A DNA stretch of 64,000 bases from an uncultured Acidimicrobiia bacterium (GTDB lineage Bacteria; Actinomycetota; Acidimicrobiia; Spongiisociales; UBA5794), in contig CAVPHV010000017.1 of the NCBI GenBank assembly GCA_963704825.1, positions 167,325 through 231,324 of the forward strand, in the 5' to 3' direction. How positions within the stretch are numbered: the stretch's first letter is position 1; the number at the start of each line of letters is the position of its first letter. Both the position numbers and the translations under genes were made by a program. The notes under the pieces are model-generated. The model had not been told where the DNA came from and searched no databases. It saw nothing but the letters and a program-made list of their open reading frames with translations. Shown in pieces: positions 1 through 64,000 of the stretch.

Positions 1-71
1 TGACGTCGTCTCCTCATGGTGTTGACGCACCCCCTCAGACCGAAATCGACCTGGCGACGTTCGCTGCTCTT

Positions 72-96
72 CATCGTGGCGAAACCAGCTCGAAAC
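72..96 (+). promoter_or_regulatory. Putative GlnR-type box upstream of amtB (TTCAT-n6-GAAAC-n6-GAAAC)
   Basis: Sequence ttcatcgtggcGAAACcagctcGAAACatgg lies about 80-100 nt upstream of the amtB start. It resembles the actinobacterial GlnR a/b-site pattern gTnAc-n6-GaAAc. Called by eye only. Confidence 0.3.
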
Positions 97-173
97 ATGG
101 CCGCCGTAGGTTGCTCGGGTTGACCGGCGCCGACCGATACGGCGGCGGGCGTCGAGGACAATCTGTCGAGGAA

Positions 174-1526
174 ATGGGGCAAACGATGAGGCGAAGACTG
201 GCGGTCGTTGGTGTTGGGGCGAGCTTGGCGACGCTCGCGCTGGCTTCTCCGGCACTTGCGCAGGAGGAGATCAGCGCAGAGGCGGTCCAAGTCACGCTGG
301 ACAACATCTGGATCCTGATTGCGGCGGTGTTGGTCATCTTCATGCAGGCAGGGTTCGCGCTCGTTGAAGCCGGACTCACTCGGGCCAAGAGCGTCGCCAA
401 CATCATGATGAAGAACCTGATGGACTTCTCGGTGGGGGTGCTCGCCTTTGCCCTCGTTGGTTTTGCCATCGCCTTTGGCTCGGGCAACAGTCTCTTCGGC
501 ACCGAAGGGTGGCTGCTGAATCCCAACGTGTTCACCGAGGGATACTTCGGCACGCTCACCCTCCCGACCTTTTTTGTATTCCAGGTTGCTTTCGCCGCGA
601 CGGCCGCGACGATCGTCTCCGGAGCGATGGCGGAGCGTACGAAGTTCAAGAGTTACTTCGTCTACAGCTTCTTCATAACTGCGCTGATCTACCCGGTCGT
701 CGTGCACTGGTTGTGGGGAGGAGGCTGGCTGGCCGAACTTTCGACGCCGATGATCGACTTCGCCGGTTCGACGATCGTGCACAGCGTTGGCGGCTGGGCC
801 GCGCTCATGGGAGCGCTCATTCTCGGCCCTCGCATCGGCAAGTACGACAAGGATGGCAAGCCGCGAGCCATTCCCGGTCATTCGATCCCGTTCGCGATCA
901 TCGGCGTATTCATCCTGTTCGTCGGCTGGTTCGGGTTCAATCCTGGGTCCGAGCTTGCGGCGGATTTGGCAGTCGGCTCGATTGCCCTGACCACGCTGAT
1001 CGCCGGTGCGGCCGGTGGCGTGTTCGCAACGATCACGGTTTGGTTGAAGACGGGGGTTCCGGATGTGGCGATGGCGGGCAACGGTGTCCTCGCCGGGCTC
1101 GTCGGTATCACGGCCGGCACGGCCAACGTCGCAAACTGGGGCGCCTTCATCATCGGGGCCCTCGCTGGGGTTCTCGTCGTGTTCTCGGTGTTCTTCATCG
1201 ATCGGCGCGGCGTTGACGATCCGGTTGGTGCCATCTCCGTCCATGGAGTCTGCGGGGCCTTTGGCACCCTGATGGTCGGGTTGCTCGCAACTGAGGGTGG
1301 CCTTTTCTACGGCGACGGGTTCGATCAGTTGTTGACGCAGCTGATCGGGGTGGTGGCCGTATTCCTGTTCGTGACGATCACGGCCGGATTGCTGTTCCTC
1401 GCCATCAAGGCGACGATAGGGCTTCGGGTTCCCGCCGATGAAGAGCTGGCCGGTCTCGATGTGATCGAGCACGGCGCTCCCGGGTACGGTCCAGACGTTT
1501 CCGCCATGGCTTCGGCCGCGGGCTGA
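174..1526 (+). CDS. amtB: Ammonium transporter (Amt family)
   Basis: Multi-TM protein with a signal-like N-terminus. The strong Amt-family similarity is recalled, not searched. It lies immediately upstream of glnK, the classic amtB-glnK arrangement. Start chosen at the ATG at 174 (alternative 186); the ORF track extends it to a TTG at 111. Confidence 0.9.
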   Translation: MGQTMRRRLAVVGVGASLATLALASPALAQEEISAEAVQVTLDNIWILIAAVLVIFMQAGFALVEAGLTRAKSVANIMMKNLMDFSVGVLAFALVGFAIAFGSGNSLFGTEGWLLNPNVFTEGYFGTLTLPTFFVFQVAFAATAATIVSGAMAERTKFKSYFVYSFFITALIYPVVVHWLWGGGWLAELSTPMIDFAGSTIVHSVGGWAALMGALILGPRIGKYDKDGKPRAIPGHSIPFAIIGVFILFVGWFGFNPGSELAADLAVGSIALTTLIAGAAGGVFATITVWLKTGVPDVAMAGNGVLAGLVGITAGTANVANWGAFIIGALAGVLVVFSVFFIDRRGVDDPVGAISVHGVCGAFGTLMVGLLATEGGLFYGDGFDQLLTQLIGVVAVFLFVTITAGLLFLAIKATIGLRVPADEELAGLDVIEHGAPGYGPDVSAMASAAG

Positions 1527-1540
1527 GAGGAGTAGCGAGA

Positions 1541-1879
1541 ATGAAACTGGTTACCGCAGTCATCAAACCGCACATGGTCGATCAGGTCAAAGATGCACTA
1601 CGCGCCGTCGGTGTCCAGGGGATAACCGTCACCGAGGTCAAGGGATTTGGACGCCAGGGCGGACACAGCGAAACGTACCGGGGAGCCGAGTACAAGATCG
1701 ACTTCACCCCGAAGATGAAACTGGAGATCCTGGTTGACACCGAGGACGTGTCGAGCGTCACCGCCGTGATCCAGACGACCGCAGGCACCGGCCAGATCGG
1801 GGATGGGAAGATTTGGGTTACTCCCGTCGAGGCGGTTGTCCGGATCCGTACCGGGGAGAAAGGCAAAGACGCGATTTGA
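1541..1879 (+). CDS. glnK: Nitrogen regulatory protein P-II
   Basis: 112 aa, MKLVTAVIKP...GFGRQGG...TGEKGKDAI; canonical P-II including the T-loop Tyr (RGAEYKIDF). 14 nt downstream of amtB. Confidence 0.93.
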   Translation: MKLVTAVIKPHMVDQVKDALRAVGVQGITVTEVKGFGRQGGHSETYRGAEYKIDFTPKMKLEILVDTEDVSSVTAVIQTTAGTGQIGDGKIWVTPVEAVVRIRTGEKGKDAI

Positions 1880-1884
1880 GCGTC

Positions 1885-1917
1885 GGGGGCTGGGTGCCGA
1901 AGCGGTGCTCAGCCCCC
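1885..1917. terminator. GC-rich hairpin between the convergent glnK and glnD 3' ends (candidate bidirectional terminator)
   Basis: gggggctg (1885-1892) pairs with cagccccc (1910-1917); 8-bp stem, 17-nt loop. It overlaps the glnD stop codon. Confidence 0.3.
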
Positions 1918-4317
1918 GAGGCGGTCGCGCAGGCGGCCCACCAGGGCGGTCAACTCGGGTCCGGTTCGGATCGGGACACCAAGTCGGCGCACGTAGAAGA
2001 CATCGCGCGCCTGGCCGCCCATCGTGTCGACCCGCGCCAGGTGGATGTCGAGGCCCTCTCCGTGCAGTGCCTCGACGATTCTGGTGAGTAGACCGAACCC
2101 GTCTTGCGCCCTCACCTCGATCACCGTGAATTGGCCCGCCTCGTGTCCCCGCACCTCGAATGCGCTCCTTTTCTGCCCGTCGACTCGGTAGGCGAGGGTC
2201 TTCTCGCTGATCTTGGTCTGCAGTGCATGTTGGTCGGAGAGCAGCGCAAGCAAACTGGCAAGAAGTCGGTCCCACCGATCCGGCGCTACCACTCCTTTGG
2301 TGAGTTCATCCCGCACGCGGAACGTATCGAGAACGACGCCATCCGACCGGGTGCGCAGGCGGGCTTCCATCACCTCGACACCGTTGGCCGTGAAGGCGCG
2401 GGTCACGGCGAGCAGGAATCCAGACCGATCTTCTCCGACAACCAGCACGCGACCAGGGTCGTCGGGGTCAACGGACACTTGGGCCGGCCTTTCAAGGACA
2501 GACGTCATCTCGATATGCCAGACGACGTCGCGCGGCGTCGCCGCGTCGAGGTACTCGGCCGCCATTGCGGCCACGTGCTCCTCGATGGCGCGACGGTCGA
2601 GCGTCGGTCCTGCGGTCGCCACGATGGCGTCGATGTCGGGGGTGGCGCGCGGCGCGCTGCCTGCAGTGATTGCCGTGCTCACCTTGCTGTATAGGTCGTG
2701 CAACAAAGCCGCCCGCCACTCGTTCCACATAGTCGTTCCGGTGGCCCGCAGATCCGCAATAGTCAGGAGATACAGCACGTTGAGGCGATGGAGGTCTCCG
2801 ATCTGGGTCGCCACCTCGTCGATGACGGCTGGGTCTGCGGTGTCCCTCCTGGTCGCGGTCTCCGAGAGCAGCAAGTGGAGGCGAACGGCATCGGTGACTG
2901 CCCCGATCGTTGCGGGACCGTAGCCGACGCGTCGCATGAAGCTCGCGGTGAGGTCAGCACCGACGATCTGGTGATTGCCGCCACGCGCTTTGCCGATGTC
3001 GTGCAAGAAGGCGGCGAGCAACAACTCCTCTGTCGATCCGACCTCGTCGGCCAGGGCACCGGTTTCGTCATGGCTTGCGATCAGACCGAGCATCTCGTCG
3101 ACGGTTCGCCACAGATGGGCACCAACTGGGTGGTCGTGAAACGGTGCAAGTTGTGGAGCCGTCGCCACCGGGCCCCATTCCGGGAACTCCCGATCGACCC
3201 AGCCCAGCTCCTCGAGGCGTCCGAAGATCGCTCTGCCTCTTGGGCCTCCAGACAGGAGGGTCACGAACGCAGCGCGATCGTCGGCCGACCATTTGCCCAC
3301 TGAAGCTGCCCGCACCACCTCTGCTTCACCTCGCGTGAGGCTGGCGCCGTTGCGGCGGCCCGCCGCTCTCACCGCGATGGCGAGAACGCCCGTCTCGCTG
3401 CTGGTCGCCTCGCCTGATGCCGAGAAGCGGCTTCGGATGGTGGCGAAGACCCGCCGGCCGAACCCTGCGAGGGGAGTTCGGTCGACATGGAGGTCCGGCC
3501 AGCGCCTATCGGCAAGCCGATCACCGGTATCGAGGGCTGTGGTCATGTCGGCTGCGAGCGAGTACACATCTGTCTCGAGCCAGCGCGCAGCCGAATCGCG
3601 CAGGTCCACCACGAATCGGTCCATGGCCCGGCCGGCTGCGGCGTGGAGGGCATTGCGAATCGACAGCAGGCTGGCTCGGGCTTCAACCTCTTCTTGTCCG
3701 GGCACGTCGACGTCGAGACCGATGAGTTCTGCACGCCGCCGCTCCCACCAGAAGCCCTGGTGGGTCCGCAGTGCACCTCGGCCTTCCTTCACGTCTGCCG
3801 TCATGGTGGGGTACGGCTCGACAACCCGACGCTCCCGTTCCTGCGCCACGAGCCGCGAACTCAGCGGATGCGTGCGAACCAGATCCGCGACCGTTGCCAT
3901 GAGGTCGGCGAACAGTTCCTCGTCACCGGCCACCAAACGGGCCGACAGAAGCGAAGTGAGGGTATCCAGGCGATCACCGCCGGCGTCTCGACTCTCGGCA
4001 ACGGTTCGCACCGCGTGGCCGACCTTCAGATTGGCGTCCCAGAGGGGATAGAGAACCGTTCGGATCAGAGACTCGGGGTCGCCGCCTCGATGCAGCAGCA
4101 TGACGTCGATGTCCGACCAGAGGCATTGTTCCTCACGCCCATACCCGCCGAGGGCAACGACGGCTGCGTCGGAGCCGACATCAACCGCAAGCTCACGCAG
4201 GGCTGAATCGAGGCTGTTGCTGAGGGCGGCACAGGTGTCGAGTCCACCGTCCCCAATCCGCTCATGGGCGAGCCGGCGACGGAGGTCGAGGAAGGGTTCG
4301 AGGGGTGGGAGAGTCAG
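1909..4317 (-). CDS. glnD: [Protein-PII] uridylyltransferase/uridylyl-removing enzyme GlnD (start codon unresolved)
   Basis: HD domain (AAFLHDIGKARG...) and C-terminal ACT domains. The ATG-based ORF begins at 4101 inside the nucleotidyltransferase domain. The frame stays open up to the TAG at 4420-4422 and encodes the conserved NTase motif VVALGGYGREEQCLWSDIDVMLLH upstream of 4101. There is no ATG/GTG/TTG in that stretch; a CTG lies at 4317. Confidence 0.85.
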   Translation of the reverse strand: MTLPPLEPFLDLRRRLAHERIGDGGLDTCAALSNSLDSALRELAVDVGSDAAVVALGGYGREEQCLWSDIDVMLLHRGGDPESLIRTVLYPLWDANLKVGHAVRTVAESRDAGGDRLDTLTSLLSARLVAGDEELFADLMATVADLVRTHPLSSRLVAQERERRVVEPYPTMTADVKEGRGALRTHQGFWWERRRAELIGLDVDVPGQEEVEARASLLSIRNALHAAAGRAMDRFVVDLRDSAARWLETDVYSLAADMTTALDTGDRLADRRWPDLHVDRTPLAGFGRRVFATIRSRFSASGEATSSETGVLAIAVRAAGRRNGASLTRGEAEVVRAASVGKWSADDRAAFVTLLSGGPRGRAIFGRLEELGWVDREFPEWGPVATAPQLAPFHDHPVGAHLWRTVDEMLGLIASHDETGALADEVGSTEELLLAAFLHDIGKARGGNHQIVGADLTASFMRRVGYGPATIGAVTDAVRLHLLLSETATRRDTADPAVIDEVATQIGDLHRLNVLYLLTIADLRATGTTMWNEWRAALLHDLYSKVSTAITAGSAPRATPDIDAIVATAGPTLDRRAIEEHVAAMAAEYLDAATPRDVVWHIEMTSVLERPAQVSVDPDDPGRVLVVGEDRSGFLLAVTRAFTANGVEVMEARLRTRSDGVVLDTFRVRDELTKGVVAPDRWDRLLASLLALLSDQHALQTKISEKTLAYRVDGQKRSAFEVRGHEAGQFTVIEVRAQDGFGLLTRIVEALHGEGLDIHLARVDTMGGQARDVFYVRRLGVPIRTGPELTALVGRLRDRLGG

Positions 4318-4419
4318 CGCGGGCTCCCAACCAAGATCGGGGCAGCAATGTGGGTGCCGGAGCTGAAGTGGATCGGGGTTTCCATGGGGGTTGCACCGTA
4401 TTCGTTCAGGGGTGCCGGG

Positions 4420-5406
4420 CTATTCCAGTTCCCAGATGAGTGGGACGATTCGGTGTGTGCCATCGAGTCCCTTGAGTGACACGGCCATCGGTTCACCGAA
4501 CTCGAAGCCGTGATCGCCCGCCAGTTCTGCGGTAACGGCAGAAGCCATGATCTCGCCTCCCTCAGCTGCGGCGGCGATGCGTGCCGCTTTGTTCACCGTC
4601 AATCCGAAGTAGTCGCCCTCGGCATGGAGTACATCTCCCGAGTGCAGCCCGACTCGGACGCTGAAGTCGACGACGGGAGATGCTGTGGCGACCGCCCGCT
4701 GAATCTTCACCGCGGCAGACAGACCGCCACGGGCAGATGCGAATGTGTACATCCCGCCATCACCGAGCGTCTTGACCACGGTGCCGCCTTCCGCCTCGAC
4801 GATCCGTCGCAGCGCGTCGAAATGGGATCGCAACACTGCCGACCAGCGTTCGTCACCTATCGCCTGGGAGATCTGCGTCGAATCCGCGATGTCAGTGAAC
4901 ATCACCGTTGCGGTTCCGGCCGAAACGTCCGCTGCGTCCCCGCGATCACCCTCGCCGTCGAGCGAAGACACCAGCGCATCAAGACTCGTCGTCAGCTCAA
5001 ACCCATAGAGGTCCTCGTTCGGGACACCGATCGAGTTGTGCATCTGGATGATGCGCCACGTCCCTGCCTCGAGCAGCAGCACGAAGGTCGACCTCATCAG
5101 CACCGGGTCGCCCAGAGTGGCCATCGCAGACCTCGCGGCAGCCCAACCGACCCGTCCGTCCTCGAACGCCCGGAGATGAGAGAGCTGAAGATGCGGTGAA
5201 GAAAACCCCTCGCGGACCCCGGTCAGCTCGCGCGACTGCTCCTTGCTCACCTCCGAAAGCTCGTTCCGGCCCACCCACCATTCATCTGCATCGGTGCCGA
5301 TGCCCAAGAAGTCGGAGGATGTCGACAGGAGATTGAAGGCGGTCTCGTCGTCGACCCCTGAGAGGTAGCGACGAACCAGCGCCTCGATTTCAGGTGACGG
5401 CTTCAT
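4420..5406 (-). CDS. Class III adenylate/guanylate cyclase with N-terminal NTF2/SnoaL-like domain
   Basis: C-terminal catalytic domain VMFTDIADSTQIS...GLHSGDV...GLTVNKAARI. The N-terminal ~150 aa (EWWVGRNEL...TWRIIQMHNS) look like an NTF2-like fold. Confidence 0.8.
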   Translation of the reverse strand: MKPSPEIEALVRRYLSGVDDETAFNLLSTSSDFLGIGTDADEWWVGRNELSEVSKEQSRELTGVREGFSSPHLQLSHLRAFEDGRVGWAAARSAMATLGDPVLMRSTFVLLLEAGTWRIIQMHNSIGVPNEDLYGFELTTSLDALVSSLDGEGDRGDAADVSAGTATVMFTDIADSTQISQAIGDERWSAVLRSHFDALRRIVEAEGGTVVKTLGDGGMYTFASARGGLSAAVKIQRAVATASPVVDFSVRVGLHSGDVLHAEGDYFGLTVNKAARIAAAAEGGEIMASAVTAELAGDHGFEFGEPMAVSLKGLDGTHRIVPLIWELE

Positions 5407-5552
5407 CAGACGCGATTGTATGCGGCCCAGAGGACCGGCGATTCGGCCTCAGTCGACGGCACAGAGAGCAGCAGGCACGCCGCTTCAAAGATGTGGGGCA
5501 TCGCCCGAGTGGTTGGCCCCCGAGCCGCGCCGAATCCGCTTGAATCGCACCC

Positions 5553-6665
5553 ATGGACAAACGGGCCACCAGCCTCGAGCTCTTCTTCGACCTCGTGTTC
5601 GTGTTCGCCATCACCGAGGTGGCCGGGTTGGTGCACGACGATCTGACCTTCCAAGGTTTTGCCCGCGGCGCCATCGTGATGGCCATCTTGTGGTGGGGGT
5701 GGTCCCAGTTCACGTGGGCTGCCAACGCCATCGACCTCGAACCACGGCGGGTGCGAGCCGTCATCCTCGCCGCCATGGGGGTGGCCCTGATCATGGCGCA
5801 GTCGGTGCCCACCGCGTTCGTCGATGGGGGTCTCTGGCTCGCCGTCGGCTATGCCGCCCTGCGTGGGCTCGGCCTCTGGCAGTACTGGGTCGGCACCGAG
5901 GACGACGCGGGAACGAGGCAAGCGCTGTTGCCGTTCATCCGGTGGTCGTCGCTCGGGCCCGCAGTGATGATCCTTGGTGCCTTCCTCGACACCCCGGCGC
6001 GCAGCATCATATGGGTCATTGCGCTCGGGCTCGAGATCCTGGCCGCATCGCGCGCCGGGCGCGGGCCGTGGACGATCAACGCCGGCCACTTTGCGGAACG
6101 CCACGGCCTCATCGTGATCATCGCCCTTGGCGAAACCATCGTGGCCGTCGGTCTCGGCGCCTCCGATCGGCTGCCATCGTTCGAGGTTGCCGCGGTCTTG
6201 CTCATTGCACTCGCCGGCAGTTGCATCCTGTGGTGGGCCTACTTCGACTGGCTGGCCGACTTGTGGGAGGGCGAGCTCAAGCTCGTTTCCGCCGACCAGG
6301 CCGGTAGCTACGCCCGCGACGTGTACTCCTTCCTCCACTACCCAATGATCAGCGGCATCGTGCTCTACGCCCTCGCCGCCGAGGAGATGGTGGCGCATCC
6401 CGAGGAGGCCCTCACTTCCGGCGCCCAGTTCGCCCTTGGTCTGGCTTTGGCGCTCTATCTCGGCGGGCAGGTGCTGGCCACCTATCGCAGCAGCCGCCGC
6501 ATTCTGTGGGATCGCGTCGCAGCGGGGGCGGTGCTTCCCGTCGTCATCCTGTTGACCGGCTCGTTGGCGGCACCCTGGACGATCGGGATCGTGATGGGGC
6601 TGCTCCTGGCGGCCCTGGTCGTCGAACACGTAGGGCGTCGCGGCCGGGTCCCCGCGGCCACCTGA
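5553..6665 (+). CDS. Low-temperature-requirement A (LtrA) family membrane protein
   Basis: N-terminus MDKRATSLELFFDLVFVFAITE is the LtrA-family signature; multi-TM. The opposite-strand ORF 5406..6674 is a GC-shadow frame. Confidence 0.75.
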   Translation: MDKRATSLELFFDLVFVFAITEVAGLVHDDLTFQGFARGAIVMAILWWGWSQFTWAANAIDLEPRRVRAVILAAMGVALIMAQSVPTAFVDGGLWLAVGYAALRGLGLWQYWVGTEDDAGTRQALLPFIRWSSLGPAVMILGAFLDTPARSIIWVIALGLEILAASRAGRGPWTINAGHFAERHGLIVIIALGETIVAVGLGASDRLPSFEVAAVLLIALAGSCILWWAYFDWLADLWEGELKLVSADQAGSYARDVYSFLHYPMISGIVLYALAAEEMVAHPEEALTSGAQFALGLALALYLGGQVLATYRSSRRILWDRVAAGAVLPVVILLTGSLAAPWTIGIVMGLLLAALVVEHVGRRGRVPAAT

Positions 6666-6681
6666 GGACAACACGCCCGAG

Positions 6682-7512
6682 CTAGCCGACCGAGACCAGG
6701 GCCACCGCCGCCAGCGCCAGCGCCAATCCGACGATCCGCCGGGTGGTGAGGCGTTCGTGGAAGAACATCCGGGCCAGCAGCACCGTGGCCGCCGGGAACA
6801 TTGCAGCGATCACTGTTGCCACCGCCAGCGACTCGAGACCCGTGGCGATGATGAAGAAGCCGTTGCCGATCGCCGTCAGCGACCCTGCGGCGATTCCCGG
6901 AGCCCTGGCATCGCGGGGGAGTATGAGGCTCTTGCCGAGCCAGAGCGCGACCACTGCGATCAGGATGCCTCCGGCGATGCGCGATGGGAGCAGCGCCCAG
7001 ATGCTCGAACCGTCCGCCGTGAAGCTGAGGAAGATGAGCTGCGCCCCAAATCCGAGACCGGCGATCAGGCCGAAGCGAAGCCCGTCGCGGTCTCCGGCGA
7101 GGACTTGACGGTTCCCACCGCTGACCAGCCAGATGGCGGCAAGGCCGACGACGATTCCGGCAACCACTAGGCCGGTGGGGAAGTCCCCGGTGACGATGCT
7201 CCATACCACGGGCCAGGTAGCGGCGCCGACCGCAGCGATCGGGGACACGACGGCGACGTCGCTGCGAGTGAAACCGGTGTACAGCCCCATGACTCCCATG
7301 GCGCCGCCGACGCCGGCCAGCGAACCCCACATGATGAGTTCAGGGGTCAGGCTGCCGTCGAGGAAGGGAGCGATGGCAAGTACGGTGACGGCGCCGGCGA
7401 CATGGTTCCATGTCCCCACCGCCCACGTGTTGGCCCGACGACTCGCCAAACCTCCGAGGAAGTCACCCGTGCCCGCAAACGCCGCGGCAAGGGCGGCGAG
7501 TAGAACGCCCAT
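6682..7512 (-). CDS. EamA/DMT-family transporter
   Basis: 276-aa, 10-TM-like protein with two EamA-like halves rich in Gly/Ala/Val. Confidence 0.72.
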   Translation of the reverse strand: MGVLLAALAAAFAGTGDFLGGLASRRANTWAVGTWNHVAGAVTVLAIAPFLDGSLTPELIMWGSLAGVGGAMGVMGLYTGFTRSDVAVVSPIAAVGAATWPVVWSIVTGDFPTGLVVAGIVVGLAAIWLVSGGNRQVLAGDRDGLRFGLIAGLGFGAQLIFLSFTADGSSIWALLPSRIAGGILIAVVALWLGKSLILPRDARAPGIAAGSLTAIGNGFFIIATGLESLAVATVIAAMFPAATVLLARMFFHERLTTRRIVGLALALAAVALVSVG

Positions 7513-7575
7513 TACCGCACGCTAACGGGATCCTGAGAGTGGCGCCCGTCGGCAAGTCACCTACTCTGCTCACTC

Positions 7576-8400
7576 ATGCGAATCGGATACCAGGGCGAAG
7601 CCCACTCCTACAGCTTCCGGGCAGCCAATGAGCTGTTCCCGGCAGACGAACATGTCGGCCTACCCAGCTTCGTGGCTGCCTTCGCCGCGCTCGAGGACGG
7701 CTTCGTCGAGCGCCTGGTGCTGCCCGTGCAGAACTCCACAACGGGCAGCGTGCTGCCCGTGCTCGACCGGCTCCCCGGCACGAAGGACCACGGACCCATA
7801 TCGATCATTGCCGAACACCTCGTCGAGGTTCGACATGCGCTGCTCGGCGTTTCCGGAGCCACCGTCGACGGGCTGCGGGTGGTCAAGTCCCATCCCGAGG
7901 CGCTCGCCCAGGCCGAAGCACGTCTCCTCGACCTGGGGGTCGAGGCGGTCCCCCGTCACGACACCGCCGGGGCGGTCCGCGAGGTGGCCGCCGAGGCCGA
8001 CCCAACCATTGCGGCGCTTGCCCCGCCGGAAGCCGGTCCACCGCACGGGCTCATCGTCCTGGCGGAGAACGTCCTCGACCAGGACCACAACACGACCCGT
8101 TTTGTGGTCCTGGCACCGGGCGAGCCGCAGGTCAATTCCGACGATGACAAGACCACCTTGGTCTTCATCACCGAGCACCGCCCCGGTGCCCTCGCCCTCG
8201 CTCTCACCGAACTCGGTTTGCGGGGTGCCAACCTCACCAGGATCGAGTCACGTCCCTCGAGCGAGGCATGGAGCTATCGGTTCTTCGTCGACCTCGAACA
8301 CGACCCCGGTCCCGAGGGGTTGCGCCACGTCATCGATCCGCCACCCGCCACCCTGGCCCACCTCCAGGTGCTGGGCAGCTACCGTGCCGACCGTCGCTGA
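7576..8400 (+). CDS. pheA: Prephenate dehydratase
   Basis: PDT domain followed by an ACT domain with the TRIESRPS motif; 274 aa. Confidence 0.88.
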   Translation: MRIGYQGEAHSYSFRAANELFPADEHVGLPSFVAAFAALEDGFVERLVLPVQNSTTGSVLPVLDRLPGTKDHGPISIIAEHLVEVRHALLGVSGATVDGLRVVKSHPEALAQAEARLLDLGVEAVPRHDTAGAVREVAAEADPTIAALAPPEAGPPHGLIVLAENVLDQDHNTTRFVVLAPGEPQVNSDDDKTTLVFITEHRPGALALALTELGLRGANLTRIESRPSSEAWSYRFFVDLEHDPGPEGLRHVIDPPPATLAHLQVLGSYRADRR

Positions 8401-8423
8401 GAGGGCTCCGGTACGCTTGCCGC

Positions 8424-9293
8424 ATGCAGGTCCGGCGCTACTCCGATGCAGGTGAGTTCCTGGAGGCTTCCCGCCCCCTCTTGCTGGCGGCCGAGGACCG
8501 GCACAACCTGATCCTGGGGATCACCGGGACCCTGATCCACCGTCCCGGCTTCTACTCCGACTACCGGCTGTGGGTTGTCGCGGATGACGACGCTCCGCAG
8601 GCGGCGGCGCTCATCACCGTTCCCTTTCGGCTCGTCCTCGCCGAGGCTGCCGACCCGGCCGCTCTGCGGGTACTGGTCGACGCCGTGAGGTCGGACGGCG
8701 TTGCCGTTCCCGGCGTCGTCGGCAACCGCCCCGTCGTCGATGACTTCGTGGTGATGTGGACCGAAGTGACCGGGGACACCGCCGAGTTGTCAATGACCCA
8801 GGGGGTGTTCGCCCTGCAGCAAGTCAATCCGGTGCCCGTCGTTGCCGGGCAACCCCGCCGCGCCGTGCTCGCCGACCGGGAACTGTTGATCGACTGGTAC
8901 ACGGCCTTTGCGACAGAGGCGCTCGGCGAAGAGGAGAACCCGATCCGAGATCGTCTGGAGCAGACGGTGGACCTTCACCTCGATGCCAGCGATGCCGACG
9001 CGGTGTGGCTGTGGGATGTCAACGGTGACCCTGTGGCCCTCTCCAGCTTCGGGCGAAGCACTCCAAACGGTGCCCGCATCGGCCCGGTCTATACCCCACC
9101 GCGCCACCGCAGCAACGGGTACGGCACCGCCTTGGTGGCCGCCCAATCACAGTGGCTACTGGATCACGGCAGGCGTTTCTGCTTCCTCTACACCGATCTG
9201 GCCAACCCAACCTCCAACGCCATCTATCGGCGCATCGGCTACGAGCAGGTCACCGAGTCGGCCGAGTACGTGTTCTCCGCCCCGGCTGAATAG
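8424..9293 (+). CDS. GNAT-family N-acetyltransferase
   Basis: C-terminal GNAT core (RIGPVYTPPRHRSNGYGTALV...YRRIGY). Start moved to ATG 8424 (MQVRRY...) because the ORF-track start at 8268 overlaps pheA. Confidence 0.72.
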   Translation: MQVRRYSDAGEFLEASRPLLLAAEDRHNLILGITGTLIHRPGFYSDYRLWVVADDDAPQAAALITVPFRLVLAEAADPAALRVLVDAVRSDGVAVPGVVGNRPVVDDFVVMWTEVTGDTAELSMTQGVFALQQVNPVPVVAGQPRRAVLADRELLIDWYTAFATEALGEEENPIRDRLEQTVDLHLDASDADAVWLWDVNGDPVALSSFGRSTPNGARIGPVYTPPRHRSNGYGTALVAAQSQWLLDHGRRFCFLYTDLANPTSNAIYRRIGYEQVTESAEYVFSAPAE

Positions 9294-9363
9294 AGCGGAC
9301 GCTCGCCACTCGGTACCCTCTAGAGCGTGTCATCTGATTTGCTGCTCGTCCTGTTGTTGATCT

Positions 9364-10599
9364 GTGCTGTTCCTGATCGCCGTCTTCCTCGCCGCGGGGG
9401 AGGCGTCGCTGCTGCGGGTGCCCAGGGTGCGGGCCGCGGTGCAGGCCGATCAAGGTGACCGCCGGGCGGCGCGGGTGGTCGACTGTCTCGATGATCTGCC
9501 TCGGGTGATGAACACGGTTCTGCTCGTTGTGCTGCTGGTCCAAATCGGATCGGCCACCATCACCGGGGTGCTCGCCGAGCGTCACTTCGGCAGCCTCGGC
9601 ATCACGCTGACCTCGATCGCACTCACTCTGGTGCTCTTTGTCTATGCCGAGGCGATCCCAAAGACGTTCGCGGTTCGCCAGCCGATGCGGGTGTCCAAGA
9701 TGGTTGCGGGACCGGTGTGGGGCATGTCCCGGGTGCTGCGTCCCTTCGTCTCTCTGCTGGTCTCATTCGCCGATCTGCAGGTGCCGGGCCGGGGCATTGC
9801 CGGTCCGATCGGTGTGTCCGAAGAAGAACTCCGTCACCTGGCGGCAGAAGCCGCATCGACCGGGGCCATCGACGAGTCCGACGTCGAACTGATGGAACGT
9901 GCCTTCGAACTAGGCGACACCCGGGTCGACGACGTCCAGGTGCCTCGGATCGACATCGTCGGCATCCCAGCGGGGAGCACCATTCGCGAAGCGCTCGACA
10001 CGGCGATTGTCTCGGGTCATCGCCGGCTTCCGGTTTACGACGGCAATCTCGATCACATCGTCGGAGTGGCGAGGCTGCGGGATCTGGCCCAAGCCGTGGC
10101 CGAAGGGTCAATGGGCGGGGTGGAGACGGTGATGCAGCCGGTTCTCATCGTTCCTGAGAGCAAGCGGGTCATCAGCCTGCTACGCGAGATGCAGAGCGCG
10201 GCGCAACACTTCGCGGTTGCGGTCGACGAACACGGCGGCACCGCCGGCATCGTCACCATCGAGGACGTGGTCGCCGAACTCGTCGGGGAGGTCTCCGATG
10301 AGGGGCAGGTCCGGGTGCCCCCGATCCACGAGACCGCAACGGGAGTGTGGAGCGTCTCCGCCGCCGCCGACGTCGAAGATCTCGAGACCGAGCTCGGCGT
10401 GACCTTCCCCAGTGGCGATTGGCGCACCGTCGGCGGGCTCGTCACCGATCTTGCCGGCACCATCCCCAAGGTCGGCGACATCGTCGCCTCGGCCGGGTAC
10501 GAGTTCCGGGTGAAGGAAGCGACCCGGCGCCGGGTGCACCTTGTGGAGGTGCGCCGCTTCGCCGGTGAGTCCGGCGACGATGAGCCGAGCCCGACTTAG
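9364..10599 (+). CDS. HlyC/CorC (CNNM) family transporter: DUF21 + CBS pair + CorC_HlyC domain
   Basis: TM DUF21 region, then a CBS pair (IDIVGIPAGSTIREALD...RRLPVY) and a C-terminal transporter-associated domain. GTG start at 9364 right after an in-frame stop. Confidence 0.8.
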   Translation: MLFLIAVFLAAGEASLLRVPRVRAAVQADQGDRRAARVVDCLDDLPRVMNTVLLVVLLVQIGSATITGVLAERHFGSLGITLTSIALTLVLFVYAEAIPKTFAVRQPMRVSKMVAGPVWGMSRVLRPFVSLLVSFADLQVPGRGIAGPIGVSEEELRHLAAEAASTGAIDESDVELMERAFELGDTRVDDVQVPRIDIVGIPAGSTIREALDTAIVSGHRRLPVYDGNLDHIVGVARLRDLAQAVAEGSMGGVETVMQPVLIVPESKRVISLLREMQSAAQHFAVAVDEHGGTAGIVTIEDVVAELVGEVSDEGQVRVPPIHETATGVWSVSAAADVEDLETELGVTFPSGDWRTVGGLVTDLAGTIPKVGDIVASAGYEFRVKEATRRRVHLVEVRRFAGESGDDEPSPT

Positions 10600-10601
10600 G
10601 C

Positions 10602-13352
10602 TTGGCCGATGCAGGAGACACGACGTTCGTGACGACCACCGCGACCTCCGAGCCCCATCCCTGGTGGGCAGACGACACCGACGCGATCGTCGCCAACCTC
10701 GAAACCAGTGCCACGGCCGGGCTCACCACCGCCCAAGTCGCCGAGCGGCTCGAGAAGTACGGTCCCAACGAACTCGACGAGGCGACCACCGTTCCGGCAT
10801 GGCGCATCTTCCTGGCGCAGTTCGCCAACACCATGATCGTGGTCCTGCTGGTCGCCGCCGGCATCATGGTGGCGATCGGCGAGCCAACCGACGCCGTTGT
10901 GATTGGCGCCATCGTCGTCCTGAACGCTGCCATCGGATTCTTCCAGGAGTACCGGGCCGAGCAGGCAATGGCCGCGCTGCGCACCATGGCTGCCCCCACC
11001 GCCAGGGTGGTGCGCAACGGTGCCGAACTGACCATCACGGCTCCGGAGCTCGTGCCCGGTGACCTGATCGTCTTCGACGCAGGTGACGTTGTCGCCGCCG
11101 ACACCCGCCTCACCGAATGTCCCAACCTGCGGGTCAATGAGTCCGCTCTCACTGGCGAGTCCGTTCCCGTGGACAAGACACCAGACGTCATCCCCGAGGG
11201 ATCCGGGGAATTGATCGGCGATCGGCGCAACATGGTCTTCAAGGGCACGGCAGTGGTCTACGGCCGGGCCCGCGGCATCGTGGTCGGTACCGGGATGGAC
11301 ACTGCGCTCGGGCAGATCGCCGGGCTGCTCCAGGCCCATCAGGCCCCGAGCACGCCGTTGCAGAAACGTCTCGCCGTGCTGGGCCGCTGGCTCGCTGCCG
11401 CGGCCGTCATCATCGCGATCATCGTGTTTGCCGTCGGCGTCGCCCGCGGCGAGGACGTCGAGGAGATGTTCCTCGTTGCGGTCAGTCTCGCCGTGGCGGC
11501 CATTCCCGAGGCACTTCCCGCGGTTGTCACCATCGGCCTGGCAATGGGGGCCCAGCGGATGATTCGCCACCATGCGCTGATTCGCAAGCTCCCGGCGGTG
11601 GAGACGCTTGGCTCGGTGACGGTGATTTGCACCGACAAGACCGGAACCCTGACAGAGGGGCAGATGCTGGTCGAGAAGGTGTGGACGCTCGACCAGGAGG
11701 GCAACGTCACCGGGTCAGGGTACGAGCCTTCGGGGGAAATTCGAGTCGACGGTGCTCCGGCCGACGTCGCACCGCGAACCCCGCTGGCGAAGCTGCTGAC
11801 GGCCGCGGTGCTCTGCAACGACGCCGTGCTGGTGGCGCCGGCGGAGGTCGGCGATGAATGGGCTCTGGTCGGTGACCCGACCGAGGGTGCGCTGCTGGCT
11901 CTGGGTGCCAAAGCAGGATTCGAGCGGGAACGGGTCAACACCGAGTACCCCCGCACGGCCGAGATCCCGTTCGACTCGGAACGCAAGCGCATGGTGACGA
12001 TCCACCGCACCGCGAACGGCAGCGCCGGCTTGGTCGCCACCAAGGGAGCCATCGAAGCCACCATCGACGCCGTCGAGCAAGTGGCTACCCAGGCAGGCGA
12101 CCTCGACCTGACTCCGCAGTTGCGGACCGCGGTGCTCGACCAAGCCGCCGAGTTTGCCGCGGAGGGCTACCGGGTGTTGGCCATCGCCGGGCGGTCCGTC
12201 GCCGACGGCGTCCTCGGTCACGTGCTCGAGTCGGAGCAAGACCTCGTGCTCTACGGTCTGGCCGCCATGGCTGATCCGCCGCGTCCCGAGTCGCACGCCG
12301 CGGTCGAGGCTTGCCGCACCGCCGGGATCACCCCGGTGATGATCACAGGTGACCACCCGGCCACGGGGAAGGCCATCGCAGCGCGGCTCGGCATTCTCGA
12401 CCGCGACGAGCAGGTGATGACGGGCACCCAACTCGCCTCGGAGTCGGTCGGCGAACTGGCGGACGAGGTGAACAGGATCGCGGTATACGCCAGGACCTCG
12501 CCGGAGCAGAAGCTCGATATCGTGCAGGCCTGGAAAAAGCGCGGCGACATCGTTGCGATGACCGGCGACGGGGTCAACGACGCCCCGGCCCTGCGCACCG
12601 CCGACATCGGGGTCGCGATGGGGGTGTCGGGGACCGAGGTGGCCAAGGAAGCCGCCGACATGGTCCTCACCGACGACAACTTCGCTTCGATCGTCACCGC
12701 GGTCGGCGAGGGCCGGCGAATCTACGACAACATCAGGCGGTTCGTCCGCTACACGCTCACCTCGAACGCCGGCGAGATCTGGGTCATGTTCCTCGGCCCG
12801 TTCGTCGGGCTGGCAATCCCGCTGCTGCCGGTGCAGATCCTGTGGATCAACTTGGTCACCGATGGGTTCCCCGGCCTCGCCCTCGGGGTCGAACCGGCGG
12901 AACCCGATGTGATGGAACGCAAGCCCCGGCCCCCCGACGAGAGCATCTTCGCCCAAGGGGTGTGGCAGCAGGTCATCTTCATCGGGCTGCTGATGGGATT
13001 CCTCACGCTCGGCCTCGGGGTGTGGGGGGAGGCGACCGGTCGTCCCTGGCAGACGATGATCTTCACCACGCTGGCACTGCTCCAGCTTGGCAACGCCCTC
13101 GCCATCCGATCTGAGCGGCAGTCGTTCTTCTCTCTCGGGCCCAACAGCAACAAGCCGTTGTTGTGGACCGTGATCCTGACGGCGGCGATCCAGATCCTCA
13201 TCATCTACTGGGCGCCACTCCAGCAGCTGCTCCATACCGAGCCCCTTTCGGCAGCCGAACTCGGCATCGTCCTGGTGGTCTCCACCGGTGTGTTCTGGGC
13301 GGTCGAGATCGAGAAGGTGGTGCGGCGCAGGATGGGAGTCCAGTCCGGCTAG
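10602..13352 (+). CDS. Cation-transporting P-type ATPase (P2-type, Ca2+/Mg2+-like)
   Basis: [14 protein letters not shown] phosphorylation motif, [14 protein letters not shown] hinge, 10 TM. The TTG start at 10602 lies 2 nt after the upstream stop. Confidence 0.9.
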
Positions 13353-13421
13353 TAGCGGGCCCGACCGATCTGTGTCACAGGGCCCCGGTAGGGTGACCAT
13401 GCACATTGAGTAGGAGTATCC

Positions 13422-14912
13422 GTGGCGGGCAAACGGCAGCCAACCAGCACCTCGAACTTCGGCGCAGGACGCCGGGAGAGCCACGATGCCACGAAGTTCT
13501 ACGAGCGGTTCGCCGCCCCCGAACTCTCCGACGACGACTCCGTGGCCGTGGCACCTCTGCTGGCGGAGATCTGTATTGAGGGAGACTCCCGCGACATGGC
13601 GGCGTTGCCCGACAACTCGGTGGCATTGGTGGTCACTTCCCCGCCCTACTTCGCCGGCAAGGAATACGAGGAGACGTTAGGCCTCGGCGGGGTGCCCGCC
13701 TCCTACGCGGAGTACCTCGGGATGCTCCACGAGGTCTTCGCCGAGTGTGTTCGGGTGCTCGAGCCCGGCGGGCGGATCGCCGTCAATGTGGCCAACCTCG
13801 GCCGCAAGCCGTACCGCAGCCTGTCGGCCGATGTCATCCGCATCCTCCAAGACGAACTGCGCCTCCTGTTGCGCGGCGAGGTGATCTGGAAGAAGGCCGA
13901 GGGCGCCGCCGGGTCCGTCGCCTGGGGTTCATATCGCAGCGCGGCCAACCCGGTCCTTCGCGACATCACCGAGCGGGTGATCATTGCCAGCAAGGGTCGC
14001 TTCGATCGCGCCCGGTCGCCAAAGCAGCGCGAGGCGGAGGGGTTGCCTTTCGACACCAAGACGTCTGCCGACGAGTTCATGGCCGCCACCCTCGACGTGT
14101 GGGACATCCCGTCGGAGAGTGCCCGGCGGGTCAACCACCCCGCTCCCTTCCCGGTCGAACTGCCGCAGCGACTGGTCAAGCTCTACACCTACGAGAACGA
14201 TATGGTGCTCGATCCGTTCATGGGGTCGGGCAGTGCCCTGGTGGCCGCCCTCAAGGAGGGGCGGCGTGCCGTCGGCTACGACCTCGACCCCGGCTACGTC
14301 GAGACCGCCCGCAAGCGCGTCGCCGAGTTCCTCCACGAACGGGCGGAGCGCATCCAACGACACACCACGGCACCGCCGAGCCCGCTGTCGGTTCAGCCCA
14401 AGCTGCCGGATCCCGATGAGAGCTTCCAGGCCAGGGCAACTCGGGAGGGCAAGGCTGCTCAGGCGATTGCTCGCAAGGTCCTGGAGGAGGCCGAGTTCAC
14501 GATCGTCAAGAAGGACTACAAGGTCAGCCGGGCCGGCGTTCGCTTCAACCTCCTCGTGAGCGACAAAGAGGGCGGCCAGTGGTACGTGGATGTCTCCGGC
14601 GCCTTCACCACCACCCGGGGCGGCCTGCTGCGCACCGACACGGTATGGAAGGCGCTCGGCCGGGCACTGGTGTTGCGCGAGAACCCTGAGGTTGGCGATC
14701 ACCCCAGGTTGTTGTTGCTCACTTCCGACCTGCCCAAGCCGGGGAGCGAAGGTGACAAGGCGCTGCGGGCGGCAGGACCGGGTTCGTTCTGGGATGCCAT
14801 CGAGATGTTGTCCGATGACGGTCGCCGGCGCCTCCGGGAGTACGCCACGGGAACTCACGAACACCCGCTGCCCGGGTTCTGGAACGACGCCGATCTCGAG
14901 GGACTGGCGTGA
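13422..14912 (+). CDS. DNA methyltransferase (N4-C/N6-A beta class, TSPPY motif IV before DPFMGSGS motif I) with ~190-aa unassigned C-terminal domain
   Basis: ALVVTSPPYF (motif IV) around residue 72 and VLDPFMGSGSA (motif I) around residue 265; PF01555-like order. SPPY suggests N4-cytosine specificity. C-terminal residues ~310-496 (FTIVKKDYKVSRAGVRFNLLVSDKEGGQWYVDVSG...) are not recognisable to me. Confidence 0.85.
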   Translation: MAGKRQPTSTSNFGAGRRESHDATKFYERFAAPELSDDDSVAVAPLLAEICIEGDSRDMAALPDNSVALVVTSPPYFAGKEYEETLGLGGVPASYAEYLGMLHEVFAECVRVLEPGGRIAVNVANLGRKPYRSLSADVIRILQDELRLLLRGEVIWKKAEGAAGSVAWGSYRSAANPVLRDITERVIIASKGRFDRARSPKQREAEGLPFDTKTSADEFMAATLDVWDIPSESARRVNHPAPFPVELPQRLVKLYTYENDMVLDPFMGSGSALVAALKEGRRAVGYDLDPGYVETARKRVAEFLHERAERIQRHTTAPPSPLSVQPKLPDPDESFQARATREGKAAQAIARKVLEEAEFTIVKKDYKVSRAGVRFNLLVSDKEGGQWYVDVSGAFTTTRGGLLRTDTVWKALGRALVLRENPEVGDHPRLLLLTSDLPKPGSEGDKALRAAGPGSFWDAIEMLSDDGRRRLREYATGTHEHPLPGFWNDADLEGLA

Positions 14913-15232
14913 GAGGAGTGACGGTGGCCTGTGCCGTGGTGCGCGACGAACCCCCGGTGCTCATGCTCGCCGAGGATCTCGACGTGTTGCAGCGAGCGCT
15001 CGCCCTCCGTCTGGTTGCCCGCAACGAACCGCCACGGCTCACCGACGTCCAGCGTGAGGGGATGCAGGCGGCACTGCTCGATGAGCGATGGGGCGATGCC
15101 GTCGCGGCGTGGATCGACCACACCGGAATCGAGGTCGACGTGTACACCGAATCGATCCTCACCGCGGCCGACGTTCCCGCAGACCTGGTCGGGGCCGAAC
15201 TGCAGTTTGCGCCGCTGTTTCGCGGTGGCTGA
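14909..15232 (+). CDS. Small acidic hypothetical protein, translationally coupled to the methyltransferase
   Basis: Its GTG start overlaps the MTase TGA stop (GTGA). 107 aa with a plausible Ala/Leu/Asp/Glu-rich composition; the alternative frames are Arg/Ser/Pro junk. Confidence 0.5.
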   Translation: MRGVTVACAVVRDEPPVLMLAEDLDVLQRALALRLVARNEPPRLTDVQREGMQAALLDERWGDAVAAWIDHTGIEVDVYTESILTAADVPADLVGAELQFAPLFRGG

Positions 15233-15238
15233 GCAACC

Positions 15239-16300
15239 GTGCCGGCACTACGCACCGAGATCACCGAAATCGTCACCGGGTTGGGGATGCTCGGCTTCCC
15301 CAACCTCGATCGAGCACTGGAGGTGCGTCCCACCGCAGTGCGCAATGTTGCGGTTGAGCACTACGACCGGCTGGCGGCTGCCCGCCACGACGGCTCGCAT
15401 CGTCGCGCGTTCGAGGTCGCTTGGCGCAACGGTGTCGAGTTCGCCCGCTCGCCGGAGGGGCTGCGGGGCCGGCCGCCATGGTGGCTGGAGTGGAAAGGCG
15501 GCCACCGTCCTCCCGGCTACGAGCAGGTGCCCGCCGACCTTCGGGTCGATCACGTCTACCTGGTCTCGTGCAAATACGGCTCCAACATCCTGACCAACTC
15601 ATCACCCGCCAATCTGTTCGATCGGTTGCTGGGCGACCGCCGCGACTCGGGGTCGGATTGGTTTCTCGAGGTCGCGCCCGATGGATATCAGGACCTCTAC
15701 CTGGCGTGCCGTGGGTATCTGGGTGCCCCCGGGCTGCCCGACCGGGTGTCCGACCTCGAGCAGCACCATCGTGAGGTTTTGAAGCGGGAATTGCCGCGAC
15801 GTTTTGGCGGCGACCTGCAAACGGTCTACCGGGAATTTGCCGCGGAGGTTGCCCGTTCTTCCGTCGAGCGTTGGAGAGCAGCCATGACCGATCGTCGCGA
15901 CCAAGAAACCCAATTGTGGCGGCTGCTGCGGCTCCAGGCCGCGCCCTACTTCGTGCTCGGCGAATCGGCCGAGGGCCGGCCACTCCAGTATCGGGTTGGC
16001 ACCCCGTGGGATTTCCGCAACCGCTATCGACTACGCAAGCTCGATGCCTGGTCTGATCCGGATCGTAGCCAGCCGGTCGTGTTGTGGCGGGCCGAGGTCC
16101 ACGATCAGCTGACGGGTACCACGACCGAGGTGGCAGGCCACGTTGAGGTGCGGTGGAGCCACGGACGGTTTGCCCAAGCCCCGGAGGCGAAGGTCTATTT
16201 GGGAACGGCACACCATGCGGTTCCCGGTTACGTGCCGCTCAGCCGACCCGAACGCGACCCGGAGCGCCTTGCTCTCGGCTGGGGTGGTGGGGCCTCATGA
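15239..16300 (+). CDS. Hypothetical protein, candidate PD-(D/E)xK-like nuclease (VPAD-x9-SCK)
   Basis: 353 aa. Motif P98-A-D100 ...HVYLV-S110-C-K112 has the spacing of a PD-x(10)-(D/E/S)xK core on a hydrophobic strand. Starts 6 nt after the previous gene and its stop overlaps the next start (ATGA). Confidence 0.5.
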   Translation: MPALRTEITEIVTGLGMLGFPNLDRALEVRPTAVRNVAVEHYDRLAAARHDGSHRRAFEVAWRNGVEFARSPEGLRGRPPWWLEWKGGHRPPGYEQVPADLRVDHVYLVSCKYGSNILTNSSPANLFDRLLGDRRDSGSDWFLEVAPDGYQDLYLACRGYLGAPGLPDRVSDLEQHHREVLKRELPRRFGGDLQTVYREFAAEVARSSVERWRAAMTDRRDQETQLWRLLRLQAAPYFVLGESAEGRPLQYRVGTPWDFRNRYRLRKLDAWSDPDRSQPVVLWRAEVHDQLTGTTTEVAGHVEVRWSHGRFAQAPEAKVYLGTAHHAVPGYVPLSRPERDPERLALGWGGGAS

Positions 16301-16980
16301 GTGCTCCTGTTCCGGCATGGACCACTACGTCGCCGCCGCTCGAAGCTGCAGTCCTCGCGGCGTTTCCCTACCTGGTCGGTGTCCTGCTGGTGGCACTCCC
16401 ACTGCTCCTCGTCCCTGATTCTTGGGATGTCTTTCCCACGTTCGTGATCCAACTCGGCGGCTTGGTGCTCCTCGGCCTCGTCGTCACCACCCGGCTGCTC
16501 GGGTTCACCACCGCAGGCTGGTACCGATGGGTCGGTTGGTCGGAGCGAGCCAGGCGCCTCGCCGGCGATGTTTCGCTGGTTGTGCTGGTGACCGGATTGG
16601 TTGGACTTGTCACGCTGGCGACGTCGGCAGCGCTGCGGCTCGAACCGTCGCTTCAGTTCCTCCAGTTACTGTCGGCGCTCGATATTGCGTGGGCGGGAGC
16701 CGCCATCATGATCGGGGCCTACCGGCTGTGGGGGCGCCGCGCCGCCCTGGTGGGAGGCAGCCTGCTTGGAGTCTTCTGTGTCTGGTCCATCTGGAACTAC
16801 CTGCACATCGTCGGCTTCACCGGTGACGATGGGTGGCTGCTCGAGGGCGGCCAGATCATGCGGCTCGTGCTTCCCTTCGACATGATGGCGGCCGTCGTCG
16901 CCATCTCCCTGCTCGTCGTCGGCTCGGGCCGAGACGACTCGAACCCTCAGCGGATGGCGCAGGCGAGCGACCAGTCGTAG
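16297..16980 (+). CDS. Hypothetical integral membrane protein (~6 TM)
   Basis: The ATG at 16297 overlaps the upstream stop. Several hydrophobic helices (LVGVLLVALPLLLV, LGGLVLLGLVVTTRLLG, VSLVVLVTGLVGLVTLA...). The ORF-track N-terminal extension from 16153 is rejected. Confidence 0.55.
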   Translation: MSAPVPAWTTTSPPLEAAVLAAFPYLVGVLLVALPLLLVPDSWDVFPTFVIQLGGLVLLGLVVTTRLLGFTTAGWYRWVGWSERARRLAGDVSLVVLVTGLVGLVTLATSAALRLEPSLQFLQLLSALDIAWAGAAIMIGAYRLWGRRAALVGGSLLGVFCVWSIWNYLHIVGFTGDDGWLLEGGQIMRLVLPFDMMAAVVAISLLVVGSGRDDSNPQRMAQASDQS

Positions 16981-17735
16981 GGCTGAAACGCCACTCGGGG
17001 TGACGTGTCCGCCGTCCAGCGGACAACCTTGGGATCGAGCCACGGAGACAGCAACGCCGCGACGTGCTTGCTGCCGGCCGGCCGCCAGGTGGGCATCTTG
17101 TGCGGCCGGGCAAAGTCGCCTCCGTACCAGCGGAAGATGCGAGACAGCCTGAGCACGCCGCCGGATTGATCCATCACGGCCCCACCGCCGGCCAGGAATG
17201 CACACATCTGATCGTCGAGCTGTGCGTCGAGCTGATCACCGCCATACGGTTCGTGACGCAGGGTCGGGCACGAGGCCGAACCGCACACCAGGGCGCCGTG
17301 AATGCGGGGATCGCCGAAGCGCCTGATCTTGCCGTGTTCGATGGCATCGAGGGAGAGGTTCTCGCCGGCAACGGTGACCCAGGACCGCTGAAACCCGCCG
17401 GGGAGCCTCAGGACCGAGGTCGCCTGCCGCACAAGGGATTCGGCAGCAAGATCGAGTGCTCCCGCGTTGTAGAGGTTCAGCCAGTAGGCCAGAGCGACCG
17501 AGGGCGAGAGATCGTCGGGGTCGATCCTCGCCATTCGATCCCGATAGGCATGGAGCGCAGCTTGGTGGTCGACGAGCGCGGCCACGCCGGTGCTCTGCAA
17601 CGCAGCGAGCACGGGGGCCAGTTCAGTGTGATCGACGGTCGAGGTGCCCGTCGGTTGGGGGCGACGGTCCCGCGAGGCGCGCCAGATCGACCAGGCGACG
17701 GTGAGTGGATTCGGTCCCTTGGGGGTATCGGCCAT
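16947..17735 (-). CDS. DUF547 domain protein
   Basis: LAYWLNLYNAGAL...IEHGKIRRFGDPRIHGALVCGSASCPTLRHEPY is the DUF547 signature. True start is MADTPKGP at 17735; the ORF-track N-terminal 154 aa are an Arg-rich artefact overlapping nhaA. 12 nt downstream of nhaA. Confidence 0.7.
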   Translation of the reverse strand: MADTPKGPNPLTVAWSIWRASRDRRPQPTGTSTVDHTELAPVLAALQSTGVAALVDHQAALHAYRDRMARIDPDDLSPSVALAYWLNLYNAGALDLAAESLVRQATSVLRLPGGFQRSWVTVAGENLSLDAIEHGKIRRFGDPRIHGALVCGSASCPTLRHEPYGGDQLDAQLDDQMCAFLAGGGAVMDQSGGVLRLSRIFRWYGGDFARPHKMPTWRPAGSKHVAALLSPWLDPKVVRWTADTSPRVAFQPYDWSLACAIR

Positions 17736-17749
17736 GTCGACGCGGAGGG

Positions 17750-19162
17750 TCAGCCGCCGGCCGGTGTCTCGACGATGCCGAGTCTCTTGCGACCGGCCTC
17801 GAGCTCCTCGTCGGGAGTCTTGCTCCGCCGCAACAACAGGTAGCCGACCACACCGGCGATCGTCGAGCCGATGAAGATGCCGATCTTGGCCCGGTCGACG
17901 ATCTGGGCATCGGTGAAGGCAAGCTCCGTGATGAACAACGAGACGGTGAAGCCGATCCCGGCCAGGGTGGCGAGGCCGAAGACCTCCCCCCATCCCGAGC
18001 GCGGCGGCAGCCTGCCGATTCCGAACTTGACCGCGAGGAACGTCGCCAGAGTGATGCCGACAGACTTGCCGACGAGCAAGCCGGCGGCGACACCGAGGGC
18101 GACGTTGCTGGCCGCGGTGTCCAGCAGATCGATGTCCACGAAGCGGACCCCGGCGTTGGCGAGGGCGAAGATCGGGACGATCACAAACGATGACCACGGG
18201 TGGAGGGCCAGCTCGAGCCGGTCGAGCGGCGAAACCGACTCCCTGGCGATGGTCGAGAGATCCAGGGCGTCGTGATCGACCCGCTCCCGTGCCCGCGGCG
18301 ATGCGGCATCCATGTCATAGCGGCTGAGGAGCCACTTCGACTTCTGGTAGTACTCCTTGTCCGAGTACATCGCATGCACCGGCGTCAAGAACCCAAGGGC
18401 GACGCCGGCGAGGGTGGCATGGACGCCGGATTCGAACACGAAGAACCAGGTGACGATGCCGGCGACGACGTAGAAACCCATTGAACGAATGCCAATGCGA
18501 GAAGCAAAGGCGATGGCCACGAGCGCGCCGAGGCTGGCCAGCAGCCATCCGAACGCAAGGTCGGTGGTGTAGAAGATGGCGATGACGGCAATGGCTCCGA
18601 TGTCGTCGGCAATGGCCAGCGCCAGTAGGAAGAGTTTGGCGCCGACCGAGATACGGTTGCCGAGCAGTGAGAGCACACCAACGGAGAAGGCGATGTCGGT
18701 GGCCATCGGGATTCCCCAACCTTGCAGGGCTTCGCCTCCGGTGCCGGCGACGAAGGCGACGTAGATGAGCGCCGGGAGCATCATCCCGCCGAGGGCGGCG
18801 ATGGCAGGCAGCGCCGCCCGCTTGCGGTCCCGCAATTCGCCGACGACGAGTTCGCGCTTGATCTCTAGGCCAACAACGAAGAAGAAGATGACCATCAGGG
18901 CGTCATTGACGATGTGCGTCAACGACTCGTCGAAGTGGAATGAGCCGATGGAGAAGGTGACGTGGGTATGCCAGAACTCCTGGTATGACGCACCCGATCC
19001 GGCATTGGCCCAGATGAGGGCCGCGACGGTTGCGGCCAACAGCACGATGCCGCCCGCCGCCTCCACGTGGGTGAACTGGATGAGGGGTCGCACAAAGCGG
19101 CTGGGAATAGTACGGTCGGAGTGGAGCCACGTTCGGTGGATTCGTTCGCGTTCGTCTGCCAT
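17750..19162 (-). CDS. nhaA: Na+/H+ antiporter NhaA
   Basis: 470-aa multi-TM protein that I recognise as NhaA family by its overall composition and helix pattern; C-terminal charged tail. Confidence 0.86.
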   Translation of the reverse strand: MADERERIHRTWLHSDRTIPSRFVRPLIQFTHVEAAGGIVLLAATVAALIWANAGSGASYQEFWHTHVTFSIGSFHFDESLTHIVNDALMVIFFFVVGLEIKRELVVGELRDRKRAALPAIAALGGMMLPALIYVAFVAGTGGEALQGWGIPMATDIAFSVGVLSLLGNRISVGAKLFLLALAIADDIGAIAVIAIFYTTDLAFGWLLASLGALVAIAFASRIGIRSMGFYVVAGIVTWFFVFESGVHATLAGVALGFLTPVHAMYSDKEYYQKSKWLLSRYDMDAASPRARERVDHDALDLSTIARESVSPLDRLELALHPWSSFVIVPIFALANAGVRFVDIDLLDTAASNVALGVAAGLLVGKSVGITLATFLAVKFGIGRLPPRSGWGEVFGLATLAGIGFTVSLFITELAFTDAQIVDRAKIGIFIGSTIAGVVGYLLLRRSKTPDEELEAGRKRLGIVETPAGG

Positions 19163-19251
19163 GAAGAGTGAAGGCTAGCTGCGTCGCAGCACGTGCCCTC
19201 CTCAGTTGTGGTTACCATCCTCGGGTTACCGGCAAAGAGGAGCGTGGACAA

Positions 19252-20199
19252 ATGATCGCAGCGGCGATCGCTGTGGTCGGCGGTCTTCTGCTCCTCATCT
19301 TTGCCTCCGACCGTCTCGTTGTCGCCGCGGTTCGGCTCTCCGAAGCGCTGGGGATCTCGGCCGTCTTGATCGGTGCACTTGTGGTCGGGTTGGGCACCTC
19401 GATGCCTGAGATGCTGGTGTCTGCCCTGGCGTCGGCCAACGGCGAGGTCGAGATTGCCATGGCGAACGTGGTCGGCTCCAACATCGCCAACGTCACCTTG
19501 GTTCTGGGGGTGGCCGCCATCATTGCCGCCATCGTGGCCGAGTGGCGCATTCTGCGCCGCGAGGGCGTTCTGATGCTCACCTCGCTCCTGGCCCTCACCG
19601 CGGTGTTGTACGACCAGGAGATCGAGCGCTGGGAGGGGGGCGCTCTTGTCTTCGGCTTCGTGATCGCGGTCTACCTGTTGATTCGCTGGTCGATGAACGA
19701 TGCCGAGGCCGTCAGCCATGCCGAAGCTGAGGTCAAGGAAATGGTCGGTGGCGAGCACAACGTGGGGTGGGAGGCGTTGATCGGCACGGTGACTCTGGTG
19801 CTCACAGTGCTCGGAGCGCGGTTCCTGCTCAGCGGAGCGCTCGACATCGGCGAGGAGATCGGTCTCAGCGACACGTTTCTCGGCGTGATGCTGGGCGTCG
19901 GTACGAGTCTGCCCGAGTTGGCGACGGCGACGGCAGCCATCCGGCGGCGGGAGTCGGATCTGGTGATGGGCAACGTGCTCGGCTCGAATCTGTTCAATTC
20001 TCTCGCCGTGGCCGGTCTGGCCGGCCTGGTCGGCCCGGGCCTCCTGCCCGGCCTCCCCATCGCCGCCCTCTGGGTGATGATCGGCGTGTCAGCGCTGGCC
20101 GGGATCTTCTCTCGCACCGGCGCCCGGGGCCGCATCGTGCGCGGCGAAGGCATCGTGCTCGTCCTGGTCTTCCTCGGCTTCACCATCCTCGCGTTCTAG
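19252..20199 (+). CDS. Ca2+/Na+ antiporter (CaCA / YrbG-like sodium-calcium exchanger)
   Basis: Two alpha-repeat regions (GTSMPEMLVS... and GTSLPELATA...). Start at ATG 19252, preceded by aaagaggag. Confidence 0.8.
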   Translation: MIAAAIAVVGGLLLLIFASDRLVVAAVRLSEALGISAVLIGALVVGLGTSMPEMLVSALASANGEVEIAMANVVGSNIANVTLVLGVAAIIAAIVAEWRILRREGVLMLTSLLALTAVLYDQEIERWEGGALVFGFVIAVYLLIRWSMNDAEAVSHAEAEVKEMVGGEHNVGWEALIGTVTLVLTVLGARFLLSGALDIGEEIGLSDTFLGVMLGVGTSLPELATATAAIRRRESDLVMGNVLGSNLFNSLAVAGLAGLVGPGLLPGLPIAALWVMIGVSALAGIFSRTGARGRIVRGEGIVLVLVFLGFTILAF

Positions 20200-20237
20200 G
20201 AACGTTGCTCGGAGCCCACTGATAGGCTCGGCGGGCT

Positions 20238-21983
20238 ATGACGGGTACCAATCAGGAGGTGGCGCGGCTGCTCCAAGAGATGGCCGATCTGACCAAGCTC
20301 GAAGACGGCACGCCCCAATCGTTTCGGGTTCGGGCCTATGAGAAGGCGGTCGACGCGGTCAGGGAGTTGCCGGCCAACGTTGCCGACATGTCGGAGGCCG
20401 AACTCGTTGCAGTCGATGGGATCGGCAAGTCAACCGCAACGAAGATCCGCGAATACGTCGATTCCGGCAGCATCGCCAAGCTCGAGGGTCTGCGGGCCAC
20501 CTACCCACCGGCGCTGGTCGAGCTGACTCGGATCCCCGGCCTGGGACCCAAGACCGTGATCCTGCTGCGAGATCAGCTCGGGGTCGGGTCCGTCGATCAA
20601 CTGCGTGGCGCCATCGAGTCGCACCAACTGCGCGATCTGCCCGGGCTCGGCGCCCGTAGCGAAGAGAAGATCGCCAGGTCGATCGAACGGCTCGGGCTGG
20701 CAGGCAAGGAACGGCGCACCCCCATCATTGAAGCGATGCCGGTGGCAAACGAACTGGTGGCAACCCTGGGAGCGCTACCCCAGGTCCGCAGGATCGAGTA
20801 TTGCGGCAGCCTGCGTCGGTTCCGCGAGACCATCGGTGACATCGACATCCTCGTTGCCTCCCATGACCCCGAGCCCATCATGGACGCCTTCGTGGCGCTG
20901 CCGATGGCCCGCGAGGTGCTCGGGCACGGTGCGACCAAGTCGGCGATCGTCACCTCAGGCGGCCTTCAAGTCGATCTTCGGGTGGTGTCCCCGGCCCAGT
21001 TCGGCGCGGCGGTGCTGTACTTCACCGGTTCGGTGGCCCACAACGTCGAGCTGCGCCAGCGCGCCATCGAGCAGGGCTGGACGCTCAACGAGTATGCCCT
21101 ATCGGACGCCGAGGCCGGAGTGGTGATCGCCTCGCGAACCGAAAAGTCGATCTATGCGGCCCTCGGCCTGCGCGAGATTCCCCCCGAACTGCGAGAGGGC
21201 CACGGTGAGGTAGAGGCCGCCGCCACCGGGACCTTGCCTCGACTCGTCACCGAGAGCGACATCAAGGGCGACCTCCACGTCCACTCGACATGGTCGGGGG
21301 ATGGCCGCTCGGAACTGCTCGACATGCTCGAGGTAGCCGCGTCCAGGGGCTTGGAGTACGTCGCCATCACCGAGCACGGCGAGGACCTTGCCATCAACGG
21401 TCTTTCCCGTGACGAGGTCCGCGAGGAGCGTGCCCTGATCAACGAGTACCGAGATCGATTCCCCGACATGGTGATCCTGCACGGCGCCGAACTCAATATC
21501 GGCCCTGACGGCGGGTTGGACTACGACGACGACTTTCTGATGGAGTACGACTGGTGCGTGGCCAGCGTCCACTCCCAATTCGAGCTGTCCGCCGAGCTAC
21601 AGACCGAACGCTTGATCCGGGCCATGACCCATCCGGCGGTCAACGTCATCGGCCACCTCACCGGGCGCATGATCGGGCGCCGGCCCGGTATCGATCTCGA
21701 TGCCGAGGCCGTGTTCGCGGCGGCAGCTGCCACCGGGACCGCACTCGAGATCAACTGCCATCTCGACAGGCTCGATGTTCCCGCGGACCTGTTGCGCCGG
21801 GCCCGCACCGTCGAAGGAATCCGGTTCGTCATCTCAACCGACTCCCACCACACCAAGGAGTTCGGCAACCTGAAATGGGGGGTCAAGAACGCCCGTCGCG
21901 GCTGGGTCGACAAGCGCCAAGTGGTCAACACCTGGCCGGCCGAACGGTTCCTGAAGTGGGCGGCCAGCAAGCGCGGTCGGTGA
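20238..21983 (+). CDS. polX: DNA polymerase X family protein with PHP domain (PolX)
   Basis: N-terminal HhH/pol-beta-like core (GIGKSTATKIREY...; GDIDILV nucleotidyltransferase motif) plus C-terminal PHP (HVHSTWSGDG...TDSHH). Confidence 0.88.
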   Translation: MTGTNQEVARLLQEMADLTKLEDGTPQSFRVRAYEKAVDAVRELPANVADMSEAELVAVDGIGKSTATKIREYVDSGSIAKLEGLRATYPPALVELTRIPGLGPKTVILLRDQLGVGSVDQLRGAIESHQLRDLPGLGARSEEKIARSIERLGLAGKERRTPIIEAMPVANELVATLGALPQVRRIEYCGSLRRFRETIGDIDILVASHDPEPIMDAFVALPMAREVLGHGATKSAIVTSGGLQVDLRVVSPAQFGAAVLYFTGSVAHNVELRQRAIEQGWTLNEYALSDAEAGVVIASRTEKSIYAALGLREIPPELREGHGEVEAAATGTLPRLVTESDIKGDLHVHSTWSGDGRSELLDMLEVAASRGLEYVAITEHGEDLAINGLSRDEVREERALINEYRDRFPDMVILHGAELNIGPDGGLDYDDDFLMEYDWCVASVHSQFELSAELQTERLIRAMTHPAVNVIGHLTGRMIGRRPGIDLDAEAVFAAAAATGTALEINCHLDRLDVPADLLRRARTVEGIRFVISTDSHHTKEFGNLKWGVKNARRGWVDKRQVVNTWPAERFLKWAASKRGR

Positions 21984-22083
21984 GGTTGGGTCGGCCGCCG
22001 ATCGCGGAGTTCACACTTTGGTAATCGCCAATCGCTAGGGGTTGGCGGCGGTGCCGTGTTATACCTTCGTCACACGGTTTCTC

Positions 22084-23631
22084 ATGAACGACGTACCACC
22101 CCAAACTCGCCGCCCAGATCGGGGCCAGGCCTCCCTGGCCGGCGCCGCAGCGGCCGGGCTCTCGCTCGGGCTCACCGAACTGGCGGCCGGGCTGTTCGGC
22201 TCGGTCCCGTCGGCGGTTGCCGCCGTCGGCGGGCTGGTGGTCGACGTCGCCCCCAAGGTGGTGCGTGACGCTGCGATTTCCGTCTTCGGTACCGCCGACA
22301 AGGGCGCTCTCGCCATCGGCACGGCGATTATCACGCTCGTGATCGGAGCCATCGTCGGGCGCCTTGCGATGCGGCGTCCCTGGGTGGCGACGGTTGCCTT
22401 CGTTGGTTTCGCCGTCCTCGGTATCGGGGCAGCTCTCACCGAGCCGCTCATCTCGCCGCTCGCCACAACACTGGTCATCGGGCTTGCCGCCTTCGCCGGC
22501 TGGTGGGTGCTGCGCAAGCTCCTGGCGCCACGCCCGATCGAGTCGCCTTCCGATCACGTCCCGGCCGATGCCGGGCGCCGCCGCCTCGTGACGCAGATCG
22601 CCGCCGTCGGCGTCGCTGCGGTCGTCGCCGGTTCCGTCGGCCGTTCCATGATCATCCGACGTTCCGAGGAGGTCAGGGTCGACGCCACCCTCCCCGAGCC
22701 GGTGACGCGAGTGCTTCCCCCCGGACCGGATGCCGCGCTCGATGTGATCGGGCTGAGCCCCATCGTCACACCGAACGATCGGTTCTACCGGATTGACACC
22801 GCTTTGGTCGTCCCCGGGCCCAATCCGGACATCTGGCGACTCAAGGTGACCGGACTCGTGGATCGTGAGCTCGAGCTCTCACTGACCGACCTGCAGCAGA
22901 TGGGGCTGCACGAGGAGTACGTCACGATCTCGTGTGTTTCGAACGAGGTCGGTGGTGGCCTGGTCGGCAATGCCAAATGGACCGGGGTGAAGCTGACGGA
23001 TGTCCTCGACCGGGCCGGGGTCAAACCCGAGGCGACCCAAATCGTTGGTCGTTCGGTCGATGGTTGGACCGCGGGGTTCCCCACCGAGGTTGCCTACGAC
23101 GGTCGGGAGGCGCTGATCGCGTTGGGGATGAACGGCGAGCCGTTGCCGCGCCGCCACGGCTTCCCCGCTCGTTTGATCGTTCCGGGTCTCTACGGCTACG
23201 TCTCCGCGACGAAGTGGCTGCGAGAGCTCGAGCTGACCACATGGGAGGACTTCGACGGCTATTGGGTTCCCCGCGGCTGGTCAAAGACCGGTCCGATCAA
23301 GACGCAGTCTCGGATCGACTACCCACGCCGGGGCGAGCAGATCACCGGCAAGCCTGCGGTGGTTGCCGGGGTGGCGTGGGCCCCTACCAGGGGTATCTCC
23401 GGAGTCGAGGTGAGGTTCAACGACGGCTCGTGGATTCCGGCCCAGCTGACGACCCCGCTCTCCGACAGCGCGTGGGTACAGTGGAAGGTAGAGACCGAGA
23501 TTGCGCCGGGGGAGTACATTGTTGCCGTCAGGGCGACCGACGGCACCGGCCAAACCCAGACGTCGGAGGTGAGCGAACCTGCTCCCGACGGGGCCACCGG
23601 TTACCACCAGATCGACTTCGTGGCGGTCTGA
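22084..23631 (+). CDS. Molybdopterin-dependent oxidoreductase (sulfite-oxidase fold) with N-terminal membrane domain
   Basis: Oxidoreductase Mo-binding domain (YVTISCVSNEVGG...PARLIVPGLYGYVSATKWL) after ~4 TM helices. Start at ATG 22084. Confidence 0.8.
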   Translation: MNDVPPQTRRPDRGQASLAGAAAAGLSLGLTELAAGLFGSVPSAVAAVGGLVVDVAPKVVRDAAISVFGTADKGALAIGTAIITLVIGAIVGRLAMRRPWVATVAFVGFAVLGIGAALTEPLISPLATTLVIGLAAFAGWWVLRKLLAPRPIESPSDHVPADAGRRRLVTQIAAVGVAAVVAGSVGRSMIIRRSEEVRVDATLPEPVTRVLPPGPDAALDVIGLSPIVTPNDRFYRIDTALVVPGPNPDIWRLKVTGLVDRELELSLTDLQQMGLHEEYVTISCVSNEVGGGLVGNAKWTGVKLTDVLDRAGVKPEATQIVGRSVDGWTAGFPTEVAYDGREALIALGMNGEPLPRRHGFPARLIVPGLYGYVSATKWLRELELTTWEDFDGYWVPRGWSKTGPIKTQSRIDYPRRGEQITGKPAVVAGVAWAPTRGISGVEVRFNDGSWIPAQLTTPLSDSAWVQWKVETEIAPGEYIVAVRATDGTGQTQTSEVSEPAPDGATGYHQIDFVAV

Positions 23632-23719
23632 GCACCTCCGATGGTTCGGCCGGATGGGGCCATTGGGCCCTGAAGCCGGTTGCGGCAATGAGGCACAGTG
23701 GAACCTGCGGGAGGATGTT

Positions 23720-23971
23720 ATGGGCGACCAACTCCGCCATGTCACCGAGGTGCTTCGGGTTGCCGGCGTCACGGTGGCCGACATTGCGGAACGATCCGGT
23801 TACTCGCTGCAGAACGTGTCGGCCGAGCTCGCCGGGCGCCGCCCGATGTCGCTCCATACCCTCGAGGCGATCGGAAGCCTGGCCGGTGTCACCGTGGCGG
23901 CAGAGGTCCAGGCGATGTCGGGGCGGGCCCGGGCCGAGTACCTCGAGGAGGCCAACGCCGGCCGGTTGTGA
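23720..23971 (+). CDS. Small hypothetical protein, possible HTH
   Basis: 83 aa with a VTVADIAERSGYSLQNVSAEL helix-turn-helix-like segment. ATG 23720 is preceded by gggagga. Weak call. Confidence 0.35.
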   Translation: MGDQLRHVTEVLRVAGVTVADIAERSGYSLQNVSAELAGRRPMSLHTLEAIGSLAGVTVAAEVQAMSGRARAEYLEEANAGRL

Positions 23972-24012
23972 CGACGCCGGATTGCGCTCCGGTGGCGTCG
24001 TATGCTGCGGGC

Positions 24013-24513
24013 ATGGAGCAGAACACCACGTCATCACCAAGTGAACCGGAACCGCTGAAGCCCCAGGTTGTCGACGAAGATGAGATGGGCCAACCCGAAG
24101 GTGGCGACGGCACCTTCGTGACCGAACCATCGAAGCTGCTTCGCATCGCGTCGATGACCCGAGCCATGCTCGATGAGGTGCGCCAGGCACCGCTCGACGA
24201 GCAGGGCCGCCATCGGCTGCTCGAGGTTTACCAGGCTTCGATCGATCAACTTCACGAAACACTCAGTCCCGATCTCCAGGATGAGTTGGCGACCATCTTC
24301 CAGCCGCTCGAGCAGGAAACGGCCAGCGAATCGGAGCTTCGGATCGTTCAGGCTCAACTGGTCGGCTGGTTGGAGGGTCTGTTCCATGGCATCCAGGCGT
24401 CGCTGTTCAGTCAGCAAGCTTCGGCGGCCGCCCAACTCGAGGAAATGCGCAAGCGCCGTGCCCTCGAAGCCGCCACCCACGAGGAAGAGACCCGGCCCGG
24501 GTTGTATCTGTAG
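24013..24513 (+). CDS. bpa: Bacterial proteasome activator Bpa/PafE (DUF2587)
   Basis: RIVQAQLVGWLEGLFHGIQ matches the conserved Bpa core. The C-terminus is ...RPGLYL, against GQYL in the described Bpa. Start taken at MEQNTT (24013). Confidence 0.78.
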   Translation: MEQNTTSSPSEPEPLKPQVVDEDEMGQPEGGDGTFVTEPSKLLRIASMTRAMLDEVRQAPLDEQGRHRLLEVYQASIDQLHETLSPDLQDELATIFQPLEQETASESELRIVQAQLVGWLEGLFHGIQASLFSQQASAAAQLEEMRKRRALEAATHEEETRPGLYL

Positions 24514-24522
24514 AACGGGTCG

Positions 24523-27120
24523 TCAATTCTCCGGGTCGGGGACCACCGGCGGCGGGTAGCGCAACGCTGCCTGGGCCGCGGCGAGGCGCGCGATGGGGAT
24601 ACGGGGCGGGCCGCACGACACGTAGTCGACGCCCGCACGGTGGAAGAACTCAATCGATGCTGGGTCGCCACCGTGTTCGCCACACACCCCGATATCGAGC
24701 CCGGGATTGACCCGCAGCCCCTCTTCGATGGCGATCTCAATCAATCGACCAACGCCGTCGGGATCGATGGTGCGGAACGGATTGTGAACCAGGATGCCCT
24801 GTTCGAGATAGTCCCGCAGGAAGGCCTCTTCCGCATCGTCGCGGCTCAGACCGAGCGTGGTCTGGGTGAGGTCGTTGGTCCCGAATGAGAAGAAGTCGGA
24901 GCCGAGGGCGATGTCGCCTGCCACCAGCGCGGTCCGGGGCAGCTCAATCATGGTGCCGATCGCCAATTCGAGGAGCCGGCCCGCGTAGTGGAGCTCCTCT
25001 TCGATCATGTCCCTGACGAGGAACAGCTCCTCGGGCAGGCCAACGAGCGGGATCATCAACTCCAGGCGCGGGTCACCTCCCGCGTCGAGGCGGCGCCGTA
25101 CGGCTTCGAGCGCCGCCAGCACCTGGACCCGGTAGATCTCGGGGATGACTACGGCGAGGCGCACCCCGCGCAGGCCGAGCATCGGATTCGACTCCTCGTG
25201 CCAACCGAGGGAGGCCTCGAGTCGTTCGAGATCCTCGGTGGGGAGGCCCTGATCGCGTCGCAACTGGAGGTCGTGCTCGACATCGAGGCGGTCGGGGAGG
25301 AACTCGTGGAGTGGCGGGTCGAGCAGGCGGACCACGACGGGCATCCCGTCCATCGCCTCGAGGAGTCGTTCGAAGTCACCGATCTGGAGTTGCTCGAGTT
25401 CGGCCAAAGCCGCGGCGCGTTCCCCCGGGTCGGCTCCCAGCAAGATCTGCTGGACGACGGCAAGCCGGTCGCCGGCGAACATGTACTCGGTTCTGGCCAA
25501 ACCGATTCCCTCGGCGCCGGCGCGGCGAGCCACGATGGCGTCCTCCGGCGTGTCGGCGTTGGCCCAGACCTCGAGGCGGCGCACCTCGTCGGCCCACTCC
25601 AGCAGCCGCTCGAGCGAGGGTGAGCGCACCGGGGGCTCGATCGCCAGCGAACCGGCGTAGACGTTTCCGGTTGAGCCATCGATGGTGATGGTGTCGCCGG
25701 CTCCGAAGCTGCGGCCGGCGATCGACATCTGCCGGCGCTCGAGGTCGATGGTCGCGTTGCCGATTCCCGCAACGGCCGGAGTCCCGATGCCGCGTGCTAC
25801 GACAACGCCGTGCGAGGTGCCCCCGCCGTGGGTGGCGAGCAGACCGGCGGCAACCCGGACGCCGGCGACGTCCTCCGGCAGGGCCTCCCGGGTGACCAGG
25901 ATCACCGAGCGGCCCGCGCTGGCGGCATCAACTGCGGCGTCGGCGTCAAAGACCATTTCGCCTGCCGCGGCACCCGGCGATGCCGCGGCGCCCGTCGCCA
26001 GCGGGGTGGGGAGAAGATGCGGGGCCAAGTGGGGGTGGAGCATCCCGTCGAGTTGTTCCGGGTCGATCCGGAGCATGGCCTCGGCCTTGGTTAGCAGCCC
26101 TTCGTCGACCATGTCCACAGCCGAGCGCACCGCTCCCTGGGGCGCCTGCTCGGCACGCCGAGCCTCCACCAGCCAGAGTTCGCCGCGTTCTCTGACGAAT
26201 TCGACGCGCACCACCTCCCGCCTGGCCTGCTCGAGCGCACCGAGGGCGCCGATGAGGTTGCGGTGGGAGACGTGGTCTGCGGTATCGAGGTCGGCGATCC
26301 CCGGATAGAGCAGCTGGGACTTTGGTCGGCTCGCCCCGTCGACGTAGATCCCGCCCGGCATCGGATGGCCGTCGACCGGGTCGCGGCTGAAGGCAACTCC
26401 GGTGCCGCTTCCCCCCGGTGCGTTGCCGAAGACCATGAGATGGGCGACCGCGGCGGTCCCGAGATCGTCGAGGATGCCGCGCTGACGCCGATACTGACGG
26501 GCCGGACGGCGATCCCACGACTCGAACACTGCTTCGACGGCTTCACGCGCTTGCGCCTCGAGCGTCGCCGGGAGGGGGCGTTGCGACTCCTCCACGATCA
26601 GCGCAGCCATGGCATCACCGGCGGCAACGAGTCCGGCTGTATCGAGCTCGGCAGGGTCCTCGGCCCCGCGGGTCTGGCACACTTCGGCCATCACCCTTTC
26701 GATACGGTGGCGCGGCACCCGCCGTACCGTCCTGGCGAACCCTTGAAGGAAGCGGCGCCGGACGTCTGCGGCAAACTCCTCAGAACCCCACTCGATCAAC
26801 GCCGGGTAGGAGTCGTCGGTCACTCCGACGTAGAGCACGGTCCCCATCACCCCCGGCATCGGAACCGTCGGGCTGGCGCGCACCGCGAGCAGCGGCGGCC
26901 GGTTGCCGGCGGCGACATGGCTGAGGTGAGCAACGACCTGGTCCCAGGTATCGCCGGGAAGATCGCCGGTCTGCAAGAAGCGGCGGCAGGCCACCGCGCT
27001 GATGCTGCAGCCGGGCGGGACCGGCAAGCCCATTGCAGTCATCTCCGTCAGCGCCCGGCCGCGGTCGCCGATCAACTCTGGGTCGGCATTTGCTTCGTCG
27101 AAACCCCAGACGTACTGCAT
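24523..27120 (-). CDS. ppdK: Pyruvate, phosphate dikinase
   Basis: 865 aa. N-terminal ATP-grasp (MQYVWGFDEANAD...LTEMTAMGLPVPPG), central GGTSHGVVVARGIGTPAVAG phospho-His domain, C-terminal PEP-utilising TNDLTQTTLGLSRDD. Confidence 0.9.
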   Translation of the reverse strand: MQYVWGFDEANADPELIGDRGRALTEMTAMGLPVPPGCSISAVACRRFLQTGDLPGDTWDQVVAHLSHVAAGNRPPLLAVRASPTVPMPGVMGTVLYVGVTDDSYPALIEWGSEEFAADVRRRFLQGFARTVRRVPRHRIERVMAEVCQTRGAEDPAELDTAGLVAAGDAMAALIVEESQRPLPATLEAQAREAVEAVFESWDRRPARQYRRQRGILDDLGTAAVAHLMVFGNAPGGSGTGVAFSRDPVDGHPMPGGIYVDGASRPKSQLLYPGIADLDTADHVSHRNLIGALGALEQARREVVRVEFVRERGELWLVEARRAEQAPQGAVRSAVDMVDEGLLTKAEAMLRIDPEQLDGMLHPHLAPHLLPTPLATGAAASPGAAAGEMVFDADAAVDAASAGRSVILVTREALPEDVAGVRVAAGLLATHGGGTSHGVVVARGIGTPAVAGIGNATIDLERRQMSIAGRSFGAGDTITIDGSTGNVYAGSLAIEPPVRSPSLERLLEWADEVRRLEVWANADTPEDAIVARRAGAEGIGLARTEYMFAGDRLAVVQQILLGADPGERAAALAELEQLQIGDFERLLEAMDGMPVVVRLLDPPLHEFLPDRLDVEHDLQLRRDQGLPTEDLERLEASLGWHEESNPMLGLRGVRLAVVIPEIYRVQVLAALEAVRRRLDAGGDPRLELMIPLVGLPEELFLVRDMIEEELHYAGRLLELAIGTMIELPRTALVAGDIALGSDFFSFGTNDLTQTTLGLSRDDAEEAFLRDYLEQGILVHNPFRTIDPDGVGRLIEIAIEEGLRVNPGLDIGVCGEHGGDPASIEFFHRAGVDYVSCGPPRIPIARLAAAQAALRYPPPVVPDPEN

Positions 27121-27170
27121 GGGCCCAGTTAAGCCTGTTGTGGGGCCCGGCGGCGAGACGAAGCTTCTCG

Positions 27171-28286
27171 CTACACGGGGATGCGGATCCTCACGGTGGT
27201 TCCGATGCCGGTTGCGCTCACGACGGTGGCTTCGCCACCGGCGCGCGAGGCCCGAGTCCTGATGTTCTCGAGTCCCATGCCGGTGGTGGGTGCGGTCGGG
27301 TCGAACCCGGTGCCCTCGTCGGCGATGCTGAGCATGATTTCGTCGCGATCGCGTCGAATCGAAACATGGATGTTGTCGGTGTCGGCGTGGCGCAGAGCGT
27401 TGCTGACCGCCTCGCTGATCAACTGCAGCGCGTCGTCCACCATGGTGGGCGGCAGGTCGTCGAGCTGCCCATCGAATGTCATCTGGGCCACCGTGGGATA
27501 CGGTTCGGCGAGATGGCCGATCAGATCGGACACTTCGGCCCGCAGGTCACGCCGGGACCACACCGGAGGGCGCAGGTCGAAGATGAAGCGCCTGAGCGAT
27601 GCGATGGTTTCGTCGAGGCGTTCGACGGTCTCGGCGATGACTCTGGCGACTTCGGGTTCGACCACCTTCTGGGTTTGCGCCTGGAGCGAGAGCCCGACGG
27701 CGAAGAGGTCCTGGATGATGGCATCGTGGAGGTCGCGTGCGATTCGCTCTCGGTCTTCGACGATGGCGAGGCGGCGCAGCCTGCGCTGCATTCGTGCCGT
27801 GTTGATGGCGGATCCGGCGATGACGGCGATCCCCTCGACCAACCGCTCGTCCTGAACGGTGAAGCCGTGTTCCTTCTCGGTGAGGTAGAGGTTGCCGTAG
27901 ACTTCAGAACCGAGTCGCACCGGCACTCCCAGGAAGGTGTCCATGGTGGGGTGGTGCGCCGGGAACCCGAAGGCCTCGGGGTGATCGGCGATGCTGTCGG
28001 TCCGCACCGTCTGTGCCTTCCGGGCGAGCATGCCGAGCAGTCCGAGCCCCTCGGGCTCGTGGCCGATGGCTTCGGCAACGTCGGGTGGCACCCCGAGATA
28101 GAGGAACTCGAGCAGTCCGCCGTCCTCGTCGAGCACCCCGAGCGCGCCATATTGGGCGCCGGTGAGCTCCATCGCGGTCTCGATGGTGGTGTACAAGACC
28201 GACGTGAGGTCGGTTTGGCCGGCGACCGCGGCTGCCCCCTCGACGAGCTGCCGGAAGCGATCCGCCGGCAGCGGGGTCACATCCAT
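27171..28286 (-). CDS. GAF-domain sensor histidine kinase (HisKA_3/NarL-type partner)
   Basis: N-terminal GAF domain, then a dimerisation/His region (IARDLHDAIIQDLFAVGLSL) and a HATPase_c. Cytoplasmic, no TM. Divergent from the LuxR-family regulator. Confidence 0.85.
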   Translation of the reverse strand: MDVTPLPADRFRQLVEGAAAVAGQTDLTSVLYTTIETAMELTGAQYGALGVLDEDGGLLEFLYLGVPPDVAEAIGHEPEGLGLLGMLARKAQTVRTDSIADHPEAFGFPAHHPTMDTFLGVPVRLGSEVYGNLYLTEKEHGFTVQDERLVEGIAVIAGSAINTARMQRRLRRLAIVEDRERIARDLHDAIIQDLFAVGLSLQAQTQKVVEPEVARVIAETVERLDETIASLRRFIFDLRPPVWSRRDLRAEVSDLIGHLAEPYPTVAQMTFDGQLDDLPPTMVDDALQLISEAVSNALRHADTDNIHVSIRRDRDEIMLSIADEGTGFDPTAPTTGMGLENIRTRASRAGGEATVVSATGIGTTVRIRIPV

Positions 28287-28407
28287 GGCCGTGAGCGTAA
28301 CTGAGATCGGGCACGGGTGGTTTCGGCGTTGGACCGCGGGTACTGTCAGGAAGGGCCTTAAGACCCCCCCGCCATGGCCGGCGCGGCCGTTAGGTTGACC
28401 AACGAAG

Positions 28408-29088
28408 ATGAACAGCGAACCGTTGAGAGTTCTGCTCGTCGATGACCATGAGGTGGTGCGGCAGGGGCTGCGGGCACTCTTGGAGTCGAACGAGACGATT
28501 GATGTGGTCGGCGAAGCCGGAACGGCAGCCGATGCGGTTCGACGCGTCGGCTACGACGGACCTGATGTCGTCGTGATGGATGTGCGGCTTCCCGACGGCT
28601 CCGGCGTTGATGCCTGCCGGGAGATCCGATCGCGCTGGCCCGACATCAGGGTGCTGATGTTGACCTCTTATGCCGACGAAGAGGCGTTGGTGGCGGCGAT
28701 CATGGCCGGCGCCGCTGGCTATGTGCTGAAGCGGATCAACAGCGAAGAGTTGGTCCGCAGCGTGCAGCGGGTGGGGCGCGGAGAGTCACTGCTCGACCCG
28801 GAGATGACCGAACGGCTGTTTCGCAAGATCCGAGGTGAAGCGGAGGAAGATCCGCTGCTGGCCCGCTTGTCGCCCCAGGAACGAAAGATCCTCGATCTCA
28901 TTGCGGCCGGGATGACCAACCGCGAGATTGCCGAGGAGCTCTACCTCGCCGAAAAGACGGTCAAGAACTACGTATCGAATCTCCTCGGCAAGCTCGAGAT
29001 GAAGCGTCGCAGCGAGGCTGCTGCCTATGCGGCGCGGCTGGCGGCCAGTCGCCGCCGGCAGTATCCACCCGAGGATTGGGAGGGCTGA
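28408..29088 (+). CDS. LuxR/NarL-family two-component response regulator
   Basis: REC domain (VLLVDDHEVVRQG...VVVMDVRLPDGSG) plus a C-terminal LuxR HTH (LSPQERKILDLIAAGMTNREIAEELYLAEKTVKNYVSNLL). Confidence 0.9.
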   Translation: MNSEPLRVLLVDDHEVVRQGLRALLESNETIDVVGEAGTAADAVRRVGYDGPDVVVMDVRLPDGSGVDACREIRSRWPDIRVLMLTSYADEEALVAAIMAGAAGYVLKRINSEELVRSVQRVGRGESLLDPEMTERLFRKIRGEAEEDPLLARLSPQERKILDLIAAGMTNREIAEELYLAEKTVKNYVSNLLGKLEMKRRSEAAAYAARLAASRRRQYPPEDWEG

Positions 29089-29155
29089 TGTCTGGGGGGT
29101 TCGCGGTAGGCTGGCGCCTGGCGACGGCCCGCAGGGCCGCGAAAGGAGATCGGGC

Positions 29156-29827
29156 ATGAAAGTCTCGGATGTGATGACCGTCGACGTGGTCACGGTCGCA
29201 CCCGATACGGGCCTCAAAGCTGCCGCCCGAAAGATGGTCGAGCACGGCGTGAGCGGCCTTCCGGTCATCGATGGCACCGGCCGGCTGGTCGGCATCATCA
29301 CCGAGGCCGACTTCGTCAAGCAGGAAGCCGGTCGTAGCCAGTTCCGCTACCGCAGGTTGCTCGATGCCGTGTTCGGCGAGCGCGAGACTCGCCCCCAGGG
29401 CGATACCGTCGCCGACGCGATGACCCGCCAACCTCTCACGATCGACGAAAACGCTCGTCTTGCCGAAGCCGCCCGCGAAATGTCCGACCGCGGGGTCAAG
29501 CGGCTCCCTGTGGTCGACGGCAACGGCCATCTGCTCGGGATCGTCAGCCGAGCCGACATCGTCACCGCGTATGTTCGTCCCGACGATGTGATCGAGGATC
29601 AGATCCGGCAGGATGTGATCGAACGCATCCTCATGATCGAGGGCCATGAACTCGAGGTGAGCGTCGAAGAGGGCGTGGTGTGTGTCGCCGGCACCGTACC
29701 CACCAGGACCGACGCCCGGCTCCTCGAGGAGTTGGTCGGCAGGCTCGAGGGTGTGGTTCGGGTCGAAGCCAAGCTCGAGTGGCGGGTCGACGACACGGTC
29801 TCGCCCGATATGCCACCGGTCATGTGA
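29156..29827 (+). CDS. CBS-pair + BON domain protein (Hrp1-like)
   Basis: Two CBS motifs (MKVSDVMTVDVVTV...GLPVID; VADAMTRQPLTI...RLPVVD) and a C-terminal BON-like segment. ATG 29156 follows gaaaggag. Confidence 0.8.
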   Translation: MKVSDVMTVDVVTVAPDTGLKAAARKMVEHGVSGLPVIDGTGRLVGIITEADFVKQEAGRSQFRYRRLLDAVFGERETRPQGDTVADAMTRQPLTIDENARLAEAAREMSDRGVKRLPVVDGNGHLLGIVSRADIVTAYVRPDDVIEDQIRQDVIERILMIEGHELEVSVEEGVVCVAGTVPTRTDARLLEELVGRLEGVVRVEAKLEWRVDDTVSPDMPPVM

Positions 29828-29836
29828 CAAAAAAAG

Positions 29837-29853
29837 TTCGCCACAGCGGCGAA
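29837..29853. promoter_or_regulatory. Inverted repeat TTCGCC-n5-GGCGAA in the AT-rich region upstream of whiB (candidate operator)
   Basis: Perfect 6-bp arms ttcgcc/ggcgaa. The surrounding ~140 bp are unusually AT-rich for this genome (aaaaagtt, tttattctg, cataatgg). Confidence 0.2.
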
Positions 29854-29968
29854 TGTCGATTTATTCTGCCGTTTGACCGCTTATCGCGGCGGCCATCCAA
29901 CCGTCATAATGGAACAAGTGTTTGGTCGCGTGCGTTATCTGCACCAAGGCCAAAAGGACGTATACATC

Positions 29969-30250
29969 ATGGTGATGGCACTTGATGACCTCATGTGGGA
30001 GCCAACCGAGGGTTGGCGTGACGATGCCGCTTGCGGCGGCGCCGATAGCGCGCTCTTTTTCCCGGTCGGCGAAGAGGAAGTGTCGGCCGAGGCCGCCAAA
30101 GCCATCTGCGCAGCTTGCCCGGTCGTCGAGGAGTGCCTCCAGTACGCCATCGCCACCAACCAGAGCGAAGGGGTGTGGGGCGGGATGACGGGCGGCGAGC
30201 GCCGCCGACTCCGCCGTCGTCTCCGCGAGCGGGAGCGGCGCGCCTCGTGA
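29969..30250 (+). CDS. whiB: WhiB-family (Wbl) redox-sensing transcription factor
   Basis: Four Cys in the WhiB pattern (DDAACGGADSALFFP...AKAICAACPVVEECLQYAI) plus GVWGG turn and basic tail. Start trimmed to ATG 29969/29975. Confidence 0.85.
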   Translation: MVMALDDLMWEPTEGWRDDAACGGADSALFFPVGEEEVSAEAAKAICAACPVVEECLQYAIATNQSEGVWGGMTGGERRRLRRRLRERERRAS

Positions 30251-30262
30251 CCTCCTAGCCTC

Positions 30263-31039
30263 CTACTCGTCCCGCAGCGAGCGCTGCAGCCGGCGCATGC
30301 CATCGAGCCAGCGGTCGTAATCGTCCGCCTTGCGACGGAAGAACTCGCCCACCTCGGGATGGGGCAGGATCAGGAACCGCTCGTCGGCCAGTCCGGCGAC
30401 GACCGCCGCGGTGACCTCGTTGACGCTGATGGCTCCTGCCTTGACGTAGTCGGCCATCCGAGGCTGATCGGCAAACACGTCGAGCATGGCAGTATCGACG
30501 AACTGCGGGCACAAACACGAGACGCGAATGCCGCGGTCTCCGTATGTGACGGCGAGCCACTCGGCGAGCGCCACGACGGCGTGTTTGGTGACTGAATACG
30601 GCGCCGCTCCGAGGTTGGTGAGCAGGCCGGCGGCCGACGCGGTCTGCAGTAGGTAGCCTTCGCCCCGCTCGAGCATCTGGGGTAACACGGCGCGGGCCGT
30701 GTAGATGTGGGACATCACGTTGACATCCCAGGTGCGTTGCCACTGCGCGTCGGGCACCTCGACTCCACCACCTGTGGCGATCCCGGCGTTTGAACAGAAC
30801 AGGTCGATACGTCCCTTGTCCTGGGTCACCAGGTCGACGAGATCGGCGACGGCGGCTTCATCACTGACGTCGAGCTGCACTCCGGCGCCGCCGATGCTGT
30901 TGGCAACCGTCTCGGCGGCCGCTCCGTCGAGATCGGCGACGACGACAAATGCACCTTCCGCGGTGAACCGTCGCGCCAGGCCGGCGCCAATGCCGTGCCC
31001 ACCGCCGGTCACGACGGCAACTCGGTTCTTCAGCTCCAT
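30263..31039 (-). CDS. SDR-family oxidoreductase
   Basis: TGGGHGIGAG Rossmann motif, catalytic YxxxK region (PYSVTKHAVVALAE). Start at MELKNRVAVV (31039). Confidence 0.85.
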   Translation of the reverse strand: MELKNRVAVVTGGGHGIGAGLARRFTAEGAFVVVADLDGAAAETVANSIGGAGVQLDVSDEAAVADLVDLVTQDKGRIDLFCSNAGIATGGGVEVPDAQWQRTWDVNVMSHIYTARAVLPQMLERGEGYLLQTASAAGLLTNLGAAPYSVTKHAVVALAEWLAVTYGDRGIRVSCLCPQFVDTAMLDVFADQPRMADYVKAGAISVNEVTAAVVAGLADERFLILPHPEVGEFFRRKADDYDRWLDGMRRLQRSLRDE

Positions 31040-31160
31040 GAGTTGGCTGCGGGTTTCACGTCGCCGATCGAACAATGTCGGTTGGCGCTCGCGATGTCTA
31101 CTACAGACCAAGCGCTCCCGTGGCGGGGCGATCGCTCGCGCCAATTTCTCGACAGTCTCC

Positions 31161-33893
31161 TCACAACATTCGTCCGGGGATGTCCTTGCGGCTGGGCAGG
31201 AAGAAACCGCCGACGGGGCGAAGCCGCATCCTGGCATCGACCACCGAGACTCCGTCGCCCGGCGGGAGCACCTTGACCGGGTTCAGGTCGATCTCTGCGA
31301 TCTGGGGATGGTCCTCAACGAGGGCGGACACCCGCAGCAACAGTTCCTGCAGCGCCTCGAGGTCCCCGCCGACGGCGCCGCGGTAGCCTTCGAGCAGCTC
31401 GGCCGACTTGACCTCGGACAACATCTCGCGGGCGTCCACGTCCGACAGGGGATTGATTCTGAAGGCGACGTCGCGCATGAGTTCGACGAAGATCCCGCCG
31501 AGTCCGAAGACGACCAGCGGTCCAAACAGCGGGTCCTCGGCCATGCCGACGATGACCTCATGGCCCTCGCCGACGAACTCCTGAACGAGCACGCCGGTGG
31601 CGTCGTCCGCGGCGGCCACGACCTGACGGTAGGCCTCACGGACCGCCTCGTCGCCCTCGATGTCGAGGGCGATGCCACCGACATCAGACTTGTGCAGCGC
31701 CGATGGCGCAATGACCTTGAGGACGACCGGACCTCCGAGCTCCGCGGCGGCCGCGACCGCCTCGTCCTCGGTATGGGCGATGCGGGTGCGCGCCGCCCGA
31801 ATGCCGTAGGCCGTCAGCATGCTCTCCGTCTCGGCGGCGTCGAGCCAACCGCCGTCCTTGCCGAGCCTGCGCAGCGCGGCCCGGACCGTCGTTTCTCCGG
31901 CACCACGATCGACATCGGGGAACCGGACGTACTGGCCCTCGGGCTTTTCCCGCCACTCCCGATACTCCACGGCCGCAGCGAGGGCGCGTGCCGCCGCCTC
32001 CGGGTACTGATAGACCGCAAGCTTGCTGTGCTTGCCCAACTCCTCTTCTGCGGCCTGTGATGAGCCCATGAAGACGCCGATCGTGGTTTTGGGGCTCTCG
32101 CGGGTGGCAATCGTCTCGTGGATCGCCCGCAGCGCCTCCTCGGTGCCTTCGGGTGCGGTAGGAATGTAGATGACGATGACGGCGTCAATCTCCTCGCTGT
32201 CGAGCAGCAGGTTGAGGCACGCCCGGTAGTTGTCGGCGTTGGCTGAGGCGATCATGTCGACCGGGTTTTGGGGGGCCGCCATGCCGGGGAGCAGCTCGGA
32301 GAGCCGGCCCTGGAGTTCGGGGGAGAACTCGGGCAGCTCGAGACCGAAGCCCTCGATGGCGTCGGCTGCCAGGATGGCGGGTCCGCCTGCATTGGTCAGC
32401 ACGGCCACCCTGCGCCCCGCTGGAAGCGGTTGGTTCGCCAGCAACTCGGTCACGTCGAACAGCTCATGGAGCGTGTTGGTGCGGATCACCCCGGCGCGAG
32501 AGAACAGGGCGTCGACGGCAACATCAACGCTGGCGAGTGAACCGGTGTGCGAGGCTGCGGCTCGCTGTCCCGCCGAGGTGCGACCCGACTTGACGACGAC
32601 GACGGGCTTCTTGCGTCCGACCCGCCGGGCGAGCCGTCCGAAGCGTCGGGGGTTTCCAAAGGACTCCATGTACATGACGATGACGTCGCTTGCCGGGTCG
32701 TCCTCCCAGTAGAGGAGCAGGTCGGTGGGGCTGACGTCGGCGCCGTTGCCGAGCGACACGAATGTGGAGATCCCGATGTTCATCGCGGCGGCCTGCTCGA
32801 GGATGGCGATCCCCAGCGCCCCGCTCTGGCTGGCCATCGCCACGTTCCCGCGCGGCGGGAAGGTCGGTCCGAACTGGCCGTCCATGCTGATATTGACGTC
32901 GGTGTTGAGCAGACCCATGCAGTTGGGGCCGACGAGGCGCAATCCGCGCCGCCGGGCCGAGGTGACGATGGCCGCCTCCATGGCGGAGCCGTCCTCGCCG
33001 ACTTCACTGAAGCCCGCCGAGATCACCACGACACCCTTGACACCCTTGCGTCCGCACTCGTCGAGGGTGTCGCTCACCGCGGCGGCGGGGACGACGACAA
33101 ACGCCAGATCGACCGGGTCGGGGATGTCGAGCACCGATGGGTACGCCAGGATTGAGTGGACGTACGGGGCGGACGGGTTGACCGGGTAGACGGGGCCGGT
33201 GAAGCCGTTGATGAGCAGGTTGCGCAGCAGCCTGCCACCGATCGACGAACCATCGCGGCTGGCACCGATGACCGCAACGGAGGTTGGATACAGAATCGGC
33301 ATCAGCGATGCGGTAACGGCACGCTTCTCGTGTTCCCACTCGGCTTCGCGGGCTTCGAGCGAGTACTCGATGGGGAATTCGACCTCGAAGATGCCTTCTT
33401 CGAGGGTTCTCGTCAGGCGATATCCCGAGTCGCGGAAGAGCCGCATCATCCCGACGTTTTCTGCCAGCACGAACGCCTCGAACTCGGTAATGCCCCGCAG
33501 CCGGGCATAGACCGTGAGGTGTTGGAGCAGGTGACGGCCGATGCCGCGGCCCTGCCAGGCGTCCTCGACGAGGAAGGCGACCTCGGCGACCTTGAAGTCC
33601 TCGGTGGTTCGTTCCGGTAGCACGTCGTAGCGGCCGACCGCGACCATTTCGTCGCCGTGTACGGCGATGAGGGCCATTCGGTCGTCGTAGTCGAGCGTGG
33701 TGAAGTGACGCAGCTCCTCGGGGCTCAGATCGAGCTTCATTCCGAAGAAGCGGTGATAGACGCTCTCAGGACCGACCCGCTGGAAGAAGCGGTGTTCCCG
33801 CTCGGCGTCATCGGGTCGAATTGGGCGGATGTGGATGGCTTGACCATCTTTGAGGAGTACGTCGAACTCGAATTCGGTTGGGTACTCGGCCAT
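31161..33893 (-). CDS. Protein acetyltransferase Pat-like: N-terminal GNAT fused to NDP-forming acyl-CoA synthetase (CoA-binding/ligase-CoA/ATP-grasp)
   Basis: N-terminal GNAT (IRPIRPDD...QGRGIGRHLL) and C-terminal ACS-ADP-type domains (SVAVIGAS...GPNCMGL; ATP-grasp near the end). The order matches actinobacterial PatA. ATG 33893 with aaggac RBS. Confidence 0.85.
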   Translation of the reverse strand: MAEYPTEFEFDVLLKDGQAIHIRPIRPDDAEREHRFFQRVGPESVYHRFFGMKLDLSPEELRHFTTLDYDDRMALIAVHGDEMVAVGRYDVLPERTTEDFKVAEVAFLVEDAWQGRGIGRHLLQHLTVYARLRGITEFEAFVLAENVGMMRLFRDSGYRLTRTLEEGIFEVEFPIEYSLEAREAEWEHEKRAVTASLMPILYPTSVAVIGASRDGSSIGGRLLRNLLINGFTGPVYPVNPSAPYVHSILAYPSVLDIPDPVDLAFVVVPAAAVSDTLDECGRKGVKGVVVISAGFSEVGEDGSAMEAAIVTSARRRGLRLVGPNCMGLLNTDVNISMDGQFGPTFPPRGNVAMASQSGALGIAILEQAAAMNIGISTFVSLGNGADVSPTDLLLYWEDDPASDVIVMYMESFGNPRRFGRLARRVGRKKPVVVVKSGRTSAGQRAAASHTGSLASVDVAVDALFSRAGVIRTNTLHELFDVTELLANQPLPAGRRVAVLTNAGGPAILAADAIEGFGLELPEFSPELQGRLSELLPGMAAPQNPVDMIASANADNYRACLNLLLDSEEIDAVIVIYIPTAPEGTEEALRAIHETIATRESPKTTIGVFMGSSQAAEEELGKHSKLAVYQYPEAAARALAAAVEYREWREKPEGQYVRFPDVDRGAGETTVRAALRRLGKDGGWLDAAETESMLTAYGIRAARTRIAHTEDEAVAAAAELGGPVVLKVIAPSALHKSDVGGIALDIEGDEAVREAYRQVVAAADDATGVLVQEFVGEGHEVIVGMAEDPLFGPLVVFGLGGIFVELMRDVAFRINPLSDVDAREMLSEVKSAELLEGYRGAVGGDLEALQELLLRVSALVEDHPQIAEIDLNPVKVLPPGDGVSVVDARMRLRPVGGFFLPSRKDIPGRML

Positions 33894-34039
33894 GACTGTC
33901 CTTGCTCGGTTGGCGGCAGACCACAAACTACCGAATGTCGGAGCGACCGAATCCGCCGCGCGGCGTTTTGGGAGTTTCCGTCGCTCTACGACCCTGAACG
34001 TGGCAGACTTGAAGGACGCAGTAACGCTCCGCTCGTACC

Positions 34040-35509
34040 GTGGGTCCGATGAGGGAGGAGGACGTCATCGCGCAATCCAACGGTGGCCATCCCACCATCA
34101 TCCAGGGCGGCATGGGCGTCGCTGTCTCCGGTTGGGAGCTCGCCAACGCCGTGGCGGCCAAGGGCCAGATGGGCGTCGTTTCCGGTACCGCCCTCGATCT
34201 GGTGTGCTCGCGTCGGTTGCAACTTGGCGATAGCGGCGGTCATGTGCGCCGAGCCCTCGAGCACTTCCCCGTCCCCGAGGCCGCGCAACGTGTGCTCGAC
34301 GCGTACTACGTGCCGGGCGGCAAGGACCCATCTGCTCCCTTCAAGAACGTGCGCAGCATGACGATCACGCCGTCACGAGAGCTGCTCGAGCTCCTCGTCA
34401 TCGGCAACTTCGTCGAGGTGTATCTGGCCAAGGAGAACGTTGCCGGGCCGGTTGGCATCAACTTCATGCGCAAGATCGAACTCCCGCTGGTTCCCTCGGC
34501 CTACGGCGCGCTGCTCGCCGGCGTCGACTACGTCATCGTCGGGGCCGGCAATCCGCGGGAACTGCCCGAGGTGCTCAACAAGCTGGCGATGCATGAGGAC
34601 GTCGGGCTCGCCCTGCGGGTGCAGGGTACGACCTCGGCCGACGGCGATATCGAGGCTCCCTTCAGCCCTCGCGAACTCTTTGGGTCCGACCTTGCCCCGC
34701 TGCGACGGCCACCGTTTCTGGCGATTGTTGCCTCGCTCGATCTGGCCGCAGGCTTGGCCGATTCCCCGGCACATCGACCCGAAGGCTTTGTGGTTGAAGG
34801 CAACATGGCTGGTGGCCACAACGCCCCGCCGCGTGGCCCGCGCCGGGTGGATGATCGGGGCCAGCCGATCTATGACGAACTCGATGTGGTCGACCTCGCC
34901 GGGCTGGCGGAAATCGGATTGCCGTTCTGGCTGGCCGGTTCGTATGCCACCCCCGAAGGACTCAAGGCGGCGCAAGCTGCCGGTGCCGTCGGCATCCAGG
35001 TCGGCACCGCGTTCGCTCTGTCGGCCGAGTCCGGCATCGAGACCGGCTTGAAACGTGACATCGTCGGTCAGGTCGCCAACGGAGGCATGGAGGTTCGCAC
35101 TGATTGGCGAGCCTCCCCGACCGGATTCCCCTTCAAGGTCGTTGAGATCGATGGGACCCTCTCGGACCCCACCGTCTACGAGGAGCGGCGTCGGGTATGC
35201 GACCTCGGGGTGCTGCGCGTCCCGTTCAAGACCGAGGACGGCAACATCGGCTACCGCTGTCCGGCCGAACCCGAACGTGCCTACACGGCCGTGAAGGGCG
35301 GACGGCCCGCCAACATGGAGGGCCGCATCTGTTTGTGCAACGGCCTGCTGGCCACGGCCGGCCTCGCCCAAGTGCGACCGAGCGGTTACGTCGAGCCCCC
35401 GGTGGTCACCGGAGGCTCCGACTATCGGGCGGTTGAACACCTGTTGGCCGCAAAGGCCCCGGGAGAGGACTTCTACACCGCAGCGGACGTCATCGACTAC
35501 CTGCTGTAG
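34040..35509 (+). CDS. Nitronate monooxygenase (NMO / 2-nitropropane dioxygenase) family protein
   Basis: IIQGGMGVAVSGWELANAVAAKGQMGVV at the N-terminus is the NMO FMN-binding signature; long-form (~489 aa) family member. Confidence 0.8.
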   Translation: MGPMREEDVIAQSNGGHPTIIQGGMGVAVSGWELANAVAAKGQMGVVSGTALDLVCSRRLQLGDSGGHVRRALEHFPVPEAAQRVLDAYYVPGGKDPSAPFKNVRSMTITPSRELLELLVIGNFVEVYLAKENVAGPVGINFMRKIELPLVPSAYGALLAGVDYVIVGAGNPRELPEVLNKLAMHEDVGLALRVQGTTSADGDIEAPFSPRELFGSDLAPLRRPPFLAIVASLDLAAGLADSPAHRPEGFVVEGNMAGGHNAPPRGPRRVDDRGQPIYDELDVVDLAGLAEIGLPFWLAGSYATPEGLKAAQAAGAVGIQVGTAFALSAESGIETGLKRDIVGQVANGGMEVRTDWRASPTGFPFKVVEIDGTLSDPTVYEERRRVCDLGVLRVPFKTEDGNIGYRCPAEPERAYTAVKGGRPANMEGRICLCNGLLATAGLAQVRPSGYVEPPVVTGGSDYRAVEHLLAAKAPGEDFYTAADVIDYLL

Positions 35510-35526
35510 CGGGCTACCCGCCGCGG

Positions 35527-36036
35527 TCAGCTCTCCGAGATGGCGATCGAGTTGATCACCACATCGTCGAGCGGACGATCGCGTCCATCGGTTGCTGTGG
35601 TCGCAATGGCATCGACCACGTCCTGACCTGCCGTCACGGTTCCGAAGATCGTGTAATTGTGGGGGAGCCCCACATCGGTGTGGCAGATGAAGAACTGCGA
35701 CCCGTTGGTGTTCGGGCCGGCGTTGGCCATTGCCAGCGTGCCCTGGCGGTAGGCGCCGGGACCGGCGAGTTCGTCGTCAAAGCGATAGCCGGGGCCGCCG
35801 GTGCCGGTACCCGTCGGGTCGCCGCCTTGGATCATGAAGTTCTCGATGACGCGGTGGAAAATGACGCCGTCGTAGAAACCATCGTTGGCGAGGAACACAA
35901 AGTTGTTCACCGCGTTGGGCGACCGATCGGCGAACAGCGCCAGCTCGATGTCACCCTTGTTGGTGCTCAGGGTGGCGGTATACGTCTTGCTGGGAACGAT
36001 GGTGAGCTCGGGCGCGGAGGAGTATTGCTTGGCCAT
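35527..36036 (-). CDS. ppiA: Peptidyl-prolyl cis-trans isomerase (cyclophilin type)
   Basis: FHRVIENFMIQGGDPTGTGTGGPGY...GTLAMANAGPNTNGSQFFI is the canonical cyclophilin core. Confidence 0.92.
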   Translation of the reverse strand: MAKQYSSAPELTIVPSKTYTATLSTNKGDIELALFADRSPNAVNNFVFLANDGFYDGVIFHRVIENFMIQGGDPTGTGTGGPGYRFDDELAGPGAYRQGTLAMANAGPNTNGSQFFICHTDVGLPHNYTIFGTVTAGQDVVDAIATTATDGRDRPLDDVVINSIAISES

Positions 36037-36169
36037 GATGCCTTTCCGATGTGGCGAACGAAGGTGGAGAGTAGTGCGGTAACTACTTTGGTCAGTGTAC
36101 GGTCAGATACTCGAGTTCTCTGGGCTTCGGTCGGTGGGAACCACTGGACGACCGAAGAGGGGAGGGCTG

Positions 36170-37072
36170 ATGGCCGACAACGAGGTGTATGCGCTGCTCG
36201 AGGCAGTTACGCCGTCTGTCGACAGGCTCATGGCCGAGCACCGCCGGCGGCGTGAACATTGGTACGCCCACGAGTACGTTCCGTGGGAGCAAGGCCGCAG
36301 CTTTGTGATCGAGCCCTGGGAGGAATCCCAGGCGTCGCTGTCGCCCGAGGTGCGCACCGCGCTGGTGCTGAATCTGCTCACCGAGGACAACCTGCCCTAC
36401 TACCACGCCGAGATCGAGAAACACCTGCCCGGCGGGTCGCCGTGGCAGGACTGGAATCGGCTGTGGACCGCCGAGGAGGGCCAACACGCCATTGCGCTGC
36501 GGAGTTATCTGCTCACCTCGCGCAATTGTGATCCCGCCGAACTCGAGGACGATCGTCTTGCCACGATGGAGAAGGGCTACGAGGGCGACTTCCAGAACCC
36601 GATCGACGTGTTCGTCTACACGTCGGCGCAGGAGCTGGCGACCCGGGTGTCCCACCGCAACGCCGGCAAACTCGCCGATGACAAGACGGCCTACGAAATC
36701 ATGGCGAGGATCGCCGCCGACGAGAACCATCACTACATCTTCTACAAGAGTGTGGTGGCCGACATGCTGGCGGAGAATCCTTCACCGGTGCTGGAGTCGA
36801 TGCACCGGGTGCTGGCCAACTTCCAGATGCCCGGCACCGGCATCCCCGGCTACCTGCGGCGGGCCGTCGCCATGGCGAAGTCCGGGGTCTACAACCTGCG
36901 CCAGCATCACGACCGGGTGGTGGTGCCGTTGCTGAGGGATTGGAAGGTGGATCAGCTGACCGACTTGACGGCGGAGGCCGCCGAGATGCAGCAGAAGATC
37001 ATGGAGCTGCCGAAGCGGATCCTGCGCCGTGCCGACGCCTTTGATCGCCGCTTCGGCGAAGTGACCCAGTAG
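36170..37072 (+). CDS. Acyl-ACP desaturase (soluble di-iron, DesA-like)
   Basis: Di-iron EXXH motifs (WTAEEGQHAIAL; IAADENHHYIFY). ATG 36170 follows gaagaggggaggg. Confidence 0.85.
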   Translation: MADNEVYALLEAVTPSVDRLMAEHRRRREHWYAHEYVPWEQGRSFVIEPWEESQASLSPEVRTALVLNLLTEDNLPYYHAEIEKHLPGGSPWQDWNRLWTAEEGQHAIALRSYLLTSRNCDPAELEDDRLATMEKGYEGDFQNPIDVFVYTSAQELATRVSHRNAGKLADDKTAYEIMARIAADENHHYIFYKSVVADMLAENPSPVLESMHRVLANFQMPGTGIPGYLRRAVAMAKSGVYNLRQHHDRVVVPLLRDWKVDQLTDLTAEAAEMQQKIMELPKRILRRADAFDRRFGEVTQ

Positions 37073-37155
37073 CGACCCTGGGGAAACCGGGAACCCACTC
37101 TGACCTGGGCAGCGTCAGAGGTTGGGCCCATGGGGGGACCCTCCGGCGCCTCCGA

Positions 37156-37250
37156 CGCCGCGGCGACTATCAGACTCCGCGGCGACTTTCAGACTCCGCG
37201 GCGACTTTCAGACTCCGCGGAGACTTTCAGACTCCGCGGAGACTTTCAGT
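37156..37250. repeat. Tandem repeat, 5 copies of a 19-bp unit (ccgcggNgactNtcagact) plus partial leading copy
   Basis: Units at 37156, 37175, 37194, 37213 and 37232. The last two carry the perfect 10-bp palindrome CTCCGCGGAG. Lies between convergent genes and overlaps the last codons of the lipoprotein gene. Confidence 0.85.
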
Positions 37251-38577
37251 CTCCGGCGAGGAAGAAGCGCCACTCACCGCCGCCGTCGATCCCGTGGCGC
37301 CAACCGACATAGCCGCCGAGAACGTCGAACATCTCTTCGAGTTCATCCACCGAGTACAGCTCGAGTAGTGCGGCGTAGTCGGCATCCGACAACCCGTCGC
37401 CGTACGGTGAGGTGAGGTTGGCGATCGCCGATGGCCACAGGTAGAACCCGCCTGCCTCGGCGGCGGCCGGCTCGGCGTAGGCCAGGTTGAGGTGCCGGGC
37501 CATCGCCGCCACCACGGCACTACCCCGGATTTCGAGGTCCATCCAGAACTCGGGAACCTCGCCCCCGCCAAAGCTGGCTTCGAAGCCGTTCTCACCCTGG
37601 TTGGCTAGTTCGCCGAGTGTCGCGTAGTCACAGGCCATGGCGCCTGCGAAAATGGCGTCGCGCGTTGTCGCCACGTCGTCCGGCAGTCCTTCCTGAGCCA
37701 GCGGTTCGAGTTCCAGGCCGGTGGTCGAGCAGATCGCCGGGCTCTCCTCTTCGAGGTTGGTGGTCTGGATCTCCAGGGTGGTCTGGTCGAGCAGGGCGTA
37801 GCCGTCGTAGCCGGACACCGCTACGGCCGTCTCAGTGCCGGCGAGATTCTCGAAGACGACCAACTCGACGGGGTCGTTGATCGTCCAATACTCGGGGAGC
37901 GTGGTATCGCTCGATGGTGGGTAGCCGCTGTCGTTGACCCACGGGTAGACCCGCACCAGCGCCTCACCGGTGGCGCGGTTGATCCGACACACCATCGAGT
38001 CGGGGAGCCCACCGTCGCCCTGCCGGGCGCAATAGGCGGCGTCGGGGGTGAGTACCAGCCGTTGTGGCGGCAGCCCCGGCAGCGGCCAGGCCCGGATGAT
38101 CGCCCCGGTCGAGCCGTCGAGCAGCAGAACCTCGCCGTATTCGATGACGTTGATGAAGTCTGCGACGTAGTCGCCGTTGCGGTCACCGAGTACACCGTCG
38201 CCGGTCAGCGTCCACAGGTCGTCGGGGGGCCGGGAGGCGACCCAGACGCCTTCGGCAGCGCGTAGTTCGAAGACCGGGTCGACTCGCAATTCGATCGGCA
38301 GCGCGGCAAGTTCGGGCACCACGCCGTCTCGCTGTGCATCCGCGGCGCTTTGGCTCGGTTCGCCGGTGACGATTGTGGTGGTCGTCGTTGCCGGCGGCGC
38401 CGTGGTCGTCGGAGCGGTTGCGGTGGTTGAGGCCGGTGGTGCTGCCGTCGTGGTGGCAACCGGCGCGTCTGTGGCCGCCGGGGCGGTGGTGTCGCTGGCT
38501 TCAGTTCCGCACGAGGCGGCCAGCATGGCCGCTGCGAGCACCGGGGTCCAGACCCGAAGCGTCCGCAGCCATGTCAT
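37246..38577 (-). CDS. Putative secreted lipoprotein (hypothetical) with Thr/Ala/Pro-rich linker
   Basis: Start at MTWLRTLRVWTPVLAAAMLAASCGTE (lipobox LAASC). A low-complexity TTAAPPASTTATAPTTTAPP linker precedes a ~350-aa domain with no recognisable family. Confidence 0.6.
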   Translation of the reverse strand: MTWLRTLRVWTPVLAAAMLAASCGTEASDTTAPAATDAPVATTTAAPPASTTATAPTTTAPPATTTTTIVTGEPSQSAADAQRDGVVPELAALPIELRVDPVFELRAAEGVWVASRPPDDLWTLTGDGVLGDRNGDYVADFINVIEYGEVLLLDGSTGAIIRAWPLPGLPPQRLVLTPDAAYCARQGDGGLPDSMVCRINRATGEALVRVYPWVNDSGYPPSSDTTLPEYWTINDPVELVVFENLAGTETAVAVSGYDGYALLDQTTLEIQTTNLEEESPAICSTTGLELEPLAQEGLPDDVATTRDAIFAGAMACDYATLGELANQGENGFEASFGGGEVPEFWMDLEIRGSAVVAAMARHLNLAYAEPAAAEAGGFYLWPSAIANLTSPYGDGLSDADYAALLELYSVDELEEMFDVLGGYVGWRHGIDGGGEWRFFLAGD

Positions 38578-38711
38578 CAGCGCCTCCGTGTGATGAGAAA
38601 GTCGGTCGGATACTCGCGAGAACGTTATCGCACCTCGGCCGAGTTCCCCGGCAGTCTCGAGGTCAGATGCGGCGTCGGGCCGACGCCTTTTCTGATGACG
38701 CAGTCTGGAGG

Positions 38712-40082
38712 TCAGATGCGGCGTCGGCGTCGCCTGCCCAGAGGGCGACCCGTGGCGGCCTTGATCGGAGCGTCCTCTTTGTTCGGGTGCCAATTCGACA
38801 AGTCGGCCAGTCGCTCGTCGTTCGAGAACATCTTGACCATCGGAACGTTGAGTCCGGCCTGGCGTTGGATCCGGATCACCTCATTGACCTGATCCCACTC
38901 GACCAGGGTGACCACCAGTCCCGACTCGCCGGCGCGGGCGGTACGTCCGGAGCGATGTAGATACGTCTTGGGGTCATCCGGCGGGTCGAAGTGGATCACG
39001 ATGTCGACCCCTTCGACGTGAAGACCGCGGGCTGCGACGTTGGTGGCGACCAGCACCGGTGTCGTTCCGGCGGTGAAGCTCTCCAGCGCCTTTTCCCGTT
39101 TGTACTGAGGAAGGTCGCCGTGGATCGCCCTGGCCTCGACGCCGAGGTCACGCAGATCGTCGGCGGTTCGGTCGCATCCGTGCTTGGTGCGCACGAACAC
39201 CAGGGTGCGGTCGGCGCCTGCCGCGATGGCAGCCGCAATCTTGGCCTTGTCCATGTAGTGGACCTTGAGGAATCGATGGGACATTGTGTCCACCATGTCG
39301 TTGTGCGACATCACCTCATGGGCGACCGGGTCTTGCATGTAGCTGCTGATGAGCGTGCCGACCTGGCCGTCGAGTGTGGCCGAGAAGAGCATGGTGTGGT
39401 GGTCGCTCTCGACGGTGCGCATGATCCGCCTGACCTGGGGGAGGAACCCCATGTCGGCCATTTGGTCGGCCTCGTCGATGGTCACGTAGGCAACGTCGCT
39501 CAGCGACATCTCCTTGCGCTCCATGAGGTCGATGAGCCGTCCCGGGGTGGCTACCACGATCTCGACCCCGCGGCGGAAGGCGGCGATCTGTTTGCTCATG
39601 GATGCGCCACCGTAGACGGCGATCAGGCTGAAGCCGCGGGCTGCGGCGAGCGGCTCGAGTTCGCTGGCCACCTGGTTGGCGAGTTCACGGGTGGGGACCA
39701 AGATCAGGGCTTGCGGCTTGCCCTTCGCCGCCTTCGTGATGGACTGCACGATGGGTAGCCCAAAAGCGAGGGTCTTGCCGGAGCCGGTCTGGGCTTTGCC
39801 GGTGACATCTCGTCCGGCCATTGCGTCGGGAATGGCCAGCACCTGGATCGGGAACGGGGCTTCGATGCCGCGTTCGTTGAGGATGGCGACCAGGTCGTCG
39901 GCGATGCCGAGGTCGGCAAAGGTGCCTTCGGTGAGGAGCTCGGTGGTTGGTGTTTCGGGTGTGGTCAACGTGACATCTCTCGGTGGAAGAATGGGCGAGG
40001 GGGCCAAACGAGCTGGTTCAGCCGCTCCCTCCATACGCCAACTTAGTCGGATCGACGCCTCTGGCGGACATATATGCGACAT
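38712..40082 (-). CDS. DEAD-box ATP-dependent RNA helicase
   Basis: Q motif (TFADLGI...APFPIQ), AQTGSGKT, DEAD, SAT, HRSGRTARAG; Arg-rich C-terminal tail. Start is 40082 or 40034. Confidence 0.88.
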   Translation of the reverse strand: MSHICPPEASIRLSWRMEGAAEPARLAPSPILPPRDVTLTTPETPTTELLTEGTFADLGIADDLVAILNERGIEAPFPIQVLAIPDAMAGRDVTGKAQTGSGKTLAFGLPIVQSITKAAKGKPQALILVPTRELANQVASELEPLAAARGFSLIAVYGGASMSKQIAAFRRGVEIVVATPGRLIDLMERKEMSLSDVAYVTIDEADQMADMGFLPQVRRIMRTVESDHHTMLFSATLDGQVGTLISSYMQDPVAHEVMSHNDMVDTMSHRFLKVHYMDKAKIAAAIAAGADRTLVFVRTKHGCDRTADDLRDLGVEARAIHGDLPQYKREKALESFTAGTTPVLVATNVAARGLHVEGVDIVIHFDPPDDPKTYLHRSGRTARAGESGLVVTLVEWDQVNEVIRIQRQAGLNVPMVKMFSNDERLADLSNWHPNKEDAPIKAATGRPLGRRRRRRI

Positions 40083-40126
40083 GGTGCCCTCGAGTCCGCC
40101 ACGATCCTCGGGGGTAGAGTGCGCGC

Positions 40127-41032
40127 ATGACTTCCACGTTGTACGGCGGAATCGAGGCCGGCGGTACCAAAGTTGTGTGTCTGGTCGGGTCGGGACCCGG
40201 CGATGTGATTGCCGAAGAGCGGTTCCCGACCACCACTCCCGGCGAGACCATTGCCCGTATGGTCGACTTCTTCGAGACGCAGCGTGACGCCGGGCACGGA
40301 CCGGCTGCGATCGGGATTGCCTCTTTCGGGCCGGTCGAGCTGCGGCGGCAGCGTCGCAACTATGGATTCATCACGACCACCCCAAAACCTCACTGGTCGA
40401 ACACCGATCTTGCCGGACCGATCGCTGCGGGGCTCGGGCTGCCGGTGGCGTTCGACACCGACGTCGACGGTGCCGCCCTCGGTGAGGGTCGCTGGGGAGC
40501 CGCTGCCGGTCTCACCACCTTCGTCTACATCACGGTGGGGACCGGGATCGGCGCCGGAGCTGTGGTGAACGGTGCCGTCGCCCATGGACTGGTTCATGCC
40601 GAAATGGGCCACGTGATCGTCGAACGGCAGCCCGGCGACGAGTACCCAGGGTGGTGCCCGTTCCACGGCGATTGCTTCGAGGGGATGGCGGCCGGTCCGT
40701 CGATCGAAAGACGCTTTGGGGTCCGCGCCGAGCACCTGGAGGGGCCTGATCTTGTCCAGGCTGTGGAATGGGAGGCGGGCTACCTGGCCTCGGGGATCCG
40801 CAACATGGTGTACACCCTCGCTCCTGAGCGTGTTGTGATCGGAGGCGGGGTGGCCGAGTTGCCCGGGCTGTTCCCGGCGTTGCGGCAGAAGCTCGTTGCC
40901 ACTCTGGCCGGGTATCCCGGATTGCCCGAGCACGAGTCGGACGACTTCGTGGTCCCCGCTGCGCTCGGTGGCATGGCCGGTCCGCTCGGATCACTGGTGC
41001 TGGCCGAGCAGGCGCTTGCGGCAACTTCCTAA
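40127..41032 (+). CDS. ROK-family sugar kinase (fructokinase/glucokinase-like)
   Basis: N-terminal GIEAGGTK, ROK signature and Zn motif CPFHGDCFEG. Confidence 0.8.
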   Translation: MTSTLYGGIEAGGTKVVCLVGSGPGDVIAEERFPTTTPGETIARMVDFFETQRDAGHGPAAIGIASFGPVELRRQRRNYGFITTTPKPHWSNTDLAGPIAAGLGLPVAFDTDVDGAALGEGRWGAAAGLTTFVYITVGTGIGAGAVVNGAVAHGLVHAEMGHVIVERQPGDEYPGWCPFHGDCFEGMAAGPSIERRFGVRAEHLEGPDLVQAVEWEAGYLASGIRNMVYTLAPERVVIGGGVAELPGLFPALRQKLVATLAGYPGLPEHESDDFVVPAALGGMAGPLGSLVLAEQALAATS

Positions 41033-42075
41033 TCGGGGCGGCGGTGCTCGTTGACGTCGTTCACTTCGGCACCGAGCAATACCGCAAAACCGGAAGCGAA
41101 GAACCACAGCATGAGGACGATGACACCGGTGAGCGCCCCGTAGGTGGCGCTGAACGTGGCGAGACGATCGGTGTAGACCGAGAGCCCAACGGTGACGGCC
41201 ATCCAGGCAACGGCTGCCGCAAGGGCGCCGGGGCTGATCCACGGCGAGCGGTTGGCAGGACGATTGGGTGCCACCTTGTACAACAACCCGAGCCCGAGTA
41301 CGACCACGAGGAGGATGGCCGGCCACCGCGACCATTCGACAAACGTGGCGGTACCGGGCAGATCGATGCTGTTGAGCAAGTCATCGAGGATCGTCACGCT
41401 GGCTACGGCAACGACAACGAACAGGGTCATGCCCATGGTCAGACCGTAGGCAAGCGCCCGCTGGTGGGCGAAGGGCCGCTGCTCATCGACGTCGTAGGCG
41501 ATGTTGAGGCCGCGGATCAAGGCCTTGGTTCCGGCGGACGCCGACCAGAGGGCGACCAGGATCGAGATTATGGCGCTGACTCCGAGCTGGGTCGACGACC
41601 GCGCCACGAGTCCCGAGAGTTGCTGGCCGATCAACGTGGCTGCTTCGGCGGGTAACTGGTTGGTGAGGTCGTCGATCACCTGTTGAAGCTGGTTCTCGTC
41701 GAGCCACAACCCGTAGATGGAGATGGCGGCGATTGCGGCGGGAAACACGGCGAAAAGTGCGTAGTACGACAGGGCTGCCGCGATCATCGGGATGTTGTCC
41801 TTCTTGATCTCGGCCCCGAGCTCTTTGAGGAACCCGACGCTGTGGTTGGCGGCGGCCTTGGCCTGGTTCGCCAATTGTGCATTGGCGGCAGTGTCACGGG
41901 AGCCCACCGCGATCGGTGCCGTCGTCGGTGCCGGTGCGGCTTGCGGCACAGGCGGGTTGGCCGGCACGGGAGGGCCGGTCGTCGGTTGCCGACGGTGCGG
42001 CAATGCGGCCTTGATGGCGACTCCTACGGCGATTCCGCCGAGGACCCAGTTGAAAACGCGCGGCGCGCCGGCCAT
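41029..42075 (-). CDS. YihY/BrkB (virulence factor BrkB) family membrane protein
   Basis: NIPMIAAALSYYALFAVFPAAIAAISIYG is the family signature; 6 TM. Its stop overlaps the ROK gene by 4 nt (convergent). Confidence 0.8.
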   Translation of the reverse strand: MAGAPRVFNWVLGGIAVGVAIKAALPHRRQPTTGPPVPANPPVPQAAPAPTTAPIAVGSRDTAANAQLANQAKAAANHSVGFLKELGAEIKKDNIPMIAAALSYYALFAVFPAAIAAISIYGLWLDENQLQQVIDDLTNQLPAEAATLIGQQLSGLVARSSTQLGVSAIISILVALWSASAGTKALIRGLNIAYDVDEQRPFAHQRALAYGLTMGMTLFVVVAVASVTILDDLLNSIDLPGTATFVEWSRWPAILLVVVLGLGLLYKVAPNRPANRSPWISPGALAAAVAWMAVTVGLSVYTDRLATFSATYGALTGVIVLMLWFFASGFAVLLGAEVNDVNEHRRPD

Positions 42076-42090
42076 GTGTGGTGCCCTCGC

Positions 42091-42897
42091 CTAGCCCAGG
42101 ACTCGTTGGATCAGCCCGGGTTTGACGCTCGCCTTGCCGTGACGCCGTCCCAACAGGTAGGTCGAGCCGGCGAGGGCGACCGCGCCCGCCGTCGCCGTGG
42201 TGCGTTTGATGACCTTCTTGCTCCTGCGGCTGAACTCAACGATCGGCCAGCCCCGCTGATAGGCGATCGCGGCGAGCGCCTTGTCGGGGTTGACCGCGAC
42301 AGGATGGCCGACCGCCTCGAGCATGGGGAGGTCTCCGATGGAGTCCGAATAGGCATACGACTTTTGCAGATCGTACCCCTTGCGGTCGGCCATCCTGACG
42401 ATGGCCTCGGCCTTCCCAAGTCCATAGCAGAACGGTTCGGCCAGCTCTCCGGTGTACACCCCATCCTTCAGCTCGGCGACGGTGCCGATCGCACCCGTCA
42501 TGTGCATCGCCTCGCCAAATCCGTCGATGATCTCGATCGGGGATGCCGACACGATGTAGGTGTCGCGTCCGGCCTCGTCGTGCAGATCGATCAGGGCACG
42601 GGACTCGTGACGTACATCGTCGAGCAACCGGACCAGGATGTCGTCACTGAGGGCGCGAAACTCATCGATGTGGACACCCTCGATGGCTTGGAGCACTCGG
42701 TTCTTCACCGCCTCGGTCTTGGCGTCGCCCGCACCTTTCAGCTTGAAACCCACGTAGCTCATCAAATCGCGGAGGAGATCCCCGGTGGGCATCATCCCGG
42801 CTCGATAGGCCACCCACCCCCAGATGAAGACCGACGACCCGCTGATGATGGTGCGGTCGAGGTCGAAGAAGGCGGCGCCACGCTGTTCCTGCGCCAT
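42091..42897 (-). CDS. HAD-IB family hydrolase (phosphoserine-phosphatase-like)
   Basis: FFDLDRTII motif I, a cap region, and the distal DSIGDLPMLEAVGHPVAVNPD motif. Start lies 2 nt after the stop of the upstream acyl-CoA dehydrogenase gene. Confidence 0.75.
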   Translation of the reverse strand: MAQEQRGAAFFDLDRTIISGSSVFIWGWVAYRAGMMPTGDLLRDLMSYVGFKLKGAGDAKTEAVKNRVLQAIEGVHIDEFRALSDDILVRLLDDVRHESRALIDLHDEAGRDTYIVSASPIEIIDGFGEAMHMTGAIGTVAELKDGVYTGELAEPFCYGLGKAEAIVRMADRKGYDLQKSYAYSDSIGDLPMLEAVGHPVAVNPDKALAAIAYQRGWPIVEFSRRSKKVIKRTTATAGAVALAGSTYLLGRRHGKASVKPGLIQRVLG

Positions 42898-42898
42898 C

Positions 42899-44692
42899 TC
42901 ACACCCCCATCAGTTCGTCGTCGATCGCAAACAGCGAGTCGGCGCCGCGGGTGACGGCGGGAAGCAGTCCGGCCGCTTGGGGCAGGATCTGCTCGGCATA
43001 GAACCGGGCCGTCGCCACCTTGGCCTCGAGGAATCGGTCCCCGGCGCTTCCGTTGTTGAGGAGGCGGGTGGCAACCAGAGCCGATTTCGCCAGGTAGTAG
43101 CCGCCGGCCACGATGCCGAACATGCGTAGGTAGGGCGTAGCGCCGGCGAGCCGGTCGTTCGGGTCGTCTGCCGCCGCGAGCCACTCCGTGGCTTCCCGCA
43201 GCAGGGCCACACCGTCACCGAGATCGATCCTGATCGAGGCGAGGTCGTCGTGTCCCTCGAACGCGGGGTCGAGTGCCGCCATTTCGTCGAGGTATCCGGC
43301 GACGACGGCACCACCCGCCATGGGCAGTTTGCGCATCACGAGGTCGATGGCCTGGATGCCGTTGGTGCCCTCGTAGATCGGGGCGATGCGAGCATCGCGA
43401 TAATGCTGGGCGGCTCCGGTTTCCTCCACGAACCCCATCCCACCGTGGACCTGAACCGCCAGTGAGGTCAGCTCTACGCCGAGGTCCGTGCCCCACGCCT
43501 TCGAGATGGGGGTCAGCAAGGCGGCGCGAGCGGCGCCGCGCTGGCGGCTCTCGTCGTCGGGTCCGTTCTCTGCCCAGTCCAAGGCGGCGGCGTTGTCGTA
43601 CATCAACGCTCGCATCGCCTCGATGTTGGCCCGCATCGTCATCAGCATCCGGCGGACGTCGGGATGCTCGATGATGGGTGAGCTCCCCGGCGGCGTGGTT
43701 CCAATGGCGCGACCCTGGCGGCGCTCCTTGGCGTAGTCGACCGCCTGTTGGTAGGCCCGCTCTGCGATGCCGAGGCCTTCGAGTCCGACATGGAGCCTGG
43801 CGTCGTTCATCATCGTGAACATGTAGCGCATGCCCTGGTTGACCTCGCCGACCAGATAGCCGACCGCACCGTCGTCCTCGCCGAACGCCATGACGGCAGT
43901 TGGGCTCGAGTGAATGCCGAGCTTGTGTTCGAGCGATACCGCCGTGACGTCGTTGCGTTCGCGGCGCGACCCGTCCGGGTTGACCAGGTATTTGGGAACG
44001 ATGAAGAGGCTGATCCCCTTGGTCCCCGGCGGCGCATCGGGAACCCGGGCCAGCACCAGATGGATGATGTTGTCGGCGACGTTGTGATCGCCCCATGTGA
44101 TGAAGATCTTGGTGCCGTAGATGCGCCACGTGCCGTCGTCTTGGGGCTCGGCCTTGGTCCGCACGGCGCCCACATCCGAGCCGGCCTCGGGCTCGGTGAG
44201 GACCATGGTCCCCGTCCATTCGCCGCTGATCAGCTTCTCGAGATAGAGGGCCTTCTGTTCGTCGGAGCCGTGTTGGTCGATGGCGAGGATTGCCGAGGCG
44301 GTCAACATGGGGCAGAGCGAAAACGCCATGTTGGCCGACGTGAGCATCTCCATCACCGGGATTCCCACCGCGGTGGGGAAGCCGTGGCCGCCGTATTCGG
44401 CGGTGCTTTTGACGGCACCCCAGCCGGCGGCAACAAACTGCTCGTAAGCGCGTTTGATCTCCGGTGCCAGGATCACGTCCCCTTCGGTGTCGATCATGGC
44501 CCCCACTTCGTCGCCGATCCGATTGGTTGGGGCGATGACCTCGGCCATGAACCGGCCGGCCTCGTCGAGCGCGCCAAACGAGAGTTCTCGATCCACATGT
44601 TCGTAGCCGGGCAACTCGGCAATGCCGTCCAGGTCCACGATGTGCTCGAGGACGAACTTCATGTCGCGCAGTGGGGGTCGGTAGTCGCTCAT
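42899..44692 (-). CDS. Acyl-CoA dehydrogenase (long FadE type, ~597 aa)
   Basis: ACAD N/M/C domains (GEWTGTMVLTEPEAGSDVGAV; YEGTNGIQAIDLV) with a C-terminal extension. True start is MSDYRPPLRDMKF at 44692; the 230 upstream ORF-track residues are an artefact. Confidence 0.85.
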   Translation of the reverse strand: MSDYRPPLRDMKFVLEHIVDLDGIAELPGYEHVDRELSFGALDEAGRFMAEVIAPTNRIGDEVGAMIDTEGDVILAPEIKRAYEQFVAAGWGAVKSTAEYGGHGFPTAVGIPVMEMLTSANMAFSLCPMLTASAILAIDQHGSDEQKALYLEKLISGEWTGTMVLTEPEAGSDVGAVRTKAEPQDDGTWRIYGTKIFITWGDHNVADNIIHLVLARVPDAPPGTKGISLFIVPKYLVNPDGSRRERNDVTAVSLEHKLGIHSSPTAVMAFGEDDGAVGYLVGEVNQGMRYMFTMMNDARLHVGLEGLGIAERAYQQAVDYAKERRQGRAIGTTPPGSSPIIEHPDVRRMLMTMRANIEAMRALMYDNAAALDWAENGPDDESRQRGAARAALLTPISKAWGTDLGVELTSLAVQVHGGMGFVEETGAAQHYRDARIAPIYEGTNGIQAIDLVMRKLPMAGGAVVAGYLDEMAALDPAFEGHDDLASIRIDLGDGVALLREATEWLAAADDPNDRLAGATPYLRMFGIVAGGYYLAKSALVATRLLNNGSAGDRFLEAKVATARFYAEQILPQAAGLLPAVTRGADSLFAIDDELMGV

Positions 44693-44884
44693 AGCGGCAG
44701 AATACTGGCCCTCAACGCACTGGAGCCATTGGATCATGGAGCGTGGATCATGGAGCGCAGCATCCAGCCAGTCGTTTCGTGGATGTCGATCCGTCGAGCG
44801 GCGAGGTCGGCTTCTGCACCAGAGGGGCCGAACGGTAGGTTTCGGGGACCATTCGTCCCTGCCACCCATCAGGAAGGAACGACC

Positions 44885-45235
44885 GTGAAGTTTGCACTGC
44901 TCATCTACAGCGACGAGAACACCGCCCCGATGCCGGAGACCCCGGCGGCGCAGCAGGTGTTCGACGAATATGTGGCGTTCACGACACGCATCACCGAGCG
45001 GGGAATCAGCCGCGGCGGCGAGGCTCTCCACGACAGCGGTACTGCCGCCACCGTGCAGGTGGTCGAAGGCGAGGTTGTTGTCACCGAGGCTCCGGCCGTC
45101 GACTCGCGCCAGGTGCTCGGCGGCTTCTATGTCATCGACGTCCCCGACAAGGCGGCCGCCATCGCGGTCGCCACCGAGCTCCCCGGATCCCGTTACGGCG
45201 CGGTCGAGGTGCGGCCCGTTTGGTCCTGGGAGTGA
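44885..45235 (+). CDS. YciI-like (DGPF) domain protein
   Basis: VKFALLIYSDE... is the typical YciI start. GTG 44885 follows caggaaggaac. Only the C-terminal 116 aa of the 495-aa ORF-track entry are real. Confidence 0.7.
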   Translation: MKFALLIYSDENTAPMPETPAAQQVFDEYVAFTTRITERGISRGGEALHDSGTAATVQVVEGEVVVTEAPAVDSRQVLGGFYVIDVPDKAAAIAVATELPGSRYGAVEVRPVWSWE

Positions 45236-45482
45236 GCCGTTGGTGACGAGGGTTCGAACGTGTGTGGTCGTTGGGCCCGCCGACCCATTTTGCAGATTGC
45301 CCTGCAGAAACGGGCAGAATATGCCGATAAACCCCGGGAGTGGATAGAGCTCTCCAAGGGAGGCGGCTGAAGCCGAGCCCAAGGTAGGTACCGATGTCCA
45401 CTCGCCGACAGAGGCCTCAGGGCGGCGGTCCGTATTGCATCTCTATGCAGCGGTGATCCAACTGACCGCTCGAAATCCTCAG

Positions 45483-45507
45483 AAGCCCGCCCCGCGGCGG
45501 GCTTCGT
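45483..45507. other. Strong GC hairpin (gaagcccgcc-ccgc-ggcgggcttc), terminator-like
   Basis: Perfect 10-bp stem with a 4-nt loop. Sits in a 650-bp non-coding stretch, immediately before the 65-bp repeat array. No U-tract on the + strand; only a weak one on the - strand. Confidence 0.3.
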
Positions 45508-45517
45508 CGCGTGCTGC

Positions 45518-45865
45518 TGACGGAGTCAGCAGCACGTTGTAGTTTCCTACCGGAAACTACTGGTGAGGGATTCCCGGTGGGGTGACGGAGTCAGCAGCAC
45601 GTTGTGGTTTCCTACCGGAAACTACTGGTGAGGGATTCCCGGTGGGGTGACGGAGTCAGCAGCACGTTGTGGTTTCCTACCGGAAACTACTGGTGAGGGA
45701 TTCCCGGTGGGGTGACGGAGTCAGCAGCACGTTGTGGTTTCCTACCGGAAACTACTGGTGAGGGATTCCCGGTGGGGTGACGGAGTCAGCAGCACGTTGT
45801 GGTTTCCTACCGGAAACTACTGGTGAGGGATTCCCGATGGGTGACGGAGTCAGCAGCACGTTGGT
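45518..45865. repeat. Tandem repeat array, 5 copies of a 65-bp unit plus a 23-bp partial copy
   Basis: Unit tgacggagtcagcagcacgttgtggtttcctaccggaaactactggtgagggattcccggtgggg begins at 45518, 45583, 45648, 45713 and 45778, with a partial copy at 45842. Copies are near-identical (1 substitution in copy 1, 1-bp change in the last). Each unit holds a gtttcc-tacc-ggaaac hairpin. Ends 18 bp before the PIG-L start. No spacers, so not CRISPR. Confidence 0.9.
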
Positions 45866-45882
45866 CAGCTAGGTTTGCCGCC

Positions 45883-46689
45883 ATGGCCACCCTTGTGTTC
45901 TTCCATGCCCATCCCGACGACGAAGCCATCGCCACCGGCGGCTCGATGGCCGCCGCCGCCGACGCCGGCCACCGAGTTGTTCTCATCGTGGCGACGGGCG
46001 GTGAGGAGGGCGAAGTTGCCGACGGCTTCCTGAGCGACGGCGAAACCCTGGAAGAGGTTCGCGAACGCGAGACGTGCGCCGCAGCCTCGATTCTCGGGTC
46101 GGCCCGGGTGCACTTCCTCGGGTACCGCGATTCCGGGATGATGGGGGAAGCGGCCAACGAGCACCCGGAGAGCTTCTGGCGAGCCGACGTCGAAGCTGCC
46201 GCCGCTCAGGTTGCCGCGATCCTCGCAGAAGAGCAGGCCGATGTCGTGACGGTCTACGACGACCACGGGGGTTACGGCCACCCGGACCACATCCAGGTGC
46301 ACCGCGTTGGTCACCGTGCCGCGGAACTGGCCGACACCCCGCGGGTGTTCGAAGCGACCATGAATCGTGACCTGGTTCGCCAGTGGAGTTCCGTGATGCG
46401 TGCCGAACGGGAAGATCTCACGACGGCGGCCGAAGTCGATGACCCCAACCTGGAAAAGGTGGGGCTGCCGGACGACCAGCTCACCACCGCCGTCGACGTC
46501 GTGGCGTTGATCGACCGAAAGCGACGAGCGATGGCCGCCCACGCCAGCCAGATCGATGACGACTCGTGGTTCTTCCAGCTCCCCCCGGACGCCTTTGCCA
46601 TGGCCTTTGGCACAGAGTGGTACCGCCGCACCAGGCCGGCGTTCGAAGCCATGTTGCCCGATGGCCGTGAGCACGAGTTGCTCGGCTGA
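45883..46689 (+). CDS. PIG-L/LmbE-family N-acetylglucosaminyl deacetylase (MshB/Mca-like)
   Basis: FFHAHPDDEAIATGG...HPDH; the zinc-binding HPDDE motif is at the N-terminus. True start is ATG 45883. The ORF-track extension reads into the repeat array. Confidence 0.8.
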   Translation: MATLVFFHAHPDDEAIATGGSMAAAADAGHRVVLIVATGGEEGEVADGFLSDGETLEEVRERETCAAASILGSARVHFLGYRDSGMMGEAANEHPESFWRADVEAAAAQVAAILAEEQADVVTVYDDHGGYGHPDHIQVHRVGHRAAELADTPRVFEATMNRDLVRQWSSVMRAEREDLTTAAEVDDPNLEKVGLPDDQLTTAVDVVALIDRKRRAMAAHASQIDDDSWFFQLPPDAFAMAFGTEWYRRTRPAFEAMLPDGREHELLG

Positions 46690-46713
46690 TTGGCAGCGAG
46701 AGGGGAACACCAG

Positions 46714-47691
46714 ATGCGGGCATTGTTGTGCACCAACCCGGGGCCGGACTTCACACTCGAGATCGGTGAGATTCCGGATCTGGTGCCCGGTCCCGGCGAG
46801 GTTGTGATCGAGGTGAAGGCGGCTGGGCTCAACTTTCCCGACACGCTGATCATCCAGGGCCGGTACCAATTCAAGCCTGAGCCACCGTTTTCTCCCGGGG
46901 CCGAGGCGGCCGGACTGGTGGCGGCGGTCGGTGATGGGGTCGACCTGGTGGTGGGAACGCCGGTGGTTGCGCTCGGGGTCTTTGGCGCATTCGCCGAGCA
47001 ATGGGTGGTGCCGGCTGACACCGTGATGCCGCTGCCTGTCGGTCTTGGGTTCGAGCGTGGCGCCGGATTTGGCCTCACCTACGGCACGGCGTACTACGCG
47101 CTCAAGCAGCAAAGTCGCCTCGAGCGCGGTGAGGTGCTGCTGGTGCTCGGTGCCGCCGGAGGAGTCGGCAGCGCTGCCGTCCAGATCGGTAAGGCAATGG
47201 GGGCCACCGTCATTGCGGCCGCCGGGTCGGATGAGAAGCTGGCGTTCGCAGCAGACTGTGGCGCCGACCTAGCGGTCAACTATGTGCGCGAGGACCTGAA
47301 GGCCCGGATCCGCGAGCTCACGGCCGGTCACGGGGTCGACGTTGTCTTCGACCCGGTGGGAGGAGACATGTCGGAGCCGGCGTTGCGAGCGACGGCGTGG
47401 GACGGCCGCTTCCTCGTCATCGGATTTGCCGCTGGCGACATCCCCCGGATTCCGCTCAACCTGGTTCTGCTCAAGGGCCTCCACATCATCGGTGTCTTCT
47501 GGGGGAGCTGGGTCGGCCGTGAGCCGCTGGCTTCACGTCGCAACTACGAAGAGCTGCTCGAGATGGTGGCAGGCGGCGCTATCGATCTGCCTGCAGTGGA
47601 GGTTCATGAACTCGAGGATCATGCCGCCGCCTTTGCCGCACTGACGGAGCGCAGGGCCAAGGGCAAAGTCGTTCTACGAATCCGGGAGTGA
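46714..47691 (+). CDS. qor: NADPH:quinone oxidoreductase / zinc-independent MDR-family enoyl reductase
   Basis: MDR fold with LGAAGGVGSAAVQIGKAMGA Rossmann motif. ATG 46714 follows gagagggg. Confidence 0.85.
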   Translation: MRALLCTNPGPDFTLEIGEIPDLVPGPGEVVIEVKAAGLNFPDTLIIQGRYQFKPEPPFSPGAEAAGLVAAVGDGVDLVVGTPVVALGVFGAFAEQWVVPADTVMPLPVGLGFERGAGFGLTYGTAYYALKQQSRLERGEVLLVLGAAGGVGSAAVQIGKAMGATVIAAAGSDEKLAFAADCGADLAVNYVREDLKARIRELTAGHGVDVVFDPVGGDMSEPALRATAWDGRFLVIGFAAGDIPRIPLNLVLLKGLHIIGVFWGSWVGREPLASRRNYEELLEMVAGGAIDLPAVEVHELEDHAAAFAALTERRAKGKVVLRIRE

Positions 47692-47828
47692 TCGGGTGCT
47701 CCGAAGGCGGGCACGGCAGGACCCGCCCGTTGCGTCACACCCCGGGCGCCGGCACGCCGGCCACCATGTGCCCAGCCACACCTGCCATCCCCTTCGGATG
47801 GTGCCCTGGAGCAAACTCATCAGCAATT

Positions 47829-49928
47829 TCAGCCCCCGATCGTTTCCCGGATGCCGGCAAGCACCTGGGTCGTGTCGATGAGGGCGTGGCGCTCGATGGC
47901 GAACTGGGGCCACGGGGCGTCGGTGGCGGTCAGCCGGCGGATCGGCACCTCGAGGGAGTAGCCGCATCGCTCGGCGACTTCGGCCGCAACCTCGGCGGCA
48001 AACCCGCCGGTGCGCTGCGGCTCCTGGACGATCAAGAGCCGTCCCGTCTTGTCGACGGAAGCCGTGACCGTATCGACGTCCCACGGGTAGATGGTGCGCA
48101 GGTCGATCACCTCGACATCGAAGCCTTCCTCAGCCGCGGCCGCGGCGGCCCGCAGCGAGACGGGGACCATGCCGCCGTACGTGACCAGCGTCAGGTCCGC
48201 CCCGGTGCGCCGCACCCGCGCCTTGCCGAGCGGGATCTCGTAGCGGGCCGACGGGACCGACTCCTTGCCCGCCCGATAAAGGGCCTTCGGTTCGAGGAAG
48301 ATGACCGGATCGGTGCCGGCAAGTGCAGAGGCGAGCAGGCCCTTGGCGTCGTACGGCGTGGACGGAACCACAACAACCACTCCCGGGATGTGGGCAAACA
48401 GCGCCTCCGGGCTGTCACAGTGGTGTTCGTGGGCGCCGATCCCGGCTCCGTTGGGTGAACGGACGACCAGGGGCAGCGTGGCGTGACCCCGGGTGCGGAA
48501 GCGGATCCGTCCGAGGTGGCTGGCGATTTGATCGAACGCCGGATAGGAGAATCCCTCGAACTGGATCTCGGCCACCGCACGGCTCCCCGAGATCGCCATG
48601 CCGATTCCGGCGCCGACGATCCCCGATTCATTGATTGGGGTGTCGATCACGCGTTCCTCGCCGTAGCGGTCGTAGAGGCCCTCGGTGATGCGGAAGACTC
48701 CGCCGGCCACGCCAACGTCTTCGCCGAGAATCAGCATGGACGGGTCGGCTGCCATGGCTTCGTCGAGGGCCAGGGTGATCGCCTCGGCCATTGTGATGGG
48801 TTCGGTGTCTGCGACCACGGTTGGTTCGGGACCTGGCGTCCAGACCTCGGCCGGCTCGAACGGCGTCTCGGATTCTCCGGCTCGCCGCTGCATGGCGTGG
48901 AGTTGTTCGATCAGCAGGTTGGGAATGCGGGCGTAGGCATGGCGGACGATGTCGTCGCGGTCGGGCTGCGGAGTCTCGTCGAGAATGCTCATCGCCTTGT
49001 CGAATTCGACCGTGGCCTCGACACCCAGGGCGAGTTCCCGTTCTTCGTCCCACAGGCCCCGGCGCTCCAGGAAGGTGCGGAAACGATCGATCGGGTCGCG
49101 GGTGCGCCACTCCAGCTCTTCGGCTTCGCTGCGATAGAGCCGGGCGTCGTCTGCGGTGGCGTGCGGCCCATAGCGGTAGCAGACGGCCTCGATCAACGTT
49201 GGCCCTTCACCGCGCCGGGCGCGAGCAACGGCTTCCCTGGTGGCGGCATAGACGGCGAGCACATCCATGCCGTCGACGCGTATCCCCGGCATTCCGTAGG
49301 CGATGGCCTTCTGGGCGATGGTGGCTGCCGCAGTCTGCTTCGCATAGGGCACCGAGATGGCCCAAAAGTTGTTCTCGCAGATGAATACCGTTGGCGTCTT
49401 CCACACGCCGGCGAAGTTGAGTCCGGAGTGGAAGTCATTCTCCGAGGTTGCCCCATCGCCGAAATAGGCGGCGGTCACGATCTGCTCGCCACGTTGCCGG
49501 GCCGCATAGGCGTGACCCACGGCGTGGGGAAGATGGCTGGCGATCGGGACGGAAACCGACATCATCCGATACTTGTGGACGTCCCAATCGGCGTTGGGTA
49601 GCCCCCGCCAGTAGGCGAGGACCACGTCGAGCGGCATGCCCCGCATCAGCTGCACGACATGCTGGCGGTAGGCGGGGTAGATGAAGTCTTCCGCTCCGAA
49701 CGCCGCAGCAGATCCAACGTGGACGGCTTCATGGCCCTCGCTCATGGCGTACGTACCAAGCCGGCCCTGACGTTGGGCCCCCATTGCTTTTCGGTCGTAC
49801 TGTCGACTCAAGCCCATGAACCGGTAGAGATCGACGAGTTCGCCGTCGTCGAGATGCGGCGGGTCGCCGACGACACGACCAGTGGGGTCGATGATCTGCT
49901 CCATGGCGGCGGTGGCGTCTTCGATCAC
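47829..49928 (-). CDS. 2-oxoacid dehydrogenase E1 component, fused alpha/beta subunits (ThDP-dependent)
   Basis: Alpha part (YRFMGLSRQYDRKA...GDGATSENDFHSGLNFAG) and beta part (EDVGVAGGVFRITEGL...FEGF) in one 700-aa polypeptide. GTG start 49928 with gggaggag RBS. No E2 gene adjacent. Confidence 0.85.
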   Translation of the reverse strand: MIEDATAAMEQIIDPTGRVVGDPPHLDDGELVDLYRFMGLSRQYDRKAMGAQRQGRLGTYAMSEGHEAVHVGSAAAFGAEDFIYPAYRQHVVQLMRGMPLDVVLAYWRGLPNADWDVHKYRMMSVSVPIASHLPHAVGHAYAARQRGEQIVTAAYFGDGATSENDFHSGLNFAGVWKTPTVFICENNFWAISVPYAKQTAAATIAQKAIAYGMPGIRVDGMDVLAVYAATREAVARARRGEGPTLIEAVCYRYGPHATADDARLYRSEAEELEWRTRDPIDRFRTFLERRGLWDEERELALGVEATVEFDKAMSILDETPQPDRDDIVRHAYARIPNLLIEQLHAMQRRAGESETPFEPAEVWTPGPEPTVVADTEPITMAEAITLALDEAMAADPSMLILGEDVGVAGGVFRITEGLYDRYGEERVIDTPINESGIVGAGIGMAISGSRAVAEIQFEGFSYPAFDQIASHLGRIRFRTRGHATLPLVVRSPNGAGIGAHEHHCDSPEALFAHIPGVVVVVPSTPYDAKGLLASALAGTDPVIFLEPKALYRAGKESVPSARYEIPLGKARVRRTGADLTLVTYGGMVPVSLRAAAAAAEEGFDVEVIDLRTIYPWDVDTVTASVDKTGRLLIVQEPQRTGGFAAEVAAEVAERCGYSLEVPIRRLTATDAPWPQFAIERHALIDTTQVLAGIRETIGG

Positions 49929-50096
49929 TGCGCTCCTCCCTGGGCCCCGGTGTCGTCCGGCGGCGCGTTGGTGCGGGCCTGCAAAGCATAGGGAACCGGC
50001 CAATTGCTGCGCGCCGCCCGGGTCGCTCGTTTGGTCCCCGATACTCCCGGTATCGCTCTAGGCTTCCGCCCGCCTTCCAAACCAGGAGTTCCTCTC

Positions 50097-50654
50097 ATGA
50101 CCCGCGTCCGTATTGCTGTGCTGCTTGCTACGGCCGCTCTGGCCATTGCCGCCTGCAGCGGCGATGACGCCGAGGTGGCGTCCACGGTCACGGAAGGGGA
50201 TGAGGTGACGACGACGGTCGGGCAAACCCAGCAGGAGGGAATCGTGGTTGAGGTCGGAGACCAGGTAGAAGTGCACTACGTCGGGACTCTCGACAGTGGT
50301 GAGCAGTTCGACTCATCTCGCGATCGAGGAGAGACCCTGGGATTTGAGGTCGGCGCCGGTCAGATGATCGCTGGTTTCGACCAGGCGGTGCGTGGCATGG
50401 CCGTCGGTGAGGTCAAGACGGTTCGGCTCGAAGCGGCCGACGCCTACGGCGAACTCAGTGATGAGTTTCGCCAGGAGGTCCCGCTGGCGGACCTGCCCGA
50501 GGGCCTTGCGGTTGGCGACCCGTTGTTCACCCCCGAGGGCCTACAAGTCACCGTGATCGAGATCAATGATGATGTTGCGGTGATCGACTTCAATCATCCG
50601 CTCGCCGGGGAAGCACTCACCTTCGAGATCGAGATGGTCACGATCACCCGCTGA
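50097..50654 (+). CDS. FKBP-type peptidyl-prolyl isomerase, lipoprotein
   Basis: Signal/lipobox (LAIAACSG), then an FKBP domain (VEVHYVGTLDSGEQFDSSRDRGETLGFEVGAGQMIAGFDQAV). ATG 50097 follows aggag. Confidence 0.85.
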   Translation: MTRVRIAVLLATAALAIAACSGDDAEVASTVTEGDEVTTTVGQTQQEGIVVEVGDQVEVHYVGTLDSGEQFDSSRDRGETLGFEVGAGQMIAGFDQAVRGMAVGEVKTVRLEAADAYGELSDEFRQEVPLADLPEGLAVGDPLFTPEGLQVTVIEINDDVAVIDFNHPLAGEALTFEIEMVTITR

Positions 50655-50967
50655 GCCTCCTCCTCGTGCATCGGGGCGGCGCGCGGCGTGCGGTCAGCTC
50701 AGAGAATTGCTGACGACAACCGTCAGTGGGATCACGAAGGCCGCAGCTGCGAGGGCCCCGGCGACCACTCCGACGTAGAACAGTTGGTTTTCTGAGAGCT
50801 TGGCCACGTGGTCCTCGTTGGTGCTTGTCGACGGCTGGATGGATGATTGCACAAAGAGGGTCGTTGGTCACTTCGACGACGCATGGCAGTCTACCTAGGA
50901 TGCGTCCCGACAATCGGTCAGGTGGAACATCACAACACCATCACATCACGAGGAAGGGCCTGAGGGC

Positions 50968-51489
50968 GTGGACACAGACGGCTCTGAAGGAACGACCCCG
51001 GCTCCCGAGAACCGCTGGGATCGGTTCGTCAAAGGGTTTGCCCTCGGGGCGGCCGGTCTCGTGCTGCTTTGGGGAGTGCTCGCGGCCTTGGTCTATTGGA
51101 CCTCGAGCGACGACTACGACGAAGCCGCTTCGGGCGATGGCCTCTCGAATCAGACCACTACGACTGGAGGACCCAGCGAAACGTCACCACCTGGGGATGT
51201 CGACGGCGCCGCCGTTGCCGACTCGGCCGGATGCACGGCCTGTCACTCGAGCGACGGTAGCGCCGGAGTCGGGCCGACATGGGCGGGGATCGCCGGTACG
51301 GAGCGTCCCCTCGAAGATGGTTCTTCGGTGCTTGCCGACCCGGCCTACCTGCTCGAGTCCATCGTGGACCCCAATGTCAAGATCGTTGCCGGCTACGCCG
51401 CCGGTCTGATGCCGCAGAACTTCGGCGACACGCTCAGCGACCAGGAACTGGCCGCCCTCGTCATCTATATCGAGTCGCTCAGCGGCTGA
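50968..51489 (+). CDS. Membrane-anchored mono-haem cytochrome c
   Basis: One N-terminal TM helix, a Thr-rich linker, the CTACH haem-binding motif and a distal Met ligand region (AGLMPQNFG). Confidence 0.72.
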   Translation: MDTDGSEGTTPAPENRWDRFVKGFALGAAGLVLLWGVLAALVYWTSSDDYDEAASGDGLSNQTTTTGGPSETSPPGDVDGAAVADSAGCTACHSSDGSAGVGPTWAGIAGTERPLEDGSSVLADPAYLLESIVDPNVKIVAGYAAGLMPQNFGDTLSDQELAALVIYIESLSG

Positions 51490-51490
51490 G

Positions 51491-51955
51491 TCAGCTTCCA
51501 ACGGAGATATCGGCGACTTCGGCGGCGACGATTTCCCGATAATCCTTTAGCGCCATGGTGATGGTCTGGGTGTGGCTCCCGCCGCGGAACGTGATTCGTT
51601 CGCCCGTGAGGCGAGTGTCGAGGATCGTTCGCATCTCATAGAGGCTGCCCAGCGGCGGCTCCGCTCCCGCCTCGCAGTCGCCAAACGCTGCGGTGAACTC
51701 GTCTTCGCGGGCCATGCGTACCTCGCCGCCTCCGAGCACGGCTCGCGCCTTGTCCAGGTCCACATGTTTGTGCCCGGGGACGACCGCCATCACAAACCGA
51801 TCGTCGGCCATCAAGATCACCGGTTTGGCGATCTGCTTGCCGGAGATGTGCTCAGACTCGGCCACCCGTTGTGCCGTGTACGCGAGAGGGTGATCGGTCA
51901 TCTCGTAGGCCACTCCGTGGGTGAGGAGGTACTCCCGAACCCTTTCGGCACCCAT
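51491..51955 (-). CDS. YbaK/ProX-type aminoacyl-tRNA deacylase domain protein
   Basis: ISGKQIAKPVILMADDRFVMAVVPGHKHVDLDKARAVLG matches the YbaK/EbsC fold. ATG 51955 follows gggaaggag. Confidence 0.68.
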   Translation of the reverse strand: MGAERVREYLLTHGVAYEMTDHPLAYTAQRVAESEHISGKQIAKPVILMADDRFVMAVVPGHKHVDLDKARAVLGGGEVRMAREDEFTAAFGDCEAGAEPPLGSLYEMRTILDTRLTGERITFRGGSHTQTITMALKDYREIVAAEVADISVGS

Positions 51956-52142
51956 GTCCGCTGCTCCTTCCCGTGTTCCTGACCCAACACTGCCCAAGGG
52001 CCGAGCCATCCGCCATGGGCAATGGTCACAAGTACGGCCAGTGGATGTTCGCTGCTGGGCACTCCGACCCTGGTCCGCCTTCCTGCCCGCTGGCAGGCTG
52101 AGTCGGTCGCTCGACCACAACTCGACCACAAGGAGTGCTTCT

Positions 52143-53273
52143 GTGACCAGCAAGCAGGCGGACTTGGCCGGACCGGGGATGGGGGACTACTCGGAACTCG
52201 AAAAGGTGCTGCCGGACGACTACCGGTCGCTGCTCACCCGCAAGGAGACAATGGCGGCGCTGTTCGCGGCGAAGTCGTACATCGAGGAGAACCTCTGTGC
52301 GGAGCTGAACCTGTTCATGGTGCAGGTACCGCTGATCGTCGACGTTGCACGCGGCGTCAATGACATGCTCGATCGCGACGGGTCGCGCACCCCGGTTGAA
52401 TTCCACATCGCCAATGACGGGATCAACTCGATCGACGCCCAGATAGTCCAGGCCGCCACGAAGTGGAAGCGGCCCGCCCTCGCCCAGTTCGGGTGCGACG
52501 GTGGGCGAGGGGATCTGCACCGACATGAAGGCGGTGCGCAAGGACTACTTCCTCGATCACGACCACAGCGCCTACGTCGACCAGTGGGATTGGGAACGCG
52601 TCATCTCACCCCAGGAGCGAAGCCTGGAGTTCCTCACCGGGGTCGTTGAGAAGATCTGGAAGGTGTTGCACGGAGCCGCGCTGCATGTCCACGAGCTGTT
52701 TCCCCAACTCGCTACCGACAAGTACCCGCCGATTCCGTCGGAGCTGAAGTTCATCCACGCCGAGGACATCCTGGCGATGTTCCCCGATCTTCCCCGCAAG
52801 CAACGAGAGACCGCGCTCCTGCAGGAGTATCCCGCGGTGTTCATCTACGGGATCGGGTGGCCCCTAGAGGACGGTTACCCCCATGAGTTGCGTGCCGCCG
52901 ACTATGACGACTGGGTCACCGAGACGGTATCGGCCGATGGGCGTCCCACGCACGGGCTCAACGGCGACATCCTGGTCTGGAACCCGGTCACCCAACGGCG
53001 TCATGAGCTGTCGTCGATGGGGGTGCGGGTCACCAAGGAGACGCTGCGAATCCAGCTCGAAATGGCCGGCCAACTCGACTTCCTCGAGCTGCCGTACCAC
53101 CGGGCGATACTCAACGATGAGATTCCCCTTTCGATCGGGGGTGGCATCGGTCAGTCGCGCACGTACATGTACCTGCTGCGCAAGGCCCATCTCGGCGAGG
53201 TGTCGGTGACGGTGTGGCCGCAGATCCTCAAGGACATGTGCGCCGCAAAGGCCATCCACGTCCTCGAATAGTC
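52143..53273 (+). pseudogene. asnA: Aspartate-ammonia ligase (asparagine synthetase A) interrupted by a +1 frameshift near 52505
   Basis: Frame 0 encodes the AsnA N-terminal third up to ...ATKWKRPALAQFGCDGG. The rest (GEGICTDMKAV...SAYVDQWDWERV...GGGIGQSR...) continues in the +1 frame from 52507. The junction is the G-rich run ggtgggcgagggg. Confidence 0.75.
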
Positions 53274-53375
53274 AGTCGCAGGTCCCTCGATCCCCAACTC
53301 TGAAAGCCGTTCGGTAATCGCGGTTTGGATCCGATAGTCTCCCTGGAATCTCACTAGATGCGGAGGACGCGAACC

Positions 53376-54779
53376 ATGAACGAGCAGGCGTGGCACCACG
53401 GAACCCATCTCAGTCCGGAGGAGCGGCGAGCGATCGGTAAAGCGGCGCGCAAAGCCGTCCCGCGTTCCAGCCACGCCGACTGGTCCCCCAGTCCCGATCG
53501 CCCGGACCCCGTTGCGCTGGTCGAGGGGCAGAACGCCGATCGGCTCCAGTGGTTGGTGCCGGTGCGGCGGGGCCGTATGTCGGCTTCGGCCTTCACGTTC
53601 TACCGCGGGGCCGCCCGCATCATGGCAACCGACCTGGCGACGACACCGGCTTCGGGGCTCACGGTTCAGGCCTGCGGTGACGCCCACCTGTCCAACTTTG
53701 GCGCCTACGGCTCGCCTGAGCGGCAACTGGTGTTCGATATCAACGACTTTGACGAGACGCTCCCCGGCCCCTGGGAGTGGGATGTGAAGCGCCTCGCCGC
53801 CAGCTTCATGATCGCCGGGCGAAACCTGGGGTTCTCCGATGCGGACAACCGCCAAGTCACGGCCGCTTCCGTCGAGGGCTATCGCCAGACCATGGCCCAG
53901 ATGGCTGGGACCCGAACGCTCGATGTCTGGTACGCCCATCTGTCGGTAGATGAGCTCAACAACACCCTTGTGAGCCAAGGTGCAACCAAGGCATCAAAAC
54001 GTGCTCAGAAGTTGGCCAAGAAGGCCAAGAGCAAGGACAGCCTCGAGGCATTGCGCAAGCTCGCCGAGAAGGTCGACGGCACCTACCGGATCAAGTCCAA
54101 TCATCCGGTTCTGGTACCGCTACGGGAGATCGGCGACGGGGCAGAGCAGGATCGGATCCGGCAAGCGGCTCTGCAGAGCTTCAAGGAATACCGAGCAACG
54201 ATGCGTCCCGATCGACGGTTGCTGCTCGATCGCTTTCGACCGGTCGATATCGCGGTCAAGGTCGTCGGTGTGGGGAGTGTCGGTACCCGGTGCTTGATCG
54301 TCCTGCTCGAGGGCCGCGACGAAGCCGACCCGTTGTTTCTCCAAATCAAGGAGGCAACGAAGTCGGTGCTCGAGGAGCACCTCCCGGCCAGTCGTTGGCG
54401 CAACTCCGGCCGGCGAGTGGTGGAGGGTCAGCGATTGATGCAATCGTCCAGTGACGTGTTTCTCGGCTGGTCACGCAGCATCAACAGCCAGGATTACTAC
54501 TGGCGTCAGCTGCGCGACTGGAAGGGTTCTCTAGACCCCAACACGGCACAACTCAAGGGCCTCACTCTCTACGCCGGGGTTTGCGGTTGGACCCTGGCGC
54601 GCAGCCATGCGCGCTCGGGCGACCCGATCGCCATTTCCGCCTACCTGGGCACCAGTGTGACCTTCGACAAAGCCATCACCGAGTTCTCGGAGAAGTATGC
54701 CGACCAGAACGAGAGCGACTACGCCGAGTTTGCCCGAGCCATCAAGGATGGGACGCTCGAGGCCGACACGGCAGGGTAG
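53376..54779 (+). CDS. DUF2252 domain protein
   Basis: HADWSP...DPVALVEGQ...RRGRMSASAFTFYRGAA...CGDAHLSNFG...DFDETLPGPWEWDVKRLA is the DUF2252 signature. ATG 53376 follows ggagga. Confidence 0.75.
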   Translation: MNEQAWHHGTHLSPEERRAIGKAARKAVPRSSHADWSPSPDRPDPVALVEGQNADRLQWLVPVRRGRMSASAFTFYRGAARIMATDLATTPASGLTVQACGDAHLSNFGAYGSPERQLVFDINDFDETLPGPWEWDVKRLAASFMIAGRNLGFSDADNRQVTAASVEGYRQTMAQMAGTRTLDVWYAHLSVDELNNTLVSQGATKASKRAQKLAKKAKSKDSLEALRKLAEKVDGTYRIKSNHPVLVPLREIGDGAEQDRIRQAALQSFKEYRATMRPDRRLLLDRFRPVDIAVKVVGVGSVGTRCLIVLLEGRDEADPLFLQIKEATKSVLEEHLPASRWRNSGRRVVEGQRLMQSSSDVFLGWSRSINSQDYYWRQLRDWKGSLDPNTAQLKGLTLYAGVCGWTLARSHARSGDPIAISAYLGTSVTFDKAITEFSEKYADQNESDYAEFARAIKDGTLEADTAG

Positions 54780-54795
54780 AGGTCGGTCAGCTCGG

Positions 54796-55500
54796 TCAGC
54801 CGTCGGTGCCGTCGGGTGGCCGCCCCGCTGCGACGTGGCGCAGTTCTGCGAGGCGCGTGGCCGGCCCGTAGCAGACCAGCGTGTCTTCGGCCTGTGCTGA
54901 ACCGCCGACCGCGGCGGCAGGAATGGTCTGGAGGTCGCCGTCGACCAGCCGTTGGACCCCCAGCAACGTGATATCGGGGTCGCCGAACGGCTCTTGGTCG
55001 AGCCGTCGGCCAACGAGTGGGCTCGATGGCGCTATCACCAGACCGGCCACGGCCTGGTCGCCGAATACGACCCACGGACTACTGATGTGAGCTCGGAAGA
55101 GGCGGCGGGCCACAAAGCGAGCCGGGCGCCGTCCGATGCGGGAGAGTATTCCAAAGAGATTGAGAACAAAGAAGAGGAGGAGGAACCCGACGAGGACGGT
55201 GGCTCGCAACGCCGGATCCTTGGCGGAAGGAACCACAAAACTCACGCCGAGTAGACCAAGAATCGCTGGTGGTCCGATGTATCCGACGAGGAACAACATA
55301 GAGGCCGCATCGCGTGACGGCGCGTCGTGTACCACGGCGTCGGATTGGGTCGTCGTGTAGCCGGTTCCGGTGAGCGCAGAACGCGCTTCGAAAGTCGCCG
55401 GCTTCTGGCCCATCCCGGCTCCTTGATAGACCTCGGCCGCGATCAGCAACACAAAACGCCAGATGAGAACGACGATCAGGATCGCCACCACACTTGCCAT
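54796..55500 (-). CDS. Two-TM ion-channel-like protein with C-terminal TrkA-C (RCK_C) domain
   Basis: TM1, a pore-loop-like LTGTGYTTT (non-canonical for K+ selectivity), TM2, then a TrkA-C-like domain (VAGLVIAPSSPLVGRRL...DITLLGVQR). Confidence 0.55.
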   Translation of the reverse strand: MASVVAILIVVLIWRFVLLIAAEVYQGAGMGQKPATFEARSALTGTGYTTTQSDAVVHDAPSRDAASMLFLVGYIGPPAILGLLGVSFVVPSAKDPALRATVLVGFLLLFFVLNLFGILSRIGRRPARFVARRLFRAHISSPWVVFGDQAVAGLVIAPSSPLVGRRLDQEPFGDPDITLLGVQRLVDGDLQTIPAAAVGGSAQAEDTLVCYGPATRLAELRHVAAGRPPDGTDG

Positions 55501-55527
55501 TGCAGCTCCTTTCTCTTCTCTCGATCT

Positions 55528-56727
55528 TCAGCTCGGCGTGAGATGGGCGATGGCTACGGCTGCGAAAAGAGCGATTCCGGTCGCCATCGCCTCTTCGTCG
55601 AAGCGCACCCGGTTGGAGTGGTTGTTGGGAGCCTCGCCCGGCACGAGCTCAGTCGGGCAGGCGCCGAGGAAGGCCATCGCGCCGGGCACCTGCTGCAGCA
55701 CGTAGCTCCAGTCTTCGGCGCCCATGAGGGGGAACGGCAGCTCGGTGACGGCGTCTTCACCGACGAGATCAGCAGCAACGCTGGTGACGAGTTGTGAGAA
55801 GGCGTCGTCGTTGACGGTCACCGGGTAGCCGGTCTTGATCCGGACGTGGGCCTCGACGCCGTGAGCGGCGGCGACGTTGGTGGCGACCCGTTCGATCATC
55901 TCATGTACCTGGGTGCGCGTCTCTTCTGAGAGCGCCCGAATCGTTCCGGAGAGCTCGGCCGTCTCTGGAATCACGTTGTGGGTAGTGCCGGCCATCATCC
56001 TGGCGAAGGTAACGACGGCAGGATCGAGCACGTTGATACGGCGGGTGAGGGCGGTCTCGACGGCCAGCACGATCTCGGCCGCCACCGGAATCGGGTCGTG
56101 GGCGAGGAAAGGCGCCGAGGCGTGGCCGCCCCGGCCGGTGATCGTGAGGTACACCTCGTCTGCCGATGCCATCAAGGGTCCGGGCCGGTGGTGGATTGTG
56201 CCTGTTACGTGGCGGGTGGTGACGTGGATGGCGAATGCACCGGAGGGAGCGGGGTCGACCACATCGAGCAGTCCCTCGTCGAGCATGATCTGGGCGCCGT
56301 GGTTGCCCTCCTCGCCGGGCTGGAACATGAACACGACGCGCCCCGGGAGTTGGTCGCGCAGTCCGCTGAGCAGTCGGGCGGCGCCCACCAGCATTGCAGT
56401 GTGCAGATCGTGGCCGCAGGCATGCATGGCGCCGTGGACCTCGCTGGCAAAGGGAAGTCCGGTGTCCTCCGGCATCGGCAGGCCATCCATGTCGCCGCGC
56501 AGCAAGATGGCCGGGCCGGGCAGTCCGCCATCGAGCACGGCAACGATGCCGCTGGTGGTTTCGTGGAGGTGGAGTTCGAGGGGCAGCCCCTCGAGGGCCG
56601 TCAGCACCGTCTCGCGGGTCACGGGGAGGTCGTTGCCGATCTCGGGATGGCGGTGCAGCGCACGCCGCAGCTCAACGATTTCGGGCAAGAGTTCTCGGGC
56701 TGAGGCAAGAAGGGTGTTGTCGTTCAT
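55528..56727 (-). CDS. M20D-family amidohydrolase (N-acyl-amino-acid amidohydrolase-like)
   Basis: HRHPEIGND...MHACGHDLHTAMLVGAA metal-binding motifs; 399 aa. Confidence 0.85.
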   Translation of the reverse strand: MNDNTLLASARELLPEIVELRRALHRHPEIGNDLPVTRETVLTALEGLPLELHLHETTSGIVAVLDGGLPGPAILLRGDMDGLPMPEDTGLPFASEVHGAMHACGHDLHTAMLVGAARLLSGLRDQLPGRVVFMFQPGEEGNHGAQIMLDEGLLDVVDPAPSGAFAIHVTTRHVTGTIHHRPGPLMASADEVYLTITGRGGHASAPFLAHDPIPVAAEIVLAVETALTRRINVLDPAVVTFARMMAGTTHNVIPETAELSGTIRALSEETRTQVHEMIERVATNVAAAHGVEAHVRIKTGYPVTVNDDAFSQLVTSVAADLVGEDAVTELPFPLMGAEDWSYVLQQVPGAMAFLGACPTELVPGEAPNNHSNRVRFDEEAMATGIALFAAVAIAHLTPS

Positions 56728-56736
56728 CCGTCCATG

Positions 56737-57783
56737 CTACGGGGCCGGTCGGCGGCTGCCCCTACCCGGCGCTCCCGACCCGGCTGAGACCCATTCGCGG
56801 CACATCGCCAGCAACTTCAGCGTTTCGGCGTGATTGGGCAGGAGCGCAGGCCACACGTGGTACATGTCGTCGGCAATGTGGAGCGTCACCGCGCAGCCAT
56901 CGGATTGGGCCTTGGCGGCGAGGCGGATCGAATCGTCGAGGATCATCTCTCTTCCGCCGGCGAACACCAGCACCGGGGGGATCCCGCGGTAGTCGCCGTA
57001 CAGCGGAGAGGCGTAGGGGTCCTTGGGATCGTGATCGCCGAGGTACTCGTGCAGCGGACGGATTGGATGCAGAAGCGGCAGGTAGTCGGTGGCCATGTTG
57101 CGATAGATGGAGTTGCCGGTATGTTCGAGGTCGGTATACGGGGAGAAGACGATGGCGCCGGCTGGGAGCGGATCGCCCTCGTCGCGCAGCCGCAGCAGCG
57201 TGGCGAGGGTGAGTCCGCCACCGGCGGAGTCACCTGCGATGACAATCTGGTTCGGATCGGTACCGGCTGCGACCAGAGCCCGGTACACCCTCACCGCATC
57301 GTCAACGGCGGCCGGGAAAGGATTGGCCGGGGCGAGCCGATAGTCGGGCACGATGGCAGACCCGCCCACGGCCCAGGTGAGATTGGCGACGAAGCGGCGA
57401 TGCGTCGCCGGGCTCCCGGCGAGATAACCGCCTCCGTGGAAGTAGAGGATGGTCGACGTGTCGGTGAGTTCTGTTCCCGAGCCGTTCCGGATGTGCCGCT
57501 CCACCGGAACCCCGGCCACCGTGTCGTGCTCGAGTCGCATGGCGCCGCGCAGCCGGGATGGGAGCGGCGGATCCAGCTTGCCTTCCAGCTTGGCGCGGGC
57601 GAGCGGATCGGGGTGGGTGGCCGCCGACATGATGAAGGCTCGCAGCGCGACGGCCTTGAGTTCGACGTCCCAACCCCATCCGGGGACGGCCGGACCGGAC
57701 AAGACGCGGCGGGCGATCCGGGCCGCAACGGCGATGACCATGGCCACCAGCAGCCGAAATACGAGGACCAGGGTTCTGATCAC
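56737..57783 (-). CDS. Alpha/beta-hydrolase fold-3 esterase/lipase with N-terminal TM anchor
   Basis: HGGGY oxyanion motif and GDSAGG nucleophile elbow. A GTG start at 57783 overlaps the upstream stop (GTGA) and keeps the TM helix IRTLVLVFRLLVAMVIAVAA. Confidence 0.78.
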   Translation of the reverse strand: MIRTLVLVFRLLVAMVIAVAARIARRVLSGPAVPGWGWDVELKAVALRAFIMSAATHPDPLARAKLEGKLDPPLPSRLRGAMRLEHDTVAGVPVERHIRNGSGTELTDTSTILYFHGGGYLAGSPATHRRFVANLTWAVGGSAIVPDYRLAPANPFPAAVDDAVRVYRALVAAGTDPNQIVIAGDSAGGGLTLATLLRLRDEGDPLPAGAIVFSPYTDLEHTGNSIYRNMATDYLPLLHPIRPLHEYLGDHDPKDPYASPLYGDYRGIPPVLVFAGGREMILDDSIRLAAKAQSDGCAVTLHIADDMYHVWPALLPNHAETLKLLAMCREWVSAGSGAPGRGSRRPAP

Positions 57784-58577
57784 GCGAGCTGATGTTCCAG
57801 GGCGCCGATTTGAGCTTCGAGATCGCCGAGTTCGGCCTCGATCTCCGCTGCCGATTGATCGGTGGGTGGGCGAGTCAGTTGACCCTGCACGGCTCCGTAG
57901 CGATTTGAAGCGTCGCGGAATTCTGCGGCGAGCTGAGGACGGCCATCGAGCTGGACCTTGGTCGACAAGTCGAGGATGGGATCCGACAGGGCATCGGCTC
58001 GGGTCTTGAGTTGGGACCAATGGCTGCCCAGAGCGCGTTCTCTCCGGCTTGCCGCGGCGCGTTGTTCAAAATGGCGACCGCCGAGTCCGACGATCAGCAA
58101 CACGGCGGCAATCCCGGCGAGGATGAGCCCCCAATTGGTTGAGGAGGTTTCGGTCAGGGCTGCGTCAACAAAGGCATCGACACCGTCGGCGATCGATGGG
58201 CCGGAGAGCTGGTCATCGGCTGCGGCCAAGGCCGAGTCCATCTCGCCCTGCGAGAGGGCATCGCTCGATGCTCCGTACGCAACCGGGGTGAAGACGAGGA
58301 CCGTACCGGCGACGAGGTCGTTGACCTGGGCGGCGAAGGCGACGGCGTCGACGGCCGGGTCGGCCAGCACGACGACGCGGAGTCCGAGCCCATTGGCTGC
58401 GGCTCGGTCGATGGAGGCGATGACCCGGTCGACGTCGAGGGCGCCGGCTCCGGGCTCGACGTAGAGCCCGTCCGAGAGCCCGGTGGCGGCCTCTTCCGGC
58501 GTCGCGGCGAGGGCCGTCGGTGCGAGCAACGATGCGAGCGCAACAGCCAGCAGCAGCGCTGCAGTGATGTGTCGCAT
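57780..58577 (-). CDS. Hypothetical secreted/membrane protein (signal peptide, ~130-aa extracytoplasmic domain, one TM, coiled-coil tail)
   Basis: Signal peptide MRHITAALLLAVALASLLAPTALA, TM WGLILAGIAAVLLIVGLGG, C-terminal AEIEAELGDLEAQIGALEHQL. Possibly TPM-like; not assignable. Confidence 0.5.
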   Translation of the reverse strand: MRHITAALLLAVALASLLAPTALAATPEEAATGLSDGLYVEPGAGALDVDRVIASIDRAAANGLGLRVVVLADPAVDAVAFAAQVNDLVAGTVLVFTPVAYGASSDALSQGEMDSALAAADDQLSGPSIADGVDAFVDAALTETSSTNWGLILAGIAAVLLIVGLGGRHFEQRAAASRRERALGSHWSQLKTRADALSDPILDLSTKVQLDGRPQLAAEFRDASNRYGAVQGQLTRPPTDQSAAEIEAELGDLEAQIGALEHQLA

Positions 58578-58656
58578 GGTTCAAGCCGTCCGTGAGCCGA
58601 TTCAAGATGCTACAACGGTCGTGGCAGCGGCCACGAGCCGCCGGCTGGGACGGGGG

Positions 58657-59427
58657 ATGTTGGTGCAGCAACGCAGAGTGACCGGGCCGGATGGCACACG
58701 GTGGATCGTGGGGCGGCGCTGGTTGGTGTCTCGGCCGCGTTATTTGGGGTTTCGGTTTGGGGTGGATCGCAGGGTTCCACAGTACGAACCCCCGCATTCC
58801 GGCGATGTGCCCGCACCGCGGGTGGTGCGGCGCCCGGCGCCGACTCGTCCGCCGACGCCCCCCATCGTTCACTACCGCGACAAGGGTCCCAAGCCCCGGG
58901 GCGGTTGGTGGTTCGGCGGTTCGGGCAGGTCCGGTGGCAGAGGGTTCGGCCGGGTTGGACCCGGTGGTGGCCGGAGCAGCGGTGGCGGTGGCCGATCCGG
59001 CGCATCGGGCGGGGGCGGCCGGGGCAAGTCGTCGGGCGGGGGCAAGCGCGGTGGCGGCGGCGGTGGCGGCGCCATCGGTGGCGCCGCGGCAGCCTTGCTG
59101 AAGATCCTCAAGTACGTGCTCATTGTGATCCTGGTCATCGCGGTAGCTCTGTTCGTGATCTTCGTGCTCGTGCCCACCGTCTTGTTCTTGCTCCACTACG
59201 CGGTCTTCTCCCTCGTCGTTGGAGCCACCATCGCGCTGCGGATGCTCACCGGGAGACCGTGGATCATCGAACTGGAGGAAGCCGATGGCTATCGGGTGAA
59301 GGCGTGGCGGATCAAAGGCTGGCAGGAGAGCAAGCGAGTCATCGACGAGGTGGCCGAAGCCGTTCGTCGTGGCGATCGTGCCGAGCCCGCCGGTGCCGAG
59401 TCGGTTGAGATCGTCAACGCACCGTGA
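58657..59427 (+). CDS. Hypothetical membrane protein with Gly/Arg/Ser-rich low-complexity region
   Basis: Start MLVQQRRVTGPDGTRWIVGRRW. A 60-aa G/R/S tract (GGRGFGRVGPGGGRSSGGGGRSG...) precedes two TM helices and a 60-aa C-terminal domain. Confidence 0.5.
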   Translation: MLVQQRRVTGPDGTRWIVGRRWLVSRPRYLGFRFGVDRRVPQYEPPHSGDVPAPRVVRRPAPTRPPTPPIVHYRDKGPKPRGGWWFGGSGRSGGRGFGRVGPGGGRSSGGGGRSGASGGGGRGKSSGGGKRGGGGGGGAIGGAAAALLKILKYVLIVILVIAVALFVIFVLVPTVLFLLHYAVFSLVVGATIALRMLTGRPWIIELEEADGYRVKAWRIKGWQESKRVIDEVAEAVRRGDRAEPAGAESVEIVNAP

Positions 59428-59491
59428 GCGCGTTCGTAACCACGACGCCGGCGCGCCAGAATCAAGGCCAATCACGATCGCGAACGTACGA

Positions 59492-60766
59492 ATGGGGACC
59501 GACCAACTGATGGATCACATCCTTTACCTCGAATGCATGGTCTGCGGCAAGCAGTACGACGTCGCCGATGTCGAATACGTGTGTCCCGACCACGGCCTTG
59601 ACGGCGTCCTCGATGTCATCTACGACTACGACCGGATCGGGGCAAGTTTCCCCCGCCAGCATCTCGCCGCAGACTTCGACCACAACATGTGGCGCTATCG
59701 GCCGCTGCTGCCGATCGAGGCGCACGCCGCAGTGCCGCGCCTGCACGTTGGGTGGACGCCGATGTGGCGGGTGTCGGAGGCCGGCGACCCCTATGGGCTC
59801 CACGACCTGTGGGTCAAGGATGACAGTCGGAATCCAACCGGTTCACTGAAGGACCGCGCCAGCGCCATGGCGATCGCCAAGGCGAAGGAGTCCGGGGCCG
59901 CCGTGGTCACCACGGCCAGTACCGGAAACGCCGCTGCGGCGTTGGCGGGCTTGGCCGCCGCCGAGAGAATGCCGGTCGTGATCTTCGTTCCCCGCAGCGC
60001 GCCGGAGGCCAAGATTGCGCAGCTCCTCGCCTACGGGGCCCGGGTGTTCCTGGTCGATGGCACCTATGACGATGCGTTCTCATTGTGTGTCGAAGCTTCG
60101 GACCGTTTTGGCTGGTACAACCGCAATACCGGATACAACCCCTACATGAGCGAAGGGAAGAAGACCGCAGCGTTCGAGATCGCCGAGCAGCTCAACTGGG
60201 AGGTACCCGACGCCGTGATCGTCAGCGTCGGGGACGGATGCATCATCGGAGGGCTCTACAAGGGGTTCCACGATCTGAATGCCCTGGGATGGATCGACAA
60301 GATGCCGCGCCTGATTGGGGTGCAGGCCAGCGGTTCCAACTTCCTCGGAGACGCCTGGGAGCGCGGTGAGGACGTGTTGACCAAGGCACCGATCGCCGCT
60401 TCGAGCGTGGCAGACAGCATCGTGGCCGGCCTCCCGGCGGATCGTCTCAAGGCAATGCGGGCGGTGAAGTTCACCGAAGGCGGCTTTGTCGAGGTCTCCG
60501 ACGACGAGATTCTCGCGGCCATTCCCGCGATGGCTCGTCAGACCGGTGTGTTCGCCGAGCCTGCGGCGGCGGCGGCCTACGCCGGGTTGGTCGGCGCCAT
60601 CGCCGAGGACCTGTTGGCGCCCGAGGACCGGGTCGTCATCCTGAGCACCGGAACCGGTCTGAAGGATGCCCCTGCCGCGATGCGCGGCGTGGCGTCCGTC
60701 GGTATCGAGGGCACGGTGATCGAACCAACGCTCGATGCGGTCGAGCGGGCGATGGCCGACGAATAG
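59492..60766 (+). CDS. thrC: Threonine synthase (with N-terminal Cys-ribbon)
   Basis: PLP lysine motif NPTGSLKDRAS; Zn-ribbon-like CMVCGK...CPDHG at the N-terminus. ATG 59492. Confidence 0.85.
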   Translation: MGTDQLMDHILYLECMVCGKQYDVADVEYVCPDHGLDGVLDVIYDYDRIGASFPRQHLAADFDHNMWRYRPLLPIEAHAAVPRLHVGWTPMWRVSEAGDPYGLHDLWVKDDSRNPTGSLKDRASAMAIAKAKESGAAVVTTASTGNAAAALAGLAAAERMPVVIFVPRSAPEAKIAQLLAYGARVFLVDGTYDDAFSLCVEASDRFGWYNRNTGYNPYMSEGKKTAAFEIAEQLNWEVPDAVIVSVGDGCIIGGLYKGFHDLNALGWIDKMPRLIGVQASGSNFLGDAWERGEDVLTKAPIAASSVADSIVAGLPADRLKAMRAVKFTEGGFVEVSDDEILAAIPAMARQTGVFAEPAAAAAYAGLVGAIAEDLLAPEDRVVILSTGTGLKDAPAAMRGVASVGIEGTVIEPTLDAVERAMADE

Positions 60767-60776
60767 GGACCGGCAC

Positions 60777-62222
60777 CTACCCCTCATCCAGCGGGATGGC
60801 GATGGTGTAGCAGGGCTCGGCGAAGCTGTAGTTGGCGGCGACGTCGGATACCTCGAATGGTTGGATCAGCTCGTAGGGGGCGACCGCCCCTTCGGCGAAG
60901 TTTGCATTCAGCCCACCTTGTTCATCGAAGGCTTCTTTGTTGGGCCGGTAGAGCGCCGTCTCCCTGGTCACGGCGTCGTTGATGTTGTTGGCGAAGACGG
61001 TTGCTGGGCTGATGCCGCCGAACTCCAGGCCGTCAAGATCGGCGCGAGCCGCCAGCAGGCCCTCGGGGGTCAGGTCACCCAACTCGGCGGCGCGGTCGAG
61101 GATCTGCTTGGTTGCTGCGAACTCGATGTAGCCCTCGATCAAACCGTCGCTGGGATAACGGTCGGGGAAAGCGTCGGCCAAGACGGCGTAGACCTCGGAC
61201 ATGCCGCCGACGTCGGCGCCAATGGGGGCGAAGAGCATGGAAAGCCTCCAGTTGTCCGTCAGATAGTTGCCGAGGTCGCTGGCGAGCAGCCAGGGGCTGA
61301 ACGATGGCATGGCGCCCGACCAGGCGCCGGCGTATTCCTCGGCAAGGGCGGCCGTCACGATTTCGGCCGTTGAGTTCGGGTTGGTGGCGAGCCAGGTCCA
61401 GTCGACTCCAATCCCGGCGATCTCGGTTCCGACGGCACTCATGTCGCGGGTGGGGTCGATGGTCCCGCCGCCGTCGAGGCGGATCTCGAGTCCGAGTTCC
61501 TCGGCGAGGATCCGGGCACCCGCCGCGGAGTCCTCTCCGTACTCGCTGCCGTCGGTGGCGATCGCCAGAATCGGCGGCAACCCGGTCTCCAATTCATGAG
61601 CGGCCGCGATGGCACTCAACCCGTTGATCGCCTCGATGCAGTAGTTGCTGCCGGTCGCGATCACGTTGGCGCCAAGATTGGGGTCGGCCCAGCCCGAATA
61701 CCAACCGGCGGCAACGGCGAGCCGATCGTCGGCTACGAGGTCAGCGGCAATGGCGGCGGTGTTTTGCGACCCGCTGGAATGCGAGAAGAACACCACACGA
61801 TCCTTGAGGTCTTCGTAGGAGGCTTGGTAGCGGCCGGGGTCAAGGCCGGTGTCCGCGATGAGGAGCTCGACCCGGCGCCCGGAAATCCCGCCGGATTCGT
61901 TCAGATCGCTCCAAAAGACGAGCTGGGCATCGACCACGTCGACATCGTTGCCCGAGAGGGGACCGCTGAGGTCGGCGAGAAGACCGAGGTAGATGGTGTC
62001 GGCGGTAACGGTGATTCCGTCAACCCGAATGCCGTCCTCGACGGTGGGGCTGGTCGTGGTGGTTGTGATGGCAGGGGCGCTGGTCGTCGTTGTGGTCGTC
62101 GTCGTCGCCGCTGTGGTGGTGGAGGTCGTGCTCGCCGGGTCCGACCCGCCCGACCCGTTGCAGGCTGCGGTGACGAAGGCGAGCACGATCAGCAAGCTCA
62201 CACCTCGCAACCGCGGGCTCAC
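60777..62222 (-). CDS. ABC transporter substrate-binding lipoprotein (type-1 PBP, branched-chain amino-acid-like)
   Basis: Lipobox LAFVTAACNG, a Thr-rich linker, then a Leu/Ile/Val-binding-protein-like fold. Overlaps the upstream gene by 4 nt. Confidence 0.82.
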   Translation of the reverse strand: MSPRLRGVSLLIVLAFVTAACNGSGGSDPASTTSTTTAATTTTTTTTSAPAITTTTTSPTVEDGIRVDGITVTADTIYLGLLADLSGPLSGNDVDVVDAQLVFWSDLNESGGISGRRVELLIADTGLDPGRYQASYEDLKDRVVFFSHSSGSQNTAAIAADLVADDRLAVAAGWYSGWADPNLGANVIATGSNYCIEAINGLSAIAAAHELETGLPPILAIATDGSEYGEDSAAGARILAEELGLEIRLDGGGTIDPTRDMSAVGTEIAGIGVDWTWLATNPNSTAEIVTAALAEEYAGAWSGAMPSFSPWLLASDLGNYLTDNWRLSMLFAPIGADVGGMSEVYAVLADAFPDRYPSDGLIEGYIEFAATKQILDRAAELGDLTPEGLLAARADLDGLEFGGISPATVFANNINDAVTRETALYRPNKEAFDEQGGLNANFAEGAVAPYELIQPFEVSDVAANYSFAEPCYTIAIPLDEG

Positions 62223-63841
62223 GGGGCGACCTCAAACGTGATACTGCTGCTGTTTTCGGACCCGGCCACAGCCATCAGTCTGGCTGTCGGGATGTCCCGG
62301 CCAACCAAGAACAAGACGACGGCGTCGGCCCGCGCTCGGGCCAGCGCTTCGTCGGTTTCGGGGTCACCGGCCGGATCGGTGTTGCCGGTGACGATGACGG
62401 TCAAGCCGAGGTTGTCGGCGATGAGTACGGCCGCCTGATCGAGCGTGGCTTCGTCTTCGGGCGTGAGTTCGGCGCTGCCGGTGGCGAAGACGATCGGCGA
62501 GGCCTCGACCAGAGCGTCGAGTTCACGGCGCAGCGTCCCCTGTTCGCCGCGCACCTGAAGACGGGTCCGTACCGAATCGATCCCGTTGACGGCCAACAAC
62601 GCTTCACGCAACGGAGCGGTGTACCCGAAGTATCCGCCGTCGAGTCCGTCGAGCGGGACCACTCCGGTGATGGTCGCCGTACCGTCGATGACGGTGACTC
62701 CGAGATGGCCGAACCCGGCGTCGTCCCGTGCTTTCTCCGCAGCTGCCGGCACTTCGGCCGGATCCGGCGGCAGGGGCGGTTCGACGACGAGGCGGTTGTC
62801 AACCGCGCTCACGCCTGAAACGGAGCCGACGGCCGCGGCTGCCGCAGACTTTGCCTCATCAGACTCAACGGACCCGGTGAGTATCGCGGCCCCATCATCA
62901 ACCGTCACCGTGACCGCGGTGAGACCGCCGTCGATCAGGGCTTGGGCAGCTGCAGTCTCCGTGGCCGCAGTCTGCGGGGTGTCCCCGGTCTCGCCCAGTT
63001 CGCCCGATGAGGTGGTGGGCGCGACCTGTTCGCTCCTCGTTTCGAGCGGAGCGGTGCTTTGGTTGTTGAGCGCCCACCATCGCCCAACGACAAAGGCGAT
63101 CGCAGCAAGGACAGCAACAACCACTACCCGAACCACGATTTTTCGCTTGGGATGCTTTTCGGCGACCGGTCGCATGCGACTTCGCAGTTGGGCCCCGAGC
63201 GTCTGAGGATCGGAGAGGTCGTCGCTTGCGGCTACTGATTGGCCGGGACTGGGGCGGGTGCGCGGTCCCCGCACGGGTTCGGTCGGTGGCGCGGTTTCGT
63301 CCCATGTGTCGAGGTCGGTGTCGTCGGCGATGTGCTCTTCGTCCGTAGCGCGCGTGGCGGGCACCGGCTGGGCCGTCGCGGTGTCGGTGGCTTCCTGTGA
63401 GGCCGCAGCCTCGTCGGGAGCAGCTGCCGGCGATGCTTCTGCCCCGGGTTCGGTAGGTTCTGTCGGCAGCTCAGGTCTTGGCTGCGGCTCTGGATCGACC
63501 ATCGGCAGTGGCGGGGCGTGGGCTTCGCTCGTCTCTGCCGATCCGGCTGCGACGTCGGGGGTGGCGGTGTCCGTCGCTTCAGTGACAACCGGGGCCGCCT
63601 CGGGGGTGGGTTGGTCGGTGTCGACCGCCGCAGGAGGAGACGCAGCCTCAGGTTCGTCGTGTGCCTCCTGTTCGGTGAGCAGCGAATGGGTGCGTTCGAG
63701 CGACTCTTGTGTGGCGGCCTCGATGCGCGAAGCAAGTTCGTCGAAGCGGGCGCGAAGCGACTCTAGGTAGTCAGATGGCGCGTCGTCGCCTGCCTCCCCG
63801 TCGGTGTGGGTGCTGTCGGGGTCCCCGACGTGCTCCTCCAT
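62219..63841 (-). CDS. OmpA-family protein with BON domain (ArfA/OmpATb-like), acidic proline-rich N-terminal region
   Basis: C-terminal OmpA-like domain (FATGSAELTPEDEATLDQAAVLIADNLGLTVIVTGNTD...ARARADAV), a BON-like segment and one TM. Start at MEEHVGDPD (63841). Confidence 0.8.
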   Translation of the reverse strand: MEEHVGDPDSTHTDGEAGDDAPSDYLESLRARFDELASRIEAATQESLERTHSLLTEQEAHDEPEAASPPAAVDTDQPTPEAAPVVTEATDTATPDVAAGSAETSEAHAPPLPMVDPEPQPRPELPTEPTEPGAEASPAAAPDEAAASQEATDTATAQPVPATRATDEEHIADDTDLDTWDETAPPTEPVRGPRTRPSPGQSVAASDDLSDPQTLGAQLRSRMRPVAEKHPKRKIVVRVVVVAVLAAIAFVVGRWWALNNQSTAPLETRSEQVAPTTSSGELGETGDTPQTAATETAAAQALIDGGLTAVTVTVDDGAAILTGSVESDEAKSAAAAAVGSVSGVSAVDNRLVVEPPLPPDPAEVPAAAEKARDDAGFGHLGVTVIDGTATITGVVPLDGLDGGYFGYTAPLREALLAVNGIDSVRTRLQVRGEQGTLRRELDALVEASPIVFATGSAELTPEDEATLDQAAVLIADNLGLTVIVTGNTDPAGDPETDEALARARADAVVLFLVGRDIPTARLMAVAGSENSSSITFEVAP

Positions 63842-64000
63842 GCGTTGTCCCTTCGCCGCGCCGCACGTGCGCGTCATCGTAGGCTCAAGGATCGGCACGA
63901 GATTAGGGCACCTTGAGATTGCCCGCTGCCGGCTCAGCGGTCGTAGTCGCCGGCCCACAGGTGGCGGAACTCGTCGCTGGTCTCCAGCAGCGTGACCACG

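What the first reader, a model, noticed from the sequence alone, without database searches (positions are those of the whole stretch)
4099..4422. glnD has no canonical start codon: conserved NTase motif is encoded upstream of the first ATG, in frame with a TAG that ends the upstream adenylate cyclase gene
The codons between the cyclase TAG (4420-4422) and the ATG at 4101 translate to ...LAHERIGDGGLDTCAALSNSLDSALRELAVDVGSDAAVVALGGYGREEQCLWSDIDVMLLH. This is the GlnD nucleotidyltransferase motif, so the gene must start upstream of 4101. Yet no ATG/GTG/TTG exists in that frame; only a CTG at 4317 and ATT/ATA codons. Possible explanations are a rare CTG/ATT initiation, a sequencing error that destroyed the start, or a point mutation. 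glnD is also convergent to amtB-glnK, whereas the three are normally co-directional in Actinobacteria.
Basis: seen in the sequence. Interest (0 to 1): 0.55.

Follow-up and report, generated by a model that had tools for sequence, protein, structure and literature searches.

The report
Conserved CTG start codon of glnD
The nitrogen-sensor gene glnD of this Acidimicrobiia bacterium most likely starts at a rare CTG codon behind a good ribosome-binding site; ten related lineages keep the same arrangement, so it is a selected feature that gene callers misread, not an error.

Summary
On the minus strand the glnD frame is open from the cyclase TAG (4422-4420) to ATG 4101 with no ATG/GTG/TTG, and the catalytic nucleotidyltransferase motif (GGYGR...SDID, 4149-4102) lies upstream of that ATG. 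Comparison with relatives resolves it. The annotated Met/Val of most ~800-aa orthologues aligns, to within a few codons, with CTG 4317-4315. Ten independently assembled lineages (about 57-99% protein identity) carry CTG at that column, usually as GGAG-N6-CTG-A. Silent sites among them are saturated, and none of 61 invariant-Leu columns keeps CTG in all seven lineages tested. Protein-coding conservation begins at the CTG (amino-acid identity 0.64 downstream, 0.09 upstream). Two lineages have in-frame stops 6 and 11 codons upstream. Sequencing error, recent mutation, pseudogene, a truncated protein from ATG 4101 and fusion to the cyclase are all rejected. The best explanation is SD-directed initiation at CUG giving an 802-aa GlnD, probably kept weak by selection. 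The convergent amtB-glnK / glnD layout is a clade-wide inversion. A short upstream ORF ending in the CTGA overlap occurs in all ten lineages but is not convincingly above chance. All evidence is comparative; no proteomic or ribosome-profiling data were available.

The parts
1909..4317 (-). glnD coding sequence as re-defined here: CTG 4317-4315 to stop 1911-1909, 802 aa
   Evidence: Orthologue lengths are about 800-804 aa and their start aligns with the CTG. All seven clearest CTG lineages give 802-809 aa from the CTG. The best NCBIfam hits are all [protein-PII] uridylyltransferase models. The AF2 model has mean pLDDT 88.
4315..4317 (-). Proposed initiation codon CTG (CUG)
   Evidence: It is the same codon at the same alignment column in ten lineages. 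CTG makes up 33% of Leu codons in these genes, and 0 of 61 invariant-Leu columns keep CTG in all seven lineages tested. Coding conservation starts here.
4324..4328 (-). Shine-Dalgarno-like GGGAG, 6 nt before the CTG
   Evidence: The only invariant upstream bases across the seven clearest lineages are GG.G at -11 to -8. The motif is GGAG-N6 in seven of ten lineages, GGGG in two and AGG in one. Distant relatives have GGGAG-N6-GTG (L003, L005). Strict GGAG sites precede only 7 of 46 long ORFs in the window.
4102..4149 (-). Nucleotidyltransferase catalytic motif GGYGREEQCLWSDIDV (residues 57-72 counted from the CTG)
   Evidence: G57, Y59, G60, R61, C65, S68, D69 and D71 are invariant in 27 orthologues. 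Sub-threshold Pfam hits to DUF294 and NTP_transf_2 cover residues 39-90 and vanish if the protein starts at ATG 4101. In the model, beta1 is 51-55 and beta2 is 70-76.
4099..4101 (-). ATG used by gene callers (730-aa truncated call); an internal Met73, not the start
   Evidence: P0001 and P0002 (730 aa) and P0062 (731 aa) were called at this ATG. This residue is Leu in L143 and L145.
4314..4385 (-). Candidate 23-codon upstream ORF (METPIHFSSGTHIAAPILVGSPR*) whose TGA overlaps the CTG as CTGA; status uncertain
   Evidence: An ATG- or GTG-initiated ORF of 13-36 codons in the +1 frame, ending at the CTGA, is present in 10 of 10 CTG lineages. Shuffles give about 0.3 per locus, canonical-start controls show similar ORFs, the peptides are not conserved, and most lack an SD or -10 box.
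4420..5406 (-). Upstream SnoaL_3 + class III nucleotidyl cyclase gene; its TAG (4422-4420) happens to be in the glnD frame
   Evidence: Pfam matches PF13474 and PF00211. Upstream neighbours differ in L001, L137, L138 and L139.
2845..3057 (-). HD domain of GlnD
   Evidence: Pfam PF01966, E = 5e-07, residues 455-525 of the stop-to-stop translation.
2011..2448 (-). Two C-terminal ACT domains of GlnD
   Evidence: Pfam ACT and ACT-like hits at residues 658-705 and 762-803 of the stop-to-stop translation. The model shows beta-alpha-beta-beta-alpha-beta units and matches solved ACT structures.
1541..1879 (+). glnK (P-II), convergent with glnD; T-loop Tyr51 present
   Evidence: Pfam PF00543, E = 2.5e-30. 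The translation shows ...GAEY51K.... The convergent layout is present in 13 of 13 close relatives.
111..1526 (+). amtB (ammonium transporter); its exact start is uncertain
   Evidence: Pfam PF00909, E = 3.7e-121. The 99% relative was called at 446 aa, against 471 aa from TTG 111.

Best explanation
glnD is an intact, functional gene whose translation begins at CTG 4317-4315. Initiator fMet-tRNA reads this near-cognate CUG, positioned by the Shine-Dalgarno sequence GGGAG (4328-4324) six nucleotides upstream. The product is an 802-aa GlnD (GlnE-like nucleotidyltransferase domain, HD domain, two ACT domains) that modifies GlnK on Tyr51. The CTG is not an accident of this genome: it is held by purifying selection in a subclade of Acidimicrobiia in which glnD was inverted out of the ancestral amtB-glnK-glnD operon. 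CUG is an inefficient initiator (about 1-2% of AUG in E. coli). I infer that the weak codon, paired with a good SD, keeps this catalytic sensor enzyme at a low level, as the AUU starts of infC and pcnB do in E. coli. Shown here: the position of the start, conservation of the codon and the SD, and the onset of coding constraint. Inferred: that CUG is actually decoded as the start, and the reason it is kept weak.
For: (1) Most ~800-aa orthologues start with Met or Val at, or within a few codons of, the column of the window's CTG: L-TLPPLEPFLDLR against, for example, M-TANPLTPFLNLR. (2) DNA of ten lineages (window/L002, L001, L136, L137, L138, L139, L140, L143, L144, L145; about 57-99% protein identity to the window; different samples and assemblers) has CTG at that column, always followed by A. 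(3) The lineages are saturated at silent sites: 2.9% of fourfold-degenerate sites are identical in all seven lineages tested. CTG is only 33% of Leu codons, and 0 of 61 invariant-Leu columns keep CTG in all seven. (4) GGAG or GGGG sits 5-7 nt upstream in nine of ten lineages and is the only conserved upstream block. Distant relatives have the same GGGAG-N6 before a GTG. (5) Amino-acid identity is 0.64 for codons +2 to +72 and 0.09 for -30 to -1. Nucleotide identity by codon position is 0.74/0.81/0.45 downstream and 0.31/0.27/0.27 upstream. (6) In-frame stops lie 6 codons (L139) and 11 codons (L140) upstream of the CTG. The window and L138 have no canonical in-frame start before Met73. (7) Residues 1-72 are part of the confidently modelled catalytic core and include the invariant G57, G60, D69 and D71. 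(8) The window and L002 differ at 57 mismatches and 3 gaps over 9.1 kb, yet are identical around the start. (9) The GlnK substrate site Tyr51 is intact.
Against: There is no direct evidence of initiation (no N-terminal peptide, Ribo-seq or reporter data). In the only actinobacterial system tested without bias, M. smegmatis, CTG was not enriched as an SD-led start (0.03%; PMC4633059), so efficient use of CUG would be unusual. Three of the ten lineages have a canonical codon nearby that could serve instead: L143 has TTG at -8, L144 has GTG at +2 and TTG at -11, and L145 has GTG at -1. I chose which lineages to fetch because they had Leu at this column or odd gene calls, so '10 of 10' is conditional on Leu. 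Within the same subclade some lineages have ATG or GTG at or next to the column (P0010, P0007, P0049), so the constraint is not absolute. The low-expression rationale is an inference by analogy.
Confidence: 0.8

Rival explanations
1. Termination-reinitiation coupling: a short upstream ORF (ATG 4385 to TGA 4316-4314, +1 frame) is translated. Ribosomes terminating at the UGA of the CUGA overlap re-initiate on the CUG, which compensates for the weak codon. GlnD still starts at the CTG, but its expression depends on the upstream ORF.
For: A +1-frame ORF of 13-36 codons with an ATG or GTG start, ending at the CTGA overlap, exists in all ten CTG lineages. Mononucleotide shuffles give such an ORF in only about 0.23-0.35 of trials per locus, for the seven lineages tested. 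Between the window and L001 the upstream ORF's ATG is kept and the single indel inside it is 3 nt. RTGA-type coupling of small upstream ORFs is described in mycobacteria (PMC4633059). The upstream ORF in L144 has its own GGGAG-N6-ATG.
Against: I set the criterion after seeing the data. Canonical-start controls (L003, L005, L141) also show open +1 frames with start codons, in L003 and L005 even across the 3' end of glnK. The peptides are unrelated and their lengths vary. Most candidate starts have neither an SD nor a TANNNT box at a leaderless distance. The A after the CTG is explained by a conserved Thr or Ile second codon, which ATG-start orthologues share.
Confidence: 0.1
2. Translation starts at ATG 4101 (the database call), giving a 730-aa protein without the nucleotidyltransferase active site. 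The upstream 72 codons are an untranslated remnant.
For: It is the first canonical codon in the frame, and gene callers chose it for P0001, P0002 and P0062.
Against: Codons +2 to +72 show strong protein-level constraint across saturated lineages (0.64 amino-acid identity; a clear third-position pattern). They contain the invariant catalytic residues. Met73 is Leu in L143 and L145. ATG 4101 sits inside beta2 of the fold.
Confidence: 0.03
3. Artefact or decay: a sequencing or assembly error, or a recent point mutation, destroyed an ATG/GTG start, so glnD here is a fresh pseudogene.
For: CTG is one substitution away from ATG, GTG or TTG, and metagenome assemblies do contain errors.
Against: The same CTG occurs in ten independent assemblies spanning about 57-99% protein identity. 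The reading frame is intact at 802-809 aa with conserved domains in all seven lineages checked. GlnK Tyr51 is intact.
Confidence: 0.02
4. The start lies further upstream, by another route: initiation at ATA 4401, read-through of the cyclase TAG to give a cyclase-GlnD fusion, or a frameshift from the ATG 4385 frame into the glnD frame.
For: The frame is open back to the TAG, and ATG 4385 exists in the +1 frame.
Against: The upstream in-frame peptide is unconserved (0.09 identity). ATA 4401 has no SD and is absent from L001. L139 and L140 have in-frame stops 6 and 11 codons upstream. Upstream neighbours differ and are divergent genes in L137, L138 and L139. Orthologues are not longer at the N-terminus.
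Confidence: 0.02

Closest known systems
infC (IF3) AUU start codon in E. coli and many other bacteria (established knowledge, recalled from memory: Butler, Springer and Grunberg-Manago 1987)
   Same: A near-cognate, inefficient initiation codon is conserved across species at the start of a regulatory or low-abundance protein. It is preceded by an SD and maintained by selection, not drift.
   Different: The codon is AUU, not CUG. For infC the logic is demonstrated: IF3 discriminates against its own non-canonical start, giving autoregulation. For glnD no regulatory loop is known or tested.
pcnB (poly(A) polymerase I) AUU start in E. coli (from memory: Binns and Masters 2002)
   Same: A weak start codon is used to cap the level of an enzyme that is needed in small amounts. 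This is the closest analogue for the proposed function.
   Different: The gene, codon and phylum all differ, and expression limitation was shown by mutagenesis there but not here.
Canonical actinobacterial GlnD of the GlnR-controlled amtB-glnK-glnD operon (Streptomyces, Mycobacterium; PMC10704036)
   Same: The domain architecture (nucleotidyltransferase, HD, two ACT domains), the linkage to amtB-glnK, and a GlnK with Tyr51.
   Different: Here glnD is inverted and convergent with glnK, so it cannot be co-transcribed with amtB-glnK. It starts with CTG. Its scores fall below the NCBIfam equivalog cut-offs.
RTGA-coupled small upstream ORFs of mycobacteria (Shell et al. 2015, PMC4633059)
   Same: A short ORF whose stop overlaps the start of the downstream gene in a four-base NTGA overlap.
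   Different: There the downstream start is ATG or GTG and the small ORFs are leaderless, with mapped transcription start sites and ribosome footprints. Here the start is CTG and the upstream ORF has no independent support.
Measured CUG initiation in E. coli (Hecht et al., bioRxiv 10.1101/063800)
   Same: It shows that CUG is one of four near-cognate codons that initiate detectably, at about 1-2% of AUG, and that CTG is occasionally annotated as a start.
   Different: Those are reporter constructs, not a natural gene conserved across a clade.

Membership tests
GlnD, [protein-PII] uridylyl/adenylyltransferase | N-terminal pol-beta-type nucleotidyltransferase motif hG[GS]-x9-13-DhD | tested here: met
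   ALGGYGREEQCLWSDIDV. G57, G60, D69 and D71 are invariant in 27 orthologues. Sub-threshold DUF294 and NTP_transf_2 hits cover residues 39-90. The fold matches GlnE domains 1v4a and 3k7d and DrrA.
GlnD, [protein-PII] uridylyl/adenylyltransferase | Central HD domain and two C-terminal ACT domains | tested here: met
   Pfam HD at 5e-07, ACT at 2e-09, and a second ACT-like hit at 1.7e-05. The model shows both ACT folds.
GlnD, [protein-PII] uridylyl/adenylyltransferase | Score above NCBIfam equivalog cut-offs (TIGR01693, PRK03381) | tested here: not met
   416.6 bits against a cut-off of 519.4, and 345.1 against 631. All top hits are GlnD models, so this is a divergent family member and not a strict equivalog by NCBI's criteria.
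GlnD, [protein-PII] uridylyl/adenylyltransferase | Genomic linkage to glnK/amtB, and a GlnK with a modifiable T-loop Tyr51 | tested here: met
   amtB and glnK are adjacent, Tyr51 is present, and the linkage is conserved in 13 of 13 close relatives, though convergent.
GlnD, [protein-PII] uridylyl/adenylyltransferase | Uridylylation or adenylylation of P-II in response to glutamine | not testable with these tools
   Needs an enzyme assay.
Genes with a conserved near-cognate (non-ATG/GTG/TTG) initiation codon | Protein-coding constraint begins at the near-cognate codon and not upstream of it | tested here: met
   Amino-acid identity is 0.64 downstream and 0.09 upstream. The codon-position pattern is 0.74/0.81/0.45 downstream and flat at about 0.3 upstream.
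Genes with a conserved near-cognate (non-ATG/GTG/TTG) initiation codon | No canonical in-frame alternative that would preserve the conserved N-terminus | tested here: met
   The window and L138 have none before Met73. L139 and L140 have stops at -6 and -11, and their next canonical codons are at +9 and +31. L001, L136 and L137 have none between the CTG and the conserved N-terminal block, although L136 and L137 have TTG/GTG far upstream in the unconserved region. This is not met in L143, L144 and L145, which have nearby TTG or GTG codons.
Genes with a conserved near-cognate (non-ATG/GTG/TTG) initiation codon | Codon identity conserved beyond the synonymous expectation, with an SD at a functional spacing | tested here: met
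   CTG is present in 10 of 10 lineages although it is only 33% of Leu codons. 0 of 61 invariant-Leu columns keep CTG in all seven lineages tested. 2.9% of fourfold sites are invariant. GGAG-N6 occurs in seven of ten lineages.
Genes with a conserved near-cognate (non-ATG/GTG/TTG) initiation codon | Direct evidence of initiation (N-terminal peptide, initiation-site ribosome profiling, or mutagenesis) | not testable with these tools
   No expression data are available for these uncultured lineages.
Upstream-ORF termination-reinitiation (NTGA) coupling | Upstream ORF stop overlapping the downstream start | tested here: met
   CTGA is present in 10 of 10 lineages.
Upstream-ORF termination-reinitiation (NTGA) coupling | The upstream ORF is itself a translated unit (own SD or leaderless promoter; presence above chance) | tested here: inconclusive
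   It is present in 10 of 10 lineages against about 0.3 per locus in shuffles. Controls show similar ORFs. Only L144 has a good SD, and TANNNT occurs at a plausible distance in just three lineages. The peptides are unconserved.

The most novel reading that the evidence does not exclude
The CUG is not merely a tolerated weak start but a dedicated control point. After glnD was inverted out of the nitrogen-regulated amtB-glnK-glnD operon, this clade fixed a CUG start whose use depends on translation and termination of a short leader ORF ending in the CUGA overlap (70S reinitiation), on IF3 fidelity, or on both. That would tie the level of the nitrogen sensor to the cell's translational status.
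Probability: 0.12. Interest if true: 0.7.

Novelty: new member of a known kind. Interest (0 to 1): 0.45.

Why it matters
There are three reasons it matters.

1. Annotation. Every public gene call I saw for the ten CTG lineages is wrong at the 5' end. The calls are either truncated to 730-794 aa, and the 730/731-aa calls lose the catalytic aspartates, or they are extended upstream to or past a chance start codon (802-861 aa). Domain-based pipelines would score these organisms as lacking a functional GlnD nucleotidyltransferase.

2. Biology. Conserved CUG initiation in a bacterial housekeeping or regulatory gene is rare. The well-known cases of selected weak starts use AUU (infC, pcnB). In mycobacteria CUG performed very poorly as an SD-led start. 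A CUG held across saturated divergence therefore argues that weak initiation itself is under selection.

3. Evolution. The CTG lineages sit inside a clade defined by inversion of glnD relative to amtB-glnK. This offers a natural example of how a gene's expression signals are rebuilt after it leaves an operon.

Tried and rejected
- Rfam scan of the whole window at gathering thresholds: no family, so no known leader or riboswitch.
- RNA folding of -50 to +30 around the CTG in ten lineages: z-scores from -1.4 to +1.8 and no shared structure, so no conserved hairpin explains the conserved C.
- Motif search in 260 nt upstream of 13 loci, plus a MAFFT alignment of the upstream regions: only the SD and the CTG are shared. 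A GGTGCAACCC..ATGG similarity between the window and L144 is positionally consistent in just two or three lineages.
- Leaderless-promoter test for the upstream ORF (TANNNT 10-18 nt upstream of its start): three weak hits, not convincing.
- Sigma-70 promoter scan of 1500-4800: none found.
- Sequence search of PDB chains with the N-terminal 239 aa: no hit. The fold search was informative instead.
- Test for genome-wide non-canonical starts: seven other ORFs with at least 88 start-less open codons were scanned. Only the PEP-utilising enzyme (24523-27120) looked suspicious, and its ATG 27120 is a normal N-terminus preceded by Arg/His-rich nonsense.
- tRNA scan for an unusual initiator tRNA: no tRNA genes in the window.
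The close clade had to be sampled through 12 single-protein look-ups, so the census of start codons in the clade is incomplete.
None of the searches returned a description of a CTG start for glnD.


Full report
**1. What is in the sequence**

On the minus strand, the frame of the 730-aa ORF 1909-4101 stays open upstream of its ATG (4101-4099) for 106 codons, back to a TAG at 4422-4420. That TAG is the stop of a 328-aa SnoaL_3 + class III nucleotidyl cyclase ORF (4420-5406). No ATG, GTG or TTG occurs in those codons. The near-cognate codons in frame are ATA 4401, CTG 4317, ATT 4257, CTG 4200 and ATC 4110.

The stretch translates to ...LTLPPLEPFLDLRRRLAHERIGDGGLDTCAALSNSLDSALRELAVDVGSDAAVVALGGYGREEQCLWSDIDV-M73. 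The downstream part carries an HD domain and two ACT domains, and all top NCBIfam hits are [protein-PII] uridylyltransferase models, although below their equivalog cut-offs. amtB (111-1526) and glnK (1541-1879) lie on the plus strand and converge on glnD.

A long start-less open stretch is not rare in this 66% GC window. The case rests on homology.

**2. Where orthologues start**

A search with the stop-to-stop translation found 1265 relatives; those that carry a source name are labelled Acidimicrobiia or Actinomycetota. Most orthologues are 798-810 aa. Their annotated Met or Val aligns at, or within a few codons of, the column of the window's CTG 4317. Starting at that CTG gives 802 aa.

The nearest relatives had anomalous calls. 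Some were truncated: P0001 and P0002 at 730 aa, P0062 at 731 aa, P0006 at 778 aa and P0004 at 794 aa. Others ran upstream through a Leu at the start column (P0003, P0005, P0066, P0031).

**3. The DNA of the relatives**

I fetched the contigs for these proteins and read the start column. Ten lineages carry CTG there, and in every one the next base is A.

| Locus (protein) | Protein identity to window | Sequence before and at the start | Notes |
|---|---|---|---|
| Window / L002 (P0001) | 99% | GGGAG cccgcg CTG | No canonical in-frame start before Met73 |
| L001 (P0002) | 85% | GGGAG tacgag CTG | Next canonical in-frame codon is TTG at +42 |
| L136 (P0003) | 68% | GGGGGG ccgag CTG | |
| L139 (P0004) | 68% | ACGGAG ttcctc CTG | In-frame stop 6 codons upstream; next canonical codon TTG at +9 |
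| L137 (P0005) | 66% | CCGGAG accgac CTG | |
| L138 (P0062) | 64% | ACGGAG ttcgat CTG | No canonical in-frame start before Met73 |
| L140 (P0006) | 69% | GGGAG tttcac CTG | In-frame stop 11 codons upstream; next canonical codon TTG at +31 |
| L143 (P0066) | 57% | GGGGGA acgactc CTG | TTG at -8 is a possible alternative |
| L144 (P0031) | 61% | AGG ttcact CTG | GTG at +2 and TTG at -11 are possible alternatives |
| L145 (P0056) | 60% | GGAGG tcgtg CTG | The GTG at -1 lies only 2-3 nt after the SD |

The contigs come from ENA, JGI, Logan and NCBI assemblies of different samples. The window and L002 differ at 57 mismatches and 3 gaps over 9.1 kb. This excludes a sequencing or assembly error and a recent mutation.

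**4. Is this more than chance?**

- Among the seven clearest lineages, only 2.9% of fourfold-degenerate sites in invariant amino-acid columns are identical in all seven. Pairwise identity at those sites is 0.33-0.49, apart from window-L001 at 0.64. Silent sites are therefore saturated.
- CTG accounts for 33% of Leu codons in these genes, and CTC for about 50%.
- Of 61 columns with invariant Leu, four keep one codon in all seven lineages, and none of those is CTG. An ordinary internal Leu would not stay CTG. The nucleotide identity of this codon is under selection.
- Upstream, the only invariant bases are GG.G at -11 to -8. GGAG occurs at about 5 per kb in the window and precedes only 7 of 46 long ORFs at start-like spacing.
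- Distant relatives that start with GTG show the same GGGAG-N6 arrangement (L003, L005).

One caveat applies. I chose these lineages because they had Leu at the column or odd calls, so the relevant null is Leu codon usage, as used above.

**5. Where coding begins**

In the glnD frame, mean pairwise amino-acid identity is 0.64 for codons +2 to +72 and 0.09 for codons -30 to -1. Nucleotide identity by codon position is 0.74/0.81/0.45 downstream and 0.31/0.27/0.27 upstream. The boundary falls at the CTG.

Met73, the database start, is Leu in L143 and L145. Residues 1-72 include the invariant G22, G24, G57, Y59, G60, R61, C65, S68, D69 and D71.

The AlphaFold model (mean pLDDT 88; 81-97 over residues 1-80) places helices at 7-16 and 26-46, beta1 at 51-55 and beta2 at 70-76. 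Its closest solved folds are the GlnE adenylyltransferase domains (1v4a, 3k7d), DrrA, nucleotidyltransferase-plus-HD tRNA enzymes, and ACT domains. The weak Pfam nucleotidyltransferase hits (residues 39-90) disappear if the protein is started at ATG 4101. A 730-aa product would lack the active site, and the region is clearly translated.

**6. The upstream context is not conserved**

The cyclase is the upstream neighbour only in the window and L002. L001 has a CLC-like gene there, L137 and L138 have a divergent methyltransferase, and L139 has a divergent thiolase. Being in frame with the cyclase TAG is therefore coincidental. Read-through fusion, and initiation at ATA 4401 (no SD; absent in L001), are both rejected.

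**7. Gene order**

All 13 loci with at least 59% identity over the N-terminal half have glnK on the opposite strand downstream of glnD. Nearly all remoter relatives with a nearby glnK have it on the same strand, 20-360 nt upstream; the one exception is L074. Same-strand glnK upstream is the classic order of the GlnR-controlled amtB-glnK-glnD operon of Streptomyces and mycobacteria (PMC10704036).

The convergent layout is thus a single ancestral inversion shared by the subclade. All CTG lineages lie within it. In a neighbour-joining tree they are interleaved with a few lineages that have ATG or GTG at or next to the column (P0010, P0007, P0049, P0056).

**8. Mechanism**

The best-supported reading is SD-directed initiation at CUG by initiator tRNA, giving an 802-aa GlnD. 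With Thr at position 2, the Met is probably removed.

CUG initiates at about 1-2% of AUG in E. coli (bioRxiv 10.1101/063800). It was not enriched as an SD-led start in M. smegmatis (0.03%; PMC4633059). Any change of the C would create a stronger canonical start, yet the C persists across saturated divergence. I therefore infer selection for weak initiation of a low-abundance sensor enzyme that no longer rides on the amtB-glnK transcript. This is analogous to the AUU starts of infC and pcnB (recalled from memory). That functional step is an inference.

**9. The upstream ORF**

In the +1 frame, an ATG- or GTG-initiated ORF of 13-36 codons ends at the TGA of the CTGA overlap in all ten lineages. 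In the window it runs from 4385 to 4314. Shuffles produce such an ORF in about 0.23-0.35 of trials per locus, which resembles RTGA coupling in mycobacteria.

However, I set the criterion after seeing the data, canonical-start controls show similar ORFs, the peptides are unrelated, and most candidate starts lack an SD or a -10 box. I keep this as a roughly 10% add-on hypothesis.

**10. Negative results**

- No Rfam family and no tRNA gene anywhere in the window.
- No conserved RNA fold around the start.
- No sigma-70-like promoter match in 1500-4800.
- No other convincing non-canonical start among seven ORFs checked.

**11. Verdict**

This is a new, clade-conserved example of a known phenomenon, the near-cognate start codon. 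It has practical consequences for annotation and poses a modest open question about why the start is kept weak. All evidence is comparative, and direct proof of initiation is still needed.

Noticed in passing
window 1541-4317; loci L001, L002, L072, L136-L145 compared with L003, L005, L073, L077 and others: glnK orientation splits cleanly by relatedness. All 13 close relatives (at least 59% identity over the N-terminal half) have a convergent glnK/glnD pair. Nearly all remoter relatives that have a nearby glnK carry the classic same-strand glnK-glnD order. This indicates one ancestral inversion that removed glnD from the amtB-glnK operon.
   Followed up: yes
L142:3100-3135 (contig of P0008): At the orthologous start column this lineage reads GGGAG-cccgac-CGC-ATC-GCC, so it has neither a CTG nor a canonical codon there. 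The options are ATC (spacing 9) or an ATG 41 codons upstream. It may be a second kind of non-canonical glnD start.
   Followed up: partly
window about 4383-4398 (minus strand); L144 about 72 nt upstream of its CTG: GGTGCAACCC(CC)ATGG is shared by the window and L144 (61% protein identity, silent sites saturated), and partly by L001 and L143. It is not found at a consistent position in the other CTG lineages. It could be chance or a small regulatory site.
   Followed up: partly
window 5406-6674 (-) and 5553-6665 (+): A 422-aa minus-strand ORF with no Pfam hit ends 1 nt into the cyclase ATG (a TGATG overlap). It is overlapped antisense by a 370-aa plus-strand ORF that was called as LtrA (PF06772) in the 99% relative L002. 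The coding strand is ambiguous.
   Followed up: no
window 111-1526 (+): The amtB start is uncertain. The first possible start, TTG 111, gives 471 aa, but the 99% relative was called at 446 aa, and the Pfam domain begins at residue 66.
   Followed up: no
window 1868-1884 (-): A terminator-like hairpin (GACGC-tcaaatc-GCGTC followed by a T-rich tail) begins in the 29-nt gap between the convergent glnK and glnD stops and extends into the 3' end of glnK. It may be a shared or bidirectional terminator.
   Followed up: no
window 24523-27546 (-): The PEP-utilising enzyme ORF has 142 start-less open codons upstream, and its PPDK_N match projects upstream of the first ATG. The extension is Arg/His-rich nonsense and ATG 27120 gives a normal N-terminus, so this is not a second non-canonical start.
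   Followed up: yes
window 1-64000: The whole 64-kb window contains no tRNA gene and no Rfam family at gathering thresholds.
   Followed up: yes

Follow-up and report, generated by a model that had tools for sequence, protein, structure and literature searches.

PvuII and BamHI are classical Type IIP restriction-modification (R-M) pairs with beta-class N4-cytosine methyltransferases. In R-M pairs, the methyltransferase is usually more conserved than its partner, the pairing is kept and the gene order is variable, and an uncharacterized gene located beside a methyltransferase has been the commonest route to the prediction of new restriction enzymes (REases). The canonical nuclease motif is PD-x9-18-(E/D)-hydrophobic-K, while Cfr10I carries PD-x55-K-x13-E, in which an acid is provided by a distant downstream helix and Ser replaces the (E/D) of (E/D)xK (PMC2532715). 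Methyltransferases that persist across a high-rank taxon have been described in archaea, where HG12 is an orphan that modifies CGCG (m4C) and HG15, which modifies GGCC, is always found with an REase (PMC10609329).

Here, an unannotated gene (X) next to a methyltransferase was analyzed in a window of 64,000 nt, i.e., the whole stretch of DNA under study. We consider it reasonably probable that X represents the endonuclease of a Type II-like R-M module that is located on the chromosome and is persistent and vertically inherited in Acidimicrobiia. The features of the locus are as follows.

13422-14912, + strand: methyltransferase, 496 aa (ORF)
13422..14381, + strand: beta-class catalytic domain of the methyltransferase, residues 1-320 (PF01555)
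14382..14912, + strand: C-terminal domain (CTD) of the methyltransferase, residues ~320-496, with a predicted PD-(D/E)xK fold and a degenerate motif (AF2 and Foldseek)
14909..15232, + strand: small conserved gene encoding an acidic protein of 107 aa, between the methyltransferase and X (ORF)
15239..16300, + strand: gene X, encoding an unannotated protein of 353 aa, candidate endonuclease partner of the methyltransferase (ORF and translation)
15530..15577, + strand: N-site of X, P98-A-D100 ... S110-C-K112, on a predicted beta-hairpin (sequence and AF2 model)
16136..16201, + strand: C-site of X, G300-H-V-E303-V-R305-W-S-H308-G-R-F ... P-E316-A-K318-V-Y-L, on a predicted beta-hairpin (AF2 strands and REase HMM)
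16297..16980, + strand: lineage-specific membrane-protein gene, whose ATG overlaps the stop codon of X (ATGA)

The methyltransferase, the 107-aa ORF, X and the membrane-protein gene form a run of four genes with starts and stops that overlap or nearly abut; the GTG of the small gene, for example, overlaps the methyltransferase stop codon (GTGA, 14909-14912). The start codon of X is also a GTG, and the resulting N-terminus agrees with those of its homologues. An ORF on the opposite strand (15273-16211) was rejected as a gene, because GC-rich DNA typically contains such shadow ORFs and homology was found exclusively on the + strand. The GC content around X is flat (65-68%) and no tRNA or Rfam elements were found in the 64,000 nt, so that the locus shows no sign of a recently acquired island. 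The downstream membrane protein, which did not match any family in a Pfam scan, has a homologue 3' of X in only 8 distinct loci (e.g., L006, L013 and L026; L001 and L009 are the same place) and is probably not part of the module.

The preliminary description of this DNA had placed X next to an N4/N6 methyltransferase, and this was confirmed. Residues 67-297 of the neighboring protein match PF01555 (2.4e-37), and the protein also matches the PADLOC MTase_II model PDLC03350 (3.4e-83). Its motif I reads D-P-F-M-G-S-G and its motif IV, T72-S-P-P-Y76, is invariant in homologues, while identity across loci ranges from 52 to 82%. Among solved structures, its closest relative is the putative modification methylase 2zie (5e-36), with which it shares LVVTSPPY, and N4-cytosine methyltransferases were also matched in the PDB search. 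As a rule, an S-P-P-Y/F motif IV is found in enzymes that modify N4 of cytosine and D/N-P-P-Y/F in those that modify N6 of adenine; from its motif, the methyltransferase is predicted to make N4-methylcytosine. Fragments of this methyltransferase are annotated as 'adenine-specific' by JGI. A tblastn search of plasmids identified only relatives with ~30-35% identity and generic names, from which no specificity can be transferred.

X was found adjacent to this methyltransferase in about nine out of ten genomes. Among 80 loci from the genome scan (L006-L085), the usual order is methyltransferase-(CTD)-(small ORF)-X, with the genes directly adjacent; 7 of these 80 have no methyltransferase in the full 6 kb upstream of X, in L049 and L067 the sequence ends too near X to judge whether one is present, and all others carry one immediately upstream. 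Among metagenome loci that were retrieved with the CTD and had enough downstream DNA, X was found in 50 of 62, and loci with only the methyltransferase also exist in this set. Other arrangements include X followed by the methyltransferase (L167 and L168), a convergent pair (L166) and a methyltransferase without the CTD followed by X (L169 and L170), and the minimal module in distant relatives consists of a methyltransferase of ~300 aa and X. These distant X homologues are 27-48% identical, while their methyltransferases, which belong to the same family, are 53-65% identical (65% vs. 33% for X in L170, 58% vs. 27% in L166 and 53% vs. 36% in L169); the methyltransferase was more conserved than X in every comparison. 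The locus therefore has what defines a Type II R-M system at the level of gene content, namely an adjacent, co-inherited methyltransferase with a separate partner gene.

The small gene, which is 34-66% identical in most loci, is never present where the methyltransferase is without the CTD and is dispensable. Scans of family libraries (Pfam, NCBIfam, PADLOC and PHROGs) did not identify any match for its product. A role as a classical C (controller) protein was considered and rejected, since no HTH match was found.

The CTD of the methyltransferase, by comparison, has a fold that can be recognized. Its AF2 model (pLDDT 90.6) shows an alpha-beta-beta-beta-alpha-beta topology, and its Foldseek matches in the PDB include NucS (2vld; E 4e-3, probability 1.0), SfsA, EndoMS, XisH, PspGI, EcoO109I and FokI, with E values from 4e-3 to 0.3; six of the top eight have probabilities of 0.9-1.0, and the leading matches are mostly PD-(D/E)xK nucleases (E 4e-3 to 0.1). 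The Pfam family UPF0102/YraN matches 5 of 26 CTD members. The CTD, as modeled, thus has the PD-(D/E)xK core fold. At the positions aligned with what we take to be the YraN motif, D / E-x-K, the CTD reads N(D/A/T) / D-V-S(T/A) with no lysine, and the missing catalytic lysine makes nuclease activity of the CTD doubtful.

This domain raises the question of which protein would cut DNA. One could propose that DNA is cut by the PD-(D/E)xK domain of the methyltransferase, or by a complex formed around this domain, with X as an accessory for specificity, regulation or scaffolding; the fold and the Pfam match of the CTD agree with this, as does one locus (L135) in which a stand-alone CTD paralogue with an intact D...ExK takes the place of X. 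We regard this explanation as improbable, as the canonical lysine is missing from the fused domain, its first acid is variable and X has an REase-HMM match of its own. Furthermore, X is paired with methyltransferases that lack the CTD in L043, L046, L064, L080, L167, L169 and L170, which argues that X is independent of the CTD. The L135 paralogue, a PD-(D/E)xK protein of 139 aa with an intact E...D...E-x-K motif, can also be read in another way: the presence of an intact-motif nuclease in the position of X suggests that this position is a nuclease slot.

The X family itself is large: clustering at 90% left more than 3,637 homologues, each annotated as 'hypothetical', and clustering at 50% identity gave 633 groups. 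X was found in at least 598 species-level genomes, nearly all of them Acidimicrobiia, with outliers such as a Chloroflexota cluster. Searches of plasmid and phage collections with tblastn found no match to X, and IMG/VR contained one partial match only. Scans of Pfam and NCBIfam, including their restriction-enzyme families, identified no family for X at E <= 1, and scans of Pfam, NCBIfam and PHROGs with X, the small ORF and 51 diverse X members gave no consistent match. Neither phmmer nor profile searches of all PDB chains matched X at E <= 10, and hhalign showed the profiles of X and of the methyltransferase CTD to be unrelated.

An REase-like fold had also been anticipated for X, and structure comparison did not bear this out. 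The AF2 model of X, built from a 77-sequence alignment, is a single confident body (pLDDT 88.3, pTM 0.83); compared with the PDB by Foldseek, it yielded noise (H-NOX proteins, acid phosphatases and Tn5 transposase; best E 0.14) and no match to a solved nuclease.

One REase model did match X. The PADLOC REase_II model PDLC03456 ('Type II restriction enzyme') aligns with residues 293-327 of X (E 7.6e-4) and matches 76 of 77 close and 24 of 51 diverse X members, with a best E of 1e-7; no other REase model competes with it. The longest alignment, found for P0163, is colinear over ~105 residues; it spans residues 221-329 of the protein and positions 272-375 of the profile, which has 387 in total. 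Since even this alignment is partial, it indicates remote homology rather than membership in the family. The core of the alignment is the GHVEIRWSHG(R/K)F...PE-x-K block of the C-site and not the N-site. These matches, which are weak but specific, suggest at the level of sequence a relationship between the C-terminal third of X and a known family of REases.

Taken together, the cognate REase role assigned to X in the preliminary description was upheld in part: linkage to the methyltransferase and the weak but consistent REase-HMM match speak for it, whereas no fold match supports it and the existence of solitary X genes is the main objection to it. In the mechanism that we propose, the methyltransferase would mark host sites and X would bind these sites and cut them if they lack methylation. 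The methyltransferase appears, in most Acidimicrobiia, to have gained the degenerate nuclease-fold CTD, with the 107-aa gene placed between it and X. The nuclease activity of X and its catalytic residues are predicted here from the gene linkage, the conservation and the weak REase-HMM homology that we observed.

Two parts of X could provide a catalytic site. The first is the N-site, which had been singled out as a PD-x9-SxK motif on a hydrophobic strand. The motif is indeed present in the 353-aa protein, with its residues correctly numbered: positions 15530-15577 encode P98-A-D100-L-R-V-D104-H-V-Y-L-V-S110-C-K112-Y113 (D100, 15536-15538; S110, 15566-15568; K112, 15572-15574), and V97 lies just outside. 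The strand context holds as well, as S110-C-K112 is located in a predicted strand (107-113) that forms a tight hairpin with strand 101-103, which D100 directly precedes; the next strand comprises residues 117-121. X contains only five lysines, of which three are part of [DES]-x-K triplets (E84-W-K86, S110-C-K112 and E316-A-K318), and K86 is not conserved.

The motif alone is within chance, and the N-site is meaningful because it is conserved. The relaxed pattern D-x(8-30)-[DES]-x-K was found in 51% of shuffles of X, or ~10% if a hydrophobic context was required, and the exact D-x9-S-x-K in 1.5%. No variation at D100, S110 or K112 was found in 77 close homologues or in 86 Acidimicrobiia sequences (85 fetched loci and the window); a lack of conservation in orthologues, which was to have spoken against an REase active site, was thus not observed. 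In a set of 64 representatives from clusters at 50% identity, several of which are frameshifted, 61 retain D100, 58 retain S110 (2 have Q instead) and 58 retain K112 (3 have R instead), and the most divergent subfamily has Q for S110 and retains D100 and K112. That the N-site is a chance resemblance in a protein unrelated to DNA would fit with the frequency of the relaxed pattern in shuffles and with the lack of a fold match; it is nevertheless very hard to credit, as the site does not vary in 86 loci and is retained by most of the distant members, the linkage to a DNA methyltransferase is persistent and X matches an REase HMM.

The N-site is therefore a legitimate candidate, on account of its canonical x9 spacing, its hairpin, its conservation and the precedents in Cfr10I and Mrr for S/Q variants of the catalytic triplet. 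Nonetheless, we only tentatively suggest that D100 and S110-x-K112 may form a metal-binding and lysine site. Position 110 is not acidic in any X family member compared (S or Q; R in P0161), and many further positions are as well conserved as the N-site, including E10, N120, R228, R231, Q278, E303, R305, H308, E316 and K318.

Some of the latter residues belong to the second candidate, the C-site. In the AF2 model, strand 294-306 carries E303 close to its end and strand 315-321 carries E316-A-K318 at its start, and the two strands form a second hairpin (codons at 16145-16147 for E303, 16184-16186 for E316 and 16190-16192 for K318). The geometry of both hairpins is that of PD-(D/E)xK sites with short spacing. 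While the triplet of the N-site is without an acid (S/Q110-x-K112), that of the C-site, E303 / E316-x-K318, is canonical, and both are conserved. X could thus be a nuclease with its catalytic centre at the C-terminal hairpin (acid-x12-E-x-K), in which case the D100/S110/K112 hairpin would serve in DNA recognition, dimerization or structure. This assignment, which is possible and which we hold in some doubt, draws on several observations: the C-site is the best-conserved block of the family, with R305, W306, G309 and K318 invariant in distant members (alignment A5), its E-x-K is a true one, accompanied by another acid at the canonical distance, it is the sole region of X aligned by the Type II REase HMM, and residue 110 of the N-site lacks an acid throughout the family. 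In addition, P0161, in which D100, S110 and K112 are all replaced (K, R and N), is otherwise intact and still adjoins a methyltransferase. On the other hand, if the strand ends assigned by DSSP pair as drawn, E303 would be opposite K318 and R305 opposite E316, an arrangement that would also fit a ladder of structural salt bridges. Two family members, P0141 and P0260, carry Q at position 303, P0141 additionally carries A at position 316, and the C-site likewise has no supporting fold match. Natural exceptions thus number one or two per candidate site, and as each site has a natural 'knock-out' (P0161 for the N-site and P0141 for the C-site), conservation excludes neither. The N-site is rated no higher than E303/E316-x-K318 as the catalytic site of X. 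A His-Me-finger with H308 at the strand end is a further possible explanation for the C-site; against it, no conserved helix ligand follows and H325 is found in only 32 of the 64 representatives.

The genomic distribution of X bears on whether the module serves in defence. X was found alone within +/-6 kb in L002, L042, L053, L056, L059, L062, L071 and L076 (L002 and L003 are one place). These solitary genes are intact, carry all 15 key residues, represent at least four independent lineages and have housekeeping neighbours (nadE, glnA, carD and genes for an enoyl-CoA hydratase and an FAD oxidoreductase). X may instead have a non-defensive function in which it reads or uses the class-wide epigenetic mark of a persistent methyltransferase, for example as a MutH-like nickase on hemimethylated sites or as a repair or replication factor. 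The confinement of the highly conserved, chromosomal X family almost to one bacterial class, its absence from mobile elements and the occurrence of both X-only and methyltransferase-only loci are in line with such a function. Clade-wide 'persistent' methyltransferases are, moreover, usually orphans with non-defence roles (PMC10609329), and CGCG (m4C) and BAAAA (m6A) methylation has been reported in all marine Acidimicrobiia genomes examined, with CGCG methylation also present in Chloroflexi (PMC8919816). We nevertheless consider a non-defensive function unlikely, since X and the methyltransferase stay closely adjacent in several gene orders, X diverges faster than the methyltransferase and X matches an REase HMM, as is typical of classical R-M pairs, and since sequence, profile and structure searches revealed no similarity of X to MutH, SeqA or Vsr. 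A more specific proposal is that X, as a reader or effector confined to this lineage, recognizes an N4-methylcytosine mark present throughout the class and works with the methyltransferase, the degenerate CTD and the small protein as an adaptor. This would account for the vertical inheritance, the unusual degree of conservation, the solitary X genes and the lack of X in mobile elements; we regard it as quite unlikely.

For X as a restriction partner, a possible target can be suggested. The SPPY motif, the reported methylation and the depletion of the site together offer CGCG as a lead, based on sequence data, for the target of the methyltransferase and X. Of the palindromic tetramers, only CTAG is more under-represented than CGCG, which has an observed/expected ratio of 0.72-0.73 in the window and 834 kb of related loci. 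Depletion of CGCG may be a general trait of such genomes. The verified BAAAA methyltransferases show at most 27% identity to REBASE entries (PMC8919816). The methyltransferase in the window is unlikely to be one of these enzymes because it matches the PADLOC MTase model at 3e-83.

Several Acidimicrobiia methyltransferases were scored as orphans in a metaepigenomics study (PMC8919816). If X is a restriction partner, Acidimicrobiia methyltransferases of this family could have been scored as orphans because their partner was unannotated, and X would represent a new REase family with a fold so far unmatched to solved structures. Otherwise, X would be a candidate reader of a clade-wide epigenetic mark. 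In either case the family is large and is without a name, a Pfam or NCBIfam model or a solved structural relative, and the CTD fusion and the small gene hint at a regulated or multi-subunit assembly. X probably constitutes a new family of REases, and the R-M-like module on the chromosome to which it belongs is unusually persistent. Systems of this kind are known, and the family has no name. The class-wide persistence, the CTD fusion, the small gene and the solitary X genes are unusual; these four features so far fall short of a new mechanism.

Comparison with described systems helps to define the position of X. The Cfr10I/NgoMIV label given to X earlier had to be dropped on two grounds, profile similarity and motif geometry. 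X shares with the CCGG-family enzymes (Cfr10I, NgoMIV, Bse634I and SgrAI) the Ser in place of the (E/D) of the triplet, but its spacing, D100-x9-S-x-K112 with 11 intervening residues, differs from PD-x55-K-x13-E. For profile similarity to this family, no Pfam or NCBIfam family was identified at E <= 1 for X or the 51 diverse members, and no Cfr10I/NgoMIV-family structure, of which solved examples exist in the PDB, is among the 50 Foldseek matches listed for X. With the PDLC03456 family, X is colinear over its C-terminal ~105 residues (E 1e-3 to 1e-7), whereas its N-terminal two-thirds, including the N-site, are unaligned. NucS/EndoMS and YraN (UPF0102) are relevant to the CTD of the methyltransferase and not to X; they share with the modeled CTD the alpha-beta-beta-beta-alpha-beta PD-(D/E)xK core, but the CTD is without the catalytic lysine, has a variable first acid and is fused to the C-terminus of a methyltransferase.

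PvuII/BamHI-type pairs resemble the X module in that a PF01555 methyltransferase with SPPY/SPPF is located beside a poorly conserved partner, with variable gene order and a pairing that is kept. The N-site of X has the canonical PD-x9-18-(E/D)-hydrophobic-K spacing, but with Ser or Gln for the acid, and no sequence or structure similarity of X to any solved REase was found. Classical Type IIP pairs are patchy and mobile, whereas the X module is vertically persistent across a class and includes the additional CTD and small gene. With archaeal HG12 and HG15, it shares a methyltransferase conserved throughout a high-rank taxon, and HG15 shows that an REase companion can persist as well. The X module differs from these in being bacterial (Acidimicrobiia) and in its CTD fusion and small gene and, if the proposed function is true, it would represent a rare bacterial case of a persistent, vertically inherited R-M pair.

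The pairing of the candidate endonuclease X (353 aa) with a beta-class SPPY methyltransferase was found to extend to distant homologues. In L167/L168, L166, L169 and L170, the loci carrying X homologues only 27-48% identical, the partner still belongs to the same methyltransferase family, and it is consistently a form without the C-terminal domain (CTD). Three gene orders are represented among these loci (X then methyltransferase, convergent, and methyltransferase then X), and in every distant pair the methyltransferase is far more conserved than X.

The CTD present in the window and in other loci is as follows:

window 14382-14912, + strand, CTD of the 496-aa methyltransferase, about 175 aa, with a PD-(D/E)xK nuclease fold

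The top structural matches of this domain were NucS/EndoMS, SfsA, XisH, PspGI and FokI, and some of its members match Pfam UPF0102/YraN. In its motif the canonical lysine is absent and the first acidic residue varies. A stand-alone paralogue of the domain stands in place of X at one locus, the sole such replacement among about 170 loci:

L135 (JGI Ga0075428_100000006) 4853-5272, + strand, stand-alone CTD paralogue, 139 aa

This paralogue has 28% identity to the window's CTD and 30-36% to those at other loci, and its canonical motif is intact (EIDRV ... WFEYKGS).

The gap between methyltransferase and X is occupied by a small gene, whose start overlaps the methyltransferase stop (GTGA):

window 14909-15232, + strand, acidic ORF of 107 aa

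It is kept in most loci at 34-66% identity and, among the loci compared, was found in no case where the methyltransferase lacks the CTD. Its product matched nothing in the family libraries searched.

Both partners also occur singly. An intact X with all key residues is encoded in L002, L042, L053, L056, L059, L062, L071 and L076, where no methyltransferase was found within 6 kb of X; these solitary genes, which represent at least four independent lineages by sequence similarity, have housekeeping neighbours (nadE, glnA, carD, enoyl-CoA hydratase and FAD oxidoreductase). Conversely, no X was found downstream of the methyltransferase plus CTD in L110, L117, L140-L142, L148, L149, L152, L155, L156 and L158, some of which retain the small ORF. 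These loci are orphan-methyltransferase states of the module.

Two homologues are natural variants of X:

L169 5001-6089, P0161, in which D100, S110 and K112 are lost together
L171 983-1999, P0141, which carries E303Q and E316A

The rest of P0161 is intact and its gene adjoins a methyltransferase. The two proteins could act as ready-made controls for which site of X, D100/S110/K112 or E303/E316/K318, is catalytic.

The sole significant structural neighbours of X (E 1e-6 to 8e-4) were three uncharacterised viral proteins in BFVD, A0A8D9C8Y9, A0A1J0F9H5 and A0A3G5AE67 (one from a marine phage, one without a name and one from Satyrvirus), two of which exceed X in length by 160-220 residues. The gene that follows X, its start overlapping the X stop (ATGA), is:

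window 16297-16980, + strand, membrane-protein gene

It is kept downstream of X in the closest relatives only, and a Pfam search of its product gave no match.

With regard to target specificity, CGCG has an observed/expected ratio of 0.72-0.73 in the whole window and in 834 kb of related loci, ranking second to CTAG among under-represented palindromic tetramers in this sequence set. In published metaepigenomes, m4C at CGCG was found in all marine Acidimicrobiia examined (PMC8919816). CGCG may be regarded as a lead for the specificity of the module.

Follow-up and report, generated by a model that had tools for sequence, protein, structure and literature searches.

The 65-bp tandem array found upstream of a PIG-L family deacetylase gene in the window (the whole 64-kb stretch of DNA that was analyzed) is an ordinary minisatellite and not a structured mRNA leader. 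We favor, with some reserve, the view that it is a locus-specific minisatellite of variable copy number (VNTR) located in nontranscribed DNA upstream of a promoter. The array appears to sit between two hairpins, T1 and H1, which would mark the end of an element linked to a YCII-domain gene, and the hexamer TAGGTT, which would serve the leaderless operon of the PIG-L and quinone oxidoreductase genes.

The array occupies positions 45518..45863. Tandem Repeats Finder described it with a period of 65, 5.3 copies and 98% matches (score 671), and the near-perfect 65-bp repeat reported in the first-pass annotation was thereby confirmed. Five units stand in register (45518-45582, 45583-45647, 45648-45712, 45713-45777 and 45778-45841), the fifth being 64 bp long, and are followed by the 22-bp partial unit TGACGGAGTCAGCAGCACGTTG (45842-45863). 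Units 2, 3 and 4 are identical in sequence. Unit 1 differs by a single base, A for G at unit position 24, which makes its hairpin H2 perfect, and unit 5 was shortened to 64 bp by the deletion of one G, which lies, like a G-to-A change, close to the unit end. The array thus has the head-to-tail arrangement, the unit of at least 10 bp and the high identity by which a minisatellite is defined. No ORF of at least 40 aa was found inside 45518-45798 on either strand. A GTG at 45799 is in frame with the PIG-L gene, but a start at this codon would add an N-terminal extension that the orthologues are without, since all of them begin at MATLVFFHAHPDDE. Therefore, the array is non-coding, as had been proposed from the unit length. 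It had also been placed 18 bp before the ATG of the PIG-L gene; the gap is in fact 19 nt (45864-45882). A search with three sub-motifs of the unit, in which up to 3 mismatches were allowed, revealed no further occurrence in the 64-kb window (about 0-0.3 matches were obtained in the shuffle control).

Each unit begins with the 3' arm and the U-rich tail of hairpin H1, continues with the 9-bp hairpin H2 and ends with a 22-nt spacer. H2 has the sequence GT(A/G)GTTTCC-TACC-GGAAACTAC. In unit 1 (45539..45560, plus strand), it forms a perfect 9-bp stem with a TACC loop, and the further copies (45604-45625, 45669-45690, 45734-45755 and 45799-45820) contain one G.T/G.U pair each. The folding energies of H2 were -12.3 and -12.0 kcal/mol (z -6.6 and -4.8), whereas outside H2 the unit did not exceed shuffled sequence in structure (z -1.15). 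The hairpin gtttcc-tacc-ggaaac of the first-pass annotation was therefore present but had been described with too short a stem. In the sister lineages X and Y, H2 reads GCAGTTTCC-TTC-GGAAACTGC, with a compensatory T:A to C:G change relative to the window; in total, its variation comprised this change and one G.U-compatible change. The distance from H2 to the start codon varied from about -73 in the window to -97 in lineage Y and -152 in lineage X.

H1 and its U-rich tail, TTGTAGTTTCC (45509..45548, plus strand), resemble an intrinsic terminator with a 12-13 bp stem and a GGA loop. The stem contains a 12-bp perfect inverted repeat, CGTGCTGCTGAC-GGA-GTCAGCAGCACG, whose arms occupy 45510-45521 and 45525-45536. 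This inverted repeat had been said to precede the first copy of the array; it is real, but its 3' arm and the tail are the first 22 or more bases of unit 1, so that the two overlap. Both arms are present in unit 1 only, and later units retain 4 bp of the stem. A terminator scan returned a single site, 45509-45537, followed by TGTAGTTTCC. H1 folded at -23.2 kcal/mol (z -4.63), and compensatory changes were observed in its stem, namely T:A to G:C in lineages X and Y and three compensated pairs in lineage V. With a GC-rich stem-loop, a U-rich tract and a position at the end of a transcription unit, H1 may be considered a putative intrinsic terminator. The second hairpin, T1 (45482..45505, plus strand), has the form GAAGCCCGCC-N4-GGCGGGCTTC with a GC-rich stem of 10 bp and folded at -21.4 kcal/mol (z -4.75). 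Its stem is invariant between lineages, whereas its loop varies.

The upstream neighbor of the array is a YCII-domain gene on the plus strand (44885..45235; Pfam PF03795, E 5.9e-13), which starts with GTG in the window and with ATG in a near-identical contig, L001. A look-up of the YCII protein of the window returned no match, but this result is probably uninformative, since the GTG had been translated with V in place of M. The gene order around it is unchanged in L001 and in the sister-lineage contigs L003, L083, L084 and L090. About 95 nt after this gene, a conserved non-coding element of roughly 175 nt was found (45333..45508, plus strand), which ends in T1. It was 92-95% identical to its counterparts in lineages X, Y and Z, versus 83-90% for the PIG-L coding sequence and 82% for the YCII gene (X and Z). 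A 20-aa small ORF in the element was excluded by an ATG to ATA change in lineage Z and a 1-nt indel in lineage X. The element has a predicted two-domain fold in which the loops TGAA, TTCG and TGAC are exchanged on a constant CGGC/GCCG stem, and it corresponds to no Rfam family. A covariance model built for it matched lineages W (that of the window), X, Y, Z and V only; when run against 43 loci and the window, it revealed no distant homologue, the distant orthologous locus L087 included. Covariation support in the alignment of the element was thin, with one compensated pair, located in H1. Together with T1 and H1, the element belongs to the YCII side and not to the PIG-L gene, and it may be either a putative 3' UTR or a putative small RNA. 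As a by-product of this work, an unannotated and highly conserved non-coding element downstream of YCII may outweigh the repeat in usefulness.

The PIG-L gene (45883..46689, plus strand; Pfam PF02585, E 2.1e-27) encodes an MshB/Mca-like deacetylase. It scored below both NCBIfam equivalog cut-offs, with 171 bits versus 224 for MshB and 132 versus 277 for Mca, and the closest protein among GTDB species representatives belongs to an uncultured Acidimicrobiaceae MAG (84% amino-acid identity), which identifies the source of the window as an uncultured Acidimicrobiia bacterium. A gene for a PIG3-type NAD(P)H quinone oxidoreductase (46714..47691, plus strand) starts 24 nt downstream and is probably co-transcribed with it; the pair is kept in all close lineages whose contigs extend that far.

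The upstream regions of the PIG-L orthologues were compared at 73 loci with a recognizable start codon. In 59 of these, a TANNNT hexamer ended 6-8 nt before the start codon (offsets of 6, 7 and 8 nt in 18, 34 and 7 loci, respectively), and within the 0-59 nt before the start codon the hexamer occurred at only four other offsets. Shine-Dalgarno motifs were absent upstream of the PIG-L starts at these 73 loci. In the window, the predicted -10 hexamer TAGGTT (45870-45875, plus strand) lies 7 nt before the ATG at 45883 and 6 nt past the end of the array. The PIG-L gene is thus almost certainly leaderless, with a predicted transcription start at the A of this ATG. In mycobacterial leaderless transcripts, TANNNT is centered 7-12 bp upstream of the transcription start and a -35 consensus is missing (PMC3898074), and the motif and spacing at the PIG-L gene agree with this description. 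Since the PIG-L gene bears the Actinomycetota signature of a leaderless start and no Shine-Dalgarno motif, the array is placed upstream of the predicted transcription start, and its partial unit spans the -35 zone of the promoter.

No sigma-70 consensus site was detected by a promoter scan of 45100-46000. TANNNT was not found on the plus strand of units 2-5, and unit 1 alone contains TAGTTT, owing to its A variant; TAGTTT is also present on the minus strand of every unit, which is within chance expectation. Inspection of both strands of the unit by eye gave no convincing match to ECF-type (GGAAT-N18-GTT) or sigma-A -35/-10 motifs. Since units 2-5 are without TANNNT and the -10 hexamer is outside the array, copy number would not multiply promoters. 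In lineage U (L091), ...GCTAGCTTtgcggcATG is retained before the PIG-L gene, although the DNA upstream of it is wholly different and contains a divergent gene, without the conserved element and without the array. Therefore, the core promoter presumably works independently of the upstream sequence. The leaderless architecture of this promoter is strongly conserved among PIG-L orthologues and is a further by-product that may prove more useful than the repeat.

Copy number was compared with that in L001 (ENA contig ERZ25039600:contig_21141, 289 kb), which was obtained from another sample and carries the PIG-L protein. The flanks of the array in L001 were 99.5-99.9% identical to those in the window; over 12.6 kb, they differed by 31 substitutions and 2 one-base indels, which clustered around YCII. 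L001 contained 2.3 copies, that is, exactly unit 1, the unit 5 variant and the partial unit, the last with its own T to C change. On these differences, L001 is a strain different from that of the window. Given 5.3 and 2.3 copies, as read from the contigs of two assemblies, in genomes otherwise almost identical, the locus behaves as a VNTR, and in this respect the suggestion of the first-pass annotation is supported.

The same spot was studied in sister lineages. In lineage Y (L084; PIG-L 91% identical at the amino-acid level), it is occupied by a near-perfect array of its own with a 65-bp period and 2.5 copies, the unit of which consists of H1 (8 bp retained), H2 in the form with the TTC loop and a spacer unlike that of the window. 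Lineage X (L083, L085 and L090; PIG-L 93% in L083) contains H1 and H2 once and, 78 bp later, a second copy that has diverged and forms hairpins of its own. In lineage V (L089; PIG-L 85%), a 44-nt insert was found within H1. This insert aligned to the Y-type junction formed by the H2 3' arm, the spacer and the next H1 (z 6.1, p<2e-4), and the z value was 2.9 without the shared head; it would fit a decayed two-unit array with a deletion of ~22 nt and an original period near 65. In lineage Z (L003 and L086; PIG-L 84% in L003), nothing is left but a 14-nt x2 stretch derived from the H1 3' arm. The spacers of lineages W and Y were not significantly similar, whether compared mutually or with V and X, and the idea of two ancestral unit types, one amplified in W and the other in Y, was dropped for this reason. 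Of the cross-lineage similarities tested, only the one linking the insert of V to the unit junction of Y held. A single ancestral duplication behind the arrays of these lineages is nevertheless plausible, and the comparison points to a site that has long been host to tandem duplications of a terminator-arm/hairpin module, with their expansion, homogenization, decay and loss.

From these data, the history of the locus may be proposed as follows. The duplication of ~65 bp seems to be older than the divergence of several sister lineages; thereafter, it would have been expanded and homogenized in the window and in lineage Y, decayed in lineages X and V, and almost deleted in lineage Z. The array would grow and shrink by slipped-strand mispairing or by unequal recombination between identical units, and the strong hairpins possibly help this resizing. 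A change in copy number would alter the DNA that precedes the promoter and the distance from the promoter to the upstream terminators, leaving the number of promoters and the -10/-35 spacing unaltered. For the latter reason, and because lineages without an array keep the promoter, the unit beyond H2 shows no structure above the shuffled level and other repeats occur elsewhere in these genomes, the effect of the array on PIG-L transcription is probably small or neutral.

The closest known analogues of the array are the promoter tandem repeats of Mycobacterium tuberculosis, which have recently been proposed to be phase-variable expression switches (PMC12817950). They are described as lying "proximally upstream of leaderless promoters" and as polymorphic even within sublineages; the repeat unit is 57 bp at dop, 58 bp at lpdA (12 bp upstream) and 54-56 bp at cysG (29 bp upstream), and a second copy at lpdA was shown to alter a phenotype (PMC12817950). 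By analogy, resizing of the array in the window might switch or tune transcription of the operon, a tuning role of copy number having also been raised in the first-pass annotation, and might make a thiol or detoxification function heterogeneous within the population. This alternative is unlikely, though less so than the others considered. The phylum is the same (Actinomycetota), the head-to-tail units are of similar size (54-58 bp versus 65 bp, or ~55-65 bp overall), the leaderless start is 12-29 bp away in M. tuberculosis versus 19 bp here (PMC12817950), copy number varies among very close strains, and slippage or recombination is presumed in both cases. The array thus appears to stand proximally upstream of a leaderless promoter in the same way. 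Furthermore, the tandem organization lasts across lineages, L087 carries other repeats at the equivalent position, and the covariation of H2 and the persistent 65-bp period leave room for a regulatory role. However, the promoter itself is said to be the repeated segment in M. tuberculosis, each additional copy being an additional promoter (PMC12817950), whereas the unit of the window, half of an upstream terminator followed by a hairpin, does not appear to contain one: its units 2-5 are without TANNNT, and the sole -10 element is outside the array. Moreover, lineages Z and U have kept the promoter without an array, and the distance between H2 and the start codon is not fixed across lineages. 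If copy number does affect expression, the locus would be an environmental counterpart, in an uncultured lineage, of the M. tuberculosis promoter tandem repeats, and switches upstream of leaderless genes might perhaps be general in Actinomycetota.

A related but more doubtful proposal is that the 65-bp module is a selected, phase-variable control element, kept in the tandem state by concerted evolution since before the lineages split and setting the insulation of the operon from, or its coupling to, the YCII-linked RNA. At least three lineages have kept both the tandem organization and the 65-bp period even though the loop differs by 1 nt, and this could reflect selection on the module rather than neutrality. 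If this were true, switching by promoter-proximal minisatellites would extend from M. tuberculosis to uncultured soil Actinomycetota, and the unit involved would not be a promoter in its own right.

It had also been suggested that the array is transcribed and forms a structured 5' leader in the PIG-L mRNA. Its hairpins would then be riboswitch-like or stabilizing, and copy number would act at the RNA level. H2 is stable in every unit, its variation is compatible with a function in RNA (one compensatory pair and one G.U pair), and the same strand carries a conserved structured element upstream of the array. This suggestion is nevertheless improbable. The hexamer 6-8 nt before the start in 59 of 73 loci and the lack of a Shine-Dalgarno motif indicate a leaderless start at the ATG and place the array upstream of it. 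In addition, T1 and the terminator-like H1, both strong, separate the conserved element from the array, and in lineage U the PIG-L gene has the same core promoter without the element or the array. A search of Rfam, which had been recommended along with blastn of the unit, gave no match at the gathering score in the 64-kb window, and at E<=10 in 45100-46000 only chance-level matches were obtained (E 0.17 or worse). A known structured RNA or riboswitch leader could thus be discarded, as no curated covariance model of Rfam was matched; a tRNA/tmRNA search also found none.

Equally improbable is a series of sites bound by a regulatory protein, with the 22-bp H2 palindrome as a putative operator in five copies upstream of the promoter. 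The palindrome is perfect or nearly so and recurs at a regular spacing of 65 bp, and both half-sites change symmetrically between lineages. Yet its symmetry is broken in units 2-5 (GTGG...CTAC), its position relative to the promoter differs between lineages, and it is missing from lineages Z, V and U even though their promoter is the same. It was found nowhere else in the 64 kb, and there is no adjacent transcription factor gene in the window or in L001.

There is little reason to believe that the copy-number difference is an assembly artefact, with one or two units at the true locus or with L001 as a collapsed version of the same allele. L001 corresponds to the window without its three identical internal units, as a collapse would produce. 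A short-read contig, L002 (Logan, 1,270 bp), which also carries the PIG-L protein and matches the window at 100% identity, starts within the array, as happens where short reads cannot resolve a repeat. On the other hand, five units in identical phase over 346 bp are untypical of short-read assemblers, whose usual error is collapse and not expansion. L001 comes from another strain, with its 31 substitutions and its own SNP within the partial unit, and the independent sister-lineage contig L084 likewise has a 65-bp array. Names of the type "contig_N" suggest Flye long-read assemblies; a 1-bp indel that splits the gene call of an acyl-CoA dehydrogenase in L001 is weak support for the long-read origin of that assembly. 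In practice, short-read assemblies break or collapse at such a locus, whereas long-read-like contigs resolve strain-level differences in copy number.

Tandem amplification, at this locus, of a member of a dispersed repeat family (MIRU-, REP/BIME- or MITE-like) is very improbable, although the first-pass annotation had likened the array to MIRU elements, since the intergenic site and the palindromic core shared with REP elements are outweighed by the absence of a second copy in the 64 kb, of the exact H2 20-mer from GTDB species representatives, JGI metagenomes and IMG/VR, and of blastn matches on plasmids and phages, and by the fact that the 5' part of the unit is merely a local terminator arm common to the orthologous loci. 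The blastn search was performed with two units against PLSDB plasmids and INPHARED phages; as no match was obtained and no transposase was present among the neighboring genes, the terminal repeat of an IS or other mobile element was also rejected, an identity that had been named among the findings that would refute the first-pass interpretation. A CRISPR array was rejected because the whole 65-bp period is repeated identically, without unique spacers; the sole CRISPR-DR match in Rfam was to hairpin T1 and was weak (E 2.5).

Several other classes of repeats resemble the array in part. Enterobacterial REPs are dispersed in hundreds of copies in alternating orientation. Like REP and BIME elements, the array has intergenic, hairpin-bearing units near 3' ends or terminators, but its unit is directly repeated at one locus. 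In the contingency loci of Neisseria and Haemophilus, repeats of 1-7 nt are located between -35 and -10 or in an ORF, where they alter the spacing or the reading frame. The array shares with these simple-sequence repeats a slippage-prone character next to a promoter and the capacity to create heritable, reversible variation; however, its 65-bp units lie wholly upstream of the -10 hexamer, so the spacing of the core promoter would be constant. MIRUs reportedly form a sequence family at about 40 loci, with small ORFs that often overlap neighboring genes. As at MIRU-VNTR and ETR loci of mycobacteria (Supply et al. 1997, 2000; Frothingham & Meeker-O'Connell 1998), the array is an intergenic minisatellite with a unit of 40-100 bp and strain-variable copy number in a high-GC actinobacterium. 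Unlike a MIRU, its unit was present at a single locus within the searched scope and has no ORF of at least 40 aa, and it is nearer to locus-specific VNTRs of the ETR/QUB type.

Repeats were also found at the equivalent position in L087, a distant orthologous locus (72%). There, 7-nt tandem repeats stretch over about 110 nt behind an unrelated terminator and run close to the TAATCT -10 hexamer of a leaderless promoter of the same type. This parallel hints that repeats at the position upstream of PIG-L might be favored. Small tandem repeats were present within 50 nt upstream of PIG-L in 7 of 80 loci versus about 3 expected from their density in the 700-nt flanks, an excess too weak for a claim of enrichment. 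Other tandem repeats were observed in unrelated contexts: one of 19 bp x5.4 is located between convergent genes in the window (37154-37255), and one of 42 bp x2.7 is found at the 3' end of the YCII gene in L084. Their occurrence suggests a general tendency of these genomes to tandem duplication.

A non-coding element of approximately 175 nt was located on the + strand 3' of YCII, the upstream neighbour of the PIG-L gene (window 45333-45508), and its counterparts were found in L003 (2753-2931), L083 (2633-2810), L084 (1125-1303) and L089 (1-99), which represent lineages Z, X, Y and V, respectively. The identity of the element was 92-95%, which was higher than that of the flanking coding DNA. 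It was predicted to fold into two domains, in which the tetraloops TGAA, TTCG and TGAC were exchanged and the stem beneath them remained constant; its 3' end was formed by the hairpins T1 (45482-45505) and H1 (45509-45548). No Rfam family was found for the element, and its covariance model gave matches in five close Acidimicrobiaceae lineages only. Because the sequences were too alike, just one compensated pair was detected, and it was located in H1. It qualifies as a candidate for either an sRNA or a 3' UTR element.

The window was compared with the contig of the near-identical strain, L001. Of 31 substitutions, 13 fell within approximately 400 bp spanning YCII (window 44843-45226, L001 5156-5539), including the one that distinguished the YCII start codon GTG of the window from ATG in L001, whereas only five were found in the 6.8 kb downstream of this cluster. 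The cluster looks like a recombination tract, one end of which adjoins the conserved element. Additionally, L001 contained a 1-bp insertion at position 4274 (between window positions 43961 and 43962), which split the acyl-CoA dehydrogenase gene call to 330 aa, whereas the 613-aa ORF was intact in the window. This insertion represents either a long-read consensus indel error or a pseudogene. The interval between the acyl-CoA dehydrogenase gene and YCII harbored a ferritin gene in lineages X and Y (L083 1603-2070, L090 1603-2070 and L084 7-474); this gene was absent from the window, where positions 44740-44885 were compared, and from L001.

The region upstream of PIG-L start codons was studied in L003-L082, 80 GTDB loci in most of which the start codon was at position 3001, and in the window (45870-45885). 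In 59 of the 73 PIG-L loci, a TANNNT hexamer ended 6-8 nt 5' of the start codon, and other offsets were almost never observed; no Shine-Dalgarno sequence was found upstream of the orthologue starts in these 73 loci. By this sequence evidence, the leaderless signature is common to the PIG-L (MshB/Mca-like) orthologues of Acidimicrobiia, Pseudonocardiaceae and other Actinomycetota. Lineage U (L091) lacked both the array and the conserved element; there, a small hairpin, GCCGAC-TCC-GTCGGC (515-540), was situated just 5' of the -10 hexamer of PIG-L. In reverse complement, this hairpin was similar to the inside of H1 with its GGA loop, and it may be an inversion remnant or a coincidence.

The window contained another near-perfect tandem repeat at 37154-37255, with a 19-bp unit in 5.4 copies (consensus GACTCCGCGGCGACTTTCA, 95% matches). 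It was located between two convergent ORFs, past the stop of the + strand ORF (37072) and reaching or overlapping the - strand ORF at its 3' end. In the sister lineage, a 42-bp repeat (x2.7, 95% matches; L084 ~910-1023) covered the 3' end of YCII; with it, the gene product as called was 156 aa long instead of 116 aa. These genomes seem to have a tendency to tandem duplication. At the locus of a distant PIG-L orthologue (L087, 72% aa), tandem repeats of 7 nt (GAGTAYN, GTACGCA and GTACGTG) extended over approximately 110 nt (~700-813) between a canonical terminator (gagaacccgc-tcc-ggcgggtttctc followed by TTTT) and TAATCT, the -10 hexamer of the leaderless promoter. These repeats occupied the same position as the 65-bp repeat of the window, but their sequence was unrelated to it.
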